Origin: Gemmatimonadota bacterium
GTDB lineage: Bacteria > Gemmatimonadota > Gemmatimonadetes > Palauibacterales > Palauibacteraceae
Direction of reading: 5' to 3'
Length of the DNA stretch: 64,000 bases
NCBI GenBank assembly: GCA_039588275.1
Contig: JBDHAC010000006.1
Location: 32,001 to 96,000 of the forward strand
Shown: positions 1 through 64,000 of the stretch, one piece after another
How positions within the stretch are numbered: the stretch's first letter is position 1
Layout of the letters: every line of letters starts with the position of its first letter
Notes under the pieces: model-generated
Told to the model about the DNA's origin: nothing
The model's input: only the letters and a program-made list of their open reading frames with translations
Database searches by the model: none
Program-made: the position numbers and the translations under genes

Positions 1-14
1 CCGGTGAGGCTCGC

Positions 15-1361
15 TCAGCCGTACAGCGGCCGGTCCTCCTCCAGCCGCGCATCGACCTCTTCCCCCGGCGCCTCGATCAGCTCCAACAGCGGCCGGGGAT
101 CCTTCGGCTCGACACGCGCCAGCGTGAACACGCGGAATACCCGTGCCGCGTGGTGTAGCGAGCGACTCAAGCGCGGAAGATCGATGAGTCCCTTCTCTCC
201 CCTCGAGGTAAGCCGCTGAACGCCACCGTCCCGCCTCACGAGGAGGAGCCGCAGCTGAAGCATCTCGGGATAGCCGGGATAGTCGAGAATCACGTAGTCT
301 TCGGGTAGACCCCATTCATCTGCCAGACGAGCCTCCAGCCTCGCTACGAGCTTCGGGCGCTCCGCGACCCAGGACGAGACCCCGGCCGGCAGCGAGTCGC
401 CGAAGAGCTCTACCGCTCGCTTCGGAAGACGGCGATGTGTGAGCGAATCGAGAAGCAGAGCGATTCGCTCGAGCAGGACCCCGGGCGCCTCCGGATCCAC
501 CGAAAGCTCGACGCGGTGCGCCATCAAGCCGAGCAGTTCCTCGTCCGTCGGCCCGGCGAGCTCGTCCGCCGCCAGCAGACCCACTTCGAGCGCGGCTTCG
601 ATCAGCCTGCGGAACGTGGTTGTGGCGGCGCGAACGGCGTGGTGCCAGTAGACGTTCCGGAACATCTGGTACTTGGAGAACAGGAGCGACTCGAGCGCCG
701 AAAGACCCTTCTCCGTTACGCCCACCTCGAGCGGCGCGGTCTCCGACTCCCGCGCCAGGGTGAGCGAGTCGAGCAAGCGTTCGACGTCGACGGCTCCATA
801 CGGGACGCCGCAGAAGAAGCTGTCCCGCCTCAGGTAGTCGATCTTGTCCAGATCGAGCGACCCCGCCACCAGTCCCTGCAGCGGGTGGTCCGAATCCCCC
901 CGAATGAGCTCCGAGATGCGTGGAATCGCGTCCTCGCCGTGCACCGCCAGCGCCTCACGGATGGGCCCGGCGTCGAGGAAGCGGGCCGCGACCTCTTCAT
1001 GGTGCCCCGGGATGGAATCCGGTCCAAGCTCCTCCATCGCGTGCGAAAACGCGTAGTGACCCACGTCGTGGAGCAGCGCTGCGAGGCGCACGATCGGGAT
1101 CAGCGCGTGCTCCGCTTCGGTCAGCTTCGCCAGGTCGCCGGTCCGGCGCAGCGTCTCGATCGCGCGGGTCGTCAGGTGGTAGACGCCCAGAGCATGTAGG
1201 AAGCGCGAATGGACCGCGCCAGGATACGCGAGGTGGGCGAAGCCGAGCTGTTTGACCCGACGCAGTCGCTGGAACTCGGGCGTGTCCAGGATGGTGGCCG
1301 CATCCGGATCGACCGGGATGTTCTGCCAGACGGGGTCTCGAACCGTGCGCGTGCGTGTCAT
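15..1361 (-). CDS. HD-domain phosphohydrolase (SAMHD1/dNTP triphosphohydrolase-like)
   Basis: Motifs RDPV, FQRLRRVKQLG, HSRFLHALG, LLHDVGH, DLDKIDYLRRD and VYWH. Start placed at the ATG of MTRTRTVRDP (1361); the ORF is open to 1400. Confidence 0.88.
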   Translation of the reverse strand: MTRTRTVRDPVWQNIPVDPDAATILDTPEFQRLRRVKQLGFAHLAYPGAVHSRFLHALGVYHLTTRAIETLRRTGDLAKLTEAEHALIPIVRLAALLHDVGHYAFSHAMEELGPDSIPGHHEEVAARFLDAGPIREALAVHGEDAIPRISELIRGDSDHPLQGLVAGSLDLDKIDYLRRDSFFCGVPYGAVDVERLLDSLTLARESETAPLEVGVTEKGLSALESLLFSKYQMFRNVYWHHAVRAATTTFRRLIEAALEVGLLAADELAGPTDEELLGLMAHRVELSVDPEAPGVLLERIALLLDSLTHRRLPKRAVELFGDSLPAGVSSWVAERPKLVARLEARLADEWGLPEDYVILDYPGYPEMLQLRLLLVRRDGGVQRLTSRGEKGLIDLPRLSRSLHHAARVFRVFTLARVEPKDPRPLLELIEAPGEEVDARLEEDRPLYG

Positions 1362-1418
1362 GGGCCCCGCCAAGATGAACGGCGGCTCATCAACCAGCAA
1401 TCAACGTCGCCGCCTCGC

Positions 1419-1448
1419 TTGACACGGCCGGTCGGCGCCGGAGAGAAT
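1419..1448 (+). promoter_or_regulatory. Putative sigma70 promoter (TTGACA-18-GAGAAT)
   Basis: Perfect -35 TTGACA at 1419-1424 and GAGAAT at 1443-1448, upstream of a long hairpin and the 1561 gene. Confidence 0.45.
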
Positions 1449-1560
1449 GCAGGGCGACCGGACCGCCGTCTCGACCCGTACTCGCCGGCGGAGACCGGCG
1501 AGGTGAGGGGTGGGCGGGAGCTTGCGGCCGGTTCGCCGACACCTAGCCACGGAGGGCCGC

Positions 1561-1953
1561 GTGGAGATCAAGCCGGGTCGGATGGTACACCTCGGATACG
1601 CCAAGTACTGGCGCTCCGATCAGATCGTCGGGTTGATCCCGATCGAAGAAGACCGCGGCCCCGGACGACGGACCGAGGTATACGTCGCGACGGGTGGCGA
1701 TCCCATCACCGCCTCTCGAGCCGAGAGCTCGATCCTGCACGACATGGCCTCGATGCCGGACGAGGTGCGGGCCGCGGAAGTCGGCTCCATCGCGGAAGAC
1801 ATGGTGGAGGCTCTGCGCGAGCTTTCGCCGGTCCTCCGGCGGATGCTCAAGAACGAGGAGTCGTTCGACGTCGAGTACTGGCTTCGCCGGCTGCGGCAGG
1901 TGACGGAGCGACACGAGGACGGGGGATCGCAGGAAGACCTGTTCGAGGGCTGA
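1561..1953 (+). CDS. Conserved hypothetical protein, weakly RemA/DUF370-like N-terminus
   Basis: GGAGG SD at 1551 before GTG 1561. VHLGYAKYWRSDQIVG...GRRTEVYV...ITAS resembles the RemA pattern INIGFGN..A.RI...GRRTR.V; helical acidic C-terminus. Confidence 0.65.
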   Translation: MEIKPGRMVHLGYAKYWRSDQIVGLIPIEEDRGPGRRTEVYVATGGDPITASRAESSILHDMASMPDEVRAAEVGSIAEDMVEALRELSPVLRRMLKNEESFDVEYWLRRLRQVTERHEDGGSQEDLFEG

Positions 1954-2101
1954 GGGGTAGCTGATGGCCCCGGCGCCGGCCGCAGTTTCCGGCCTACGCA
2001 TCTCCTGCGGCCGCGCCAGCGCCTGACCCGACCCGGTTCCCACCCCTCCGACCCGGCCACACCACCGGAACGACGCTTCCCGCGAACGGTACTTTCGCTA
2101 C

Positions 2102-4240
2102 GTGAGTACAGCGAATACCGGAAGCACCAGTGTGACCTGCCTGCGGCTCGCGGCGCTGTGCCTTGCCGCAGCCACGCCGGCAGCGGCCCAGGCGGTCGAG
2201 GGCACCCAAACGGTCGAGGGCAGCCAAACGGTCGAGGGCGGCCAAACGGTCGAGGGCGCCCAGGCCGCGGATTCCGCGTGGAACGGCTCCGACGCGGTCC
2301 ATATCGCGCGGCGCGCGGTCGAGGCGCGGAAGCACGCATACGCCGACAGCTCGCTGCGCAGCTTCCGGGCGCGCGCCCAGGGACACATCTACTTCCTGGG
2401 CGAGTTCGAGGAGGATCGCGAGCTGGTGCGCGCCGACCAGGTCGCGCTTCAGATCTCGTGGGAAGCGCCGGACCGGGCGCTCCAGACGATCGTGGGGCGG
2501 CGACACGAGGTTCGGCTGCCTACTCGAATCCAGTACCACATCGACCACCTGAGCCTCGTGCTCGACAACTTCGGCGACCGGATCCGGCTCGGGGAGGGGG
2601 ACGAAGTCTGGAACGTCCTGCACCCGGCAGCCCGTGGTGCCCTGCGCTACTACGAATACAGGCTAGTCGACTCCTTCGAGATTCGCGTCAGGGATCGGGT
2701 GACGCACGTGGATCGAGTCGACGTGCGACCGAGGGACTCGGCGCTTCCGGGCGTAGTGGGGACCATGTACGTGGACAGCGAGTCCGGTGCGATCGCTCGC
2801 CTCCGCGTAACGTTCACGAGCGCCTCGTACCGCGACCCCGACCTCGAGTACATCACGCTGGATCTCCGCTCGGCGCTCTGGGACGGACGCTACTGGCTTC
2901 CCTACGAGCAGGACCTGGAGATCCGGAGACAGCTGTCCTGGCTCAGCTTCCCGGTAGGCAGCGTGATCCGCACCCGGATCCGGGTGCTCGACTACGAGAT
3001 CAACGGGGTGCCCCAATACCGGATCGCATCGGGCGAGCGAATCGCATCGCTTCCGGCGCCGACCCTGGCCGAATACGAGGAGTGGGAGACTCCGCTGTAC
3101 GCGGGTCCGCTCGGGGAGAACGAGCTGTCGGACCACGAGCTCGCCCAGACCCGCGCGAGGGCGAGAGAGCTCGTGAAGCCCCAGGCCCTGTTGGGGGGTG
3201 AGCGCCTGCAGCTTCACCTCCCGAACGCCTCTTCGGCCGTGCGCGCGCGCCGCGCGGAGGGGATCCTGCTCGGCGGCGGCGGTGCGTACCGTCTCGACGA
3301 GCGGAGCGAGTTGTCGTTCTGGGGTGGGTACGCCTTCGGGCGGGAGCGGCCTCAGCTCCGCCTCGGAGCCGATCGCTGGAGCGGCAGCTGGCGGGTGAGC
3401 GCCGAGGGGTTCTACAACGCGCTGCAGGATGTCGGCAGCTTCCAGGCGGCGTCGGGGCTGACGCAGACACTGTCTCTGGCACTCGAGGGCGAGGATTACA
3501 CGGACCCGTACTTCGAGCATGGAGGGCGCCTCGGCGTCTCGGGACCGGTTCTCGGGGGCCGGGTCGGAGTTGGGCTCGCCGCCGCGAGTCACCGCTCTGC
3601 GGATCTGATCATGCAGACCGTGCTGATCGGACAGGCCGAGCTGCGTCCCGTGCGCCCCATCGACGACGGCACGCTAGTCGCGCTGGAGGCGTCCTTCGAG
3701 CGCGAGCTGGGCAGGATTCTCCACACCGCGTGGCGCATGGAGCTGGACGGGGAAGCGAGCGCGGGTGTGATCGGCGACTTCGGGTTCACGCGGGCGCTCC
3801 TCACGCTCTTGGGCGAGCGGGCCGAGGCCGGCGGCGATTGGGACTGGACGGCGCGTCTCGGGCTCGGGGCGGCGGGAGGCGAGCTCCCGGCGCAACGACT
3901 CTTCTTGCTGGGTGGGCGCGGGACGTTGCCCGGTTACGCGTTCCGGTCCTGGGGAGGAGACCGCGTGGCGTGGCTGGAGGCGGACGTGTCGAGGGCGCTC
4001 GTCGACCCCTGGGTTGGGATACACGCGCTCGGGTCGATGGGTTGGACGGACCTGACCTCGGTCGGTCAGTCCGCCGCCGATCGATTCGGAGTCGCGCAGA
4101 CGGTCGGAACGAAGGCGTCAGCAGGTGTGGGGCTCGGGCTGTTCTATGACATCCTGCGGATCGACCTGGCGCGCGGTCTGGACGGCGGCGAGTGGGCGCT
4201 CTTCGTCTCCCTCAATCGGGCGCTCTGGTCAGTGCTCTGA
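2102..4240 (+). CDS. Outer-membrane protein with signal peptide and C-terminal beta-barrel (BamA/TamA/DUF5686-like end)
   Basis: Signal peptide ending PAAAQA; LGGRGTLPGY (Omp85-type loop motif); C-terminal strand pattern GVGLG...LRIDLARG. Confidence 0.7.
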   Translation: MSTANTGSTSVTCLRLAALCLAAATPAAAQAVEGTQTVEGSQTVEGGQTVEGAQAADSAWNGSDAVHIARRAVEARKHAYADSSLRSFRARAQGHIYFLGEFEEDRELVRADQVALQISWEAPDRALQTIVGRRHEVRLPTRIQYHIDHLSLVLDNFGDRIRLGEGDEVWNVLHPAARGALRYYEYRLVDSFEIRVRDRVTHVDRVDVRPRDSALPGVVGTMYVDSESGAIARLRVTFTSASYRDPDLEYITLDLRSALWDGRYWLPYEQDLEIRRQLSWLSFPVGSVIRTRIRVLDYEINGVPQYRIASGERIASLPAPTLAEYEEWETPLYAGPLGENELSDHELAQTRARARELVKPQALLGGERLQLHLPNASSAVRARRAEGILLGGGGAYRLDERSELSFWGGYAFGRERPQLRLGADRWSGSWRVSAEGFYNALQDVGSFQAASGLTQTLSLALEGEDYTDPYFEHGGRLGVSGPVLGGRVGVGLAAASHRSADLIMQTVLIGQAELRPVRPIDDGTLVALEASFERELGRILHTAWRMELDGEASAGVIGDFGFTRALLTLLGERAEAGGDWDWTARLGLGAAGGELPAQRLFLLGGRGTLPGYAFRSWGGDRVAWLEADVSRALVDPWVGIHALGSMGWTDLTSVGQSAADRFGVAQTVGTKASAGVGLGLFYDILRIDLARGLDGGEWALFVSLNRALWSVL
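2193..2263 (+). repeat. 18-bp tandem repeat x4 (CGGTCGAGGGCNSCCAAA) encoding VEGxQT
   Basis: Units start at 2193, 2211, 2229 and 2247; in frame just after the signal peptide. Confidence 0.9.
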
Positions 4241-4294
4241 CACACGGTCCCGCCGACACTCATCGGAACGACACCGCCAGGAGACACGAGACCG

Positions 4295-5050
4295 ATGCAT
4301 GACCGCGAGATCCGCCTGGAACGGATGACCTCGCCCGAGGTCGCTCGGGCCCTGGAACAAGGTTTCAAGACCGCCGTCGTCGCTTGTGGGGCGGTCGAGC
4401 AGCACGGGCCGCATCTGGCCATGTCGATGGATGCCGAGCACGGAGACCGGCTCGCTTTGGAGGTTGCCCGCCGGCTTGGCGACGCCCTGGTCGCGCCGAC
4501 GATCCGCGTCGGCTGCTCAGAGCACCACATTGCCTTCAAGGGCACGGTCTCCCTCGAGCGCGAGACCTTCCTCGCCGTGTGCCGAGACTATTGCTCAAGT
4601 CTCGCCAGGCACGGTTTCGAGAGGCTGTACTTCGTCCCGACTCACGGAGGCAACTTTGCGCCGTTGAAGGAGGGGCGGGACGCCCTCGACGAAGCGGCAG
4701 GGGCCGCGTGTTCTGTTGAAGTGTACGCGGACTTGATGGAAGTCATAGAGGTGTGGCGCGGGATCGCGGAGCGCGAGACCGGTCTTGGAGAGCGCGTGGG
4801 CGGGCACGCCGACCTCGCGGAAACCTCCGTCATGCTGACGCTTCGCCCCGACTTCGTTCGGGAGGAGAAGGCGGAGCAGGGTTTCATGGCCTCGCCCGAG
4901 GACCGCGAGGAGGTCGTGAGCCGGATCCTCCGTGACGGCTTCGCCGCGGTGACTCCGAACGGCATCCTCGGAGACGCGAGAGGTGCGACCGCGGAGTTGG
5001 GCGCAGCTCTGATCGCCGGGTTGGCGGACGCGGTGGTGTCGTCGTTCTAG
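4295..5050 (+). CDS. Creatininase/amidohydrolase family protein
   Basis: GAVEQHGPHL, GCSEHH, HGGN, GGHADLAETS and PNGILGD motifs. Confidence 0.92.
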   Translation: MHDREIRLERMTSPEVARALEQGFKTAVVACGAVEQHGPHLAMSMDAEHGDRLALEVARRLGDALVAPTIRVGCSEHHIAFKGTVSLERETFLAVCRDYCSSLARHGFERLYFVPTHGGNFAPLKEGRDALDEAAGAACSVEVYADLMEVIEVWRGIAERETGLGERVGGHADLAETSVMLTLRPDFVREEKAEQGFMASPEDREEVVSRILRDGFAAVTPNGILGDARGATAELGAALIAGLADAVVSSF

Positions 5051-5219
5051 AACCGGCAGGAGCCGGCAGCGCGAGCAGGGGCACGGTGAGCAGCGATGCG
5101 AGCAGGCGTCGATTCATGCTGGGGAACGCTCCGTGTGGTCCTAGAGGAAGGGTCCCGGCTCCCGACTCCGCAATAGGACGGATCCCGGGCAGGCAGGGTT
5201 GTAAGCCGTCGCGAGAAGA

Positions 5220-5268
5220 CTGGCCGGGCCCCGGTCGGCTCGCTCGGAGCGCGCCGGGGCCCGGCCAG
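5220..5268 (-). terminator. Intrinsic terminator-like hairpin after the epimerase gene
   Basis: 15-bp perfect stem 5220-5234/5254-5268 followed by TCTTCT on the minus strand. Confidence 0.65.
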
Positions 5269-5283
5269 GTGGAACTGTCCTGG

Positions 5284-6423
5284 CTATCCGGCGTCCCGTG
5301 CATGCCAGGCGGCGAGAACGTCGACTTCGCGCTCGGCGGGCAGGCCGAAGCGCGAACGCCCCTGACGCTCTTCGTCCAGCGTCTTCCACCACGCGACGGT
5401 GTCGATCGCCGTTTCGGCCAGGGGCCGGAAGGTGAGGCCTTTCTCCAGCGCCCGGGCGATGCTCACCTGCAGCAGACCGCCGCCCTCGCCCTCGGGCGGC
5501 ACCCAGGCCGGCATGTGCAGCCATGGCTGCACCTCGTGCTCCTGCAGGAACTCGGCGTCGACCCAGGTAAAGGTGGCGTCGGCCTCCAGCGCATCGCGGA
5601 TCTCGGTCAGCATCGGCCCCATGCCCATGCGGGTCGCCGGTCCGGTCGCGTTGTAGGTGCCCGTGTGTGACTGCTCGACCAGGTGAATCATGAACTCGCT
5701 GAGATCGCGCGCGTCGATGACCTGCACCGGGTCGTCCGGCGTGCCCGGCGCCATCACTTCGCCACCCCTGTCCACGCGCACCGGCCAATACGTCCAGCGA
5801 TCGGTGGGGTCGCCGGGGCCGACGATCAGCCCGGGTCGCACGACGGCGGCACGGCCGGGGAAGGCCTTCATGGCTTCCTGTTCGCTCAACGCCTTGAGCG
5901 GTCCGTACGTCTCGCCCGTGATCTCCTCGACCGTCTCGTCTTCGATAGTGCCGACCGCGTCATCTTCGGTGATGCCGACCTTCGAGGGATCGCCGTACGC
6001 GGAGATCGAGGAGACGAACAGGTAGTGCCCGGCCCGCTCCGACAGGAGCCCCGCCGATTGCCGCACCCAGCGCGGGATCGAGGCGGAGTTGTCGAGCACC
6101 GCATCCCACTCGCCGGTCTCCAGCGCGGTGAGGTCGTCGTTCCGGTCACCCTTCAGCCACTCGACGCGCTCGAACAGGTCGTGGAAGAACGGGGGCTCGG
6201 TCTGGCCGCGGTTGAAGATGGTCACTTCGTGGCCCCGTTCCAGCGCGTACTTGACCTGATGAGGTCCGATGAAGCTCGTGCCTCCGAGGATCAATATGCG
6301 CATGGCGCCAGGTGGTCCCTCCTGCGCGTCGCCGCTCGCGCCCGCCAGAGTCGGGCGGATCAGTCCGAATCCGAGCGCACTCGCGCCCGCGAGCCGGAGG
6401 AATTCCCTACGGTCGGTCGTCAT
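5284..6423 (-). CDS. NAD-dependent epimerase/dehydratase (SDR) with twin-arginine signal
   Basis: MTTDRREFLR Tat motif, ILILGGTSFIG Rossmann motif, YGPLK (YxxxK); GGAG SD upstream of ATG 6423. Confidence 0.88.
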   Translation of the reverse strand: MTTDRREFLRLAGASALGFGLIRPTLAGASGDAQEGPPGAMRILILGGTSFIGPHQVKYALERGHEVTIFNRGQTEPPFFHDLFERVEWLKGDRNDDLTALETGEWDAVLDNSASIPRWVRQSAGLLSERAGHYLFVSSISAYGDPSKVGITEDDAVGTIEDETVEEITGETYGPLKALSEQEAMKAFPGRAAVVRPGLIVGPGDPTDRWTYWPVRVDRGGEVMAPGTPDDPVQVIDARDLSEFMIHLVEQSHTGTYNATGPATRMGMGPMLTEIRDALEADATFTWVDAEFLQEHEVQPWLHMPAWVPPEGEGGGLLQVSIARALEKGLTFRPLAETAIDTVAWWKTLDEERQGRSRFGLPAEREVDVLAAWHARDAG

Positions 6424-6446
6424 GTGGTCTCCTCTTCGGCGGGTCG

Positions 6447-9221
6447 TCAGCCGAACTTGGTGTCGTACCATGTGGACCCCACACCCAGATCCACTTTCAG
6501 GGGCACGGCCAGCTCGATCGCACGCTCCATCTCGGAACGAACGAGCGCGCTGACCGCGTCGATCTCCGTTTCAGGCGCCTCGATCAGGAGCTCATCGTGG
6601 ACCTGCAGCAGCATCCTGGCCCCGGTATCCGCCAGCCGCTCGTGCAGCTCGATCATCGCGATCTTGATCAGGTCCGCGGCGGTTCCCTGTATGGGGGAGT
6701 TCGTCGCGGTGCGCTCGCCAAACCCGCGCTGACCCGGGTTGCGTGACCGGATTTCCGGAACATAGCGCCGACGCCCGATCAGCGTCTCGACGTATCCCTT
6801 CTCGCGCGCCATCTCCTTCATCTGCTCGAGGTAGTCGGCCACGCCCCTGAAGCGCTCGAAGTACTGATCGATGAACTGTCGCGCCTCGGTTCGCGAGATC
6901 CCGAGCTGGGCCGCCAGCGCCACGGGTCCCTGCCCGTAGATCGTGGCGAAGTTGATCGTCTTCGCCTGGTCCCGCATGGCCGGGGTCACACGCCCGGATT
7001 CCACTCCGAAGATCAGCGCCGCCGTCTCGCGATGAATGTCGCGATCCGCGCCGAACGCCTCCAGGAAGACCGGATCGCCCGACAGGTGCGCGAGCACCCG
7101 TAGCTCGATCTGAGAGTAGTCGGCGCCGATGAGGAGTTGACTGGGAGCCGGCACGAACCCTTTGCGGATCTCGCGACCGAGGGGCGAGCGGATCGGGATG
7201 TTCTGGAGGTTCGGATCGGACGAAGAGAGGCGCCCCGTAGCGGTGACGGTCTGGTTGAAGGAGGTGTGGATCCGTCCATCCTCTGGAGAGACGAGAAGCG
7301 GCAGCTTGCTCACGTACGTCGAGTCCAGCTTGTCCAGCTCGCGGTGCTCGAGGATCAGCCGGGGCATCGCGTGGCCCATTCCGGCCAGCTGCTCCAGCAC
7401 GCTCTCGTCGGTGGATGGACCGGTCTTCGTCCGTTTCACCACCGGTAGCTCGAGCTTCTCGAACAGCAGCTCCCGCATCTGCGGGACGGATCGGAGATTG
7501 ACCTCTTCGCCCGCCACCTTGCGGATCTCGTCGCTCACGAGCTCCAATTCCGCTCGCAGCTTCTCCCCGAGCGCCGCGAAGAAATCCACGTCGATCGCGA
7601 TCCCGACACGCTCCATGTGGGCGAGCACGGGCAGGAGCGGCATTTCCACCGTCTCGAACAGGCGCTCCATGCCGTGTGCGCGAAGCTCGTCCCGCTGCGG
7701 CTCCAGCAGACGGAGCGAGTAATCGGCGCCTTCGCACGCGTGCGTCATCGCCGCTTCTCGCGCCACCTGATCGAGCGGCGTCGCGGCGCGTCCACTGCCG
7801 CTCAGGTCCTTCGCCGTCCGCAGCTGCGCCGAGAAGCGGTCGAGCGCGAGGAGATCGAGCGAGCGCTCGCGGGCCGCCGGGTCCAGGCAGTACGAAGCGA
7901 CGGCCGTGTCGAACGCGAGCCCGCCCAACCCGACACCGACCCGCGAGAGCAGCTGGAGCGCGTACTTGAGGTCGTGCCCCACCTTGGGGCGATCCGACTC
8001 GAGGAGCCGGCGCACGTCCTCCATCTCGGGGGCGTCGAGTGGCGGCAGGTTGGCGACCTCCTCCGCATCCAGTCCCAGCGTCGGATTCCCCTGCGCATCG
8101 CGGACGACTTCGGGGGGACGGTGGCCCAGCGGGAGGTAGAACGCGCGTCCGGGCTCGGCGGATAAAGCGATCCCGACGAGCCGGGCGCGCAGTGGATCCA
8201 CGGTCGTGCCCAGGGCGAACACGGCCAGGGGCTCGGCCTCGCGCAGCTCGCGCGCCATGGCACTCGCGCGCTCCGCCGTCTCGACCAGCTCGTAGTCCAC
8301 GCCGGTGACCGGCGCCGCGTCCGCCGTGGGCTCGACCTCGCGGAGGAGATTGTGGAACTCGAGCTCGAGGAAGATGGCCTGTACGCGCTCCCGATCTGGT
8401 TGTTCGCGTTCCAGCCCGCCCAAATCCAGCTCGACCGGGGCGTCGCTCCGGATCGTGACCAGCTCTTTGGAGAGGCGCGCCTCCTCGGCGTGCGCCTGGA
8501 GGGCGTTTCGGGCGCGCTCGCTCGACACCTCCTCCGCGTGAGCCAGGATTCCCTCCAGATCGCCGAACTCCCGGATGAGCCCTGGTGCCGTCTTCTTCCC
8601 GATCCCCGGGACACCGGGGACGTTGTCCGAGCTGTCACCGAGCAACGCCAGATAGTCCGTGACCCGCTCCGGAGGGACTCCGAAGCGATCTTCCGCGTTG
8701 TCGAGCGAGACCCACTCCTGCTCGACCCCCGCCGGGCCGCCCCGTCCGGGGTTGAGCAAGGCCGTATCCTCGTCGATCAGCTGGTGGAAGTCCTTGTCCC
8801 CGGAGACGATCACGGTGCGAAGACCGGCGTCGGCGGCCTGCGAGGAGAGCGTTCCGATCACGTCGTCCGCTTCCCACCCGTCGGCCTCGATTACCGGCAC
8901 CCGGAACGCCTCGAAGATCTCTCGACAGCGTGGCAGCGACGCTCGGAGCTCATCCGGCATCTTCTCGCGGGTCGCCTTGTATTCCGGGAAGAGCTCCGTG
9001 CGGAAGCTGTCTCCGGCGTCGAACACCACCCCGAGATAGGCGGGGTCGTGATCCTCGATCAGCCTCAGGAGAAAGCGGGCGATACCGTACGGTGCGGATG
9101 TGTTCTCACCGCTCGAAGTGGTGAGCGGTCGGCTGATCATCGCGAAGAAGGCTCGATAGATCAGCGCGTAGCCGTCGAGCAGAAAGAGACGGGGTCGGTC
9201 GCCGGGTGTTTCGTTCGGCAT
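6447..9221 (-). CDS. polA: DNA polymerase I
   Basis: 5'-3' exonuclease (LLDG..LIYRAFFA, EADDVIG, GDKD, GDSSDN); polymerase motifs TGRLSSSDPNLQNIP, DYSQIELR, KTINF and QVHDEL. Confidence 0.98.
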   Translation of the reverse strand: MPNETPGDRPRLFLLDGYALIYRAFFAMISRPLTTSSGENTSAPYGIARFLLRLIEDHDPAYLGVVFDAGDSFRTELFPEYKATREKMPDELRASLPRCREIFEAFRVPVIEADGWEADDVIGTLSSQAADAGLRTVIVSGDKDFHQLIDEDTALLNPGRGGPAGVEQEWVSLDNAEDRFGVPPERVTDYLALLGDSSDNVPGVPGIGKKTAPGLIREFGDLEGILAHAEEVSSERARNALQAHAEEARLSKELVTIRSDAPVELDLGGLEREQPDRERVQAIFLELEFHNLLREVEPTADAAPVTGVDYELVETAERASAMARELREAEPLAVFALGTTVDPLRARLVGIALSAEPGRAFYLPLGHRPPEVVRDAQGNPTLGLDAEEVANLPPLDAPEMEDVRRLLESDRPKVGHDLKYALQLLSRVGVGLGGLAFDTAVASYCLDPAARERSLDLLALDRFSAQLRTAKDLSGSGRAATPLDQVAREAAMTHACEGADYSLRLLEPQRDELRAHGMERLFETVEMPLLPVLAHMERVGIAIDVDFFAALGEKLRAELELVSDEIRKVAGEEVNLRSVPQMRELLFEKLELPVVKRTKTGPSTDESVLEQLAGMGHAMPRLILEHRELDKLDSTYVSKLPLLVSPEDGRIHTSFNQTVTATGRLSSSDPNLQNIPIRSPLGREIRKGFVPAPSQLLIGADYSQIELRVLAHLSGDPVFLEAFGADRDIHRETAALIFGVESGRVTPAMRDQAKTINFATIYGQGPVALAAQLGISRTEARQFIDQYFERFRGVADYLEQMKEMAREKGYVETLIGRRRYVPEIRSRNPGQRGFGERTATNSPIQGTAADLIKIAMIELHERLADTGARMLLQVHDELLIEAPETEIDAVSALVRSEMERAIELAVPLKVDLGVGSTWYDTKFG

Positions 9222-9250
9222 CTAGCGGACGGTCCACAGGGGATGATTTC

Positions 9251-9291
9251 AAAAAAAAGAACGCGCCCCGGCCGCTGGGCGGGGCGCGTTC
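9251..9291 (-). terminator. Rho-independent terminator of the cold-shock gene
   Basis: 12-bp stem GAACGCGCCCCG/CGGGGCGCGTTC followed by T8 on the minus strand. Confidence 0.9.
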
Positions 9292-9314
9292 GAGCGTCCG
9301 GAGCTCCTCAGGCG

Positions 9315-9521
9315 CTAGCTGGGCTTCGCGACCCTCGTCGCGTGGAGGCCCTTGTCACCTTGGGTGAACTCGTAGTCCACCTCCATCCCTTCCGACAGCG
9401 TCTTGTAGCCGTCCATATCGATGGAACTGTAGTGAACGAACACGTCGTCACCACCATCGGTTTGCTCGATGAATCCGTAACCCTTGGCATCGTTAAACCA
9501 CTTCACCCGACCTACTGGCAT
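9315..9521 (-). CDS. cspA: Cold-shock protein (CspA family)
   Basis: GRVKWFNDAKGYGFI and DVFVHYS RNP motifs, 68 aa, AGGAGG SD. Confidence 0.96.
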   Translation of the reverse strand: MPVGRVKWFNDAKGYGFIEQTDGGDDVFVHYSSIDMDGYKTLSEGMEVDYEFTQGDKGLHATRVAKPS

Positions 9522-9593
9522 CTACGGCCTCCTACGACGAAAAGACGGGTCTAGCAACGTCCGAGGGTGGCCCCTCGGGGGAAAGTCGCTCGT

Positions 9594-9622
9594 ATGCTAC
9601 CGATGGGATTCGAATCCGTCAA
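9594..9622 (-). promoter_or_regulatory. sigma70 promoter of csp (TTGACG-17-TAGCAT)
   Basis: Minus-strand -35 at 9617-9622, -10 at 9594-9599, 17-bp spacer. Confidence 0.7.
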
Positions 9623-9667
9623 CACGGCTCGGAGCGCTCTCTTCGGACGCTCGCCGGCGTCCCGGAA

Positions 9668-12148
9668 TCAGGGGTCGGCGACCGCGTCCCAGGGTCCGTA
9701 CAGGCGGTCGTAGATCGCGATAAGCTCGGTGACCGCCCGCACGTATTCACGCGTCTCGCGGAACGGAATACGTTCGACGAACTGGTCCTCGCCCGCCGCC
9801 AATTCCGGAAACTCGCGCCACGAGAGCCAGCGGTGGGGACCCGCGTTGTACGAGATGAGCCCCGCCAACCGCGAGCCGCCGAAGCGACCCAGGACATCCG
9901 CCATGTACCTCGTCCCGAGCAGCAGGTTGACCTGTGGTACGGTGAGCTGCGAGCGCCGGTATTCCGGCAGCCCGGCGCGGCGTGCGACGTCCTGCGCGGT
10001 GCGGGGCAGGAGCTGCATCAGACCGACGGCGTTCGCCCCGGAGACGATCTCCGGATCGAAGAGCGACTCCCGTCGCGCGACGCCGGCGACCAGCTGGGGC
10101 GGGAGTCCGCGCGCGCGCGCGGCACTCACCAGCGCATCGCCGAACGGGAGCGGATACACGGCCTCGAGCAAAGGTACGCTCCAGCGCTCGCGTCTGGCCT
10201 TCACGCGCCACGCTAGGCGGACCCCTTCCTGGGTCCAGCCCGCCCGGTTCAGGGCTAGCGCGAAGGCGAGGAGTTGATCCAGGTCGGTCGGACCCTCTCC
10301 CCGGGCCGCGTCCAGCTCTCGCCGCGCACGTGCCCTCCAGCCCAGCTCGCGCAACAGGTCCATGCGCTCCAAAGCGTCCCGAAATCGCCGATCCAGCTCG
10401 GGCAGCGCTCCGACCGAATCGAGGCGGAGCGAGACCCACCGGTCACGCGCGACCCGCGCCTCGGCCAGGATCGCGTAGTAGTCCAGCGGATCGCGCGCGA
10501 TCGTCTCGAGGAACTGCGCGCGTGCCGTCGCCGTGTCTCCTTCGGCCTCGTACGCCCGCGCCGTCCAGTAGACGGCGCCCTGAGACCAGGAGCCCCGCGG
10601 GTAGCGGCGGCGGTACTCCTCCAGGCGGTCACGCGCTTCGGGGTACGCGCCCTCGAGGAAGTCCAGCATCGCCAGGCGCGAGAGGGAGCGGGCGCCGTAC
10701 GTAGTGCGGGGGAAGCGATCGACGGTGGAGGCGTACCGTTCGCGAGCCTGCTCGAGCCGTCCGGCGTCGTGGTCCCCGTCCGCGAGGAGATACGAGGCCA
10801 GTGCAGCCGAGACCCCCTCACCCGAGGCCGCCGTCTCGAACGCCTCCCGCGCGGCGCGCGTCTGACCCAGGGCGCTGAACGTGCGCGCCGCGAGCAACCA
10901 GATCGATGCCTGACGCGATGCGGGCAGCGCGTCCCCACCCAGCCACGGGCCGAGCTCGGCTATCGCCCGATCGAGATCGCCCGCGGCCCGGTGCGCCGCA
11001 GCGAGTCGCTCGGCGATGGCGGGAACTTCCGAGGCGGGTGCCTGCCGCAGCGCCTGCGCCAGGTACTGCCGGCCGCGTACGCTGCGACCAGAGCGGAGAT
11101 CTGACATCCCTACGGCGCGCGTGGTGCCCCATGACTCGTCCAATTCGAGCAAGGCGGGTCCGACCTCCGCACCCACCCGCCGCGATCGCAGCGCGGCACG
11201 GTATGCGTCCTCGGCGCCTTCGTCGTCGCCGATCCAGTGCAGGTAAGGCGCGATATGATCGCCGGCCAGGCGGTCGAACACCCCACCACCCGCCTCGCGC
11301 GCGAGCGCGACGCCCCGCTCGGGATCGCCGAGCTCGAACCAAAGCCGAGCGAGCGTGAGATCTATGGAGTCCGCGGGGACCAGCGGGTCCTCCCGCAGTT
11401 GCGTCGCGAGCTCCTTTACCGAAGCGCCATCCTCTGCCTCGGCGCGGCGGTACAGCGCCGAGAGCCGCAGCCACGGTCCGAGCGCGGGGTGCTCATCCGC
11501 GGCCTGCTCGAGCTGGGCGGCCGCCGCCGCGGGATGGCCGAGGCGCGTCAACGCGCCCGCGTACCGCACCCGGACTTCCACCGGCGGCGGCTGAGGCCGA
11601 AGATCGGCTTCCAGGTACGCCTGGTAGGCATCGCCTGCGGCGGAAAGGCTGTCGAGACCCAGATATGCTCGCGCCAGGAGGCGCTGCCCGGCACCCTCTT
11701 CGAACTCCTGGAGCCAAGGCTGCTCGACGAGCAGGCGTCGCACCGCGGGCCACGCTCGGTGATCCGCGTACGCGCGCGCCGCCAGGATGACGGCCTCGGG
11801 ACCCGCGAGGCGACCGCTGGACAGGTCGCGCGCGAGGGCGCGGCTCGCCGTCACGGGCATGTCGGCGCCGAGCAAGCGCTCCGCCTCCTCGAGCAGAGCC
11901 GCCGTTTCGGTCTCCGGATCAGGGCGGTCGGCCGGCTCCGCGGCTTCCCCGGGCCCAACCGCCGGTGGTGGAGCCGGCACGCTGTCCGGCGCCTGCATCG
12001 CGGTCACGCCGCCCGCGAGCGGGAAAGTAGCCGCGAGCGCCAGGGTGGGTGCCAGCGCCCACGGCAACCCCGCCGCGCGCACGGTCCATCCTGACGCACG
12101 AGCGGCCCGTCTTCGCTCGATGGCCGACGGGCCGCTCGGCTGGCTCAT
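9668..12148 (-). CDS. Soluble lytic murein transglycosylase with TPR region (Slt70-like)
   Basis: C-terminal SLT motifs RRESLF, GLMQL, SYNAG and ETREYV; TPR-like helices; start uncertain (ORF open to 12202). Confidence 0.88.
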   Translation of the reverse strand: MSQPSGPSAIERRRAARASGWTVRAAGLPWALAPTLALAATFPLAGGVTAMQAPDSVPAPPPAVGPGEAAEPADRPDPETETAALLEEAERLLGADMPVTASRALARDLSSGRLAGPEAVILAARAYADHRAWPAVRRLLVEQPWLQEFEEGAGQRLLARAYLGLDSLSAAGDAYQAYLEADLRPQPPPVEVRVRYAGALTRLGHPAAAAAQLEQAADEHPALGPWLRLSALYRRAEAEDGASVKELATQLREDPLVPADSIDLTLARLWFELGDPERGVALAREAGGGVFDRLAGDHIAPYLHWIGDDEGAEDAYRAALRSRRVGAEVGPALLELDESWGTTRAVGMSDLRSGRSVRGRQYLAQALRQAPASEVPAIAERLAAAHRAAGDLDRAIAELGPWLGGDALPASRQASIWLLAARTFSALGQTRAAREAFETAASGEGVSAALASYLLADGDHDAGRLEQARERYASTVDRFPRTTYGARSLSRLAMLDFLEGAYPEARDRLEEYRRRYPRGSWSQGAVYWTARAYEAEGDTATARAQFLETIARDPLDYYAILAEARVARDRWVSLRLDSVGALPELDRRFRDALERMDLLRELGWRARARRELDAARGEGPTDLDQLLAFALALNRAGWTQEGVRLAWRVKARRERWSVPLLEAVYPLPFGDALVSAARARGLPPQLVAGVARRESLFDPEIVSGANAVGLMQLLPRTAQDVARRAGLPEYRRSQLTVPQVNLLLGTRYMADVLGRFGGSRLAGLISYNAGPHRWLSWREFPELAAGEDQFVERIPFRETREYVRAVTELIAIYDRLYGPWDAVADP

Positions 12149-12235
12149 GCTCCGGTTTGTATCCCGTCCCCTCCGCACCACACCCCCGTGTCCCCGATCC
12201 ACCTCCCGTGGATCGCTCGAAGAGCCCGCGAGCCG

Positions 12236-15196
12236 CTAGAACGGGCTGAAGTCGTACCGGATCCGCGCCATCCCGAAGCGCCCGAGCACTGGCGCCCCCA
12301 CGAACGTCTGATAATGGTTGTCGAACACGTTCTGGACGTCCAACTGCAGCCACACGCCCTCCAGGCCGGGGAGCTTGTAGCCGAGACCCACGTCCACGAC
12401 CGCGAACGCATCCACGTGCCCGATATACACGGCCGAATTCGCCTCGAACCCGTTCTGGTACCGGAAGCGAACCTGGCTGTTGAAGCCTCCCTCGCTCCGG
12501 TATGAGAGGGCCGCGGTGCTCTTCACGGTCGGCGCGTTCAGCGGCACCAGCTCCTCCACGCCCCTCGCGCTCGTCTCGAACTCATCCTTGTCCACGATCG
12601 ACAGGGTCGTGGCGAGCTCCCACTCATCGCTGAGCAGGAAGTTTGCCACCACCTCGGCACCGAAGACATCCAGGCTACCCAGGTTCTCGTACACGAAGGC
12701 GAGCGTGGCATCCGTTCCTCCGACGCTCTGCGGCGTCACCACGCCGAGCGGGACCCTGCCGATAGTCGAAGCCAGACTAGCGGCCGTTGCCTGCGCCGTC
12801 GCCGCGTCGGGGAACGCGATGCCGACCAGCGGGAGGAACTGTGTGGTCAGATAGACGCCGATGTCCTGTCCGTTCAGGAACACGTTCGGCGAGGCGATCC
12901 GGAGCGCGGAGGTGAAGTCCGTGATGTGACTCCACCAGCCGTTGATCCCCAGCAGTACCCGGCCACCCAGGAGCCCTTTGTATCCGACCTCGAACGTATT
13001 GGTGATCGTCGGCTTGAGCCGATCGAAGTCCTGGATACCGGCCAGGCCTCCGGGCGTGACGCAGAAGGGCGGCGCCGGGCAATCTCCGGTCGCCGGGGCG
13101 CCGAGCTGGAGGCTCGGATCGAGCGTGAGCGCCACGATCCCGATATCGCTCTCGCCCGGCGGGGCGATCAGCCCGAGAAGCGCCCCCGCCTGCGCGTCCT
13201 GCGCCGCGACGAGCGCCACTGCCTCCTGCCACAGCTGCGCCGTCGTCGTGGGAAGGAACTGCCGTGGGCTGCCTCCCAGCAGGACGTTGAACGGCGACAT
13301 GTGCATCGGGATCCCGTTCGCATCCCGCATGAACTGGTGGCCCACCTCCGTGCTACCGGTCGCCCGGATGTCATACCGGAAGGGACCGCCGAGCGGCAGT
13401 CGCTCCCCGGAGATGTCCAGGAACAGATTCAGCGTCGTCGGGGTCGAGAAGGCCCGGTTGAACGTGGCGCGGATGCTGCTTCCCGGATCCGGCTTGTAGA
13501 CCAACGCGGCGCGTGGCGAGAACACCGGATCTTCCAACCGCGAGTGGTCATCCAGCCGCGCCGCGGCCACGAAGTCCAGCTTCGGGTCGAGGGCCCACTC
13601 CCACTGCAGGTAGCCGCCGATCTCGGTGACGTTGTCGTCATCGTCGTTCTTGCCGTTGATCGTGCCCTCGGTGTCGGGCGTGGTTCGAATCAGATCGGCG
13701 CCGTAGATGAAGCGGTGTGTCTCGCCGAGCCGCGCGGCGTGCTGGAGCTGGCCCACGAAGATCTGCGATTTGTCGATCAGCGGGCGACCCGAACGGAGCA
13801 GATACGTCTTGTCGTTGTCGCTCTTGTTCCAGAAGAACTGCGCGAACAGGTCCCGGTGGTTGATCCGCGCCTGTGCGTAGTTGTACGCCCAGTCAATGAC
13901 CTGTGCGGCACCCAGACCGGTCAGATCGACGCTGCTTATCGCGGTCGTCCGTCCGCCGGACAGGATCACGCTGGTCTCCGGAGTGGGTCGCCAGTCGATG
14001 CGGCCGTCCAGCGTCCAGCGCTCGAGGTTGTTGTCGCGGCCCTGGCATGAGGTCCCGCCGGAGTTGGGGCGGCATACGTTGTTGACGCTGGTCTGAAGGA
14101 GTGCCTGGTCCGCGGGATCCGTGAGGTCGAGACCCTCGGAGAACGCCAGGCAGTCCGGGTTGTTGAGATTGAACCCGCTCTGGATGCACGAGAGCGCATC
14201 TTCCCTCTCCCCGGCTTCCTCGGTGTCGATGAACGTGTACTCCGTGCCCTTGAAGTACTGGCCCGACACCTTCATACCGAATTGCTCGGAGGGGGCGATG
14301 GCGATGCGGCCCTCGCCGTGAAACAGGCCCTCATCGCTACCGCTGAACGGAAGCCCCCCGGCAACCTGAGACGGGTCGTCCTCGCTCGATTGCTGCCGCA
14401 GGCCGCCGGCCACGGAGAAGCTCACCCCCGGATGGTCGATCGGCGAGCGGGTGAGCGAGTGGATCACGCCGTTGGCCGCGTTCGGCCCGTAGAGCGCCGA
14501 GCCCGGCCCGAGCACCACTTCGACCTTGTCCAGGTCCAGGTTGGTGGTCGGGGTCAGGTGCGAGATGTTGGCGCGCAGCGAAGGTACCCGGCTGATCCGG
14601 TTGTCGGTCAGCGTGAGCGACGCGCCCGAGAAGATGTTGTTGAACCCGCGCACCACCACGTAGCTGGTCTGCACCCCGGTCTGGATGACGTCCACGCCAG
14701 CTTTGCTCTTTACGTGATCGATCGTGGTGACCGATGGCCGTTCCTGAATGTCGAGCGAGCTCACGACCTCCACCGCCGCGGGCGCATCGAGCACCTTTTC
14801 CTCGGTCCTCGATGCCGTCACCGTGATCGGGTTCAGGCTGTAGCTCCCCTCGGTCATGGTGGCCGAGACGCTCGTGAGCTGCCCCGCGGTCACGGTCTGT
14901 CCGGTCAGCGTGGCCGTGTTCCAGCCCGGTGACGTGAAGCGGATCGTGTAGGTTCCGGCCGGGACGCCATTGATGCGGAACGCACCGCCCGGCCCTGATG
15001 TGCCGTTCGCCACGACGGCTCCCGACGCATCCATGACCTCCACCAGGACCGCGGCCAGCCCGGCGGCGGTCGCGTCGTCGCGCACCGTGCCGGCGACGCC
15101 ACCGACCTGTCCCAAGGCCGTTTTGGGGAACAGGAGAAGCAAGAGGAGCGGGAGAGCCGCAAGCGAGAGCCGAACCGAACGCGAGCAGGTATTCAT
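12236..15196 (-). CDS. TonB-dependent receptor with carboxypeptidase-regulatory-like N-domain
   Basis: Signal peptide, ITVTASR TonB box, VEVVLGPGSALYG plug motif, NVFDNHY, terminal Phe; GGAGG SD before ATG 15196. Confidence 0.93.
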   Translation of the reverse strand: MNTCSRSVRLSLAALPLLLLLLFPKTALGQVGGVAGTVRDDATAAGLAAVLVEVMDASGAVVANGTSGPGGAFRINGVPAGTYTIRFTSPGWNTATLTGQTVTAGQLTSVSATMTEGSYSLNPITVTASRTEEKVLDAPAAVEVVSSLDIQERPSVTTIDHVKSKAGVDVIQTGVQTSYVVVRGFNNIFSGASLTLTDNRISRVPSLRANISHLTPTTNLDLDKVEVVLGPGSALYGPNAANGVIHSLTRSPIDHPGVSFSVAGGLRQQSSEDDPSQVAGGLPFSGSDEGLFHGEGRIAIAPSEQFGMKVSGQYFKGTEYTFIDTEEAGEREDALSCIQSGFNLNNPDCLAFSEGLDLTDPADQALLQTSVNNVCRPNSGGTSCQGRDNNLERWTLDGRIDWRPTPETSVILSGGRTTAISSVDLTGLGAAQVIDWAYNYAQARINHRDLFAQFFWNKSDNDKTYLLRSGRPLIDKSQIFVGQLQHAARLGETHRFIYGADLIRTTPDTEGTINGKNDDDDNVTEIGGYLQWEWALDPKLDFVAAARLDDHSRLEDPVFSPRAALVYKPDPGSSIRATFNRAFSTPTTLNLFLDISGERLPLGGPFRYDIRATGSTEVGHQFMRDANGIPMHMSPFNVLLGGSPRQFLPTTTAQLWQEAVALVAAQDAQAGALLGLIAPPGESDIGIVALTLDPSLQLGAPATGDCPAPPFCVTPGGLAGIQDFDRLKPTITNTFEVGYKGLLGGRVLLGINGWWSHITDFTSALRIASPNVFLNGQDIGVYLTTQFLPLVGIAFPDAATAQATAASLASTIGRVPLGVVTPQSVGGTDATLAFVYENLGSLDVFGAEVVANFLLSDEWELATTLSIVDKDEFETSARGVEELVPLNAPTVKSTAALSYRSEGGFNSQVRFRYQNGFEANSAVYIGHVDAFAVVDVGLGYKLPGLEGVWLQLDVQNVFDNHYQTFVGAPVLGRFGMARIRYDFSPF

Positions 15197-15309
15197 ACCG
15201 CCTCCGGGGTTCCAGGCGCACACCGCCATCGGTGGAAAAAGGGACAGAAGCGTCAGAAAACTCGAAATTGGGTATGAGGGGCGCAAGTGCGGGGCTCGGA
15301 TCACGATGC

Positions 15310-15338
15310 AAAAAGGCCCGGGCGGGCGGCCCGGGCCT
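15310..15338 (-). terminator. Terminator after exbB-like gene
   Basis: AGGCCCGGG/CCCGGGCCT stem followed by a T-run on the minus strand. Confidence 0.7.
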
Positions 15339-15389
15339 CTCGTCGATCTGGGCGATCCGGGTCCTCTGAAGACCCGTTCCAGCCGTGCC

Positions 15390-16094
15390 TCAGCGGGCGG
15401 CGGCGCGTGCCTCGCGCTCGTGCAGAGCGTCGATCATCCGCTGCGCGCTCTCCTCCATGTCGATCACCAGGCGGTCGATCCGCGTGACGAAGTAGTTGTG
15501 CATGATGTTGATCGGGATCGCGATCGTCAGACCGGTGGCGGTCGTGATGAGGGCGACCTTGATCCCTCCGGCCACCAGCGTCGCCTCGACCTCACCCGCA
15601 ATCTCGATCGCCTGGAAGGCCATGATCATCCCGATCACGGTTCCGAGGAAGCCCAACAGCGGCGCCACGTTCGCGAGCGTGGCGAGCCACACGAGGCCCC
15701 TCTCGAGACCGGCCACCTGGATCGCGCCGGCGTTCTCGATCGCCTGCATGACGCGCTCCGTGCCTTCCTCGTGACGGCGCAAGCCTGCCTTGAGGATCTC
15801 GGCGGCGGGCGATTTCGAATCCTCGCACCTGGCGAGCGCCTCATCGAGCCGCCCCTGCGCGATCATCCCGTCCACGTCGCCCAGCAGCGTTCGCGTCCGG
15901 GCTGCCTTGGCCTGCAGATCGAAGAACTTCCAGATGATGATTAGGATGCCGATCGCCAGAGCAGCGCCGAGCGGCCACATCATGAATCCACCCGAGGCCC
16001 AGATGTCTCCCAGGTTGAGGGACTGACCCTCGCCGAGTCGCGGCGATGTCTCCTGAATCGCCCAGAGTGTCGCAGCGAACAATGGTCTCTCCAA
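15390..16094 (-). CDS. MotA/TolQ/ExbB proton channel family protein
   Basis: APLLGFLGTVIGMI and GIKVALITTATGL motifs. Confidence 0.94.
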   Translation of the reverse strand: MERPLFAATLWAIQETSPRLGEGQSLNLGDIWASGGFMMWPLGAALAIGILIIIWKFFDLQAKAARTRTLLGDVDGMIAQGRLDEALARCEDSKSPAAEILKAGLRRHEEGTERVMQAIENAGAIQVAGLERGLVWLATLANVAPLLGFLGTVIGMIMAFQAIEIAGEVEATLVAGGIKVALITTATGLTIAIPINIMHNYFVTRIDRLVIDMEESAQRMIDALHEREARAAAR

Positions 16095-16151
16095 CGGTAA
16101 AGTTAATTCATCGCCGGAAGCTGCCGGCGGCGCCTGAAGGCAGGCCGGACC

Positions 16152-16180
16152 AAGCTAGGCGGGGGCTCAGGGCGCGTCAA
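16152..16180 (-). promoter_or_regulatory. Putative sigma70 promoter (TTGACG-17-TAGCTT)
   Basis: -35 at 16175-16180 and -10 at 16152-16157, upstream of the exbB-like gene. Confidence 0.55.
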
Positions 16181-16209
16181 GTCGGGCTTTTCGCCCTCCG
16201 TGGGGTGGC

Positions 16210-17067
16210 TTATTCGGCTATGCGCGGCAACCTCGGCACGGCCTCGAGCAGGCTCCGCGTGTAGGTCTCGCGCGGTCGCTCGAACAGCTCCGTGGTCGTG
16301 CCGCGCTCGACGATTTTCCCCTCCTGCATGACCAGGACCCGGTCGCAGATCTGACGGACCACGGCCAAGTCGTGCGAGATGAGCAGATAGGTGAGTCCGA
16401 GCGCGCGGCGGAGCTCGGCCATGAGCTCGAGCACCTTCGCCTGAACGGAGACGTCGAGGGCCGAAACCGGCTCGTCAGCGATGATCACCCGCGGCCCGAG
16501 GCACAGGGCGCGTGCGATCCCGATGCGCTGCCGTTGTCCCCCCGAGAACTCGTGCGGATACCGGCGCTCGGAGCCGGCGTCGATTCCCACCTGCTCGAGG
16601 AGCTCCGCCACACGCCGCTCGGCCTCCTCGCCGCGCCCCAGATCGTGGACGGCGAGTATCTCGCGCAGGGCGCCGCCGACGGTGATGCGCGGGTTCAACG
16701 ACGCGAACGGATCCTGGAACACGACCTGCACCGAGCGGCGGAAGCGCAGACGGTCCTCGGGTGATTGCGTCGAGAGTCCTCGACCCTCGAACAGGACCTC
16801 GCCCTCGTCCGGTTCTTCGAGACCCAGGAGAAGCCTTCCGAGCGTGCTCTTCCCGCTTCCCGACTCACCCACCAAACCCACCGCCTCGCCCGGTCGCAGC
16901 ACGAGCGACGCCTGTTGCACGGCCACCAGATCCGGCGCGGGCCGACCCATCGACCGACGGACGCCGTACCGCCGGCTGACCTGGCGCGCCTCCAGGATCG
17001 GCGCGCCATCTCCCGAAACCGGGGCCGACGTCATAGCGCTCGATTCCTCACTGTTATCGGGCGTCAT
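16210..17067 (-). CDS. Peptide/nickel ABC transporter ATP-binding protein (OppF/DppF-like)
   Basis: GESGSGKS, FSGGQRQR and DEPVSALD. Confidence 0.93.
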   Translation of the reverse strand: MTPDNSEESSAMTSAPVSGDGAPILEARQVSRRYGVRRSMGRPAPDLVAVQQASLVLRPGEAVGLVGESGSGKSTLGRLLLGLEEPDEGEVLFEGRGLSTQSPEDRLRFRRSVQVVFQDPFASLNPRITVGGALREILAVHDLGRGEEAERRVAELLEQVGIDAGSERRYPHEFSGGQRQRIGIARALCLGPRVIIADEPVSALDVSVQAKVLELMAELRRALGLTYLLISHDLAVVRQICDRVLVMQEGKIVERGTTTELFERPRETYTRSLLEAVPRLPRIAE

Positions 17068-17070
17068 CTC

Positions 17071-18090
17071 TCACCCCTGCTGAGGAGCGGGCGCGAAGCC
17101 CACCCCTGCCCGACGGCCCGGCTCGGCCTGGAGCCAGCAGCGCGCCCGAGCGCCTCCAGCATCCAGCAGAGCGGGCTCCTCCGCCTCACACCGCTCCCAT
17201 GCGTACGGACAGCGCGGGTGGAATCGGCACGCCGCCGGCCACCGCGTCGCGCTCGGGACACGGCCGGGTATCACGACCAGTCTTTCGGACGGGGCGTCGA
17301 TCGAAGGCACGGCTCGAAGGAGACCCTCGGTATAGGGGTGAGCGGGGTTGCGGAACAGCTCCGCGGTGGACGCCTCCTCCACGATCTGCCCGGCATACAT
17401 GACGCCCACGCGGTCCGCCACCTGCGAGACGACGGCCAGGTCATGCGAGATCAGCAGGAGGGCCATCCCGGTCTCGCGCCGCAGGGAATCGAGCAACTCG
17501 AGGATCTGGGCCTGGATCGTGACATCCAGCGCCGTGGTCGGCTCGTCCGCGATGAGGAGTGAGGGTCCGCAGGCGATCGCCATCGCGATCATGATCCGCT
17601 GACGCATCCCACCGGAAAGCTCGTGTGGATAAGCGCGCCGGGCGCGCTCGGGGTCGGGCAGGCCCACCCGCTCGAGCTGCTGCAGGACCTCGGCGCGCAG
17701 GTTGGCGCGCCCCGTCTGTCGGTGGGCGCGCACCGCCTCGGCGATCTGGTTTCCGACGCGATACACCGGGTTCAGCGAAGTCATCGGCTCCTGGAAGATC
17801 ATCGCGATCTCGGCGCCGCGTACCTGTCGCAGCCTCGCGCCCGGCGCTCCGACCAGCTCCTCTCCCCGGAGCCGAATGCTCGAGCCGGGAAGCGTGCGGG
17901 AAGGCGGGGAGGGAACGAGACCGAGGATCGACAGGGCCGTGATCGACTTGCCGCACCCCGACTCGCCCACGAGCCCCAGCGTCTCGCCCGGCTGGATGTC
18001 GAGCGAGACTCCGTCCACCGCGCGCGACTCGCCCGCATCGGTGTCGAAGTACACCCGCAGATCGTCGACCCGAAGCAGGGCGTCGCTCAC
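17071..18090 (-). CDS. Peptide ABC transporter ATP-binding protein (OppD/DppD-like)
   Basis: GESGCGKS, LSGGMRQR, DEPTTALD, HPYT and CRFHPRC; GTG start at 18090 coupled to the stop of the upstream permease. Confidence 0.93.
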   Translation of the reverse strand: MSDALLRVDDLRVYFDTDAGESRAVDGVSLDIQPGETLGLVGESGCGKSITALSILGLVPSPPSRTLPGSSIRLRGEELVGAPGARLRQVRGAEIAMIFQEPMTSLNPVYRVGNQIAEAVRAHRQTGRANLRAEVLQQLERVGLPDPERARRAYPHELSGGMRQRIMIAMAIACGPSLLIADEPTTALDVTIQAQILELLDSLRRETGMALLLISHDLAVVSQVADRVGVMYAGQIVEEASTAELFRNPAHPYTEGLLRAVPSIDAPSERLVVIPGRVPSATRWPAACRFHPRCPYAWERCEAEEPALLDAGGARARCWLQAEPGRRAGVGFAPAPQQG

Positions 18091-19205
18091 GAATCCGTCC
18101 CCACGATCGTTCTCGGGTCGAGCGCGTCCCGGAGGCCGTCCCCGATCAGGTTGAAGCTCATCACCGTGAGCACGATCGCGAGGCCGGGGAAGAGGGTGAT
18201 CCACCACGCGTCCAGCATGACGTCCCGGCCCGCCGCCACCATGCCTCCCCAGCTCGGTGCGGGCGGCGGCACGCCCAGCCCCAGGAAGCTGAGCGCGGCT
18301 TCGGCCAGAATCGTGTTCCCGATGCCCAGCGTGGCCGCCACGATGATCGGGCTTACTACGTTGGGCATGATGTGGCGGAACAGGATGCGCGACCGCCCGA
18401 AGCCCAGTGCCCGTGCCGCCACGACGTACTCACGCTCGCGCACCGAGAGCACTTCCCCACGCACGACGCGCGAGGTACCCATCCACCCCGTCAGACCGAG
18501 AACGATCGTGATGATCAGGATGGATGGCTCGATGAGCGCCACGACGGTGATCAACAGGACGAGCCGGGGGAAGCTCAACAACATGTCCACGACCCGCATC
18601 GACGCGGCATCCACCCACCCGCGAGCGTATCCCGCCACGGAGCCGACCACGGAGCCGAGCGTGATCGCGATCGCCACCGCCAGGAACCCGATCAGCAGGC
18701 TGATACGGCCGCCGTACAGCACCCGGCTGAATACGTCGCGGCCAAAGCGGTCCGTGCCCATGGGGTGCGTCAGCGTGGGTCCCTGGAAGCGGGTGGCGAC
18801 GATGTCCGTACCTTGCTGCGCCGGATCGAACGGCGCGAGGTACGGCGTGAGCAGCGCCATGGCCGCGAGCAGGGCGACGAGAGCCAATCCCAAGAGCGCC
18901 GGCCGGTGTCGGCGGAAGGCTCGCCACGCGACCGACCATTGTGACTCGCGGGCGTCTCCAGCCGGGCCGTCGCCGCCCTGACCGAGCCGCCAGGCGGCCA
19001 CCAGTCCTCCCGCGAGCGTCAGGAGCGCGAGCCACTCGTCGACCGCCCCACCCCGCAGGGTGGCGACGATGCGATCGAGACGGATGGCAGCCAGGGCCAG
19101 CAGTCCCACCCAAGCCGCGAGTGCAAGCATACCGCGGACCCGGCCTCGCGCCGCCAGCCGGGCGCCGGGCAGGAACAGATCGGGTGCCGACCCGCCCCTA
19201 TTCAT
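18087..19205 (-). CDS. Peptide ABC transporter permease (OppC/DppC-like)
   Basis: HPMGTDRFGRD, EYVVAARALG and EAALSFLGLG. Confidence 0.93.
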   Translation of the reverse strand: MNRGGSAPDLFLPGARLAARGRVRGMLALAAWVGLLALAAIRLDRIVATLRGGAVDEWLALLTLAGGLVAAWRLGQGGDGPAGDARESQWSVAWRAFRRHRPALLGLALVALLAAMALLTPYLAPFDPAQQGTDIVATRFQGPTLTHPMGTDRFGRDVFSRVLYGGRISLLIGFLAVAIAITLGSVVGSVAGYARGWVDAASMRVVDMLLSFPRLVLLITVVALIEPSILIITIVLGLTGWMGTSRVVRGEVLSVREREYVVAARALGFGRSRILFRHIMPNVVSPIIVAATLGIGNTILAEAALSFLGLGVPPPAPSWGGMVAAGRDVMLDAWWITLFPGLAIVLTVMSFNLIGDGLRDALDPRTIVGTDS

Positions 19206-20175
19206 AGCGAATGCGCGGGTCCACGACCGCGTACAGCAGGTCGGCCACCAGGTTGCCGGCGATCACCAGCGCGGCGAACAGGAAGCTCCCCGCCAGAACG
19301 ACCGGGTAGTCGCGGGCCAGGATCGCGTCGTGCATCAGGCGACCCATGCCGGGCCACGAGAACACCACCTCGATCACGACCGCGCCGCCGAACAGGATCG
19401 GCAGGAAGAGTCCCAGCAGGCTAACGACCGGGATGAGCGCGTTTCGGAGCGCGTGCACGAGGACCACGCGTCTCTCGCCGAGACCCTTCGCGCGCGCCGT
19501 GCGAATGTAGTCCTGCCCGATCACCTCCAGCATCGAGCCCCGCATGTACCGGGCGACCGCCGCCGCCGACGCGATCCCGAGCGCGATCGTCGGGAGGACC
19601 AGGTGTCGGGCCCGATCCGTGATCCGGCCTCCCAAGCCCAACGCGTCGTAATCCAGGCTCTGCATGCCCGAGATCGGTAGCCTCGCTCCATCGGGCACGA
19701 CGCTCGATGAGACGAGCAGGATCAGCATGAGACCGAGCCAGAAGCCGGGCATCGAGTAGATGAACAGCGCCGCGAAGGTGAGCGAATGATCCAGCGCCGA
19801 GTATTGGCGGATCGCCTGCACGATCCCCACCGCGCAGCCGAGAACGAAGATCAGCGCGAGCGACACTCCGCCGAGCAGAAGCGTGTTCGGGAGCGCATCC
19901 GCGAGCACGGCGGTCACGGGCCTGAACTGACTGAAGCTGTACCCGAAGTCCCCGGTCAGGAAGCTGCCGAGCCAGCGCACGTATTGCTCGTGCAACGGGC
20001 GATCCAGGCCGAAGTTCCGACGCATTTGCTCGATCACTTCGGGGCTGACGTTGGGGTTGAAGAACGCGGCGGTCGGATCTCCGGGGGCGAGGTGGAGGAG
20101 TACGAACAGGAGGGTCACGATCCCCCAAAGCAGCGGGATCGCGCCTATCAGCCGGCCGATGAAGTAGCGGAGCAG
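19198..20175 (-). CDS. Peptide ABC transporter permease (OppB/DppB-like), probable CTG start
   Basis: PGDP, GDFGYS and DYIRTARAKGL motifs. The typical OppB N-terminus (M)LRYFIGRL begins at CTG 20175; the first canonical start is GTG 20118. Confidence 0.9.
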   Translation of the reverse strand: MLRYFIGRLIGAIPLLWGIVTLLFVLLHLAPGDPTAAFFNPNVSPEVIEQMRRNFGLDRPLHEQYVRWLGSFLTGDFGYSFSQFRPVTAVLADALPNTLLLGGVSLALIFVLGCAVGIVQAIRQYSALDHSLTFAALFIYSMPGFWLGLMLILLVSSSVVPDGARLPISGMQSLDYDALGLGGRITDRARHLVLPTIALGIASAAAVARYMRGSMLEVIGQDYIRTARAKGLGERRVVLVHALRNALIPVVSLLGLFLPILFGGAVVIEVVFSWPGMGRLMHDAILARDYPVVLAGSFLFAALVIAGNLVADLLYAVVDPRIRYE

Positions 20176-20203
20176 CGAACCCCCTCAGTTCTTCAGTTGC
20201 CTG

Positions 20204-21874
20204 CTAAGGCTGGCGCGATGGGGCGGGGGCGCGGTGATCCGGGTGGACCCACCAGTCCCGTACGCTCGTGAGCTCGCCCCGGGCATCCAGCGCGAGCCCC
20301 TGTAGCTCCCGCCGCACTCCCACCGCGTCGGTGGTGAAGTACAGGAAGGTGAACGGCTGATCCCCCCGCACGATGCGATTGTACTGCCGGTAGAGCCGCA
20401 ATCGCGTCGGTCTGTCTCGAACGGTCGGGATCGAGTCGAGCACCGGATCGAGCTCCCGGTTGCAGTAGCTCGCGAACTGGAAGATCTCGCCCAGGTGGCT
20501 GCAAGCGAACAGCGGGCGGTCATCCACCTCGAAATCCGGGTCCCACGCCAACACGACCGCGTCGAATCGCCGTTCGGGACTCGTGAGAGCGGCGGCGAGC
20601 GCACCGGACTCCCGTGTCGTCGGGGTCGCATCCACTCCGATCGCACTCAGCTGACTCTGGACGATCACCGCGATGTCCTGGTTCACCTGCCGATCGTTCG
20701 TCGAGAGCTCGAAGCTGAGCTCGTTACCGGCGCGGTCGCGCACTCCGTCGCCGTTCGAGTCTGTCCAGCCCGAAGATTCCAGCAGCCCGGCGGCCCGCTC
20801 GGGATCGTATGGAAGAGGCGCCAGGTCGGCCTCGTGCGCCCAATGCCATGGCCCGATCGGACCGTTGGCGACGCGTCCCAGCCCGTTCCGCACAGCGCGT
20901 ACGAGGGCTGGCCGATCGATCGCCATCGTGAGCGCGCGCCGCACGGCCCGGCTACGAAAGATCGGCCGCTGCCCGTTCCACACGATGAACGTGTAGGAAC
21001 GGATGGGGAACGTCCTGACCTCCAGGTCGGCGTTCGCCTCGATCCGCTCTATCTGCGAGGGCGGCAGATCGCGCAGCATGTGGACCGAGCCCGTTCGCAG
21101 CTCGGCGAACAGCGTCGCCTCGTCCGGGACGGCCCGGTAGACGAGCCGGTCCAGGTAGGGTCTGCCTCCCAACGCGTTAGGGAAACCCTCGTTCGCTTCG
21201 AACACCCAGCGGTCACCGGGAAGCCGCTCGACGAACCGGAAGGGTCCGTTTCCGACGGGGGCCTCGGTCCCGAACGGGTCTCGCCCGAGCTCCTCCGGTG
21301 GAATCTCGCCCAGCAGGTGTGCCGGCATGATCGGAAGCTGCGTCCACCCGTACAGGAAACCGGCGTGCGGACGCAGCACGAAGCGAATGTTGTACGGACC
21401 GAGGATCTCGGCCCCTTCCCATTGATCGAACCACTCGCGGTTCGGGAAGGCGGTGCTGGGCTCCTTGAGGCGCTCGAAGGTGAACGCCACATCGCGGGCC
21501 GTCGTGGAAACGCCGTCGTGCCATCGTACGTCGTTTCGGAGGTGAAACACGACCTGGGTGCTGTCCTGGTTCAGCTCCCAGGACTCGGCGAGGTAGGGCT
21601 CCTCCTGCATGTCGGCGTCGTGACGGAGGAGCGTCATGAGGAGCACGTGCTTCTGGAACTCCGCGGCGAGCTGCCCGGTAGTGGCGGCGGGGTTCATGGT
21701 CACGACGTCCGCGACCCCGCCCACGACCGCCGTGCCGCCGAATCGCTCCGACTCGGCCACGGGCGGCAACGGGGGAACCTCGGGTGGTTCCGCCCGGTCA
21801 CCGCACCCCGAGCCCAGCAGGGTGAGCCACACGCAGAGCGTGCAGGAACGTAGCGGCGCCCACGCGTCCCTCAT
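20204..21874 (-). CDS. Peptide ABC transporter substrate-binding lipoprotein (family 5)
   Basis: Lipobox LGSGC, LAESW, WHDG, GNGPF and VRRAL.MAIDR; AGGAGG SD. Confidence 0.92.
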   Translation of the reverse strand: MRDAWAPLRSCTLCVWLTLLGSGCGDRAEPPEVPPLPPVAESERFGGTAVVGGVADVVTMNPAATTGQLAAEFQKHVLLMTLLRHDADMQEEPYLAESWELNQDSTQVVFHLRNDVRWHDGVSTTARDVAFTFERLKEPSTAFPNREWFDQWEGAEILGPYNIRFVLRPHAGFLYGWTQLPIMPAHLLGEIPPEELGRDPFGTEAPVGNGPFRFVERLPGDRWVFEANEGFPNALGGRPYLDRLVYRAVPDEATLFAELRTGSVHMLRDLPPSQIERIEANADLEVRTFPIRSYTFIVWNGQRPIFRSRAVRRALTMAIDRPALVRAVRNGLGRVANGPIGPWHWAHEADLAPLPYDPERAAGLLESSGWTDSNGDGVRDRAGNELSFELSTNDRQVNQDIAVIVQSQLSAIGVDATPTTRESGALAAALTSPERRFDAVVLAWDPDFEVDDRPLFACSHLGEIFQFASYCNRELDPVLDSIPTVRDRPTRLRLYRQYNRIVRGDQPFTFLYFTTDAVGVRRELQGLALDARGELTSVRDWWVHPDHRAPAPSRQP

Positions 21875-22024
21875 CGTCCTCCTCCTCCCGACCCCAACGT
21901 CGTCGAAATGACGCCTCACGACGCCCCGCATATGCCTCATACAATATGCTCTCCCGACCGCGGCGCGTATATGCCCCGGGGAACGCGGAGCACCGGAGGG
22001 TGCACTCGCTAACCGAGCACCTGC

Positions 22025-23668
22025 TCAGGGAGGCGAGCTCCAGCGCCAGCGTGGGAGCGTCACCAGCTCGCCCCTCGCGTCCATCTCGACCCCGTCCAGC
22101 TCCTTCCGCACCCCTGCCAGCTCGTCGTTCCAGAACAAGAGCGTGATCGGCTGGTCCGCTTGCACGATCTCCGCGAAGCGGCGCCAGATGGAGATGGCCT
22201 CGGCGGCGTCGAGCGTGCGCGCGCCCAGATCCATGAGACTGTCCGCAGCGGGATTCGAGTACGAGCTCCGGTTCGCGCTTCCCTCCACGGCCAGCTGGCT
22301 GGAGTGGAACAGGGGGCGCGGGTCGACACGGAAGTTGTCCAGGACCCAGTTGGTGAGCACGGCGTCGAAGTCGCGGGCGCGGTGCAAACCGAGGACGGTC
22401 TGCCACTCCAGGAGGCGCGCTTCGACCTCGACGCCGATCCGGGCGAGCTGAGCCTGTACCACCTGCAGGAGATCTCCGAACACCGGGTTTCGCTGGCTCG
22501 CCAGCAACTGGAAGCGCAGCGGCCGGCCGGCGCGCTCACGCACGCCATCGCCGTCTGCATCGCGCCAGCCGAGGCCCTCGAAGATGGCCGCGGCGGAGTC
22601 TGGAGCGTACGGGAGAGGCTCCAGGGAGGGCGCGTACGGGTGCCATGGCGGGATCACGCTGCTCGCCGGCTGACCGAGCCCCCGCAGGATCGCGTCGAGT
22701 AGCTCCTCGCGGTCGATCGCCATCGCGAGCGCGCGACGTGCCTCCGGCTCGCGGAACGGCTCACGAAGCGTGTTCCATCCGATGTACGTGAACTGGCGCC
22801 ACGGGAAGGAGAGGAGCTCGACACCGGAGGCTTCGCGAACGCGCTCGGCATCTTGCGGCGCCAGCGGACCATCCACGTGAATATCTCCTCGCAGGAGCTC
22901 CGCCAGCCGTGTGGTCCGCTCGGGCAGGAAGCGGTAGACCACCCGCTCGATCTCGGCGGGCCCACCCAGCGACGCCGGGAAGCGGGGGACGCGCTCCAGA
23001 GAGAGCGCCTGGCCCACATCCCAGCGCACGAAACGATACGGACCGCTCCCCAACGGGGCGCGCCCGAACGGATCGCGCGCGAGATCCTCGGGAGGGACCG
23101 ACTCGAGCAGGTGCTTCGGCACGGGTGGCCAGAAGAAATCCTCCAGCGGCTCTGCGTGCGGTGCCGTGAAGGTGAAGCGGATCCGATGCGAATCGAGCAC
23201 CGTCGCGGTCTCGACGTTCGACAGATACGCCGCCCCGAGCGGCGAGGCGACAGCGGGGTTCTTGGCGAGATCGAAGGTGAACTTCACGTCCTCGGCCGTG
23301 ACCGGCGGGCCGTCGTGCCAGGTCAAGTCGCGGCGGAGCTCGAACGTGACGTTCGTTTCCGAGAGCGTCCACCTCTCCGCCAGCCATGGTCGCACGTTGA
23401 ACGAGGCGTCGTAGGTGACGAGCGGCGTGAACAGCAGCGAATAGATGAGGTCGTTGGCGTTCTGATCCGTGCTCACGACCGGGTTCAGCGTCTGCAGCTC
23501 CGCGGCGTACCCGAGCACGAGAGATGTCGGCCGCGTCGCACCCGAGTTGCCGGCATCGCCGCAGGCGAAGAGCGCGATCGGCGCGAACAGGAACGTCGCC
23601 GCGCGCCGCGCGCGGAGTAGGGATGCTGACCGCCTGCTGGGCTCCAGGTGCCCCGAAGTGTCGCTCAC
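22025..23668 (-). CDS. Second peptide ABC substrate-binding lipoprotein (family 5)
   Basis: Lipobox LFAC, LAERW, WHDG and GSGPY; start approximate (GTG 23668). Confidence 0.88.
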   Translation of the reverse strand: MSDTSGHLEPSRRSASLLRARRAATFLFAPIALFACGDAGNSGATRPTSLVLGYAAELQTLNPVVSTDQNANDLIYSLLFTPLVTYDASFNVRPWLAERWTLSETNVTFELRRDLTWHDGPPVTAEDVKFTFDLAKNPAVASPLGAAYLSNVETATVLDSHRIRFTFTAPHAEPLEDFFWPPVPKHLLESVPPEDLARDPFGRAPLGSGPYRFVRWDVGQALSLERVPRFPASLGGPAEIERVVYRFLPERTTRLAELLRGDIHVDGPLAPQDAERVREASGVELLSFPWRQFTYIGWNTLREPFREPEARRALAMAIDREELLDAILRGLGQPASSVIPPWHPYAPSLEPLPYAPDSAAAIFEGLGWRDADGDGVRERAGRPLRFQLLASQRNPVFGDLLQVVQAQLARIGVEVEARLLEWQTVLGLHRARDFDAVLTNWVLDNFRVDPRPLFHSSQLAVEGSANRSSYSNPAADSLMDLGARTLDAAEAISIWRRFAEIVQADQPITLLFWNDELAGVRKELDGVEMDARGELVTLPRWRWSSPP

Positions 23669-23712
23669 CGGCCGAACGTACGGACCCCGGATCGCGGGAG
23701 AAAGCAGCGAGG

Positions 23713-24669
23713 TTACCGGCGCCAGGTCCACTCCGGCGTCCGGTACTTGTCCGCGACCAGCCTGCGGGCTTCCGCCTCGAGCGCGCGGTCGTGCACCGCG
23801 TCGAGCGCAGCCCGCTCCGGTCGGCAACCGAACTCTTCGCTGAAGGCGTCCGTGAGCGTCCGGACGAGATCGACGGGTGCCGGCAGCCCGCGCACCAGCT
23901 CCGAAAGCCCGATCGCGGCCCGCTCCGCGCGATCGGCATCCCGGGCGTGAAGGTCTCCCCGTCCCTGCTCGTTCAGCAGCAGGATCGACCCATGTTGGAG
24001 AAGGGCGCCTCCGTGCCTCCATTGGGCGCTCCCCACGAGCTTGCGGCCCCGCGCGGTGACCTCACCGGGTGCCGGCGCCTGGAAGCAGGGCTGCGGTCCG
24101 AGGGCTCCGTGGGACGCGTTTCCCGGGCGAGGTCCGCGGAGGGGCGAGCCGCGGGCCCGGCCCTCCGACGCGAAACCCGGCTCTACATCGAAGGCAGGGT
24201 CATCGAAACCGGGGTGTGGGTCGAGCGCTGCGCCGAGCGAGGTGAGTCCGCGGCGGAGGGCCCGGTTGATCCGCTGGTACAGCCTGCGGGGGCCGCCCCA
24301 TAGCCGGTCGGGAACCGTCACGCTGTAGGTCAGCTCACGGCTGTGGTACACGGAGCGTCCACCGGTCGGGCGCCGTACCACCGTTTCCCCAGCCTGAAGC
24401 TCTTCACGCAACCTGCCCTGGACGCGGTCCGGTGTCGATTGGTTGCGGCCGAGAGACAGACAGCCCGGTTCCCACGCGTAGAAGCGCAGCGTCGCCGCAC
24501 CGGCGCGCGCGCCGGCCATCAGCGCTTCATCCACCGCCATGTTCCAGGCTCCGTCGCCCGGTCCGTCGATGCGAAGGTCGAAGCGCGTGGGAACCGCGGC
24601 GGGATCGGTGAGTGTGCGGTGCGTGGGTCGACCGTGTGTCGCGGCTAGTCGCCGTCCGGGAAGCTCCAC
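23713..24669 (-). CDS. Lipoate-protein ligase/octanoyltransferase family protein (LplA/LipM-like)
   Basis: NMAVDEAL, LSLGRNQ, VRRPTGGRSVYH, KLVGSAQ and LQHGSI; the nearest canonical start is GTG 24669, overlapping the end of gcvPB. Confidence 0.88.
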   Translation of the reverse strand: MELPGRRLAATHGRPTHRTLTDPAAVPTRFDLRIDGPGDGAWNMAVDEALMAGARAGAATLRFYAWEPGCLSLGRNQSTPDRVQGRLREELQAGETVVRRPTGGRSVYHSRELTYSVTVPDRLWGGPRRLYQRINRALRRGLTSLGAALDPHPGFDDPAFDVEPGFASEGRARGSPLRGPRPGNASHGALGPQPCFQAPAPGEVTARGRKLVGSAQWRHGGALLQHGSILLLNEQGRGDLHARDADRAERAAIGLSELVRGLPAPVDLVRTLTDAFSEEFGCRPERAALDAVHDRALEAEARRLVADKYRTPEWTWRR

Positions 24670-26129
24670 CGCACGTCCAGGTGACGGCCGGCACCCCCTT
24701 CGTCGAGACGGCGTACGGGGGTCTCGTGCGGCGCTTCGGTCACCAGCTCGGGGGTCTCGGCGGCCTCGCGCGCGATGGCCAGCAACGCGTCGGCGAACCG
24801 GTCCAGCTCTTCCTTCGTCTCGGTCTCCGTCGGCTCGGTCATGAGCGCCTCCGAGACCGTGAGCGGGAAGTAGACGGTGGGGGCATGGAAACCGTAGTCG
24901 AGGAGCCGCTTGGCCACATCCAGCGTCTTGACCCCGTATTCCTTCTTCAGGCGATCGCCCGTGTACACCGACTCGTGCATCCCGCGCCCGTAGGGCAGGG
25001 GGTAGGTGTCGACCAATCGTGCGCTCAGGTACGCGTTGTTGAGCACGGCCGCGTCGGCGGTGGCGCGGATCCCCTCGACACCCAGCATCCGGATGTAGGT
25101 GTAGGCGCGCACGAGCACGCCGAAGTTGCCGTTGAATCCGTGCACCTTCCCGATCGATTCCGGTGCGTCCCAGTCCCACGCGAAGCGGTCCTCGAGGCTC
25201 ACGACTCGCGGGATCGGGAGGAACTTCGTGAGGTGATCCTTGACCGCGACCGGTCCCGAGCCGGGTCCGCCGCCGCCATGCGGCGTGCTGAAGGTCTTGT
25301 GCAGGTTGAAGTGCACGATGTCGTAGCCCGTGTCGCCCGGGCGGGTGACGCCCATCATCGCGTTCAGGTTGGCGCCGTCCATGTACATCAACCCACCCGC
25401 CTCGTGCACGCGCCGACTGATCTCCTCCACCTCCGACTCGAAGCGGCCGAGCGTGTTGGGATTGGTGAGCATCATCCCGGCGGTCTCGTCGGACAGGGCG
25501 GCCGAAAGCGATTCCAGGTCCGTTCGCCCCGCGTCGTTGGAAGCGATCTCGACGACCTCGAATCCCGCCAGCGCGCAGGTGGCCGGGTTTGTCCCGTGCG
25601 CCGAGTCGGGGACCAGGACCTTGCGCCGCCCACCCTCGCCGTTGGCGCGGTGATACGCGCGCATCAGCATGACCCCCGTCATCTCGCCCTGTGCCCCCGC
25701 CGCGGGCTGTAGCGTCACGGCATCCATGCCGGAGATCTCGCGCAGGATCTCGGCGAGCTCGTACATGAGCCGCAGGGCGCCCTGCGTGGCCTCCGAAGGC
25801 GTCAGCGGGTGGAGACCCGCGAACAGGGGCAACCGGGCCGTCGCCTCGTTCACCTTCGGGTTGTACTTCATCGTGCACGAACCGAGCGGGTAGAGCGCCC
25901 GATCCACGTGGTGGTTCTTGAGCGAGAGCTCGGTGTAATGGCGCACCACCTCGTGCTCCGGGATCTCCGGCAGGCGCGGCGGCGTCGAGCGGAGCAGCTC
26001 GGGGGGCAACAGCTCCTCCAGGGGCCGCGTCGGGACATCCGGCGTAGGCACCGACGTGCCTCGTCGTCCGGCGCGAGATCTCTCGAACACGGTGGGCGTG
26101 TGCTCGCCCTTGAACGGGAATCGGCTCAT
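24645..26129 (-). CDS. gcvPB: Glycine dehydrogenase (decarboxylating) subunit 2
   Basis: YPLGSCTMKYNP, QPAAGAQGE and HFNLHKTFSTPHGGGGPG. Confidence 0.97.
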   Translation of the reverse strand: MSRFPFKGEHTPTVFERSRAGRRGTSVPTPDVPTRPLEELLPPELLRSTPPRLPEIPEHEVVRHYTELSLKNHHVDRALYPLGSCTMKYNPKVNEATARLPLFAGLHPLTPSEATQGALRLMYELAEILREISGMDAVTLQPAAGAQGEMTGVMLMRAYHRANGEGGRRKVLVPDSAHGTNPATCALAGFEVVEIASNDAGRTDLESLSAALSDETAGMMLTNPNTLGRFESEVEEISRRVHEAGGLMYMDGANLNAMMGVTRPGDTGYDIVHFNLHKTFSTPHGGGGPGSGPVAVKDHLTKFLPIPRVVSLEDRFAWDWDAPESIGKVHGFNGNFGVLVRAYTYIRMLGVEGIRATADAAVLNNAYLSARLVDTYPLPYGRGMHESVYTGDRLKKEYGVKTLDVAKRLLDYGFHAPTVYFPLTVSEALMTEPTETETKEELDRFADALLAIAREAAETPELVTEAPHETPVRRLDEGGAGRHLDVRWSFPDGD

Positions 26130-26196
26130 CGCCGGGTGTCCGCGTCAGTGGCAGACCGCTCGAGAGCTCGGGCGGGCCGGCGGCGCATGGAGTGGC

Positions 26197-26889
26197 TCAA
26201 AACTCGTACGCTCCCCCCGCTGCGAGCGGGACGACCTCTGCGGTTGATCCCACGCGGCCTCGGAACGCCTCCGGATCCTGCTCGATCATATCGAAGGTGT
26301 CGTAATGGATCGGGATGACCACCTCCGGGCGGATCATCTCGACCGCCCGCGCCGCATCCTCCGGACCCATCGTGAAGTTGTCACCGATCGGCAGCAGAGC
26401 CACATCGACCTGCCCCGCGAGCAGCTGCATGTCCGTCATCAGCGCCGTGTCGCCGGCATGGTAGATGCGCTTTCCATCCACCGACAGGAGGATGCCCGCC
26501 GGCAAAGTCGTGTAGCCCTCCGCTCCCTCCGCATCGATCTTCCCGCCGTGCAGCGCGGCGGTCAGCTTCACCCGTCCGAAGGGGAAATCGAACCCGCCAC
26601 CGATGTGGAGCGGGTGGGCGTTTTCCACGCCACGCACAGATTGCGCGTAGCTCACGATCTCGAACGTGGCGATCAGCATGGCGCCCGTCGCCGAGAGCAG
26701 GTCCCACGCGTCCGCGACGTGATCGAAGTGCCCGTGCGTCAGGAGCAGATAGTCGAGTCGGTCGTGGAAGTGCTCCGGTCCGACGTCGGCTTTCGGATTC
26801 TCGCTCAGGAAGGGATCGATCAGCAGCCGCGTGCCGTCGGCGGCCGTGATCTCGGTGCATGCGTGCCCGTGGAAGATCAGTCTACCCAT
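26197..26889 (-). CDS. Metallo-beta-lactamase-fold hydrolase (UPF0173/YtkL-like)
   Basis: THGHFDH, YHAGDT, LPIGDNFTMGP and PIHYDTF. Confidence 0.92.
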   Translation of the reverse strand: MGRLIFHGHACTEITAADGTRLLIDPFLSENPKADVGPEHFHDRLDYLLLTHGHFDHVADAWDLLSATGAMLIATFEIVSYAQSVRGVENAHPLHIGGGFDFPFGRVKLTAALHGGKIDAEGAEGYTTLPAGILLSVDGKRIYHAGDTALMTDMQLLAGQVDVALLPIGDNFTMGPEDAARAVEMIRPEVVIPIHYDTFDMIEQDPEAFRGRVGSTAEVVPLAAGGAYEF

Positions 26890-26905
26890 CTCTCATATCC
26901 TCCGG

Positions 26906-28252
26906 TCACCCCCCCGATGCTTCGGAGAGGAAGGCCACCAGGCGGTCGATATCCTCTTTGCGGTGCTTCTCCGTGAAGGCGAGCAGGAGCCCGTCCTCCA
27001 CGCCCAGGTCGGGCATCCTCGACAGGTAAACCCCCGCGAGGAGTCCTTCTTTCAATCCGTCCCGGACCACGTCCTGCCCGGGGCGCCCGGTCTTAATCAC
27101 GAACTCCCGGAAGAAGGGAGCCTCGGGGAATACGGGCTCGAGCCCGGCATCGGTGAGAGCCTCGTGCGCGTAGTGGGCGTTCTGCACCGAAACGAGCGCG
27201 ACTTCGCGAAGCCCATCGCGACCGAGCAGCGCGAGGTGTATCGTCGCGGCCAGCGCGTTAAGCCCCTGGTTCGTGCAGATGTTGCTCGTCGCCTTCTCGC
27301 GGCGGATCTGCTGCTCACGGGTCTGTAGGGTCAGCACGTAGCCGCGCCGGCCCTCGACGTCGGTCGTCGCGCCCACGATGCGTCCGGGCATCTTCCGGAT
27401 CAGCTTCCCGGTGGCGGCGAACAACCCCACCACCGGCCCGCCGAAGTTGGGCGCGTTCCCGAACGGCTGCCCCTCGGCCGCCACCAGGTCGGCTCCGCAC
27501 TCCCCGGGGGTCCTCAACAGGGCGAGGCTGAGAGGATCGGCCACCACGACGATCACGAGGGCACCGTGCTCGTGCGCCGCGGCCGCGAGCGGCTCCACAT
27601 CCTCGATCACGCCGTAGAAGTTCGGATTTTGGACGATCAGAGCGGCCGTCTCATCGTCGATCGCCTCGGCCACCGAGGCCGCGTCGACTCGCCCGTCAGA
27701 GCCGATCGGTACCCGGACGACCTCCATTTCCTGGCCGGCCAGGTAGGTGCGCAACACCCGCCGGTAGTGCTTGTGCAGCCCGCCTGCCGCCACCACGCGG
27801 TTCCGGCGAGTTGCCGACAGCGCCACGAGTACCGCTTCGGCCGCCGCCGAAGCGCCGTCGTACATGGATGCGTTCGCCACCTCCATCCCGGTGAGCTCGC
27901 ACACCATGGTCTGAAACTCGTAGATCGACTGCAGCGTGCCCTGGGCCACTTCGGGCTGGTAGGGCGTGTACGCAGTGTAGAACTCGCTCCGTCGGATCAG
28001 ATGGTCGACGGCGGCCGGGACGTGATGGTCGTAGATGCCGGCGCCGGCGAAGCTCAACAGGGGGTGGTTCTCGGAAGCGTACGAATCGAGCAGCCGTACC
28101 GCCTCCGCCTCGGAGAGCGCCGACGGCATGTTCAGCGGCTCGCTGAGGCGGATATCGGCCGGGATGTCCGAGTACAGATCGTCTACGCTCGAAACGCCCG
28201 CGGCAGCGAGCATCTCGGCGCGATCGGCGTCGCTGTGGGGAACGAACGACAT
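26906..28252 (-). CDS. gcvPA: Glycine dehydrogenase (decarboxylating) subunit 1
   Basis: EFYTAYTPYQPE, NASMYDG and REKATSNICTNQ. Confidence 0.97.
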   Translation of the reverse strand: MSFVPHSDADRAEMLAAAGVSSVDDLYSDIPADIRLSEPLNMPSALSEAEAVRLLDSYASENHPLLSFAGAGIYDHHVPAAVDHLIRRSEFYTAYTPYQPEVAQGTLQSIYEFQTMVCELTGMEVANASMYDGASAAAEAVLVALSATRRNRVVAAGGLHKHYRRVLRTYLAGQEMEVVRVPIGSDGRVDAASVAEAIDDETAALIVQNPNFYGVIEDVEPLAAAAHEHGALVIVVVADPLSLALLRTPGECGADLVAAEGQPFGNAPNFGGPVVGLFAATGKLIRKMPGRIVGATTDVEGRRGYVLTLQTREQQIRREKATSNICTNQGLNALAATIHLALLGRDGLREVALVSVQNAHYAHEALTDAGLEPVFPEAPFFREFVIKTGRPGQDVVRDGLKEGLLAGVYLSRMPDLGVEDGLLLAFTEKHRKEDIDRLVAFLSEASGG

Positions 28253-28386
28253 TTACGTTTCTCTAGCAGGCCGCTGACGGCCCGCATCTGTAGGAGCCCG
28301 GGGGCTTCGCCACCGCCGGCAGCGAAACCGAGGAGGCCGGTGCGAGCGGGAGTCCGCGCCGGACGCGGGGCTCCGGTTCGCTTGGC

Positions 28387-28785
28387 TCAGGCCTCCTCGT
28401 CCCCGATGTGTTTGCCGTAATCTTCTGCCGAGAGGAGTTCATCCAGCTGTGTGGCATCGTCCACGCGCAGCCGGATCATCCACCCCTCGCCGTACGGGTC
28501 CGTGTTGACGAGGGCCGGATCGTCTTCGAGCGCGGCGTTGATCTCGACGATCTCGCCGGCCAACGGGCTGTAGAGCTCCGAGACCGCCTTGACGGCCTCG
28601 ATCGTTCCGAACGAGTCCATGCGGGCGTACCGGTCACCTGACTCCGGGAGCTCGACATACACGACATCCCCGAGCTCTCCCTGCGCATAGTCGGTGATTC
28701 CGACGAGCACCACACCCTCTTCGTCGGTCTCGCGAACGTACTCGTGCTCCTCGGTATACTTCAGGCTGCTCGGGATTTCGGACAT
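28387..28785 (-). CDS. gcvH: Glycine cleavage system H protein
   Basis: GITDYAQGELGD, EAVKA (lipoyl Lys) and DPYGEGW. Confidence 0.97.
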   Translation of the reverse strand: MSEIPSSLKYTEEHEYVRETDEEGVVLVGITDYAQGELGDVVYVELPESGDRYARMDSFGTIEAVKAVSELYSPLAGEIVEINAALEDDPALVNTDPYGEGWMIRLRVDDATQLDELLSAEDYGKHIGDEEA

Positions 28786-29000
28786 CTTCGCCTCGTTCTT
28801 TTTCCGACCCGCTTTCCGTCATTCAGGAAGGCCGGGGGGTGAGAATATCCGAGCCGTGCAGTGGAGCGTCAAGGAGCGCTGCGGGCGCGATCAGAGCCCG
28901 TGGCGGCAGGCCGCCAGGAGACCCGACACGGGCCCTCCTGGAGGCGCGGCGGCGTGAGGATTCCCGGGCAGTGGCCGACCCGTGTGCCGGCCGCCTCCGA

Positions 29001-29705
29001 TCAGCTCTCGGTGCCCGGGTCCCCTGCCTGGAGCCGAGCGCGGGCCTGCCGCTCGGCCTTGAGCCTCTTGCGTGCCTGCCGATCGGTCTCGCCGGAGAGT
29101 CGTTCCTTGATGTCCACCCCGGCCATCATCGCGAAGCCGTTCACCTTGATGACCGGTGCGTCAGGGTTGGCGGGCCGGCTCGGCTCCTCGGCCCCGAACC
29201 CGCCCATGATCGCCACTCCGCTGGACTCGACCCGCACGCCGGGCGGGACGATGATATCGACACCGCCCATCAACGAGATCACGGTCACCCGGGTGACGGG
29301 TGAGGCAAAATCGGCGTCGCGGAAGTCGAGCTCGGCGCCACCCATGATCGCGAGCACGGTGAGCTGCTTGGGCGGCGTCCACATCCCCTTCCGCTCTACT
29401 CCCCCCATGACCGCGACGAGGAAGTCGCGCTCGCTGACGGGGAGCGTCGGATCTACGACGACCGGAGGAACGGCGGGATGCAGCTCGGACTTGGCGGGAG
29501 GCGCGCCCGGCTCGACCAGCGCGGGGAGGTCCGACTCGAGCGCCACGAGCTCCGTCTTCTCGCGCGCCGCGTAGGCGAGGTCCAGACGGCGTTCGAAGTC
29601 ATCCACGCCGAGGTGATCGCGCGCGAAATGCGTGCACAGCCGCTTGACGACCCGCTCTCGCTCCTGAGGCGTGATCGGCTGGGCCGGAAGATGGTCGTCC
29701 GTCAT
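29001..29705 (-). CDS. DUF1707 (SHOCT-like) + LiaF-like C-terminal domain protein
   Basis: ERERVVKRL..HFA..L..DDFERRL...SDLP, followed by MGGAELDFR and MGGVDIIVPPG. Confidence 0.85.
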   Translation of the reverse strand: MTDDHLPAQPITPQERERVVKRLCTHFARDHLGVDDFERRLDLAYAAREKTELVALESDLPALVEPGAPPAKSELHPAVPPVVVDPTLPVSERDFLVAVMGGVERKGMWTPPKQLTVLAIMGGAELDFRDADFASPVTRVTVISLMGGVDIIVPPGVRVESSGVAIMGGFGAEEPSRPANPDAPVIKVNGFAMMAGVDIKERLSGETDRQARKRLKAERQARARLQAGDPGTES

Positions 29706-29859
29706 CGTTCGTTCGTCATCGGTTGATTCTCTGCAAGCTCCCGTGGTCGGGCAAGCTGGCCCTCTCCGCGTCCGGATCGTGAGCCGAAGTCGGGACGGGG
29801 ACCGACATCGCTTGCCCGGGAGGCGACCGGGCTCCAGAATACGCGTCATACTACTGGCG

Positions 29860-30108
29860 CCCTATCGTGAAACCTTGTGAAAGGAGGTGATCCAGTGTCT
29901 GATGGGAGTAGACCGGGTCTAACTCGACACGGGCAAGCGATCGCCTCAGCGCAGGAGTAGCACACCGGACTCGGGAAAGTTGCGTTGAGTTGACCACACG
30001 CCGACCTGATCAGGAGCGAGCCCCGGCTGGGCATCGCGTCGAGTTAGGTCCGAACTGAACACGACGGCCGCAGGCGCGACACGAGCCTGCGGCCGTCGTG
30101 TATTCGAT
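29860..30108 (+). ncRNA. Candidate structured RNA / small-ORF leader with extended 16S-complementary tract
   Basis: GAAAGGAGGTGATCCAG at 29879-29895; helices 29915-29928/30038-30051, 29937-29941/30033-30037 and 29943-29950/30026-30032; terminal 17-bp hairpin; 21-codon ORF 29895-29960. Confidence 0.5.
30059..30101. terminator. 17-bp perfect hairpin (terminator/attenuator) upstream of dapF
   Basis: ACACGACGGCCGCAGGC (30059-30075) / GCCTGCGGCCGTCGTGT (30085-30101); U-tract is weak. Confidence 0.7.
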
Positions 30109-30151
30109 ATCCAGCGGAGCCGTGGTCGAGACCGCGGAAGGTTCAGGGTAC

Positions 30152-30955
30152 ATGCCTCGCTTCAGCAAATACACCGGCGCGGGGAACGACTTCGCCCTCG
30201 TGCGCGCGGAGGAGGTGGGTATGGGCGATCCCTCGGGCCTGTCTCGCAGGATCTGCCCCCGGGAAACCGGTGTCGGCGTCGACGGCTTGATTCTCGTCCG
30301 CAGCCTGTCCGACGACCACATTCGATTGCGCTTCTTCAACCCCGACGGGTCCGAGTTCGGGACGTGCGGCAACGGCAGTCGGTGTGCGGCCCGGTACGCC
30401 GTGGAACGAGGCCTGGTGCCGGAGCCCGAACTGACGCTCGTGACGGACGACGGTGAGATCGATGCGCGCGTCGGGGAGGAGGTCGTCGCGCTCGACTACC
30501 GCATCGAAGCCGTGCTCGAGCGTGAGGTCCGGGTAGAGGTCGCGGGCTCCGGCCGGAAAGGGTGGCTGGTGCAGATCGGCACGCCCCATCTCGTGGTCCT
30601 GCTCGACTCCGTCGAGCTCCCGGACTTCGACTCCGCCTGTCGGCCGATCCGGTCCCACGCGGAGCTGGGCTCAGAGGGGGCCAACGTCGACCTGGTCGCC
30701 GCCACCGGTACCGATTCGGTCTCGATCCGCACGTTCGAACGGGGGGTCGAGGGCGAGACCCTGGCCTGTGGTAGCGGCGCAATGGCTACCGCGCTCGCGC
30801 TCCGAGCGGCCGGTCTGTCGAACAAGCGGCTCACCCTCGAGACGCGGAGCGGGGCCGCGCTCACCGTCGAGCTGCGCGACCGCGAATCGCTCATCCGGCT
30901 CTCCGGACCCGCACGACACGTGTTCGACGGCGTCTACCCCGACACCGCCGAGTGA
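30152..30955 (+). CDS. dapF: Diaminopimelate epimerase
   Basis: FSKYTGAGNDF, GVDGLI, NPDGS..CGNGSRC and ERGVEGETLACGSG. Confidence 0.95.
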   Translation: MPRFSKYTGAGNDFALVRAEEVGMGDPSGLSRRICPRETGVGVDGLILVRSLSDDHIRLRFFNPDGSEFGTCGNGSRCAARYAVERGLVPEPELTLVTDDGEIDARVGEEVVALDYRIEAVLEREVRVEVAGSGRKGWLVQIGTPHLVVLLDSVELPDFDSACRPIRSHAELGSEGANVDLVAATGTDSVSIRTFERGVEGETLACGSGAMATALALRAAGLSNKRLTLETRSGAALTVELRDRESLIRLSGPARHVFDGVYPDTAE

Positions 30956-32055
30956 CCTCCAGGGCTCCGCCCTCCACACATCCGCAGCGGGTGGCCTCTC
31001 ACCTCCTCGATTGGTACGAGAGGCACGAGCGTGACGTGCCCTGGAGAGACGAGCGGGATCCGTACCGGATCTGGGTCGCCGAGATCATGGCGCAGCAGAC
31101 CCGCATCGATACCGTCCGTCCGTTTTACCTCCGCTTTCTGAACCGCTTCCCGGACATCTACGCGCTCGCGGAGGCTCGGCTGGACGCCGTGCTCAAGTCC
31201 TGGGAAGGGTTGGGGTACTACGCGCGGGCGAGAAACCTCCACGCTGCCGCGCGGGAGATCGTGGCCGACTATGGAGGCGCGCTCCCTCGAGACCCGGATC
31301 GGCTGCGCCAACTCCCGGGGATCGGACCGTACACGGCGGGGGCGATCGCGAGCATGGCGTTCGAGCGCAGGGAACCGGCGGTCGATGGTAACGCACGCCG
31401 TGTGCTGTCTCGCCTGTTCGATCTCGAGGCGCCCACGGGCGCGGTCCTCGATGCCAGCGCCCGGGAGCTTCTGGCATGGTGTGCGCGCCGACCGGCTCGG
31501 CTCAACCAGGCGCTCATGGACCTGGGCGGCGCGATCTGCACGCCGAGGCAGCCACGATGCGGTGATTGCCCGCTCGAGAACGATTGCCTGGCGCGGGCGC
31601 GCGACACGGTCTCGGAGCGCCCCGTCCGACGGCCTCGGGAGCCGCTCCCACACTACGATGTGGCCGTCGGCGTGGTCTCGAAGGACAGTCGTCTCCTGAT
31701 CGCGCGCCGACCCGAGGATGCCCTGCTGGGCGGCCTTTGGGAGTTCCCGGGTGGGAAGATCGAGCCGCACGAGACTGCTCCCGCCGCGGTGGAGCGCGAG
31801 CTACGCGAGGAACTGGAAGTGGAGGTTCGGGCTCGGGAGCTCATTGGCCGTGTGCAGCACGCGTACAGCCATTTCCGCGTCACCCTGCACACCTACCATG
31901 CGGACTGGGTGTCCGGTGAGCCGCGGCCCCACGCGGCGACGGCCTGGCTGTGGGTCGAACCGAACCGGCTGGAGGAGTTCGCGTTTCCAAAGGGAAGCCT
32001 GCGGATTATCGAGCTGGTGCGTCGACGGGCGGAGGTCATCGACCCGGCGGAATAA
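30952..32055 (+). CDS. mutY: A/G-specific adenine glycosylase with C-terminal Nudix domain
   Basis: EIMAQQT, WEGLGYY, LPGIGPYTAGA, VDGN and the 4Fe-4S motif C-x6-C-x2-C-x5-C. Confidence 0.96.
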   Translation: MTSRAPPSTHPQRVASHLLDWYERHERDVPWRDERDPYRIWVAEIMAQQTRIDTVRPFYLRFLNRFPDIYALAEARLDAVLKSWEGLGYYARARNLHAAAREIVADYGGALPRDPDRLRQLPGIGPYTAGAIASMAFERREPAVDGNARRVLSRLFDLEAPTGAVLDASARELLAWCARRPARLNQALMDLGGAICTPRQPRCGDCPLENDCLARARDTVSERPVRRPREPLPHYDVAVGVVSKDSRLLIARRPEDALLGGLWEFPGGKIEPHETAPAAVERELREELEVEVRARELIGRVQHAYSHFRVTLHTYHADWVSGEPRPHAATAWLWVEPNRLEEFAFPKGSLRIIELVRRRAEVIDPAE

Positions 32056-32087
32056 CGCGCGGGAGGGGTGTACAACGCCGACTCCGC

Positions 32088-32867
32088 CTACCGACCTCCC
32101 CCGAGCTCGTCCGCGAGCCCCGCACCTAACTCTCTCACGTACTCCAGGTGTGCCCGGACCGAGAGGTCCGCGGCCTCGGCCACGCGCGGATCGGGCAGGT
32201 CGCCGTACACCGCCGCACGTATCTCCGCCACCGTGCGCGCACCCCGAACCGTGATGGCTTCCACGATCTCGCGCTGCCGTTCCAGGCGATGATCGCGGTA
32301 CTCCTCGAGCTTGCCGATGGCGTCTTCCACGGGAGGGCCGTGACCGGGGAAAAGGATCATCGGAGCGAGCTCGATGAGTCGGTTCAGGCTTGCCAGGTAG
32401 TCGGCGACCGAGCCGTCGGGGTGCGCGACCATGCTGCTCCCCTCACCCAGCACCAGGTCGCCCGTGAACAGCGCCCGCGTGGGGTGCCACAGGTAGCTCA
32501 AGCCGTCGCCGGAATGGCCGGGGGTGTGGAGCGCTTCGAGCGAGGTTTTCCCGGAATCCACCTCGATCACGTCGCCGTCGGCGAGCGATCGGCCGCGAAG
32601 GCCCAGCCGCCGCAGCGTCTCGGCCGACGCGGCTACCGGGGCACCGAGCCGCGCCATCAACTCGCTCGCCGCATCTGCATGGTCCGCGTGCGCGTGTGTG
32701 AGGCAGATCGTCGTGGGACGCTCCTTCGCCGCGCGTTGGAGCAACGCCAGATGCGGGTCCAGCGCCGGGCCCGGGTCGATCAGCACGAGCTGGCTCTCTC
32801 CGAGCAGGTAAGAGCACGTGCCATCCAGCGTGAGCGGCCCGGGGTTGCTCGCCCGGATGCGCTGCAA
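32088..32867 (-). CDS. MBL-fold hydrolase (LACTB2-like)
   Basis: NPGPLTLDGT, THAHADH, TPGHSGD, FTGD and PGHG. Confidence 0.9.
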   Translation of the reverse strand: MQRIRASNPGPLTLDGTCSYLLGESQLVLIDPGPALDPHLALLQRAAKERPTTICLTHAHADHADAASELMARLGAPVAASAETLRRLGLRGRSLADGDVIEVDSGKTSLEALHTPGHSGDGLSYLWHPTRALFTGDLVLGEGSSMVAHPDGSVADYLASLNRLIELAPMILFPGHGPPVEDAIGKLEEYRDHRLERQREIVEAITVRGARTVAEIRAAVYGDLPDPRVAEAADLSVRAHLEYVRELGAGLADELGGGR

Positions 32868-32899
32868 CTCCGGCCGGAGCCGATCCGACGACGGCGATT

Positions 32900-33724
32900 C
32901 TATGGCGCCTCCTCATAGCCCGGATCCCCGGGCATGAGGGGAAGGAAGCGGTCGCCGCGCACCTCCAGCTTGGCGAGGATGGGCTCGACCTTCCGCCTTC
33001 CCAGAGACTCCAGCGCCCCGCGGAGGGTGTCGAAGCCGGCCAGGGCCTCGAGCGTCTTCCAGGTCGGGTACAGCATCGGGAGCTCGCCCGCACGAAGCCC
33101 CTCGAGCGCCGCGCACGGAGAGGCCCAGATGTGGGCGGTATGCTCGCCGGTCAGCTCGGGTGGCCCACCCGTGCCCCGCGCCAGAAAGAAGCGCGTGTCG
33201 TAGCGGCGTGTCAGCTGGCGGGGCGTGATCCAGCGGGAGAAGTAGACCGCTTCGAGGTTGCGAAACGTGAGGACCAACTCGGTCACGAGCACGCTGAAGT
33301 CGATCTCGCCCGCCAGCAGTCGTGCGCGGGCTCGCCGCACCGCTGTATCGGCCTGTGCGGCGCTCGCGCCGAGCTGGTCCGCCGGTAGCAGGCCCGTCTC
33401 CTCGAACAGCTCCCTGAGCGCGGCCACCAGCGCGGCCCGCTCGGCGCCGGCATGGTCGGGCCGGAGCACCTGCTGCAGGGCTGTATCCCCGTCCGCCTCA
33501 TCGATGACGCCTCCGGGGAATACGTAGGCGCCGGCCGCGAAACGCGCGGTGTCGGGTCGACGGAGAAGCAGCACCTCGAACCGGTCGCGGTCCGCCTCGC
33601 GCGCGAGCACGATCGTCGCGGCGGGGCGGGGGTCGACGGGCTGCTCGCCTGGCGCTATGTGGCCGCGTGCGAACTCCTGACGTTCGATTTGCTCGACGCG
33701 CGCCGCTTTGCCGCCGCCGGTCAT
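32900..33724 (-). CDS. NUDIX hydrolase (NUDT19-like)
   Basis: PRPAAT, VFPGG, ALRELFEETG and RWITP...RRYDTRFF. Confidence 0.9.
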   Translation of the reverse strand: MTGGGKAARVEQIERQEFARGHIAPGEQPVDPRPAATIVLAREADRDRFEVLLLRRPDTARFAAGAYVFPGGVIDEADGDTALQQVLRPDHAGAERAALVAALRELFEETGLLPADQLGASAAQADTAVRRARARLLAGEIDFSVLVTELVLTFRNLEAVYFSRWITPRQLTRRYDTRFFLARGTGGPPELTGEHTAHIWASPCAALEGLRAGELPMLYPTWKTLEALAGFDTLRGALESLGRRKVEPILAKLEVRGDRFLPLMPGDPGYEEAP

Positions 33725-33789
33725 GCGGTGGTCGCCTGCTGCGTCATCCGTGTCATCCGTCGGTCTGGCGACCCGTCACCCGGCCGTGC

Positions 33790-34542
33790 TCACGGAAGGT
33801 CCTGGAGAGGGAGCCCCTCCGCCATCCGCCACACCATGGCCACGATAAGCACCATCAGGGTCAGCAGGAGCCCTACGGGGATGAGGACCACGGCAGCCGC
33901 CCGGCCTCCCGTCGTCCGGTGCGCCTCTCGGATACCGATGATCTCCAGCACCATCCCCCAGACAAACCCTATGAGACCGCCGATGTACGGGACGACCGTG
34001 AAGACCGCCGGACCGGCGCTGTAGCACAGGACGCGGAGCGTGGCACCCAGACCGCGTCGCGTCGGGATGATCATGAGCACGAAGAGCTGCACGATGAGGC
34101 ACCAGATGACGAGGCCCAGCAATCCGGCGAACGGGCTCATGAAGAACTGCGTGAGCGCCGAGGGGCCCCGGAGGCCGTCGGCCGCCTCGTCGAACAGCGG
34201 GACGGACTCCAGTCCGGCGGCCTGCCACCAGAGTGTGAACAACGCCGCCACGACCGTCAGGATCAGGAAATAGAGCAGCGGTCGGAGAGCGGGGGCTTCG
34301 TACGGGACGCCTCGGAAGAAACGGCCGGGTTCCAGGATGCTGTCGCGCCACGTCCGCAGGATGTTCCGCGGGAATGGAACGTCGTCCTCCCAGGCTGGGG
34401 GGCTGGGCACCGCGGTGTCGCGCTCAGCGAGGTCGGTGGCGCCTGCCTTCGGCCCCCCAGCCCCTCCGCGCAGCGGGCTGCTGCACAGGGGGCAACTGTC
34501 GAGCCCCGTGCTCTCGTACCCGCAGTGAGGGCAAGTGGTCAT
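33790..34542 (-). CDS. YIP1-family membrane protein with N-terminal zinc ribbon
   Basis: CPHC..CPLC, PAWE, PGRFF and about 5 TM helices. Confidence 0.82.
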   Translation of the reverse strand: MTTCPHCGYESTGLDSCPLCSSPLRGGAGGPKAGATDLAERDTAVPSPPAWEDDVPFPRNILRTWRDSILEPGRFFRGVPYEAPALRPLLYFLILTVVAALFTLWWQAAGLESVPLFDEAADGLRGPSALTQFFMSPFAGLLGLVIWCLIVQLFVLMIIPTRRGLGATLRVLCYSAGPAVFTVVPYIGGLIGFVWGMVLEIIGIREAHRTTGGRAAAVVLIPVGLLLTLMVLIVAMVWRMAEGLPLQDLP

Positions 34543-34597
34543 CGCGCGGGTCCTGCAGGCTTCCGGCCCCAGTCCATCCGCGCGCGCACGGACTCGA

Positions 34598-35701
34598 TCA
34601 GTCCAACAACCGCAGCGGCATCACCAGGCACAGATAATCCGGCTGTCCGCTCGCGGGCGAGAAGGTGGCGGCCCGCTCCGGCGCCTTGAAGGTCATGCGG
34701 ACATCCTCGTCCGGCAGGTAGCGAAGAATCTCGAGCAGGTACGTCGCGTTGAACCCGATCTCGAGCGGGTCGCCCCGATACTCCAGCTCCAGCTCGTCTT
34801 CCGCTTCGCCGAGGTCGGGGGTCTGCACTCGGAACTTCAGCACGCCCTCCTCGAAACTGAGACGTACGCGGTGCGTCTGATCGCTGGCTACGACCGCCAT
34901 CCTCCGGATGGCCGCCTCGAACCCGGCCCGATTGGCGACCGCTTCCTTATCGTTATCCTTCGGGATGACCTGGTCATAGTTCGGGTACGGGCCCTCGATC
35001 AGACGCGTGTATACGACGCGGTCGGCCGACCGGAACGCCAGGTGGTTCTCCGAGCGCGCCAGCTCCAGCTCGTCCTTGGCGTCGTACAGCCGCTCCACCT
35101 GATTGAGCGCCTTCGGGGGGATGATCAGATCAGCCTCCGGGGCACCGCTACCCTCGAGCGCCTGGCGCATCTTCGCCAACCGATGGCCGTTCGTCGCCAC
35201 CATCACGCTTCCGTCCGGTCCCAGCTGCCACAGCACGCCGTTCAGGATCGGCCGGCTCTCCTCGGTCGAGACCGCGAAGCTCGTGTGCGAAATGAGCTGC
35301 TGCAGGTCACCCGCCGTCATCTTCCACGCCTCCGTGAAGTCGACCTCGGGGAAGCTCGGGAATTCATCCTCCGCCAATCCGTACAGCGTGAAACGGCTAC
35401 GGCCGCAAGCGAGCTGTACCTGCGTACCGTCCGCCTCGATGTGGACGGGAGCATCGTCGAGCTCGCGCGCGATCTCGACCAACTTCTTTGCCGGAACCGT
35501 AACAGCACCTTCGGCCTCGACATCCGCGGGCACCGATAGCGAGACCGAGATGTCCAGATCGGTACCGCTCAGCTGTAGGCTGCCATCGCTCGCCCGCATC
35601 AGGATGTTAGAGAGAACTGGCAGCGTCGTGCGAGTTGGAATTGCCGCGGCTACGGCGCCGAGGCCGCTCCGCAGGTTCTCGCGAGTGATGGCGAATTTCA
35701 T
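34598..35701 (-). CDS. dnaN: DNA polymerase III beta clamp
   Basis: SRPILNG, VATNGHRL, GPYPNY and LVMPLR. Confidence 0.98.
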   Translation of the reverse strand: MKFAITRENLRSGLGAVAAAIPTRTTLPVLSNILMRASDGSLQLSGTDLDISVSLSVPADVEAEGAVTVPAKKLVEIARELDDAPVHIEADGTQVQLACGRSRFTLYGLAEDEFPSFPEVDFTEAWKMTAGDLQQLISHTSFAVSTEESRPILNGVLWQLGPDGSVMVATNGHRLAKMRQALEGSGAPEADLIIPPKALNQVERLYDAKDELELARSENHLAFRSADRVVYTRLIEGPYPNYDQVIPKDNDKEAVANRAGFEAAIRRMAVVASDQTHRVRLSFEEGVLKFRVQTPDLGEAEDELELEYRGDPLEIGFNATYLLEILRYLPDEDVRMTFKAPERAATFSPASGQPDYLCLVMPLRLLD

Positions 35702-35785
35702 CTGCGCTCCGGTACCGTCCTACCCGGCCTTCGACCGAGCTCCGGGACGGGCATCAAGGTTTTCAAGGTCGGTGTCTTAGAGGGC

Positions 35786-35983
35786 TGTATGATATATGTA
35801 ACCTCGTCGTAGTAGTAGGGTGTGTGAAGATGTGGATACACCCCGGATCTCGGCCGTACACGAAGGCGGACGAGGAGATGTAGCTGTGGAAACGTTCGGG
35901 ATCCGCGTCGAAGGTCCGGGGGATGCCGATACGATCCGGGGGCGAGCCCTCGAATACTCCACACCCTCCACGCGCTCTCAACA
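35786..35983. other. oriC: Chromosomal replication origin oriC
   Basis: Lies between dnaA and dnaN. Minus strand reads GTATCCACA-T-CTTCACACA-CCC-TACTACTACGAC-AT-rich (two boxes, GC spacer, DnaA-trios, DUE); further degenerate boxes at 35885, 35955 and 35975; gene strand bias flips here. Confidence 0.85.
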
Positions 35984-36006
35984 AGTTCCCCTACGAACGG
36001 TTCCGC

Positions 36007-37398
36007 TCAGCGCTTGAAGAGCTCCTCCTGAAGGTGACGCACGCGAGAGCGGAAGGCCGCGTCGGCCGCCATGTCCGCTTCCACCTTGTTGACCGAGTGG
36101 ATGACGGTGGAGTGGTCCCGTCCCCCGAACAGGTCACCGATGTCGGAGTAGGGCAGGTCCAGGTTCGTCTTGATCAGGTACATGGCGACCTGGCGGGGAA
36201 TCGTCACGGTCCGATTCCGACGCTTCGACGTTAGCGCGTCGACCGAGACACCCCACACCTCGGCCGTCCGGAGCCGCACCTGCTCGGGAGAGGCGAGCAC
36301 GATGGTCAGCTCCTCCTCGCGATCCGGACCCAGCGCGTCGCGCGCCATGTCCAGCGTGATGTCACGCCGAGTCAGCGAGCTGAAAGCCAGGAGCTTGATG
36401 AGCGCTCCTTCGAGCTGGCGCACGGATGTCCGCCGATTGCGGGCCACGTACTCGATCACCTCATCGTCGATCTGCAGTCCGTCCTCGGCCGCCTTCTTGC
36501 GCAGGATGGCGGCACGCGTCTCGAGATCGGGCGGCTGGATATCCGTGACGAGACCCCACTCGAAACGAGACACCAGCCGTTCCTGGAGACCCGGGATCTC
36601 GGGCGGGGGGCGGTCGCTCGTTATGACGATCTGCTTTTGGGCGTCGTACAAGGAGTTGAAGGTGTGGAAGAACTCCTCCTGCGTCCCCTCCTTGTTGCCG
36701 ATGAAATGGACATCGTCCACCAGCAGGACGTCGATGCGGCGATATCGCTCTCGGAAGTCGGCAGTGCGGCCGCTCTGGATGGCCGCGATCATCTCGTTGG
36801 TGAACTGCTCCGATGGGACGTACGCGATCTTCTTCTCCGAGAACCGCTCGCGGATCGCGTGGCCGATCGCGTGCATGAGGTGGGTCTTGCCCAGGCCGGT
36901 GCCGCCCCAGATGAACAGCGGGTTGTAGGCGGTTGCCGGTGCGCTGGCGACGCGCTGACACGCCGCCGCGGCGAGCTGGTTGTTCCCGCCGATGACGAAG
37001 CGGTCGAACTTGTAGCGCTCGTTGAGGGCGGAAGCCGCCGCCGGGGGGCTGACCTCCAGTCGTTCCCGGGCGGGCGTCGGTCCGGCGGATTCGGCCGCGG
37101 ACGGCTCGCCCTCGGGTCCGATCTCGGGGAACTCCAGACGCTCGTCGGTGCCGTGGTGCTCGAAGCGGAGCTGGAGCACGCGGCCGAGCTGACGTTCCGA
37201 AAGGTCGCGCAAGAGTTGACCGTACTTATCCTCGATCCACTCGACCGCGAATTTCGTGGGTGCCGCCACGACCAGCGTGTCGTCCGATAGCGACACGGCT
37301 TCCGTGGAGGACAGCCACGTACGGAACGTCTGCTCTGGAAGGACGCTCTTGGCGTCCGCCCGTATCCTGGTCCAGACTTCGCTCGCCGTCAGTTCCAT
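36007..37398 (-). CDS. dnaA: Chromosomal replication initiator DnaA
   Basis: YNPLFIWGGTGLGKTHL, QEEFFHTFN and GGRDHSTV. Confidence 0.99.
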   Translation of the reverse strand: MELTASEVWTRIRADAKSVLPEQTFRTWLSSTEAVSLSDDTLVVAAPTKFAVEWIEDKYGQLLRDLSERQLGRVLQLRFEHHGTDERLEFPEIGPEGEPSAAESAGPTPARERLEVSPPAAASALNERYKFDRFVIGGNNQLAAAACQRVASAPATAYNPLFIWGGTGLGKTHLMHAIGHAIRERFSEKKIAYVPSEQFTNEMIAAIQSGRTADFRERYRRIDVLLVDDVHFIGNKEGTQEEFFHTFNSLYDAQKQIVITSDRPPPEIPGLQERLVSRFEWGLVTDIQPPDLETRAAILRKKAAEDGLQIDDEVIEYVARNRRTSVRQLEGALIKLLAFSSLTRRDITLDMARDALGPDREEELTIVLASPEQVRLRTAEVWGVSVDALTSKRRNRTVTIPRQVAMYLIKTNLDLPYSDIGDLFGGRDHSTVIHSVNKVEADMAADAAFRSRVRHLQEELFKR

Positions 37399-37440
37399 CG
37401 GCCGAGGTTGAAACGGTGGAAGATCGAGACGGGGGGAATG

Positions 37441-37526
37441 ATCTTAGAGACCGCATCCGGCGACTGTCAAACCACGCGGACAAGCGGCTCGTCTAGATTG
37501 ACACTTCACGAGGTTTCGTCTACACT
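37441..37526. promoter_or_regulatory. Divergent sigma70 promoters for dnaA and rpmH
   Basis: Minus strand TTGACA(37465-37470)-18-TAAGAT(37441-37446); plus strand TTGACA(37498-37503)-17-TACACT(37521-37526). Confidence 0.75.
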
Positions 37527-37583
37527 AGTTGGCTCGACCCGGGTATGGGTCCGCGCGTGAGATTGGCGTGAGAAGGAAGCTCG

Positions 37584-37757
37584 ATGGGCAAGCCTACATA
37601 TCACAAGCCGACGAACCGGAAACGGATCAAGGACCACGGCTTCCGGGCCCGCATGAAGACCAAGGCGGGGCGAAAGGTTCTGTCGCGACGGCGTCGCAGG
37701 GGGCGCAGCCGTCTAACCGTCAGTGACGAGCTTCACCGCAAACGCCGGAGCCGCTAA
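37584..37757 (+). CDS. rpmH: 50S ribosomal protein L34 (absent from the ORF track)
   Basis: Own translation: [57 protein letters not shown], with the HGFRARM motif; synteny. Confidence 0.96.
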
Positions 37758-38139
37758 GGCGGAGCCGTCGTCGCGGCCTACCGGGGAACGCTTACCTCGC
37801 TCGTCGCGCGTCCGTCGCTCACGTGAGATCCGACGCGTTCTCCGCGACGGACGACGCCTCCGAGGAAGCCTGGTGGATTTGTATACAGCGACTTCGGAGC
37901 GTCACGGCGCTCGCGTAGGCGTGATCGTGCCGCGCTTCGGCCGATCCGCGGTGGCCCGCAATCGAGTCCGACGTCGGTTGAAGGAAATCGCGCGGAAGGA
38001 TTGGCTCCCGCTCGCTCATCGGACGGGCACCGACCTGGACCTCATCTTGAGAGCTCGTCCACCCGCCTACGAGAGCTCGTTCAAGCAGCTTCGAGGCGCG
38101 CTCCTGCCGAGTTTCGAATCGCTATGCTCCGGAGATTGA
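37723..38139 (+). CDS. rnpA: Ribonuclease P protein component
   Basis: [22 protein letters not shown] (RNR motif); located after rpmH. Confidence 0.92.
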
Positions 38140-38396
38140 TCGTCGGCCTGATCCGCGCGTACCAGGCGGGCATCTCACCGCTACTGCCTGCGACGTGCCG
38201 GTACACCCCGAGTTGTTCCGAATACGCGCGGTTGGCGGTGGAGCGCTTCGGGGCCGGCCGCGGGAGCTGGCTCGCGCTGCGACGGATCCTTCGTTGCCAC
38301 CCGTTTGGCGGCGCCGGCCTGGATCCGGTCCCGGGTTCCGCCAGGGGCGATGACGGCGGCCCCGCCGGACATCGTCCCTCGAGAGCCGACGCCTGA
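38124..38396 (+). CDS. yidD: Membrane protein insertion efficiency factor YidD
   Basis: [10 protein letters not shown] and [13 protein letters not shown]. Confidence 0.95.
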
Positions 38397-40240
38397 TGCA
38401 GCGGCGACTTCTTCTGGCGGTCGCGCTCATGATCGCCGTGATGGTGTTGAGCAACGTGCTGTTCCCTCCGGTGCGCCCACCACCTGCGGCCCCCGGCGAC
38501 AGCGCACGTGTGGAGTCGGGGCCGGCCGCGCCGGAGACGCAGCCGCCCCGGGGGCAAATCGCCCGGCCGGAAGCGATCGATACCACCGCGGATACCACCC
38601 TTGCAGCGGTGCCCGTCGAGGTGCCCGTCGAGGTGACCGCCGCCGCACCCGCGGCCGAGAGCCCGGAGTCGCCCTCGAGCGACACGATCGTCGTTCGCTC
38701 GGACCTGTACGAATACCGGTTCGATACGAGGGGCGCCGAGCTGGTGAGTGCCCGGATGCGCAGCTACCGGAACTACGGTCCTGGTGCGGGCGAAGAGGAG
38801 TTGGTGGAGCTGATCCGCGAGGGCGACGCGATGTTCGGATATCGGCTCGCTGTCGGGGGTGACACGGTCGATCTTCGCGACACCGCCTTCGAGCCCAACG
38901 TTCCGGTTTCGGTGCTCGACATCCATTCGGGCGACGAGGAGCTGGTGTTCACGGGGCGGCTGGGCAACACGGCTCTCACCCTCGAGGTCACGTACCGGTT
39001 CGACCCCGACTCCTACCTGGTGACGGCGGAGGGCCGCTTCGGAGGCATCGGAGATGTCGGGCATACCGTACTGACCTCGCTCGGGCGTGGACTGAGGAGC
39101 AACGAGGCAAACCCGCGCGAGGACGCGGCGCAGAAGGCGCTCGTCTCGCGAGATCGACGCGGCAGAATCTCCTCCGAGCGCCTCGGCGGCGTAGCGGAGA
39201 ACGACGTGCGTGCGATCGAGGGCGGACCGTTCAGCTGGGTCGCGTCCAAGTCGAAGTACTTCCTGGCCGCGCTGGTGTCCGAGGAAGCGGGTCCCGGTTT
39301 CGGCGGGTTGCTACTCCGCGGCACGCCGGAGCCCGATGCCGCGCACATGGAAGCCTCGCTTCCGGTGCCGGCCGGCGCGCCCGGGTTCCGCATTCAGGCG
39401 TTCATAGGGCCGCAGGACTTCGGGATGCTGAGCGAGGTCGGGCAGAACCTCCAGAACGTGAACCCGTTCGGGTGGCGCTGGCTCCAGTGGGCGATCAGGC
39501 CCCTGGCCGGCGTGATCGTCGCCGTCATGGTGTGGATGCACAACACGTTCAGCATGGCCTATGGCTGGGTGCTGGTCGTGTTCGGCGTGCTCACCCGCAT
39601 CCTGTTCTTTCCGCTATATCAGAAGTCGATGCGGGCCCAAATGAAGCAGATGCAGGTGCAGCCGCTCCTCAAGGAGATCCAGGAGAAGTACAAGGACGAG
39701 CCCCAGAAGCTTCAGCAGGAGATGATGAAGCTGTACAGGGAGCACGGGATCAACCCCGCCGCCGGGTGCCTGCCGATGCTGGCACCGTTCCCGATCCTCA
39801 TCACCCTGTTCTTCGTCTTCCAGAACACGATCGAGTTCCGGGGTGTCCCGTTCCTGTGGCTGCCGGACCTGTCACTCAAGGACCCGCTCTACATCGTTCC
39901 GTTGTTCATGGGCGGCTCGATGCTGTTCCTGAACTGGATCGGCCAACGCGGCATGGAGAGCAACGCGCAGATGAAGGTGATGACGTACGTGATCCCGGTC
40001 GTCTTCACCTTCCTGTTCGCGAACTTCGCGGCCGGCCTGAACCTGTACTACGCCACGAGCAACGTCGCATCGCTCCCCCAGCAGCTGTATCTGTCGAAGG
40101 AGCGGCGCCAAATGCGGGCCAGGGCCGCGACCAAGCCGGCGGCGTCGGATGCGCTCGGCAAGCGCGGTGCGGAGTCGCCGAAGCGCGCCGCCCGGGGGCA
40201 CCCGAAGGGCGGCCGCCCGAAGAAACGCAAACGCGGCTAA
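38396..40240 (+). CDS. yidC: Membrane protein insertase YidC
   Basis: GINPAAGCLP, FLWLPDLS..DP and AGLNLYY. Confidence 0.97.
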   Translation: MQRRLLLAVALMIAVMVLSNVLFPPVRPPPAAPGDSARVESGPAAPETQPPRGQIARPEAIDTTADTTLAAVPVEVPVEVTAAAPAAESPESPSSDTIVVRSDLYEYRFDTRGAELVSARMRSYRNYGPGAGEEELVELIREGDAMFGYRLAVGGDTVDLRDTAFEPNVPVSVLDIHSGDEELVFTGRLGNTALTLEVTYRFDPDSYLVTAEGRFGGIGDVGHTVLTSLGRGLRSNEANPREDAAQKALVSRDRRGRISSERLGGVAENDVRAIEGGPFSWVASKSKYFLAALVSEEAGPGFGGLLLRGTPEPDAAHMEASLPVPAGAPGFRIQAFIGPQDFGMLSEVGQNLQNVNPFGWRWLQWAIRPLAGVIVAVMVWMHNTFSMAYGWVLVVFGVLTRILFFPLYQKSMRAQMKQMQVQPLLKEIQEKYKDEPQKLQQEMMKLYREHGINPAAGCLPMLAPFPILITLFFVFQNTIEFRGVPFLWLPDLSLKDPLYIVPLFMGGSMLFLNWIGQRGMESNAQMKVMTYVIPVVFTFLFANFAAGLNLYYATSNVASLPQQLYLSKERRQMRARAATKPAASDALGKRGAESPKRAARGHPKGGRPKKRKRG

Positions 40241-40314
40241 CGGGTTTCGGGCGCCGCGAGCGGCTCGCTGCTCGACGGCGGCTCGGCGCTACGCCGGAGC
40301 GCGGGGCGGATCGG

Positions 40315-41178
40315 TCACCGCCGAAAGGAGAACCCGAAGCCGATCAACGTCTCGGTCTCTCGGAGGAACTGCTCCGCGCGTGACGGCCCCGTCCCCAACA
40401 TGACGCCGAGGCGGGAATGCTCGCCGAAGGCGGCCCCGGCCTCCGCAGACACCATGGGCTCCCAATCCTGTTCCGCCCACCCTGCCGCCTCCGCAGACAG
40501 GTAGAGACGGGTCCGCGATCGCGACCTCGACGTCAGCTCGACCCCGACCCGTGCGGAGGGACGCCTGACCGGATCCGAGCTGCGGACGACGACTCCGCCG
40601 CCCCCGTACACGAGCAGCCATGGGAGCGGCGCCGTTTGCAGGAGGAGCTCCAGAGCTTCGCGACTCACATCGAGGGGCTCACGCCCGCTGCTGAGCAGGA
40701 ACTCATCTCCCAGGTGCGAGCTGGAGTGATAGAACTCCGCCCGCGCCGCCACACCTCGGTAGCGAGCCCGGAGCTGAAAGCCCACGCGATAGTGGATCTC
40801 GATGAACTCGTTGTCGGTGCTCTCCAGGTCGAAGCGCGAGAAGGCACCGGCCGCGAGGGCCCCGGCCAGCTCCAGGTCGTCGCGCGGGCGCCGGCGGATC
40901 CAGAAGGACAGGCGATCGCCCAGATCGGTCAGGGCCACCCAGCGCGCGCGCGAGGCACGCGAGACGTGAGTCACGGCCAGGCGGTGCACGGGTTCCAGAG
41001 GTGAGGAAGCGAGCGACCTGAACGGGTACCCACCCGGGTCCCGCAGGGGAGCGTCCGCGAGCTCGGCGGGTGCCTCCGGCTCCGGCGGCTCCGCAGGCTC
41101 TGCGACCTGTCCGAGAGCCGCCACCGGAGCCAGGAAGACCAAAGTCGTGGCCGTGTACAGCGCATGTCCGCTTCGCAT
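40315..41178 (-). CDS. DUF1207-like outer-membrane protein
   Basis: Signal peptide, YHSSSHLGDEF motif, amphipathic beta strands and aromatic C-terminus. Confidence 0.7.
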   Translation of the reverse strand: MRSGHALYTATTLVFLAPVAALGQVAEPAEPPEPEAPAELADAPLRDPGGYPFRSLASSPLEPVHRLAVTHVSRASRARWVALTDLGDRLSFWIRRRPRDDLELAGALAAGAFSRFDLESTDNEFIEIHYRVGFQLRARYRGVAARAEFYHSSSHLGDEFLLSSGREPLDVSREALELLLQTAPLPWLLVYGGGGVVVRSSDPVRRPSARVGVELTSRSRSRTRLYLSAEAAGWAEQDWEPMVSAEAGAAFGEHSRLGVMLGTGPSRAEQFLRETETLIGFGFSFRR

Positions 41179-41232
41179 GGAGCACCGATAATACGCGGGC
41201 CGCGCGTGGATCGCCCCTGTATGTTTACCGCC

Positions 41233-42639
41233 ATGCAAGACACCATCGCCGCGATCTCGACCGCTCCAGGTCGCTCAGGGCTCGCGCTTGTCCGCGCGAG
41301 CGGCCCCGCGGTGCCGGCCGTCGCCGCCGCGGTGGGCCTCGCGGATCTGGAGCCGCGAAGCGCGACGTACCGCCAACTGACGCACCCCGAAGACGGGCGC
41401 CCCCTCGATCGCGTTCTTGCCACGAGGTTCGTCGCGCCCGCTTCGTACACGGGCGAAGATGTGCTGGAGGTCGGGTGTCATGGGGGCGCCCTCGTCCCGG
41501 CTCTGGTGCTGGATGCGCTCTGCGCGGCGGGGGCGCGCGTAGCGGAGCCCGGCGAGTTCGCGCGCCGCGCCTACCTGAACGGAAAGCTCGACCTCGTCCA
41601 GGTGGAGGCCACGCTCGACCTCATCGATGCCCGAAGCGATGCTCACCACCGCGCGGCGTTGTTTCAGCTGGACGGCGCGCTGTCACGGCGAGTGGACCGG
41701 CTGCGCGAGGAGCTGTTGCGGTTGCAGGCGATGCTCGCCTACGACATCGACTTCCCCGAGGAGGATGATGGACCTGTTCCGAGGGACCGAATCAAGACGG
41801 CCGGCAGGCGTCTGCGCCGCGCGCTGGATGAGCTGCTCGAGAACGCTCCCGAGGGAGAGCTGCTGCGAGACGGTGCACTTACGGTCATTGCGGGACGGCC
41901 CAATGTTGGTAAGTCAAGTGTTTTCAACGCGTTACTGGGTCGGCAGCGGGCAATCGTCACGGAGATTCCGGGAACGACCCGGGACGCGATCGAGGCCCTG
42001 ATCTCGGTGCGCGGGTACCCCTTCCGCTTGGTGGACACGGCGGGCATGCGGGCGGAGGCGGGGCGCGTGGAAGAGATGGGGATAGAGGTGGCTCAGCGGT
42101 ACGTGGAGGAAGCGCCGCTGTTGCTCCTGTGCGCCGAGGCGGGGCGCGAGCTCTCCGAGGAGGAGCTATCGATGGCGGCGGCGACCGCGGAGAAAGGGCA
42201 GCGTCTCGTCGTGGTCCGCACGAAGGCGGACCTGCTTTCGCCGCCGGGCGAGGAAGACCGACAGGTACCGGATCCGAACCGACAGGTACCGGATCCGAGC
42301 AGACCGTCGCGACTCGCGGATACCCCGGAGGTCGTCCTCTCGACCGTCACGGGGACGGGTCTGGACGCTCTGCAGGCGGCGATGGTGGAGGCGGTGTTCG
42401 CCGGGCTGAGGGACGCGGGAGAGCCTCCGCTCGTGACGCGAGGTCGACAGATCCGAGCGCTCCGCCGGGCGCGAGACGAGGCGGGAGCTTTCGCCGAGTG
42501 CATGGCGAGAGACCTGCCGCCCGAAGTTGCCGCGACGCATCTGCAGGAGGCGACACTCGCTCTGGAGGAGTTGCTGGGTGTGGTCGAGGTCGAGGAGGTC
42601 CTCGAGGTGCTGTTCTCCTCCTTCTGTGTAGGTAAGTAG
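41233..42639 (+). CDS. mnmE: tRNA modification GTPase MnmE
   Basis: DTIAAIST, SYTGED, GRPNVGKS, GTTRD, DTAG and FCVGK. Confidence 0.97.
   Translation: MQDTIAAISTAPGRSGLALVRASGPAVPAVAAAVGLADLEPRSATYRQLTHPEDGRPLDRVLATRFVAPASYTGEDVLEVGCHGGALVPALVLDALCAAGARVAEPGEFARRAYLNGKLDLVQVEATLDLIDARSDAHHRAALFQLDGALSRRVDRLREELLRLQAMLAYDIDFPEEDDGPVPRDRIKTAGRRLRRALDELLENAPEGELLRDGALTVIAGRPNVGKSSVFNALLGRQRAIVTEIPGTTRDAIEALISVRGYPFRLVDTAGMRAEAGRVEEMGIEVAQRYVEEAPLLLLCAEAGRELSEEELSMAAATAEKGQRLVVVRTKADLLSPPGEEDRQVPDPNRQVPDPSRPSRLADTPEVVLSTVTGTGLDALQAAMVEAVFAGLRDAGEPPLVTRGRQIRALRRARDEAGAFAECMARDLPPEVAATHLQEATLALEELLGVVEVEEVLEVLFSSFCVGK
42257..42298 (+). repeat. 21-bp tandem duplication inside mnmE
   Basis: ACCGACAGGTACCGGATCCGA x2, encoding RQVPDP(N/S). 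Confidence 0.9.
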
Positions 42640-42703
42640 CGGACCCGCATCGCGACCCGCGTCAGAAGGTGGCGGGATAAGACATGCACGAGGGCAAACG
42701 TGA

Positions 42704-42730
42704 AGGGCCCGCCCTCGGTGGGCGGGCCCT
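42704..42730. terminator. Hairpin between convergent mnmE and fpg-like genes
   Basis: 11-bp stem AGGGCCCGCCC/GGGCGGGCCCT. Confidence 0.55.
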
Positions 42731-42788
42731 CGGAAGGTGAAATGGCGAGCAGGAGCCGTCTAGGTATGCCGGCCGACGGACGCCCTGT

Positions 42789-43586
42789 CTACGCCGCCCG
42801 CTGGCAACGGGGGCAGATGTAGGTCTTCCGCCCGAGCACCTTGAGCGACTCGAGCTCGTGGCGGCATCTGGGACAGGCACTCCCCGAGCTGCGGTAGTTG
42901 ATCAGCCAGCCGGGATCCGCGTGGGCCGCCTCCCAGTGCAGCGTCGCTCGACGCAGCACCCTCTTCAGATACCGGTGCACCCGGTGGAGCTGCTCGGGGC
43001 TGATGTTCCCGACGCGCCCATCGGGGCGGAAGCCGGACTGGAAGCAAATCTCGTCCGCGTAGTCGTTGCCGATGCCCGCGATGATCTCCTGGTTCATGAG
43101 GAACCCCTTCAGAGACGCCCGGGGGTGGGCGGCGGCGAGGTCCACGAATCGTTCCGGCGTGAGGTCCTCGCTGAGCGGATCGATCCCGAGGTTCTCGAGG
43201 TTGCCGAGTCCCGAGAAATCGTCACGCTCGACGATGTGCACGATGCCGCGTACGCCGGAGGAGCTGAATCGCAGCTCCCGGCCGGCGGCGAATTGCAGGC
43301 GGATCCTGGTTCGCTCCGTCGCTGGCGCGGTCTGGGATTCGAGGCGGAGCGCGCCGTCCTCTCCCATGTCGAAGACGAGGCTGTGCTCCGATCGAAAACG
43401 GAGAACGACATACCTGCCGTGCCGCTCGACGGACTCGATGACGTGGCTCTCGAGCACCTCCTCGGCAAGGTCGATCGGAATGTCTACGAGATCCGGGTCG
43501 TCGATGATGACTGTGGAGATCGTCTTCCCGGTCGTGTAACCGGCAAAGCTGTCGATCATCCGCTCGACATCGGGAAGTTCTATCAT
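42789..43586 (-). CDS. Fpg/Nei family DNA glycosylase homolog with atypical N-terminus
   Basis: MIELPDVE, LGIDPL, H2TH motif IAGIGNDYADEI and zinc finger CPRC...CPRCQ. Confidence 0.88.
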   Translation of the reverse strand: MIELPDVERMIDSFAGYTTGKTISTVIIDDPDLVDIPIDLAEEVLESHVIESVERHGRYVVLRFRSEHSLVFDMGEDGALRLESQTAPATERTRIRLQFAAGRELRFSSSGVRGIVHIVERDDFSGLGNLENLGIDPLSEDLTPERFVDLAAAHPRASLKGFLMNQEIIAGIGNDYADEICFQSGFRPDGRVGNISPEQLHRVHRYLKRVLRRATLHWEAAHADPGWLINYRSSGSACPRCRHELESLKVLGRKTYICPRCQRAA

Positions 43587-43745
43587 ACGCGTCGCTCCGG
43601 GATCGAGGCTCGCGGCAAGGGTACACCGATAGTTCTGAAAAGGATCCTTCTTCGGAACGCTCGGAGATCGGGGAAGGTTCCGGGCACAGCGGAGCGTGCG
43701 GCTGCGGAGCTCAGCCGGGGGCGCGGGCGCGGACGGCGTTGTAAG

Positions 43746-44015
43746 TTATTGTAGTATATTAAATTCCGTGGATTCGTCAGACTCTGCCGGGATCTCGGTC
43801 AAGGCGTCGACGCGCGCGGTCCGCGGTCCCCGCCCGAGTCGGGCGTACAATTCCGAAACAGCGTCGGGGTCACCCCGGACGTGCACCTCGACGGCTCCAT
43901 CCGGCCGGTTCCGGACGCTTCCGGCCAGGCCCAGCGTCCGCGCCTGCCGAGCGGTCCACCAACGGAATCCCACGCCCTGAACGCGCCCCCGCACCAGAAA
44001 TCCTTTGCTCGTCAC
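43746..44015 (-). CDS. acyP: Acylphosphatase
   Basis: GRVQGVGFR and GSVRNRPDGAVE; GTG start at 44015. Confidence 0.92.
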   Translation of the reverse strand: MTSKGFLVRGRVQGVGFRWWTARQARTLGLAGSVRNRPDGAVEVHVRGDPDAVSELYARLGRGPRTARVDALTEIPAESDESTEFNILQ

Positions 44016-44090
44016 GGCCGTAAGATCCCGAGCCTGCCTGAATCCGGCAAGCTGGCCCGATACCACCCCCGGTGGGTATTCTTGGGCGCC

Positions 44091-45995
44091 ATGAAATACG
44101 ATGTGATCGTGATCGGTGGCGGCCATGCGGGTTGCGAAGCGGCGAACGCCGCGGCGCGGCTCGGGGCGCGAACTGTTCTCGTGACCTCCTTCCTTGCCCG
44201 GGTCGGGCAGATGTCCTGTAACCCCGCCGTCGGCGGGATCGCGAAGGGCACGGTGGCACGGGAGGTAGACGCGTTGGGCGGCGTGATGGGGAGGGCGACC
44301 GATCGGTCGATGTTGCATTTCCGGATGCTCAACCGCTCCAAGGGCCCCGCGGTGTGGGCCCCGCGCGCACAGTGCGATCGCGGCCTGTACCCACGGGCGG
44401 TCCGATCCCTGCTGGAGCAGAGCCCACGACTCGACCTTTACCAGGGGACGGTGGAGAGTCTGATCGTCGAGGGCGGGAGGGTCACAGGCGTCTGGTGCCG
44501 CGATGGATCCCGCATGGCCGCGACCCGAGTGGTGTTGACGGCCGGAACCTTCCTGCGCGGGGCCATCCGTATCGGCGTGGACCGCGCGATCGAGGCGGGC
44601 CGGGCCGGAGACGCCCCCGTCGTCGAGTTGGCGGAGCAGCTGCTCGGACTGGGGCTGGAGGCGGATCGGTTCAAGACCGGGACACCGCCGCGGGTTGACG
44701 GCCGGACGGTGGATTTCTCGCGGCTGGAGCGCCAGGACAGCGACATTGAGGGTGGGCGGTTTTCGCACTGGGAGCGCTCTGAAGGACTGGAGCGCCGGGC
44801 ATGCTGGTTGGTCAAGGCGGGATCGGAGGTTCAGGAGATCGTCGCCGAGAACCTGGGTCGCTCGGCGTTGTACGGCGGCGCGGTCGCGTCGCGGGGCCCC
44901 CGCTACTGCCCGTCGATCGAAGACAAAGTCGTGAAGTTCCCGGAGGCCCCGTCGCACCAGGTGTTTCTCGAGCCTGAAGGGCTGGAGACGGACGAGCTGT
45001 ACGTCAACGGACTCTCGACGTCTCTTCCACCGGATGTGCAGCGCGCGTTCCTGGCAAAGGTCCCCGGCCTCGAGAACGCGCGCATGACGCAGCCGGGGTA
45101 CGCGATAGAGTACGACTACTTTCCGCCGCAGCAACTCCGACCGACGCTCGAGCTGAAGCCGCTTCCCGGTCTTTACCTGGCGGGACAGATCAACGGCACC
45201 ACGGGGTACGAGGAGGCAGCGGGTCAGGGCGTCGTCGCCGGAATCAACGCCGCCCTCGCCGCGCTCGAACGCGAACCGTGGATCCCTAAGCGGGACGAAG
45301 CGTTCCTGGGCGTGCTGGTGGACGACCTGATCACCCGGGGCGTCGATGAACCGTACCGATTGTTCACCTCCCGAGCGGAGTTTCGTCTACTGCTACGTCA
45401 GGACAACTGTCTTCCGCGGCTGGGGCCCACCGCGGAGCGCCTGGGGTTGCTGCGCGACGATGAGCGAGCGGTCCTCGAGCGCCGATTGGAGGAGCGGGAG
45501 CGAATCGGATCCTGGGCGAGCGCGGCGCGAGTGAATCCGGGGGAGGTGAACGATTTCCTGGAGTCCGTTGGGAGCTCGCCCCTGAAGCAGACCGGGCCGC
45601 TTCGACAGCTCGTGCTTCGCCCGGAAGTCCGGCTCATGGACCTGCTCGGTCCCGGTAAACCGTTGGGGGATCAGGGGTTCGACCGCGATGCCCTCGCGTC
45701 GGTCGAGATGGACCTCAAATACGCCGGCTACATCGAGCGAGACCGACTGCGCGCGCAGGCACTGTCCAGGCGTGAGGAGGTCGCGATTCCTGCCGATCTC
45801 CCGTTCATGAAGCTCGCGTCGCTCTCATACGAAGCCCGCCAGAAGCTCGACCGCGTGCGCCCGGGCACGATCGGCCAGGCGGGACGCATCCCCGGCGTCT
45901 CTCCGGCGGATCTGCAAAATCTCCTCGTGGAGATCCACAAGCGCGCCGCTGCGGGGGAGACCGCTGCGAGCCCCCTCGCGGCTGACCTGGCCTAG
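44091..45995 (+). CDS. mnmG: tRNA uridine-5-carboxymethylaminomethyl modification enzyme MnmG (GidA)
   Basis: GGGHAG, MSCNPAVGG, GPRYCPSIEDK and AGQINGTTGYEEAAGQG. Confidence 0.98.
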   Translation: MKYDVIVIGGGHAGCEAANAAARLGARTVLVTSFLARVGQMSCNPAVGGIAKGTVAREVDALGGVMGRATDRSMLHFRMLNRSKGPAVWAPRAQCDRGLYPRAVRSLLEQSPRLDLYQGTVESLIVEGGRVTGVWCRDGSRMAATRVVLTAGTFLRGAIRIGVDRAIEAGRAGDAPVVELAEQLLGLGLEADRFKTGTPPRVDGRTVDFSRLERQDSDIEGGRFSHWERSEGLERRACWLVKAGSEVQEIVAENLGRSALYGGAVASRGPRYCPSIEDKVVKFPEAPSHQVFLEPEGLETDELYVNGLSTSLPPDVQRAFLAKVPGLENARMTQPGYAIEYDYFPPQQLRPTLELKPLPGLYLAGQINGTTGYEEAAGQGVVAGINAALAALEREPWIPKRDEAFLGVLVDDLITRGVDEPYRLFTSRAEFRLLLRQDNCLPRLGPTAERLGLLRDDERAVLERRLEERERIGSWASAARVNPGEVNDFLESVGSSPLKQTGPLRQLVLRPEVRLMDLLGPGKPLGDQGFDRDALASVEMDLKYAGYIERDRLRAQALSRREEVAIPADLPFMKLASLSYEARQKLDRVRPGTIGQAGRIPGVSPADLQNLLVEIHKRAAAGETAASPLAADLA

Positions 45996-46714
45996 GCGGC
46001 GAACACCGAACGGATGCGGCGCTGGACGTCGCGTGCGGCGGCCGCAGGGTCCGGTGCGTTCCGTATGGGGCGCCCGACGACGATATAATCGGCTCCGGCT
46101 TCGAACGCCTCCTCTACATCTACGGTTCGTTTCTGGTCGTCCGCGCGGTTGAGTCCCGGGCGAATGCCCGGAACCACGATCAATAGCGCGTCCCCCAGGG
46201 CCTCCCGCAGGAGCGCCGCCTCGCGCCCGGACGCGATGACTCCGGCACACCCCAGCGCGGCCGCGCGCTGCGCGCGCGAGACGACCAGCGAGGGGATGTC
46301 GGTCTGGAAGCCGAGCGCCTTCATGTCAGCCTCATCCAGGCTCGTGAGTGCCGTTACGGCCAGGATCCCCACGTCATGTCCCGCGGCCTGGCACGCCGCA
46401 TCGAGGATCGCATCGTTGCCGTGCACGGTTACGAAGGAAATCCCCCTGCCCTTCAGCTGGCGCACGGCCGAGGCGACGGTCTGCGGGACGTCGAACAGCT
46501 TGAGGTCGGCGAACACCCTCTTCTCGTGGCGCTGCAACCACTCGGAGAGCTCGAAATAGCCGCCGCTCAGGAAGAGCTCGAGCCCGATCTTGTAGAACAC
46601 GACCTCGTCCCCCAGCGCTTCGACGAGATCGCGAGCCTCTGACGGATCTGCCACGTCAAGCGCGAGGATCAGACGCTCTCGCGCCGCGATTTCACCTGTC
46701 CGTGGTGTCTGCAT
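45992..46714 (-). CDS. pyrF: Orotidine-5'-phosphate decarboxylase
   Basis: LILALD, FADLKLFDVPQT, VPGIRP, DDQKR and VVGRPI. Confidence 0.95.
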   Translation of the reverse strand: MQTPRTGEIAARERLILALDVADPSEARDLVEALGDEVVFYKIGLELFLSGGYFELSEWLQRHEKRVFADLKLFDVPQTVASAVRQLKGRGISFVTVHGNDAILDAACQAAGHDVGILAVTALTSLDEADMKALGFQTDIPSLVVSRAQRAAALGCAGVIASGREAALLREALGDALLIVVPGIRPGLNRADDQKRTVDVEEAFEAGADYIVVGRPIRNAPDPAAAARDVQRRIRSVFAA

Positions 46715-47096
46715 CCTCCCCCTCCGGTGGAGTCGTGCGCTCATGCCCCGCCGTGTCGCCCAGCGCATAGCGCTGTTTCATCTCGATGAAGCGCCGGTAG
46801 CTCTTGGCGTCCAGCTCAACGGTCAGGTGTCGGTCGAGGATCGGCAGGAGCGTTTCTCGCAGGTACGGGCCGCGCGCCATCCATTGAAAGTAGTGGCGCC
46901 CGCCGTGATCATACGGTCCGTATAGGCGCCCGCCCGGAAACGTCTTCTCGATCCAACGAAAGAGCGCCTCGTGATCGGTGTGCATGCGGAGCGTAACCTG
47001 TGGCTGGCGGCCGTCTCCCCCAAAATGGCCCTCGCCCACGAGGACACCGAGCAGGAATCCGATGTCGAACGCTTCGTCGTCGTGTTTCACCGTCAT
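46692..47096 (-). CDS. Stand-alone single-motif LAGLIDADG-fold protein
   Basis: N-terminal helix GFLLGVLVGEGHF matches LAGLIDADG-type xLAGxxDGEGxF; then the strand/helix pattern QVTLRM, LFRWIEKTFPGG, YFQW; 134 aa; no intron or intein host. Confidence 0.72.
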   Translation of the reverse strand: MTVKHDDEAFDIGFLLGVLVGEGHFGGDGRQPQVTLRMHTDHEALFRWIEKTFPGGRLYGPYDHGGRHYFQWMARGPYLRETLLPILDRHLTVELDAKSYRRFIEMKQRYALGDTAGHERTTPPEGEDADTTDR

Positions 47097-47184
47097 GTTT
47101 CCCGTGAAACGCCAGTGTCTCTCCTCCAGCCCTTTCCCGTGCCCGCGGCGCCGGTTGTTTCACCGTCATGTTTCCCGTGAAACA
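47083..47184. repeat. parS: Two 28-bp direct repeats, each containing a parS site
   Basis: TGTTTCACCGTCATGTTTCCCGTGAAAC at 47083-47110 and 47156-47183; parS-like TGTTTCCCGTGAAAC(G/A) at 47096-47111 and 47169-47184 (consensus TGTTTCACGTGAAACA). Confidence 0.88.
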
Positions 47185-47548
47185 CTCTCGCGTCAAGGGG
47201 GCGGGGGCCCTCCGGCTCGCGTCATCGCGGGTGAGTTTCTGGTGGCGTCCGTGCGGGCCCGAACGGACCTCGAATCGCCGCCTTCCGGCGCCTTTGGGGG
47301 CACGTAAAGCGCCCGGATCCCCGCGAGTGGTCGCCCGATGTACGCGCGCACCTTATATTCGGCCGCAGCCCGGGCGGTCATCCGCTCTCGCGAACATTCC
47401 GGGCACCGGGGTCTGTCAACGTAAGTGCTTCATGTATAACAGTTTACGTTGTTTCGAGTCACTCTGTCGTTAGGGCGCCGCGTCACTCGGGCCGGGCGGG
47501 CCGGTGGCACGAGGGTCGGATACCGGTAGATCGATGAGTCGAGGGGGG

Positions 47549-48334
47549 ATGGGCCGCGTCATCACGATCGCGAACCAGAAGGGCGGTGTGGGAAAGACCA
47601 CGACCGCGATCAATCTGGGCGCCTCGCTCGCGATCGCCGAGCGCCGCACTCTCGTGATCGACTGTGATCCGCAGGGGAACGCGACGAGCGGCTTCGGACT
47701 GAGGAAGGACAGCTCCCGGCTTTCCGTATACGACTGCCTGGTCAACGGCCGATCACTCGCCGAGGCCGTACGTGACGAAGTGCACTTCCCCTTTCTGAGC
47801 GTGATCCCGGCGAGCCGCGACCTGGCGGGCGCGGAAGTCGAGCTCATCGATCGGCCCAACCGCGAGCGTATCCTCCGGCAGCGGTTGATGCAGCTAAAGG
47901 CGGGATTCGACTACATCCTGATCGATTCCCCTCCCTCTTTGGGTCTGCTGACCCTGAACGCTCTCGCGGCCGCCGACACCGTGCTGATCCCCATCCAGTG
48001 CGAGTTCTACGCCCTCGAGGGCTTGAGCCAACTGCTCAACACGGTCCGGCTCGTCCAGCGCAACATCAACACGGAGCTGGAGATCGAGGGCGTGTTGCTG
48101 ACCATGTACGATTCGCGGCTCAACCTCGCCAAACAGGTGGCGGCCGAGGCGCGCGAGTACTTCGGCGGCAAGGTGTTCGACACGATGATCCCGAGAAACA
48201 TCCGCCTGGCCGAGGCCCCGAGCTTCGGGCAACCGATCGCGCTGTACGATGTCCTGTCGACGGGAGCCCGCGGCTACCTCAGCCTGGCGCGCGAGTTGAT
48301 CGATCGAGACGAGGGGGTTCGGAAGGTTGGCTAA
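47549..48334 (+). CDS. parA: Chromosome partitioning ATPase ParA/Soj
   Basis: NQKGGVGKTT, DPQGN, DSPPSLG and LAEAPSFG. Confidence 0.97.
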   Translation: MGRVITIANQKGGVGKTTTAINLGASLAIAERRTLVIDCDPQGNATSGFGLRKDSSRLSVYDCLVNGRSLAEAVRDEVHFPFLSVIPASRDLAGAEVELIDRPNRERILRQRLMQLKAGFDYILIDSPPSLGLLTLNALAAADTVLIPIQCEFYALEGLSQLLNTVRLVQRNINTELEIEGVLLTMYDSRLNLAKQVAAEAREYFGGKVFDTMIPRNIRLAEAPSFGQPIALYDVLSTGARGYLSLARELIDRDEGVRKVG

Positions 48335-49226
48335 GAGTGACAGACGGCTCGGCAAGGGGCTGGCGGCGCTCATGGGGGAAGAGACGTTCGACGAGTCCGC
48401 AGTGAGGATACCCGAACGAGAGGTGTCCATCGATCGGGTTCGAGCCAATCCGTTCCAGCCGCGCTCGAGTCTCGAGGGCGAGTCGCTGGACGAGTTGACC
48501 GAATCGATCCGGCACAACGGCCTGCTTCAGCCGCTGGTGGTCCGCCCTGCCGGGGACGGTTACGAGATCGTTGCGGGCGAGCGGCGTTGGCGAGCGCTCA
48601 TGCGGTTGGGGTGGGAGACCGCGCCGATCGTGTCACGCGATTTGACGGATGAGCAGATGCTCGTCCTCGCGCTCGTCGAGAACCTGCAGAGAGAGAACCT
48701 CTCTCCGCTCGAAGAGGCCAGGGGGTATCAACAGCTGATCGAGGAGTTCGACCTGACGCAGGAGGACATCGGCCGCCACGTCGGTCGGGACCGCTCTACG
48801 GTCGCGAACAGCCTGAGGCTGCTGAGCCTGCCGGATGAGGTCCGAGAGCTGCTCGCTGCGGGCGGGATCTCGGCCGGCCACGCGAGGGCGATACTCGGTC
48901 TTCAGGATCCGCGGAGCCAGATCGACCTCGCTCGTGCCGTGGCGAGCGAGGGGCTGTCGGTTCGCCAGACCGAACGCCGGGTGAGGGCCAAGGGGTCCCG
49001 CAAGAAGAAGCGGAAGCGTCGAGCCGTGACCGCCTCCACCGCACGCGATCCCGTTGCCAGGAGAGCGGAGCTCGTACTCCAGCGCGCGCTCGGGACCCAG
49101 GTCCGGATCCACCAAGCCGCCGACCACACGGGCGAGATCCGCATCCCGTTCCACGATCACGAGGATCTCGCTCGTCTCCTCCACCTGCTCGGAGGCGATG
49201 AGGGCGCAGAGACGCTTTCGACGTGA
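48327..49226 (+). CDS. parB: Chromosome partitioning protein ParB/Spo0J
   Basis: LGKGL, NPFQPR, GERRWRA, ENLQRE and the HTH with RSTVANSLR. Confidence 0.97.
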   Translation: MAKSDRRLGKGLAALMGEETFDESAVRIPEREVSIDRVRANPFQPRSSLEGESLDELTESIRHNGLLQPLVVRPAGDGYEIVAGERRWRALMRLGWETAPIVSRDLTDEQMLVLALVENLQRENLSPLEEARGYQQLIEEFDLTQEDIGRHVGRDRSTVANSLRLLSLPDEVRELLAAGGISAGHARAILGLQDPRSQIDLARAVASEGLSVRQTERRVRAKGSRKKKRKRRAVTASTARDPVARRAELVLQRALGTQVRIHQAADHTGEIRIPFHDHEDLARLLHLLGGDEGAETLST

Positions 49227-50044
49227 ACGAGAACCACGGCGGGTGGACCGTTCACCTCGTCCGGCAGGATGGAACCGAGACCCACACGCTCAGGCTGAAG
49301 CGATCCGCATGGGTCTGGTCGATCGTGGGCGTCGCGACCGCCCTGCTCTCGGTCGGGGTCCTCCTCGGACGGGCGTGGGCGAGCCGCATCGAGTCGGCGG
49401 AAGCGCGACGGCTGGATGCCACGATCGCCGAGCTGACGGACCGTCAAGCCCAGGTGGCGGAGCTCAACGCCCGCCTCGAGCGCATAGAGTCTGACTATCT
49501 CCGCATCCAGCGAGCGCTCGGCGCTGAAGCACCGGGCACGGCGGGCGGCGTCGTGCTGCCCGTGCCCACCTCGACGCCGGCGCGCGGCGTTCCCGCCGAT
49601 CCCGCGGCGTCCGCCCCCGCCTGGCCCCTCGCGCAACGCGGGTTTCTCACGCGCACGTTCGGTTCGCGTACCGAGGCGTCGAGATCGGGACACCCGGGGA
49701 TCGATATAGCAGTCCCGCTCGGGTCGTACGTCCGTGCCATGCTCGGGGGGATAGTGGAGGAGTCCGGGCGCGACTCCGTGTACGGCTTCTTCGTTCGGAT
49801 TGCGCACGGTGACGGGATCTCATCATTGTATGGGCACAATTCGTGGTTGTTCGCGGCGATGGGGGACAGCGTAGAGAGACTGCAGGTCATCGCTCTGTCC
49901 GGGAACACAGGGCAGTCGACGGCCCCACATCTGCACTTCGAGGTCGAGCGAGAAGGTGAGCTCCTCGATCCGCTCACCTACGTGGCGGACGGTGGAAGCG
50001 TCGACGGCGGGGCACGGGGACGGAACGGTGTGGAACCGAGGTAA
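49223..50044 (+). CDS. M23 family peptidase with TM anchor and coiled coil
   Basis: HPGID (HxxxD), YGH and STAPHLHFE. Confidence 0.92.
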   Translation: MNENHGGWTVHLVRQDGTETHTLRLKRSAWVWSIVGVATALLSVGVLLGRAWASRIESAEARRLDATIAELTDRQAQVAELNARLERIESDYLRIQRALGAEAPGTAGGVVLPVPTSTPARGVPADPAASAPAWPLAQRGFLTRTFGSRTEASRSGHPGIDIAVPLGSYVRAMLGGIVEESGRDSVYGFFVRIAHGDGISSLYGHNSWLFAAMGDSVERLQVIALSGNTGQSTAPHLHFEVEREGELLDPLTYVADGGSVDGGARGRNGVEPR

Positions 50045-50519
50045 GGAAATGGCGAAAGAGCAACGGAGCGAGGGTCCGGTTCGAGAGATGAGCGACGTCG
50101 TCTCGGTGGTGGGACCAGGCATGGAGACCGTGGGCGACATCAAGTGCGACGGTACCGTCCGCGTCGAGGGAAAGGTCGAAGGGTCGATACGAGCCACGAA
50201 ATCCGTGGTCATCGGCAAGGGTGGCACCGTGGCCGGGGATATCGAGACGCAGGATGTCGTCATCGCTGGCAGCGTGACGGGCACCGTGACGGGAGCGAGC
50301 CGCGTCGAGCTTCAAGAGACGTGCAGCGTCGAGGGCGACATCCGCAGCCGCCGCGTGAAGTTGGACGAGGGAGGCCGTGTGGAGGGCCGTCTGCTGATGG
50401 GAACCGAAGCGGCCCGCCCCGGAGCCAAGGACCGACCCGCACCGGGCGCCGAGAAACGGCCCCCTGTGGCCTCGGAGAGCGCGCCGGCGCCAAACCTGTC
50501 CGCGACCGGGAGCAAGTAG
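50028..50519 (+). CDS. Bactofilin (polymer-forming cytoskeletal protein)
   Basis: Beta-helix repeats SVVGPG..GDIKCDG.VRVEGKVEG..VIGKGG.V.GDI; start GTG 50028 or ATG 50049. Confidence 0.9.
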   Translation: MWNRGKEMAKEQRSEGPVREMSDVVSVVGPGMETVGDIKCDGTVRVEGKVEGSIRATKSVVIGKGGTVAGDIETQDVVIAGSVTGTVTGASRVELQETCSVEGDIRSRRVKLDEGGRVEGRLLMGTEAARPGAKDRPAPGAEKRPPVASESAPAPNLSATGSK

Positions 50520-50541
50520 CGGTCCCGGCCTCGCCGGTCGG

Positions 50542-50607
50542 TTTTCCACAGTTTTCCACAACCGGCTTGGAATGCGTCTGCCTAGCGGGATCCGACGCTT
50601 TTCCACA
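50542..50607 (+). promoter_or_regulatory. Cluster of three consensus DnaA boxes
   Basis: TTTTCCACA at 50542, 50552 and 50599 (fits TTWTNCACA). Confidence 0.75.
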
Positions 50608-50723
50608 ACCGGGCCAGCGCCTGGAGCACCCTCGGTGCACATCCGACTCGCGCCCGTCGAGTCACCCATCATCGCCCCCACTGGGCTATTGTTGAACGCT
50701 GTACATTTGAATGAACACCGCCG

Positions 50724-51710
50724 GTGCTGAGAGAGAGCCTTCTCTTCGCAGCCGGCCTGGTCCTGCTGACGCTGGGCGCCGATTGGCTGGTGCGCGGAGC
50801 CGCCGCCCTCGCGAAGCAACTGGGAGTGAGCCCGTTGCTCGTCGGGCTGACCGTCGTGGCCTTCGGGACCTCGGCCCCGGAATTGGTGGTGAGCGGGGCG
50901 GCGGCCGTCCGGGAGCAGGCGGGCCTCGCGGTGGGCAACGTGATGGGATCGACGGTGGCAAACGTCGGCCTGATCGTAGGGGTGGGCGCGCTCCTTCGGC
51001 CGATCGCCGTGCACAGGCGGCTACTCGTGCGCGAGACGCCACTCGTCATTCTGGTACTGACCATCGTCATGCTCTTGTCGCTGAACGATGCCGTGGGGCG
51101 CCCGGACGGCCTGGCGCTCATCACGGGCTTCTTCGTCTACCTGTGGTTCCTGATGGCCTGGGCGCGCGGCGAGCGCGAGGGCCGAGGCACGCATGGGGCC
51201 GACACCCTAACGGATCTCGTCACCGTGCCGAGCGCGCCGCCTACCCCCAAGCCGCGTCGGATGGGGAAGGATACGTGGGCGGCGGTGCTGGGCATCGCCT
51301 TCGGTCTACCCGGCTTGCTCATCGGCGCCCAGTGGCTCGTCGAGTCGGCGACCGAGATCGCACGCGCCTTCGATATCCCGGAGGCGGTCATCGGAGCGAC
51401 CCTCGTCGCGATCGGTACCTCGCTCCCGGAGCTGGCCTCGGTCATAGCCGCCGCGGTCCGCGGCATGGGAGATATCGCGATCGGAAACGTTATCGGATCG
51501 AACGTCTTCAACCTCGGCCTCGTGCTCGGGACCGCCGCACTCCTGAAGCCCCTCGAGCTCCCCCCGCAGATCGTGGTCCGGCAGGTCCTGCCGGCGCTGG
51601 CGTTCTGCGTGCTCCTGATCCCGTTGTCCCTCACCCGCCAGCGGGTCGGCCGCTGGGAGGGCGCGCTGCTCCTGAGCGGGTACGCCGGTTTCCTGATCTG
51701 GACCCTCTGA
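50724..51710 (+). CDS. Ca2+/Na+ antiporter (YrbG/CaCA family)
   Basis: GTSAPE/GTSLPE and GNVMGS/GNVIGSN repeats. Confidence 0.93.
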   Translation: MLRESLLFAAGLVLLTLGADWLVRGAAALAKQLGVSPLLVGLTVVAFGTSAPELVVSGAAAVREQAGLAVGNVMGSTVANVGLIVGVGALLRPIAVHRRLLVRETPLVILVLTIVMLLSLNDAVGRPDGLALITGFFVYLWFLMAWARGEREGRGTHGADTLTDLVTVPSAPPTPKPRRMGKDTWAAVLGIAFGLPGLLIGAQWLVESATEIARAFDIPEAVIGATLVAIGTSLPELASVIAAAVRGMGDIAIGNVIGSNVFNLGLVLGTAALLKPLELPPQIVVRQVLPALAFCVLLIPLSLTRQRVGRWEGALLLSGYAGFLIWTL

Positions 51711-51742
51711 GCCTCATCCCGCCCTGCGGGACCCCGCGTTTC

Positions 51743-51771
51743 TTGTAAAGCGATATCGTAAAGCTTAGGTT
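51743..51771 (+). promoter_or_regulatory. Promoter of the AbrB-PIN pair (TTGTAA-17-TAGGTT) with GTAAAGC direct repeats
   Basis: -35 at 51743-51748, -10 at 51766-51771; GTAAAGC at 51745 and 51758. Confidence 0.55.
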
Positions 51772-51813
51772 GGGAGCCGACTTTTCAGGTCTCCGACAGC
51801 CGAGGACCGGGCC

Positions 51814-52035
51814 ATGGCCGTCTCCGTCAAGATGAGCCGAAAGCACCAGATCGTCGTACCGAAGATCGCGCGGGACGCGCTGGGGCTCTCACCGGGTGAC
51901 CGTCTGACCGTCATCGTGAGGGACGGCGTGATCGAGATGGAAAAGCAGCCGCCCGATCTGGAGGACAGACTCGCGGGGGCGCTCGGCGACGTCACCGCCG
52001 ACGCGACTCTCTGGGCGGAGCTCGAAGGTGCCTAG
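51814..52035 (+). CDS. AbrB/MazE-type antitoxin (VapB-like)
   Basis: VKMSRKHQIVVPK..R..LGLSPGD swapped-hairpin signature. Confidence 0.88.
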   Translation: MAVSVKMSRKHQIVVPKIARDALGLSPGDRLTVIVRDGVIEMEKQPPDLEDRLAGALGDVTADATLWAELEGA

Positions 52036-52116
52036 CACCACCCTGCCCGCCCGCGCCGTCGCGACCTTGACCCGGGGCGTCACGCGGCGTGCCCGGATCC
52101 GTCGAACGGGGACCCG

Positions 52117-52572
52117 GTGAGCCAGAGGGAGGCCCTGCGCTTGCGGCTCGACGCCGCAGAGCTGGTTCACCTCGACCCGAGGGTGTTCGCCTACCACTTG
52201 ATCGGCGCGACCATCTACTCCGACCTCACCGGGGTCGTGTTCGAGGGGATGCGAAAACGCTCGTTCCGCACGCAGACATCCTCCTTCGCCCTATATCAGC
52301 TCCTCGTGGAGGTGTATCGCCGTGGCGAGCAGGCGCGAGCCGCGGAGATCTCGAAGATGATCACGGTGCACGCGGGCCTCGAATTGGTCCCCGTGACGTC
52401 GGAAGTGGCCGTACAGGCCGCTCAGGTCCGCGCGCAGTTGGGGGGGCGGCCGGAGCGGGCCGTACAGATCGCGACGGCGCTGCTGGGCGGCGCGGACGTC
52501 TATCTCACCGAGGGATCCGGGCTCCGCAGGATCGTCGGGATGACGGTGGTCAACCTCGAAGATTACCTGTAG
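52117..52572 (+). CDS. PIN-domain (VapC-like) protein with degenerate active site
   Basis: VHLDPRVFAYHL, TSSFALYQ and AVQIATAL..GADVYLT; follows the AbrB gene. Confidence 0.8.
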   Translation: MSQREALRLRLDAAELVHLDPRVFAYHLIGATIYSDLTGVVFEGMRKRSFRTQTSSFALYQLLVEVYRRGEQARAAEISKMITVHAGLELVPVTSEVAVQAAQVRAQLGGRPERAVQIATALLGGADVYLTEGSGLRRIVGMTVVNLEDYL

Positions 52573-52768
52573 CGGCGCCCTCCAAAACCTACCGAAACGA
52601 GGTCCGAAACCGTCTCTGGCGGGCGTGGCAAACCCAGGATAGGCTATGCTGGGAGCTCGGCGCATCACGCGCGAGTTGCCGGCATGGGAGGGGGCCCTGC
52701 CGTTCCGTCTTCCGACCCGCGCCGCGTCCATGATGACGAACACAGCGGTCTTGTAGGATACTCCGAAG

Positions 52769-53446
52769 ATGAAGTGGATACGAGACTTCTACCGGTCGTC
52801 GTTGGGCAAGAAGGCCGTGATGGCGGTGACCGGCGTGCTCCTCTTCGGCTTCGTGTTGCTCCACATGTTGGGGAACCTGAAGCTCTTCCTGGGACCCGAT
52901 AAGCTCAACCATTACGCCGAGGGCTTGCGAGCCTTCGGAGAGCCGATACTGGGTCACGGCGATCTGCTGTGGATCCTGCGCGTCGGCCTGCTGGCGGCTG
53001 TCGGGCTGCACATCATCTCCGCCTGGCAGCTGCGGCGGCAGAACGTCCGGGCGCGCCCCATCGGCTACGTTCGCAAGACGCATGAGGCCGCGACCTACGC
53101 CTCGCGCAGCATGTTCTGGGGCGGTGTCCTGATCGTCGCCTTCGTCATTTACCATTTGCTGCACATGACCGTGGGCAACGTGCACGCGGAATTCGTGGTC
53201 GGCGACGTACGCCACAACATGGTGACCGCCTTCGTGAACCCGTACGTGAGCGGCTTCTACATCGTGGCCGTCCTCGCGCTCGGGCTCCACCTGTACCACG
53301 GCTTGTGGAGCTTCTTTCAATCCATGGGGTGGACGGGTCCCCGTCTCGCCGGGTTTCGCCGGAAGTTCGCCGTCGCGTTCGCCGTGCTGGTATCCGCGGG
53401 ATTTATAGCGGTGCCCGTCGCGATCCTGATCCGCCTCGTGCGCTGA
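52769..53446 (+). CDS. sdhC: Succinate dehydrogenase cytochrome b subunit (b558 family)
   Basis: SSLGKKAVMAVTG, HMLGNL and HLYHG..S.FQS.G. Confidence 0.93.
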   Translation: MKWIRDFYRSSLGKKAVMAVTGVLLFGFVLLHMLGNLKLFLGPDKLNHYAEGLRAFGEPILGHGDLLWILRVGLLAAVGLHIISAWQLRRQNVRARPIGYVRKTHEAATYASRSMFWGGVLIVAFVIYHLLHMTVGNVHAEFVVGDVRHNMVTAFVNPYVSGFYIVAVLALGLHLYHGLWSFFQSMGWTGPRLAGFRRKFAVAFAVLVSAGFIAVPVAILIRLVR

Positions 53447-53464
53447 AGATCTGAGGAGCTGGAG

Positions 53465-55377
<1,913 letters not shown>

Positions 55378-55378
<1 letters not shown>

Positions 55379-56142
55379 TGGATCTCGTCCTCCACGTCTG
55401 GCGCCAGCCCGGCCCTGACGCCGAAGGGCGGATGGTGCCTTACGACGCCCCCGGCGTCGATCCCGACATGTCGTTCCTCGAGATGCTGGATGTCGTGAAC
55501 GAGCGGCTTCAAACCGAAGGCGAGGAGCCGATCGTCTTCGACCACGATTGTAGAGAGGGTATCTGCGGCACCTGCGGCATGATGATCAACGGGGTCGCAC
55601 ATGGTCCCCTGGGCGGCACGACCGTATGCCAGCTCCACATGCGTCACTTCTCCGACGGCGACGAGATCTGGATCGAGCCCTGGCGCTCCGCGGCCTTCCC
55701 GGTGCTCAAGGACCTCATGGTGGATCGCTCCGCACTCGACCGGATCATCCAGGCGGGCGGCTATATCTCGGTGAACACCGGCAGCGCCCCCGATGCGAAC
55801 GAGGTCCTGGTGCCCAAGTCCGACGCCGATCTGGCGTTCGAGGCGGCGGCGTGCATCGGGTGCGGCGCGTGCGTCGCGCAGTGCCCGAACGGGGCGGCGC
55901 ACCTGTTCACAGCCGCCAAGGTCTCTCACCTGGGCCTCCTCCCGCAGGGCCAGCCCGAGCGCCGGATCAGGGTCGAGCGGATGGTGGCGCAGATGGAGGC
56001 CGAGGCGTTCGGCTCCTGCACGAACCACCAGGAGTGCGAGATCGTGTGCCCGCAAGAGATCTCGATCGATTACATCGCACGGATGAACCGGGACTTCCTC
56101 GGGACGCAGCTCCGCGGCCAGGCGCAGGCAAAGGCCGGCTAG
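55378..56142 (+). CDS. sdhB: Succinate dehydrogenase/fumarate reductase iron-sulfur subunit
   Basis: [16 protein letters not shown] and CTNHQEC..CP; TAATG coupling to sdhA. Confidence 0.96.
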
Positions 56143-56236
56143 CGGGTAGCCCGAGGGCTTCAGGGCATGCTCCGGCACCCCGGGCGGTCACGCCGGGGCG
56201 CGGCGGGCCACACGGGCTGGCCGGGGCCCGAGCTGG

Positions 56237-57943
56237 CTACCGTTCCAGCCGGATCCGATAGACCACGTTGTCGCGATCGCCCGTCACGAAGATCGTACCG
56301 GCCTCGTCGGCGACTACGTCGCTGAACACCCAGGTCGGGGGGGCGGTCGGCGGGCCTTCCAACCCCACCGCCAGTCCGGTGACGAGCGGCTGAGCCTCCG
56401 CGCTTCCGATGGGGATTCGCACGAGTTGGCGACGCCCGGTCTCGACGACCAGGAGGCTGCCGTCGGGAGCGAGCGTGATTCCCTCGGGCGCCGACAGACC
56501 TACCGCGACGGGTAGCGGAGTCCAGTTCGGCTCTCCCTCCGAGAGGATCTTCAGCACCTGTCCCGCTGCGCGATCCGTGACCCACAGGTCTCCGTCGCTC
56601 GCGGCGATGCCCGCGGGCAGACCCAGCCCCGCCGCAAGCGTATCGCGTACGGTCGGATCTCCACCGCCGAGCCGGATCACTCGCCCGTCCCCGGGCCCCG
56701 CTCCCAGCTCTGCCACCACCAGGTCCCCACCGACGCTGACCGCGTTGAGGGGCGTCGCGAAGTCGGTGTACGTGGCGAGTGGGACTCGCGCCCGCGGGTC
56801 CCACACCTGGACCGCGTTCGAGATCCACGACGCGATCACCAGGTTCCCGTCCTCGTCCCGATCGAGCGTCATGGGGGCGGTCACCCCTCCCGATGCGCCG
56901 ATGACGTGTGTCTCGACGCCCGTCGCCTCTCCCGTCTGCGCGTCGAAGGCGCGCAACGAAAGGAGATCGGCTACGTACAGCGTGCCACGGGTCTGCCCCG
57001 CTCCCAGCGCGATGCCGCCGGGGGCGATCATCCCGCCGGGGGACACCAATCGCGTCGAATGGGCGTCGGTGATCTCGTAGACGGCCCCGTCGCGGGCATG
57101 GGAGACGAACAACCGATCCGCGGAGTCGATCGCCAGGTTGTCAGGAGCCGGGGGTACGCGCCCGACGACCTCGCGATCACCGCTGACGAGATCGATGCGC
57201 CAGACCTCGCCGGTTGTGTACTCCGTCGCGTGCAGTCGACCGCGCGAGTCGAACTTCACCGCCGACACGATGTCGAACCCGTCCGCCACGGTCGTCGTGG
57301 TCGCGGTGGCGGGGTCGACCCGCACGATGCTCCCCTGCGTCCAGATGGGACCGTACAGCTGACCATCGGGTCCCCAATCCATGCCGTTCATCCAGCCGGG
57401 GGCCTCCAGGATCCTACGGGGCTCCTCGAGGAGCCCCGGGTCCAGCTCGTACAGACCATCGCCCAGGAAATCGAGCGCCACGAACAGGCGTCCGTCGTCC
57501 GAAAAGGTGATGGGGTTGACGCCGGGCGCGACCATCTGACCCTGCTTCGCCCCGTCCGGCCCGATTCGGCCCACCTCGCCCGTGAAGATGGCCGTCCAGT
57601 ACACGGAGCCATCCGCGCCGATCGCGACGTCGTCGGGCGTCTCGACCCCATCCTCGGGCCCGTAGCGCCGCAACACCGATCCGGTCTCGGGATCGAGCGC
57701 CAGTAGCTCCCGCCCGAAGACGCTTCCCACCCAGAGACGTCCTTCGGCGTCGAAGTGGATCCCGTTGGCGCTATGGAAAGGCGCACCGCGAGCCAGCACG
57801 CTGACCGTGCCCCCGTCCGGGGCGGCAGGACGGGATCGCGTGGGATCGGAAGACCGCCTCGTGCGGTCCCCGCACGAGGCCACGGTGAACGCGAGCAGGA
57901 ACGCCGTGAGCGCGGTGCTGATCCGTCTCAGGCGGATCACCAT
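56237..57943 (-). CDS. Double beta-propeller lipoprotein (SMP-30/gluconolactonase/NHL-like)
   Basis: Lipobox VASC; repeated PDD/NG/PEGI blade motifs. Confidence 0.8.
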   Translation of the reverse strand: MVIRLRRISTALTAFLLAFTVASCGDRTRRSSDPTRSRPAAPDGGTVSVLARGAPFHSANGIHFDAEGRLWVGSVFGRELLALDPETGSVLRRYGPEDGVETPDDVAIGADGSVYWTAIFTGEVGRIGPDGAKQGQMVAPGVNPITFSDDGRLFVALDFLGDGLYELDPGLLEEPRRILEAPGWMNGMDWGPDGQLYGPIWTQGSIVRVDPATATTTTVADGFDIVSAVKFDSRGRLHATEYTTGEVWRIDLVSGDREVVGRVPPAPDNLAIDSADRLFVSHARDGAVYEITDAHSTRLVSPGGMIAPGGIALGAGQTRGTLYVADLLSLRAFDAQTGEATGVETHVIGASGGVTAPMTLDRDEDGNLVIASWISNAVQVWDPRARVPLATYTDFATPLNAVSVGGDLVVAELGAGPGDGRVIRLGGGDPTVRDTLAAGLGLPAGIAASDGDLWVTDRAAGQVLKILSEGEPNWTPLPVAVGLSAPEGITLAPDGSLLVVETGRRQLVRIPIGSAEAQPLVTGLAVGLEGPPTAPPTWVFSDVVADEAGTIFVTGDRDNVVYRIRLER

Positions 57944-59178
57944 GGACGGAAGAGGAGACCGGTCGGGATCTTGGGTGAGAAATACGTCGTCTTCGCCGGC
58001 AACCGTGTGCCGTCCGAGACGGCGTCCCGCACGGCGTCGACATCGACGGACGGCAGCAGAAAGGTGGCCCCGCCCTCGCCGCACGCGCGCGCGGCCTCCA
58101 CCGCGTCGCGATGGTACGTGAGCTGGCCGTCTCGGGCGGCGTCATCGGCCGAGGTTCCGAGCGCGCCTTCCAGGATGAGGTGATCGAAGATGGCCGCCCC
58201 GATCCGGGCACGGGCCGGTGCGATCCCGGCCTCCTCCACCGCGCTCGCGCGCGGCCGGAGCAAATGAGCGCCGTCATCGGTTGCGGTGACGAGGCCGAGG
58301 GTGGCCCCGCCCGCCGTCGCGACCCGCCGCGCCGCGCCCTCGGGATCCTCACCCGGCAGCGGCTCGATCTCGAACAGGCCCGCGAGCGCGTCGATCCAGC
58401 TTCCTGCGGGCGGAGCTACCGCCAGGGCCCGGTGCGTGGGCAACACGGTCAGCCCGGGGTCCCGCTCGCTCACGACGCAACACACCGTCCGCTGCGCGCC
58501 TTCCTCGTCGGGTCGCGCCGCGGCCGCGGCGAGCGCGGTCTCGTATCGGTGGTGCCCATCGGCGATCAATAACGGGCCGCGGCTGGCAAGCGCGCACAGC
58601 CCGGCGGCTGCCGTCTCGTCGGACACGCGCCACAGTGTGTGTGTAATCCCGTCGGGTGTCGCTCCATCCAACTCCGGCGTCTCGTCCGCGATCGACTCGA
58701 GCGCCTCGATCAGTCCCCCGTCGGGGTCTTCACCGATCACGAAGATGGGTGATAACTGCGCTCGACAGGCCAGAGTCAGCGCCAGGCGGTCCTCCTTCGG
58801 TCCGCGGTGCGTTCGCTCGTGCGGGAGTACTTCACCGGCCTCGAACGGGACCAGGCGAAGCGCCGCGAACAGTGCCCTGCGGTGAACCAGGGTCCCGCCG
58901 ACCTCGTAGGCCTGGCGGTATACGTAGGCCGAAGGCGTGGGGTCGCGCTCGAGAACGCGATCGGTCTCCCAGTCGGCCAGCCTGCGCGCGGCGAGACCGT
59001 ACCGCTCGGGCGCCTCGCCCTCGGGCAGCACGAGCCGCACGCAGTTGAACGGACTCCGCCCTCGAAGCGCCTCGGCCTCCTCAGGGTCGATCACGTCGTA
59101 CGGCGGCGCGAGGAGGGCAGCGGGCTGCCCTGCCAGTCGGTCGAAGCGAAGAGCGCGAAAGGGTGCAAGATCCGGCAC
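57937..59178 (-). CDS. DUF1015 family protein
   Basis: PFRALR, APPYDVI, PHERT, IADGHHRYET and KTTYFSPK. Confidence 0.92.
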   Translation of the reverse strand: MPDLAPFRALRFDRLAGQPAALLAPPYDVIDPEEAEALRGRSPFNCVRLVLPEGEAPERYGLAARRLADWETDRVLERDPTPSAYVYRQAYEVGGTLVHRRALFAALRLVPFEAGEVLPHERTHRGPKEDRLALTLACRAQLSPIFVIGEDPDGGLIEALESIADETPELDGATPDGITHTLWRVSDETAAAGLCALASRGPLLIADGHHRYETALAAAAARPDEEGAQRTVCCVVSERDPGLTVLPTHRALAVAPPAGSWIDALAGLFEIEPLPGEDPEGAARRVATAGGATLGLVTATDDGAHLLRPRASAVEEAGIAPARARIGAAIFDHLILEGALGTSADDAARDGQLTYHRDAVEAARACGEGGATFLLPSVDVDAVRDAVSDGTRLPAKTTYFSPKIPTGLLFRPW

Positions 59179-59216
59179 GCTGCCTCCCATGTCCGGAGGG
59201 GAGTTGGACGAATCGG

Positions 59217-60473
59217 TCAACGCAACCGCACCCACCCGTAAAGTGCCACGAGGGCCAGGATGAGGGCCAGTCCAACCAGCTGCACGAGCCGGCGCTGGCG
59301 CAGGCCCCCACCTGCGGACTCGTCGGCGAGGGCCTGCGTGCGCGTGATCGCGCCGGCCCGGATGTCGAACACCCACGCGAGGATGATCGCGACCGGGAAG
59401 CCGGCCAGTACGGTGATGACCACCGCCGGATTGATCCACGATGGGAGGTCGAAGGGCTCGGTCAGATTCTGTACGCCCTCCACGGCGATGAAGGTGGCCG
59501 CTGCGTACGCCACGGCCACCTTGTATACGTGCCGGCGCTTCAGCTCGGCGAGGAACGCGCCCAGGGCCGTGGTCGGCGGACTCTGGGGCGTCTCATCCGT
59601 CTCTGCGAGCAGCAACCGAGCGACTTCGGCCGCCGCCGGCCGGTGTTCCGGTCGTTTGGCCAGGCAACGGCCGAGGAGGTTGGCCAACGCCGGGTCGGTG
59701 CCCGGGCGCAGCGTCTCGAGCGGGGTTGGCGTCTGTCGCAGGTGGGCGGCGGCCAGCTCCGCGTTCGATGACGCTTCGTAGGGGCTCGTCAGCGTCAGGA
59801 GCTCGTAACCGAGCATGCCCAGCGAGTACACGTCCGCGAGCTCGGTCAGCGGCTCGCCCTGCAGGTGCTCCGGCGATACGTAGCGCATGTCCCCGAGGAC
59901 CTCACCCTGCACGGTGAGTCGGGTCGACGTGTCCTCGTGCCCCGTATCGCGGACAGCCGCCACCCCGAAGTCAGTCAGAACGATGCGGCCTGTGTCGTTG
60001 TCGCGCAGCACGTTCGCGGGCTTTACGTCCCGGTGGATGATCTCCTTGGCGTGGGCCGCGGCCAGCGCCGCAGCGATCCCGGCCAACGTCGCTCGCGCGT
60101 CCTCCTCCGACATCGGACCTCCCGCCCGCAGCCCGTCCTCGAGGTTGCGGCCCTCGACGTACTCCATAACGAAATACGGCACGCCCGTGGAGAGCCGGCC
60201 AACCTGATACACCGACGTCACGTTGGCGTGGGAGATCTTCGCCGCCGAGCGGGCTTCGCGCTCGAACCGGCGCCGCACCTTCTCGTCCCGCGAGGGACCG
60301 GGCGACAGGACCTTGACCGCGACGGGGCGGTCGAGAGCGGCCTCACGGGCGAGGTACACGCTCGCCACCGACCCGCGACCGAGAAGGCGAATCACGCGCA
60401 GGTCGGGCGCGAGCTCCTCCCGTACCTGCTCGTCGAGGGCGTCGAAGGAGGCGGTTTCGTTCAGCGTGGACAT
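59217..60473 (-). CDS. Hanks-type Ser/Thr protein kinase with C-terminal membrane domain
   Basis: GRGSVA, VAVK, HRDVKPAN, DFG and YVSPE; three C-terminal hydrophobic helices. Confidence 0.93.
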   Translation of the reverse strand: MSTLNETASFDALDEQVREELAPDLRVIRLLGRGSVASVYLAREAALDRPVAVKVLSPGPSRDEKVRRRFEREARSAAKISHANVTSVYQVGRLSTGVPYFVMEYVEGRNLEDGLRAGGPMSEEDARATLAGIAAALAAAHAKEIIHRDVKPANVLRDNDTGRIVLTDFGVAAVRDTGHEDTSTRLTVQGEVLGDMRYVSPEHLQGEPLTELADVYSLGMLGYELLTLTSPYEASSNAELAAAHLRQTPTPLETLRPGTDPALANLLGRCLAKRPEHRPAAAEVARLLLAETDETPQSPPTTALGAFLAELKRRHVYKVAVAYAAATFIAVEGVQNLTEPFDLPSWINPAVVITVLAGFPVAIILAWVFDIRAGAITRTQALADESAGGGLRQRRLVQLVGLALILALVALYGWVRLR

Positions 60474-60709
60474 CCCCTCTCAGAAGGCCACCAGCCGGGG
60501 GCTGAGAATAGCCGCTCGCACCGGGGTCGGCCAGAAACGCTGCACCCGGGCACACGTGGTGCGGAAGCCGACGCGGGCCAGATCCGGGTCCACTCCGCCC
60601 GGTGGATCGCGAGACCCGGGGCTGCCGGCGACCTGCTAGATTACAGACGGATCTCGACACAAGCCTCGCAGGCCTCGCAGACCGTCGCCAACGCCATGTT
60701 GGGAGAGCG

Positions 60710-61495
60710 ATGACCCAGCCGATCCAGGGACTCCTGATCGATCTGGACGGGACCGCGTACCAGGCGCGCCGCCTGCTCTCCGGGGCCGTCCAGACCACGC
60801 AGTGGCTTCGCCGGCGAGGCGTGCCTTTTCTGTTCACGACCAACACCAGCAGGAAATCGCGGCGCGCCGTAGTCGAGTCGCTCACGAAGCTCGGCATGGA
60901 GGTGGAGCCGGATGAGATCCTGACGGCGCCGCTGGCCGCAGCCCGCTGGCTCGACGGCGCGGGCCTGAAGCGCCTGCGGTTGCTGCTCCCGCGATCCACG
61001 CACGAGGACTTCGGCGGATTCGATCTGGATACCGCCGCGCCGGAGGCGGTCGTCGTGGGCGACCTGGGCCCGGACTTCCGGTTCGATCTCCTGAACGAGG
61101 CCTTCCTGGCACTCCGGAGTGGGGCCCGCCTGGTCGCGATACACAAGAACAGATATTGGCTGCCCGATGCGGGGCCCACCCTCGACGCCGGTCCGTTCGT
61201 CGTGGCGCTCGAGTATGCGGCGCGCACCGAGGCCGTCCTGGTGGGCAAGCCGGCGCCGGAGTTCTTCACCCTCGCGGCCCGCATCCTCGGTGTCGGCGCG
61301 CAGCAGCTGGCCGTCGTGGGGGACGACATCGATTCCGACATTCGAGGCGCACGGGAGGCCGGACTGACCGCGATTCAGGTGCGCACCGGGAAGTTCGATC
61401 CGGGGCAGCTGGAAACCGTCGAACCGGCCCACGCGCCACACCACGTTATCGATTCGATCGCCGAGCTGCCCGGGGTACTGCAGCGCCAGGACTGA
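60710..61495 (+). CDS. HAD-superfamily IIA hydrolase (LHPP/HDHD2-like)
   Basis: DLDGT, TNTS, GKP, GDDIDSD and VRTGKF. Confidence 0.92.
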   Translation: MTQPIQGLLIDLDGTAYQARRLLSGAVQTTQWLRRRGVPFLFTTNTSRKSRRAVVESLTKLGMEVEPDEILTAPLAAARWLDGAGLKRLRLLLPRSTHEDFGGFDLDTAAPEAVVVGDLGPDFRFDLLNEAFLALRSGARLVAIHKNRYWLPDAGPTLDAGPFVVALEYAARTEAVLVGKPAPEFFTLAARILGVGAQQLAVVGDDIDSDIRGAREAGLTAIQVRTGKFDPGQLETVEPAHAPHHVIDSIAELPGVLQRQD

Positions 61496-61525
61496 CCGCC
61501 CCGCGCTTGCCCACGCTCCGGTCGA

Positions 61526-61824
61526 GAGACGGGAGACCTGGATTTGGAGGATGCGGTCCTGCTGTATCGCGCCCGCGTGCGCACGGAGGGAGTGGATGGC
61601 AACGCATACCCGGAGATGTGGGTCCAGGTGGCGGGGGTCGGGAAGCCTTCTCACGGGATCTCCAGTCCCCGCTGAGCGGATCGAACGAATGGTCGACCGA
61701 GGAGACGCTGTTCTTTCTTCAAGCGGGCCAGAGGCCGGACAACGTCAAGCTCAAGCTGGTGGTCGACGGGCAGGGAACCGTGTGGATCGACGACATTCGT
61801 CTGACGAGCGGGCCGCTGCCCTAG
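61526..61824 (+). pseudogene. 5'-truncated, frameshifted remnant of a beta-sandwich protein gene
   Basis: Frame A ETGDLDLEDAVLLYRARVRTEGVDGNAYPEMWVQVAGVG joins frame B EAFSRDLQSPLSG...TVWIDDIRL if one G is added near 61640; no start or RBS. Confidence 0.65.
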
Positions 61825-61841
61825 CGCCTCGGAACGACGGA

Positions 61842-61891
61842 GAGACCGAGGCGAATCGAGACCGAAGGCGAATCGAGACCGAAGGTGAATC
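61842..61891 (+). repeat. 17-bp tandem repeat x3 (GAGACCGAAGGCGAATC)
   Basis: Copies at 61842 (16 bp), 61858 and 61875, ending just before GTG 61893. Confidence 0.85.
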
Positions 61892-61892
61892 G

Positions 61893-62777
61893 GTGAGCCC
61901 CATCCAAGTGGATCCTGCGGTGTCGGTTCAGGTGGCAACGATCGATTTTCACGTGACCTCCGAGTGCAGCCAGTCGTGCCCTTACTGCTGGGGACCACAG
62001 GACTTCGAGACTCCCGTCGATACCACCACCGCCATGCGAATCATCGAGCGAGTCCGACGCGTCGGAGCGACACGGATCGTGTTCACCGGGGGAGATCCGC
62101 TGACCCGCCCGGATGTCGGGCTCCTGATTCGCCACGCCTGTCAGTGTGGATTGGAGACAGCCCTGTCCACCACGGGGGATGAGCTCACCCGTGGCTTCCT
62201 GGCGGAGTACGGTGCGTACCTCGACCTCATCTCCCTTCCGTTGGATGGCCCCACCGAGGAGGTCAACGCGCGCACTAAGGAAAAAGGACACTTCGCCGCG
62301 GTAATGCGCGCCCTGGATCGGCTGCGCGCGCACCCCGGAATCGATGTGAAGGTGTGCACTCCCGTCACGAGGCAGAACCTGAACGAAGTTCCCGCCATCG
62401 TGCGGCTGGTCGAAGAGTACGCCGGCACGACGGACGCTCGAGTCTTCTACAACATCTTTCAGGCCTTCCCCCGCGCCATGTCTCCCGTTGATTGGGACGC
62501 GCTGCTTGTAAGCGACGAGGAGTTCGCTCACCTGATGCGTACGCTCCCACCGCAGCGACGCATCCGAGTCAACCTGCTCGACCACGCGACGCTGGATCGG
62601 CTCTACGTGATGATCTTCCCCGATGGCAGCCTGGTCGTGCCTAACGGCCCTGACTATCAGGCTTTCGGGCCGTTCCTGGAGATCGAGGACCTGGGGGCGG
62701 CCCTGGAGACCAGCCAGTTCGATGCGCCGAAGCACCGGCGGCACTCGCTGGGGTGGACGAGAACGGTCAGAGCGTGA
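61893..62777 (+). CDS. Radical SAM protein, viperin-like
   Basis: CSQSCPYC, FTGGDP, YGAYLDLISL, IFQ, LVSDEEF, LYVMIFPDG and FD..KH; start uncertain. Confidence 0.8.
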   Translation: MSPIQVDPAVSVQVATIDFHVTSECSQSCPYCWGPQDFETPVDTTTAMRIIERVRRVGATRIVFTGGDPLTRPDVGLLIRHACQCGLETALSTTGDELTRGFLAEYGAYLDLISLPLDGPTEEVNARTKEKGHFAAVMRALDRLRAHPGIDVKVCTPVTRQNLNEVPAIVRLVEEYAGTTDARVFYNIFQAFPRAMSPVDWDALLVSDEEFAHLMRTLPPQRRIRVNLLDHATLDRLYVMIFPDGSLVVPNGPDYQAFGPFLEIEDLGAALETSQFDAPKHRRHSLGWTRTVRA

Positions 62778-62825
62778 GGTGCGGAGCGCCGATGGAAGCA
62801 GCTGCCGCCGCACTCGCAGCCTTCT

Positions 62826-63866
62826 CTACAGCCTCCCGAAGTGCTTGAGCACGGTCAGCGCGTGCAGCGTGATCCACTTGGACGGCCGTCCCACCCGCTC
62901 CACATCCGCCAGCATCTTGCCGTTCAGGGACACGTCGAGCTTCCAGCGGCCGTCCGGACCCCGCTTGGCCTCGATATGGTCGAGCGCTTCGTCCAGCACG
63001 GGCTGATACTCCACTCCCACCTCGGCGAGCGCGAGCATCGCCTCCAACAGGTCGGGATTGTAGCTGTGAGGGAACCCGAATCGCAGCCACCCCTTTTTCG
63101 GCAACCAATCCCGGGCGCCGATCGGGTGGTCTCGCAGGTACGCCGCCTTGAACTCCTTGACGGACACGCCCTTCGGCCGCCTTCCCTTGGGCTGGAGCGG
63201 TACCAGCTCCTTGTAGTAGCGGGACGCATCCGGGCGCACGTAGTGATACACGCGCATCTCGAGCAGTTGGCTGACGAGGAGGTCACTCAACCGCTCGCGC
63301 GCCTCCCTCGCCACACCGTCGGGGGCGACGGCCAGCGCTCGGAGCGCCTGTGGCAGGGTCATCCTGCACGAAGGCAACAGGCTGTGGTAGTCGATCACCA
63401 TACAGGGGACGCCGCCGTATGGAAGGATACGCTCGGCCAGGCGCTCGTAGCCGCGAACGACCGTTTCGTGCCGGCCGAAACCGAAGTGCACCAGCGCCCG
63501 CAGCATGTTTCCGGTGAGACACACGATCTCCCAACGCGCCTGCCCGCTGGGACTGAAGCCGCCGCTATCCATTTGCTGCGCGAGCACGTGCTCGGCGAGC
63601 CGTCGCGCTCGCGAATCGCGCCGGTCCGCCTGCATGTCGGCCAGGAAGAGCAGCGTCCAATACGCCCCCGCGTACTTCTGGTAGGCCTTGGCCGCGATGG
63701 CCTCGTCCACGCGTTCAAGCATGCCCGCGACCGGCGGATACGCGCACAGCTGACCGCGCAACACGGTCATGTGCCTCGAGCGCGGCGACTCGCCCAGGAA
63801 CCGCAGGCGGGTTAGATAGGCCACGCCGGGCGCGTCTTTCTCGAGCAGCCAATCCACGGGATCCAT
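62826..63866 (-). CDS. Alpha/alpha-toroid (prenyltransferase/squalene-cyclase repeat-like) hypothetical protein
   Basis: DWLLE, QMDSGGF, FGFPHSY..DLLE, KRGPDGRW and PSKWITL. Confidence 0.75.
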   Translation of the reverse strand: MDPVDWLLEKDAPGVAYLTRLRFLGESPRSRHMTVLRGQLCAYPPVAGMLERVDEAIAAKAYQKYAGAYWTLLFLADMQADRRDSRARRLAEHVLAQQMDSGGFSPSGQARWEIVCLTGNMLRALVHFGFGRHETVVRGYERLAERILPYGGVPCMVIDYHSLLPSCRMTLPQALRALAVAPDGVAREARERLSDLLVSQLLEMRVYHYVRPDASRYYKELVPLQPKGRRPKGVSVKEFKAAYLRDHPIGARDWLPKKGWLRFGFPHSYNPDLLEAMLALAEVGVEYQPVLDEALDHIEAKRGPDGRWKLDVSLNGKMLADVERVGRPSKWITLHALTVLKHFGRL

Positions 63867-63972
63867 GAGTCCAGAATAGCGCAGCCGGCCACCAGAGACG
63901 AAGATCACGCGGCTTACAAATGAGCCGGATTCCCGCTTTCATGCGCCTTGAGAGGTGAGGAGACGACCGAAC

Positions 63973-64000
63973 ATGAGCCAGGACACGATCAGGAGGGCCT
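63973..64000 (+). CDS. Probable 5' end of a gene running off the window
   Basis: GAGGAG SD followed by ATG (MSQDTIRRA...). Confidence 0.4.

Follow-up and report, generated by a model that had tools for sequence, protein, structure and literature searches.

The element described here, from a contig of a Gemmatimonadota bacterium, is judged from its sequence to be an rre-type RNA outside the Alphaproteobacteria and a member of no Rfam family. It likely forms a stand-alone RNA gene of about 235–255 bases, in which a 17-nt complement of the 16S rRNA 3′ end runs into a GTG mini-ORF and is predicted to be hidden in one fold and freed in another. Positions refer to the window, the whole stretch of 64,000 nucleotides that was analysed, and lie on the forward strand unless stated otherwise. 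All features listed in a first-pass annotation of this DNA are present where it had placed them.

The 16S-complementary tract

The tract (29879–29895), an extended Shine-Dalgarno sequence, is complementary at 17 of 17 positions to the 16S 3′ end of its own genome, which confirms the exact complement proposed in the first pass from the usual 16S tail. Within the 4.1-Mb assembly, the element and the 16S gene have the only two copies of the 17-mer, with 0.00025 occurrences expected. Its duplex with the 16S tail is computed at −31.0 kcal/mol, compared with −9.2 kcal/mol for the hexamer. With its last three bases, the tract would reach into the terminal 16S stem (helix 45), as the first pass had suggested, by pairing with the 3′ strand of that stem. 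The final tract base is the G of the start codon, and the ORF that the tract abuts (29895–29960) was correctly described; it comprises 21 codons and a TAG.

The tracts of 32 homologs comprise 544 positions, of which 522 are Watson-Crick matches, 16 are G-U pairs, and 6 are mismatched, five of these at the first two positions. Co-variation between tract and 16S tail was not seen in 15 genomes, 14 of which have an identical tail; the single variant is uncompensated. An invariant GCCC box (29859–29862), present in 37 of 37 homologs, lies 14–18 nt 5′ of the tract. It could pair with an invariant GGGC bulge, with 4–6 bp only and with covariation impossible.

The tract alone is not diagnostic, and most of 112 matches in viral contigs precede ordinary genes. 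Eight of them are of the rreB or CC2171 type by peptide start and are likely host DNA; a phage version of the element was rejected on these grounds. One pattern match (L160, near 1503) lies inside a spacer of a CRISPR-like repeat array. The extended Shine-Dalgarno sites of Staphylococcus aureus (PMC13009471) also pair past the core sequence towards the start codon, but they add two pairs before normal genes, whereas the element has 17 bp before a structured mini-ORF.

Two mutually exclusive folds

The region 29845–30150 folds with z = −5.07, and none of 100 shuffles was as stable. Two folds were compared across 30 aligned homologs. The open fold consists of P1 (29915–29928 with 30038–30051, 14 bp), P2 (29937–29946 with 30029–30037), and the terminal hairpin. 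In this fold, 94.3% of cells are paired, compared with 28–42% when slid, and two-sided changes occur in 18 of 34 pairs, a level reached in 0 of 500 shuffles. The changes include 7 of the 14 pairs of P1. Pairing of the 3′ arms of P2 and P1 (30029–30051) would release the tract.

In the closed fold, the core of the tract (29884–29892) pairs with 29939–29947, and the start codon region (29896–29901) pairs with the GGGC box (29930–29936), which is bulged in the open state. About 97.8–99.3% of the closed-fold cells are paired; for the helix of the GGGC box and start region the value is 95.6%, with zero two-sided changes. The closed fold as a whole has a two-sided change in one pair only, and 4 of the 9 tract-helix pairs never vary. 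The changing pair joins an A of the tract to a U of the anti-tract in 54 and a G to a C in 16 of 79 distinct class members, never mixed, and the remaining 9 are without the box. This compensatory change is a single lineage event. Tract positions 2–5 are computed to be unpaired in the closed fold and positions 6–14 to be paired.

The switch segment (29937–29947) serves both structures. The folds are mutually exclusive, because both use 29939–29946. The 5′ part alone favours the closed fold in 27 of 30 homologs and the full length favours the open fold in 24 of 30, as taken from pair probabilities, since constrained energies were over-constrained in some rows. In four homologs, including that of this genome, the closed fold still prevails in the prediction for the full length; its probability here is 1.00. 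Of the long-range structure described in the first pass, the 14-bp helix is present, but the lowest-energy fold here pairs the tract with 29939–29947 instead; one of its two inner helices, P2, is conserved in relatives, and the other is not.

An anti-tract inside the ORF pairs better than in shuffled sequences in 21 of 33 family members, 14 of 17 rreB-type, 28 of 62 CC2171-type, and 0 of 21 rreR-type loci. Shuffled ORFs also pair the tract often, with a median of 0.67 against 0.90 for the real ones. A built-in alternative partner for the 3′ arm was found in only 5 of 30 homologs and was rejected. The comparison shows that two exclusive pairings are conserved, one predicted to hide the tract and the other, which covaries well, to free it.

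The mini-ORF and its peptide

The GTG frame stops after 19–24 codons in 35 of 35 homologs, 11–20 nt past the P2 arm; the count covers 35 of the 37 loci examined, as two were missed by the filter of the script. The other two frames stop at codons 17–25 in 12 of 35 and 0 of 35 homologs, and shuffled sequences do so in 12%. TAG, TAA, and TGA are all in use. A pN/pS of 0.96 was obtained from 20 distinct frame-matched sequences, in which variability at third positions does not exceed that at first and second positions. The peptide thus drifts while the ORF length and stop are kept, and the peptide conservation that the first pass had left to be checked is absent.

In this genus, one base is missing early in the ORF, and the invariant core is read in another frame. 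The family frame would continue here for 42 more codons; instead, a TAG of its own closes the ORF 12 nt after P2. An extra base is present in a second lineage (L380, L383–L385, L075), whose ORF again ends at 21 codons. These genomes are kin and are not independent. A functional peptide would nevertheless hardly account for two frameshifts that arose separately, each with its stop re-created. The constant stop interval, the pN/pS value, and the two frameshifted lineages together indicate, at the level of sequence comparison, that the position of the stop is selected and the peptide is not. A second Shine-Dalgarno sequence near the stop codon occurs in 9 of 35 homologs and is not general.

It is accordingly improbable that the element is an mRNA under tight repression whose product is a functional peptide of 21 residues. 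This reading would account for the presence of the ORF in all homologs, for the recurrence of an R-A-S-D-R motif in several families, and for the translation shown for rreB and for the Caulobacter ORF, as discussed below. The motif, however, is a reading of the invariant GGGC and anti-tract bases, which two lineages, that of this genome among them, read in a different frame, and the pN/pS of 0.96 speaks against the peptide as the selected product.

Transcription unit and gene neighbourhood

A likely −35 box, TTGCCC (29812–29817), and a likely −10 box, CAGAAT (29835–29840), are separated by a 17-nt spacer, and the position of the −10 box would place the transcription start near 29847. The motif TTG[C/A]NN-16..19-YANNNT, which was chosen after inspection, lies upstream of 33 of 36 homologs; it was found once on the reverse strand, and 1.2 occurrences are expected from shuffles. 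To this extent the promoter proposed in the first pass is supported. The 17-bp hairpin described there (30059–30101, with arms 30059–30075 and 30085–30101) is present, its pairs covary, with two-sided changes in 9 of 11, and it is likely a terminator. The U-run that follows it is weak in this genome and clearer in many relatives. A generic scan for sigma-70 promoters and terminators gave no sites and did not call the terminal hairpin.

RNA-library contigs of relatives, with lengths of 181, 179, and 199 nt, cover 29871–30049, 29878–30048, and 29871–30060, and their immediate flanks are bare (three runs from two studies). A 212-nt contig of another relative is similar, and a 647-nt contig from a fourth run continues past the element. 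Runs X5–X7 have no contig on the element, and all runs come from organisms other than this one. The element-limited contigs, which come without strand, ends, level, or a DNA control, are a weak hint of a small transcript.

The divergent neighbour of the element is a DUF1707 gene (PF08044; 29001–29706, reverse strand, with its start placed by inference at 29706), and gcvH (PF01597) lies beyond it. The dapF-mutY genes are downstream, with dapF (PF01678; 30153–30955) outside the element. In the 37 homolog loci, gcvH is divergently upstream in 25 and dapF is downstream in only 14, and the element is therefore independent of its downstream neighbour. This bears on the translation-coupled attenuator of dapF-mutY that the first pass had considered. 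The leader-like ORF, the two folds, and a hairpin ending 51 nt before dapF in this genome resemble such a device. Nevertheless, neither fold touches the terminal hairpin, there are zero conserved control codons, and the element keeps its own promoter and terminator whatever gene lies downstream. With dapF following in so few loci, the attenuator fails as an explanation and has very little probability.

Distribution

BLAST found matches in 28 of 36 genomes of the same family and in 8 of 24 other genomes of the same order, a few of them weak and off-target. A pattern search showed that 17 of 31 genomes with no match or a doubtful one carry the element. With a 19-nt pattern and two mismatches, a search of related genomes for the tract outside rRNA genes, as proposed in the first pass, finds the element widespread in the class (69 of 151 genomes, with two control matches); the locus of one of the 69, the unpublished genome G114, was left out. 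Among 29 further class loci, 28 have a TTG start and an ORF of 11–20 codons, and one is a long unrelated ORF. A strict pattern matches only 24 of 301 genomes of the phylum, because other families start with TTG.

The covariance model R1, built here, finds one copy in this genome. It scores same-order loci outside the alignment at 64–145 bits, TTG loci with a GGGC box at 42–92 bits, and alphaproteobacterial loci at 27–44 bits. The element was not found in the family genera g4, g9, g10, and g11 (nine genomes searched by pattern, four of them also by model; 70–95% complete). The Gemmatimonadota records L073 and L075 have the same body and a divergent gcvH.

In a scan of species genomes, 120 loci were obtained out of an estimated 4000 stretches. 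The ORF has 10–30 codons in 119 of them, with the stops TGA (49), TAA (36), and TAG (35). Five of the records are titled Gemmatimonadota or Gemmatimonadales and one Planctomycetaceae. In the phylum of the last, 16 of 201 genomes match (three controls), and 9 of the 16 have an ORF of 10–25 codons. The same phylum contains at least two distinct types of tract element with a short ORF of 10–19 codons (L315, L317, and L321–L323; L318–L320). In Alphaproteobacteria, 27 of 151 genomes match (one control), and 18 of the 20 loci read have a 21–32 codon ORF starting with ATG, GTG, or TTG. Three metagenome contigs (L356, L371, L373) carry a further type with an ATG start, 21 codons, an anti-tract, and a terminator. 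Records titled Hydrogenophaga (L137) and Parcubacteria (L142) carry Caulobacter-type elements; L137 falls in the Alphaproteobacteria sample, which shows that record titles can mislead. A search of the literature that was open outside subscription journals and bioRxiv supplements gave no report of such RNAs in Gemmatimonadota.

Relationship to known RNAs

rreB and rreR: The rre genes encode small mRNAs, namely rreB of Bradyrhizobiaceae with 14 codons and rreR of Rhodobacterales with 18 codons (Hahn et al., RNA Biol 14:1353, PMC5711450). According to this paper, rreB is 165 nt long; over 17 nt it is complementary to the 16S tail, and the last base of this stretch is the G of its GTG start. The RNA co-sediments with 30S and is weakly translated. 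Its half-life of 10 min becomes 37 min when the start codon is removed, and an ORF fragment of 60 nt is stable off the ribosome. The authors report similar genes in Alphaproteobacteria only and leave the function open (PMC5711450).

Positions 29879–29900, 22 bases, are identical to rreB, as read from the primer table of PMC5711450, and to the CC2171 consensus. The element resembles rreB and rreR in the 17-nt complement ending in the G of GTG, the short ORF with serine as the second codon, the single copy, a likely terminator of its own, and a predicted hairpin that hides most of the tract. In contrast, it belongs to another phylum, its body is unrelated and longer, and its peptide is not conserved, with frameshifts among family members. 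The element also has a long-range fold, supported by covariation, as a competitor of the hiding hairpin; such a fold is not described for rre in the available text. The 17-nt complement, the GTG at the tract end with a small ORF, and a predicted hairpin covering the tract except its 5′ bases are defining traits of the rre class, and all three occur here. The clade-specific 14- or 18-residue peptide and body that define the two subfamilies do not, as length, sequence, and body differ. By its sequence features, the element belongs to the rre class and to neither the rreB nor the rreR subfamily. The first pass could not assign it to a known family, which is right for Rfam at gathering score but not for the literature, where this very tract defines the rre class (PMC5711450). 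Elements of this kind are thus already described, and the refuting outcome named in the first pass has partly come about.

CC2171: Rfam at gathering score and ARAGORN found nothing in the window. At the locus, RF01867 (CC2171) scores 27 bits (E 0.0007) against a cut-off of 75, and the score is carried by the 22 identical 5′ bases. CC2171 and the element are identical in 5′ tract and start; both also have an anti-tract within the ORF and a long-range helix that closes before the terminator. The ORF of CC2171 has 21–30 codons, and the RNA is catalogued as a non-coding sRNA. In the supplements of PMC4117421 and PMC11724286, CC2171 lies between CC_2171 and CC_2172, and it is therefore identified with CCNA_R0051, of 193 nt. 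The triphosphate end of this RNA has been mapped, and its sequence includes CCNA_03965, an ORF mapped by ribosome profiling, whose chromosomal YFP fusion gives a band of the expected size (PMC4117421). CC2171 was also seen by Northern blot in Methylorubrum (10.1101/2022.01.24.477521).

The annotation of CCNA_03965 begins at a CTG that shares the frame of the GTG at the tract and precedes it by 18 nt (PMC4117421 Dataset S1); the annotated start is probably wrong. The ribosome density of this ORF in the same data is 0 in rich and 2049 RPKM in minimal medium with similar RNA, although a neighbouring small gene also has zeros and the difference may be noise. In the literature open outside subscription journals and bioRxiv supplements, a search found no link between CC2171 and rre and no follow-up of rre function.

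Ms_IGR-5: The consensus of RF02471 (Ms_IGR-5, Actinobacteria) opens with a similar anti-16S tract. It has zero match at this locus (cut-off 45 bits), and its body is different. One class member (L339:1493-1673) passes the Ms_IGR-5 cut-off with 50.7 bits, which links Ms_IGR-5 to the rre design. Papers present IGR-5 as validated and uncharacterised.

6S RNA: A divergent 6S-like RNA, another reading of the first pass, is the least probable of those considered. The open fold is rod-like and of similar size, and RF00013 finds no 6S RNA in this genome or five relatives, which by this model leaves the role unfilled. That search (G000, G002, G017, G031, G040, and G055, four of them single-contig; cut-off 46.4 bits) gave no 6S RNA at E 1, and the 6S RNA of this lineage, if any, is unrecognised by RF00013. 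However, RF00013 gives no score at the locus down to E 10, the Rfam search suggested in the first pass thus yielding zero families at gathering score in the window and zero 6S RNA at the locus. The ribosome site, start, and stop are conserved in the element, and the consensus fold is without a central bubble. In Bradyrhizobium, 6S and rreB are separate RNAs according to PMC5711450, and Caulobacter rings match both the 6S and the CC2171 models.

Proposed mechanism

The first reading of the first-pass annotation, an sRNA capturing 30S subunits, is the best of its three and matches the 30S co-sedimentation and weak translation of rreB (PMC5711450). A model in which the element acts as RNA and not via its peptide is, as a whole, slightly favoured over its alternatives taken together. 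Within it, docking on 30S combined with switching between the folds is the more secure part and is considered probable.

In this model, the nascent RNA would be born in the closed fold, which hides the 17-nt tract. The completed 3′ arm, or the 16S tail invading through the unpaired 5′ bases of the tract, would open the RNA, and the open fold would let the small ribosomal subunit dock very tightly. The long duplex (−31 kcal/mol) and the weak start codon would then hold the 30S subunit. An elongating ribosome would unwind P1 and P2 and stop 11–16 nt past the anti-tract, after which the RNA would close or decay; translation would reset or destroy the RNA because both 5′ arms lie inside the ORF. 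From this hold on 30S and removal by translation it follows in the model that the RNA would persist and accumulate on 30S when initiation is slow.

The purpose is the least certain step. The favoured suggestion is that the RNA may cap the 16S tail while a subunit is idle and so protect it, for instance from RNase R. This suggestion is tentative and judged rather unlikely to be correct. RNase R starts 30S degradation at the 16S tail, and a Shine-Dalgarno oligonucleotide protects 16S rRNA from it (PMC10901742). All 5 genomes searched encode RNase R. The enzyme is also present in G025, a genome where the element was not found, which counts against the capping purpose. The standard protector HPF occurs in 60 of 61 relatives; a loss of HPF in carriers was rejected for this reason, and the RNA is therefore no replacement for HPF here. 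For rreB, 20-fold overexpression left growth unaffected and ribosomes were far in excess of rreB (PMC5711450), which by analogy would argue against bulk sequestration. In 3 of the 5 genomes, the RNase R gene lies about 1.2–1.6 kb past the 16S 3′ end on the same strand (G000:C3:117124-119196 (L428); G017:C1:2150142; G031:C1:972124), which leaves no room for a 23S gene, and the rRNA genes look unlinked.

Alternatively, the element may be a base-pairing or protein-binding regulatory RNA whose amount or availability the ribosome gates. In that case, tract and mini-ORF would only determine its stability, and the conserved GGGC box or the body would act on another target. The decay of rreB depends on the start codon, a stable ORF fragment occurs off the ribosome (PMC5711450), and the GGGC and GCCC boxes are invariant across several families of the class, as such a role would predict. 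Against it, the GGGC box is already accounted for by its pairing with the start region, the bodies are entirely different between lineages with the tract constant, and the Caulobacter member CCNA_R0051 is barely enriched on Hfq (log2 0.45). This role is a minor possibility, about as doubtful as the capping purpose.

Significance

The element is single-copy and widespread in this class, and the rre design is extended to at least two more phyla. Since 2016 the rre genes have been without a known function, and they were read as small-protein mRNAs confined to Alphaproteobacteria. The comparison suggests that the peptide is incidental and that the ribosome site, the stop position, and the two exclusive folds are what is selected; this locus adds the frameshift evidence against the peptide and the covariation evidence for the two folds. 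Caulobacter CCNA_R0051 is a tractable member with existing strains and data, in which the question of RNA or peptide, and of its purpose, is directly testable. As a further and doubtful step, rreB, rreR, CC2171, Ms_IGR-5, and the element might form one multi-phylum class of self-gating 16S-tail caps against RNase R, removed by a round of translation when initiation resumes. If this were true, these RNAs would represent an RNA-based device for ribosome preservation, in which the mini-ORF would be the release mechanism and not a gene product.
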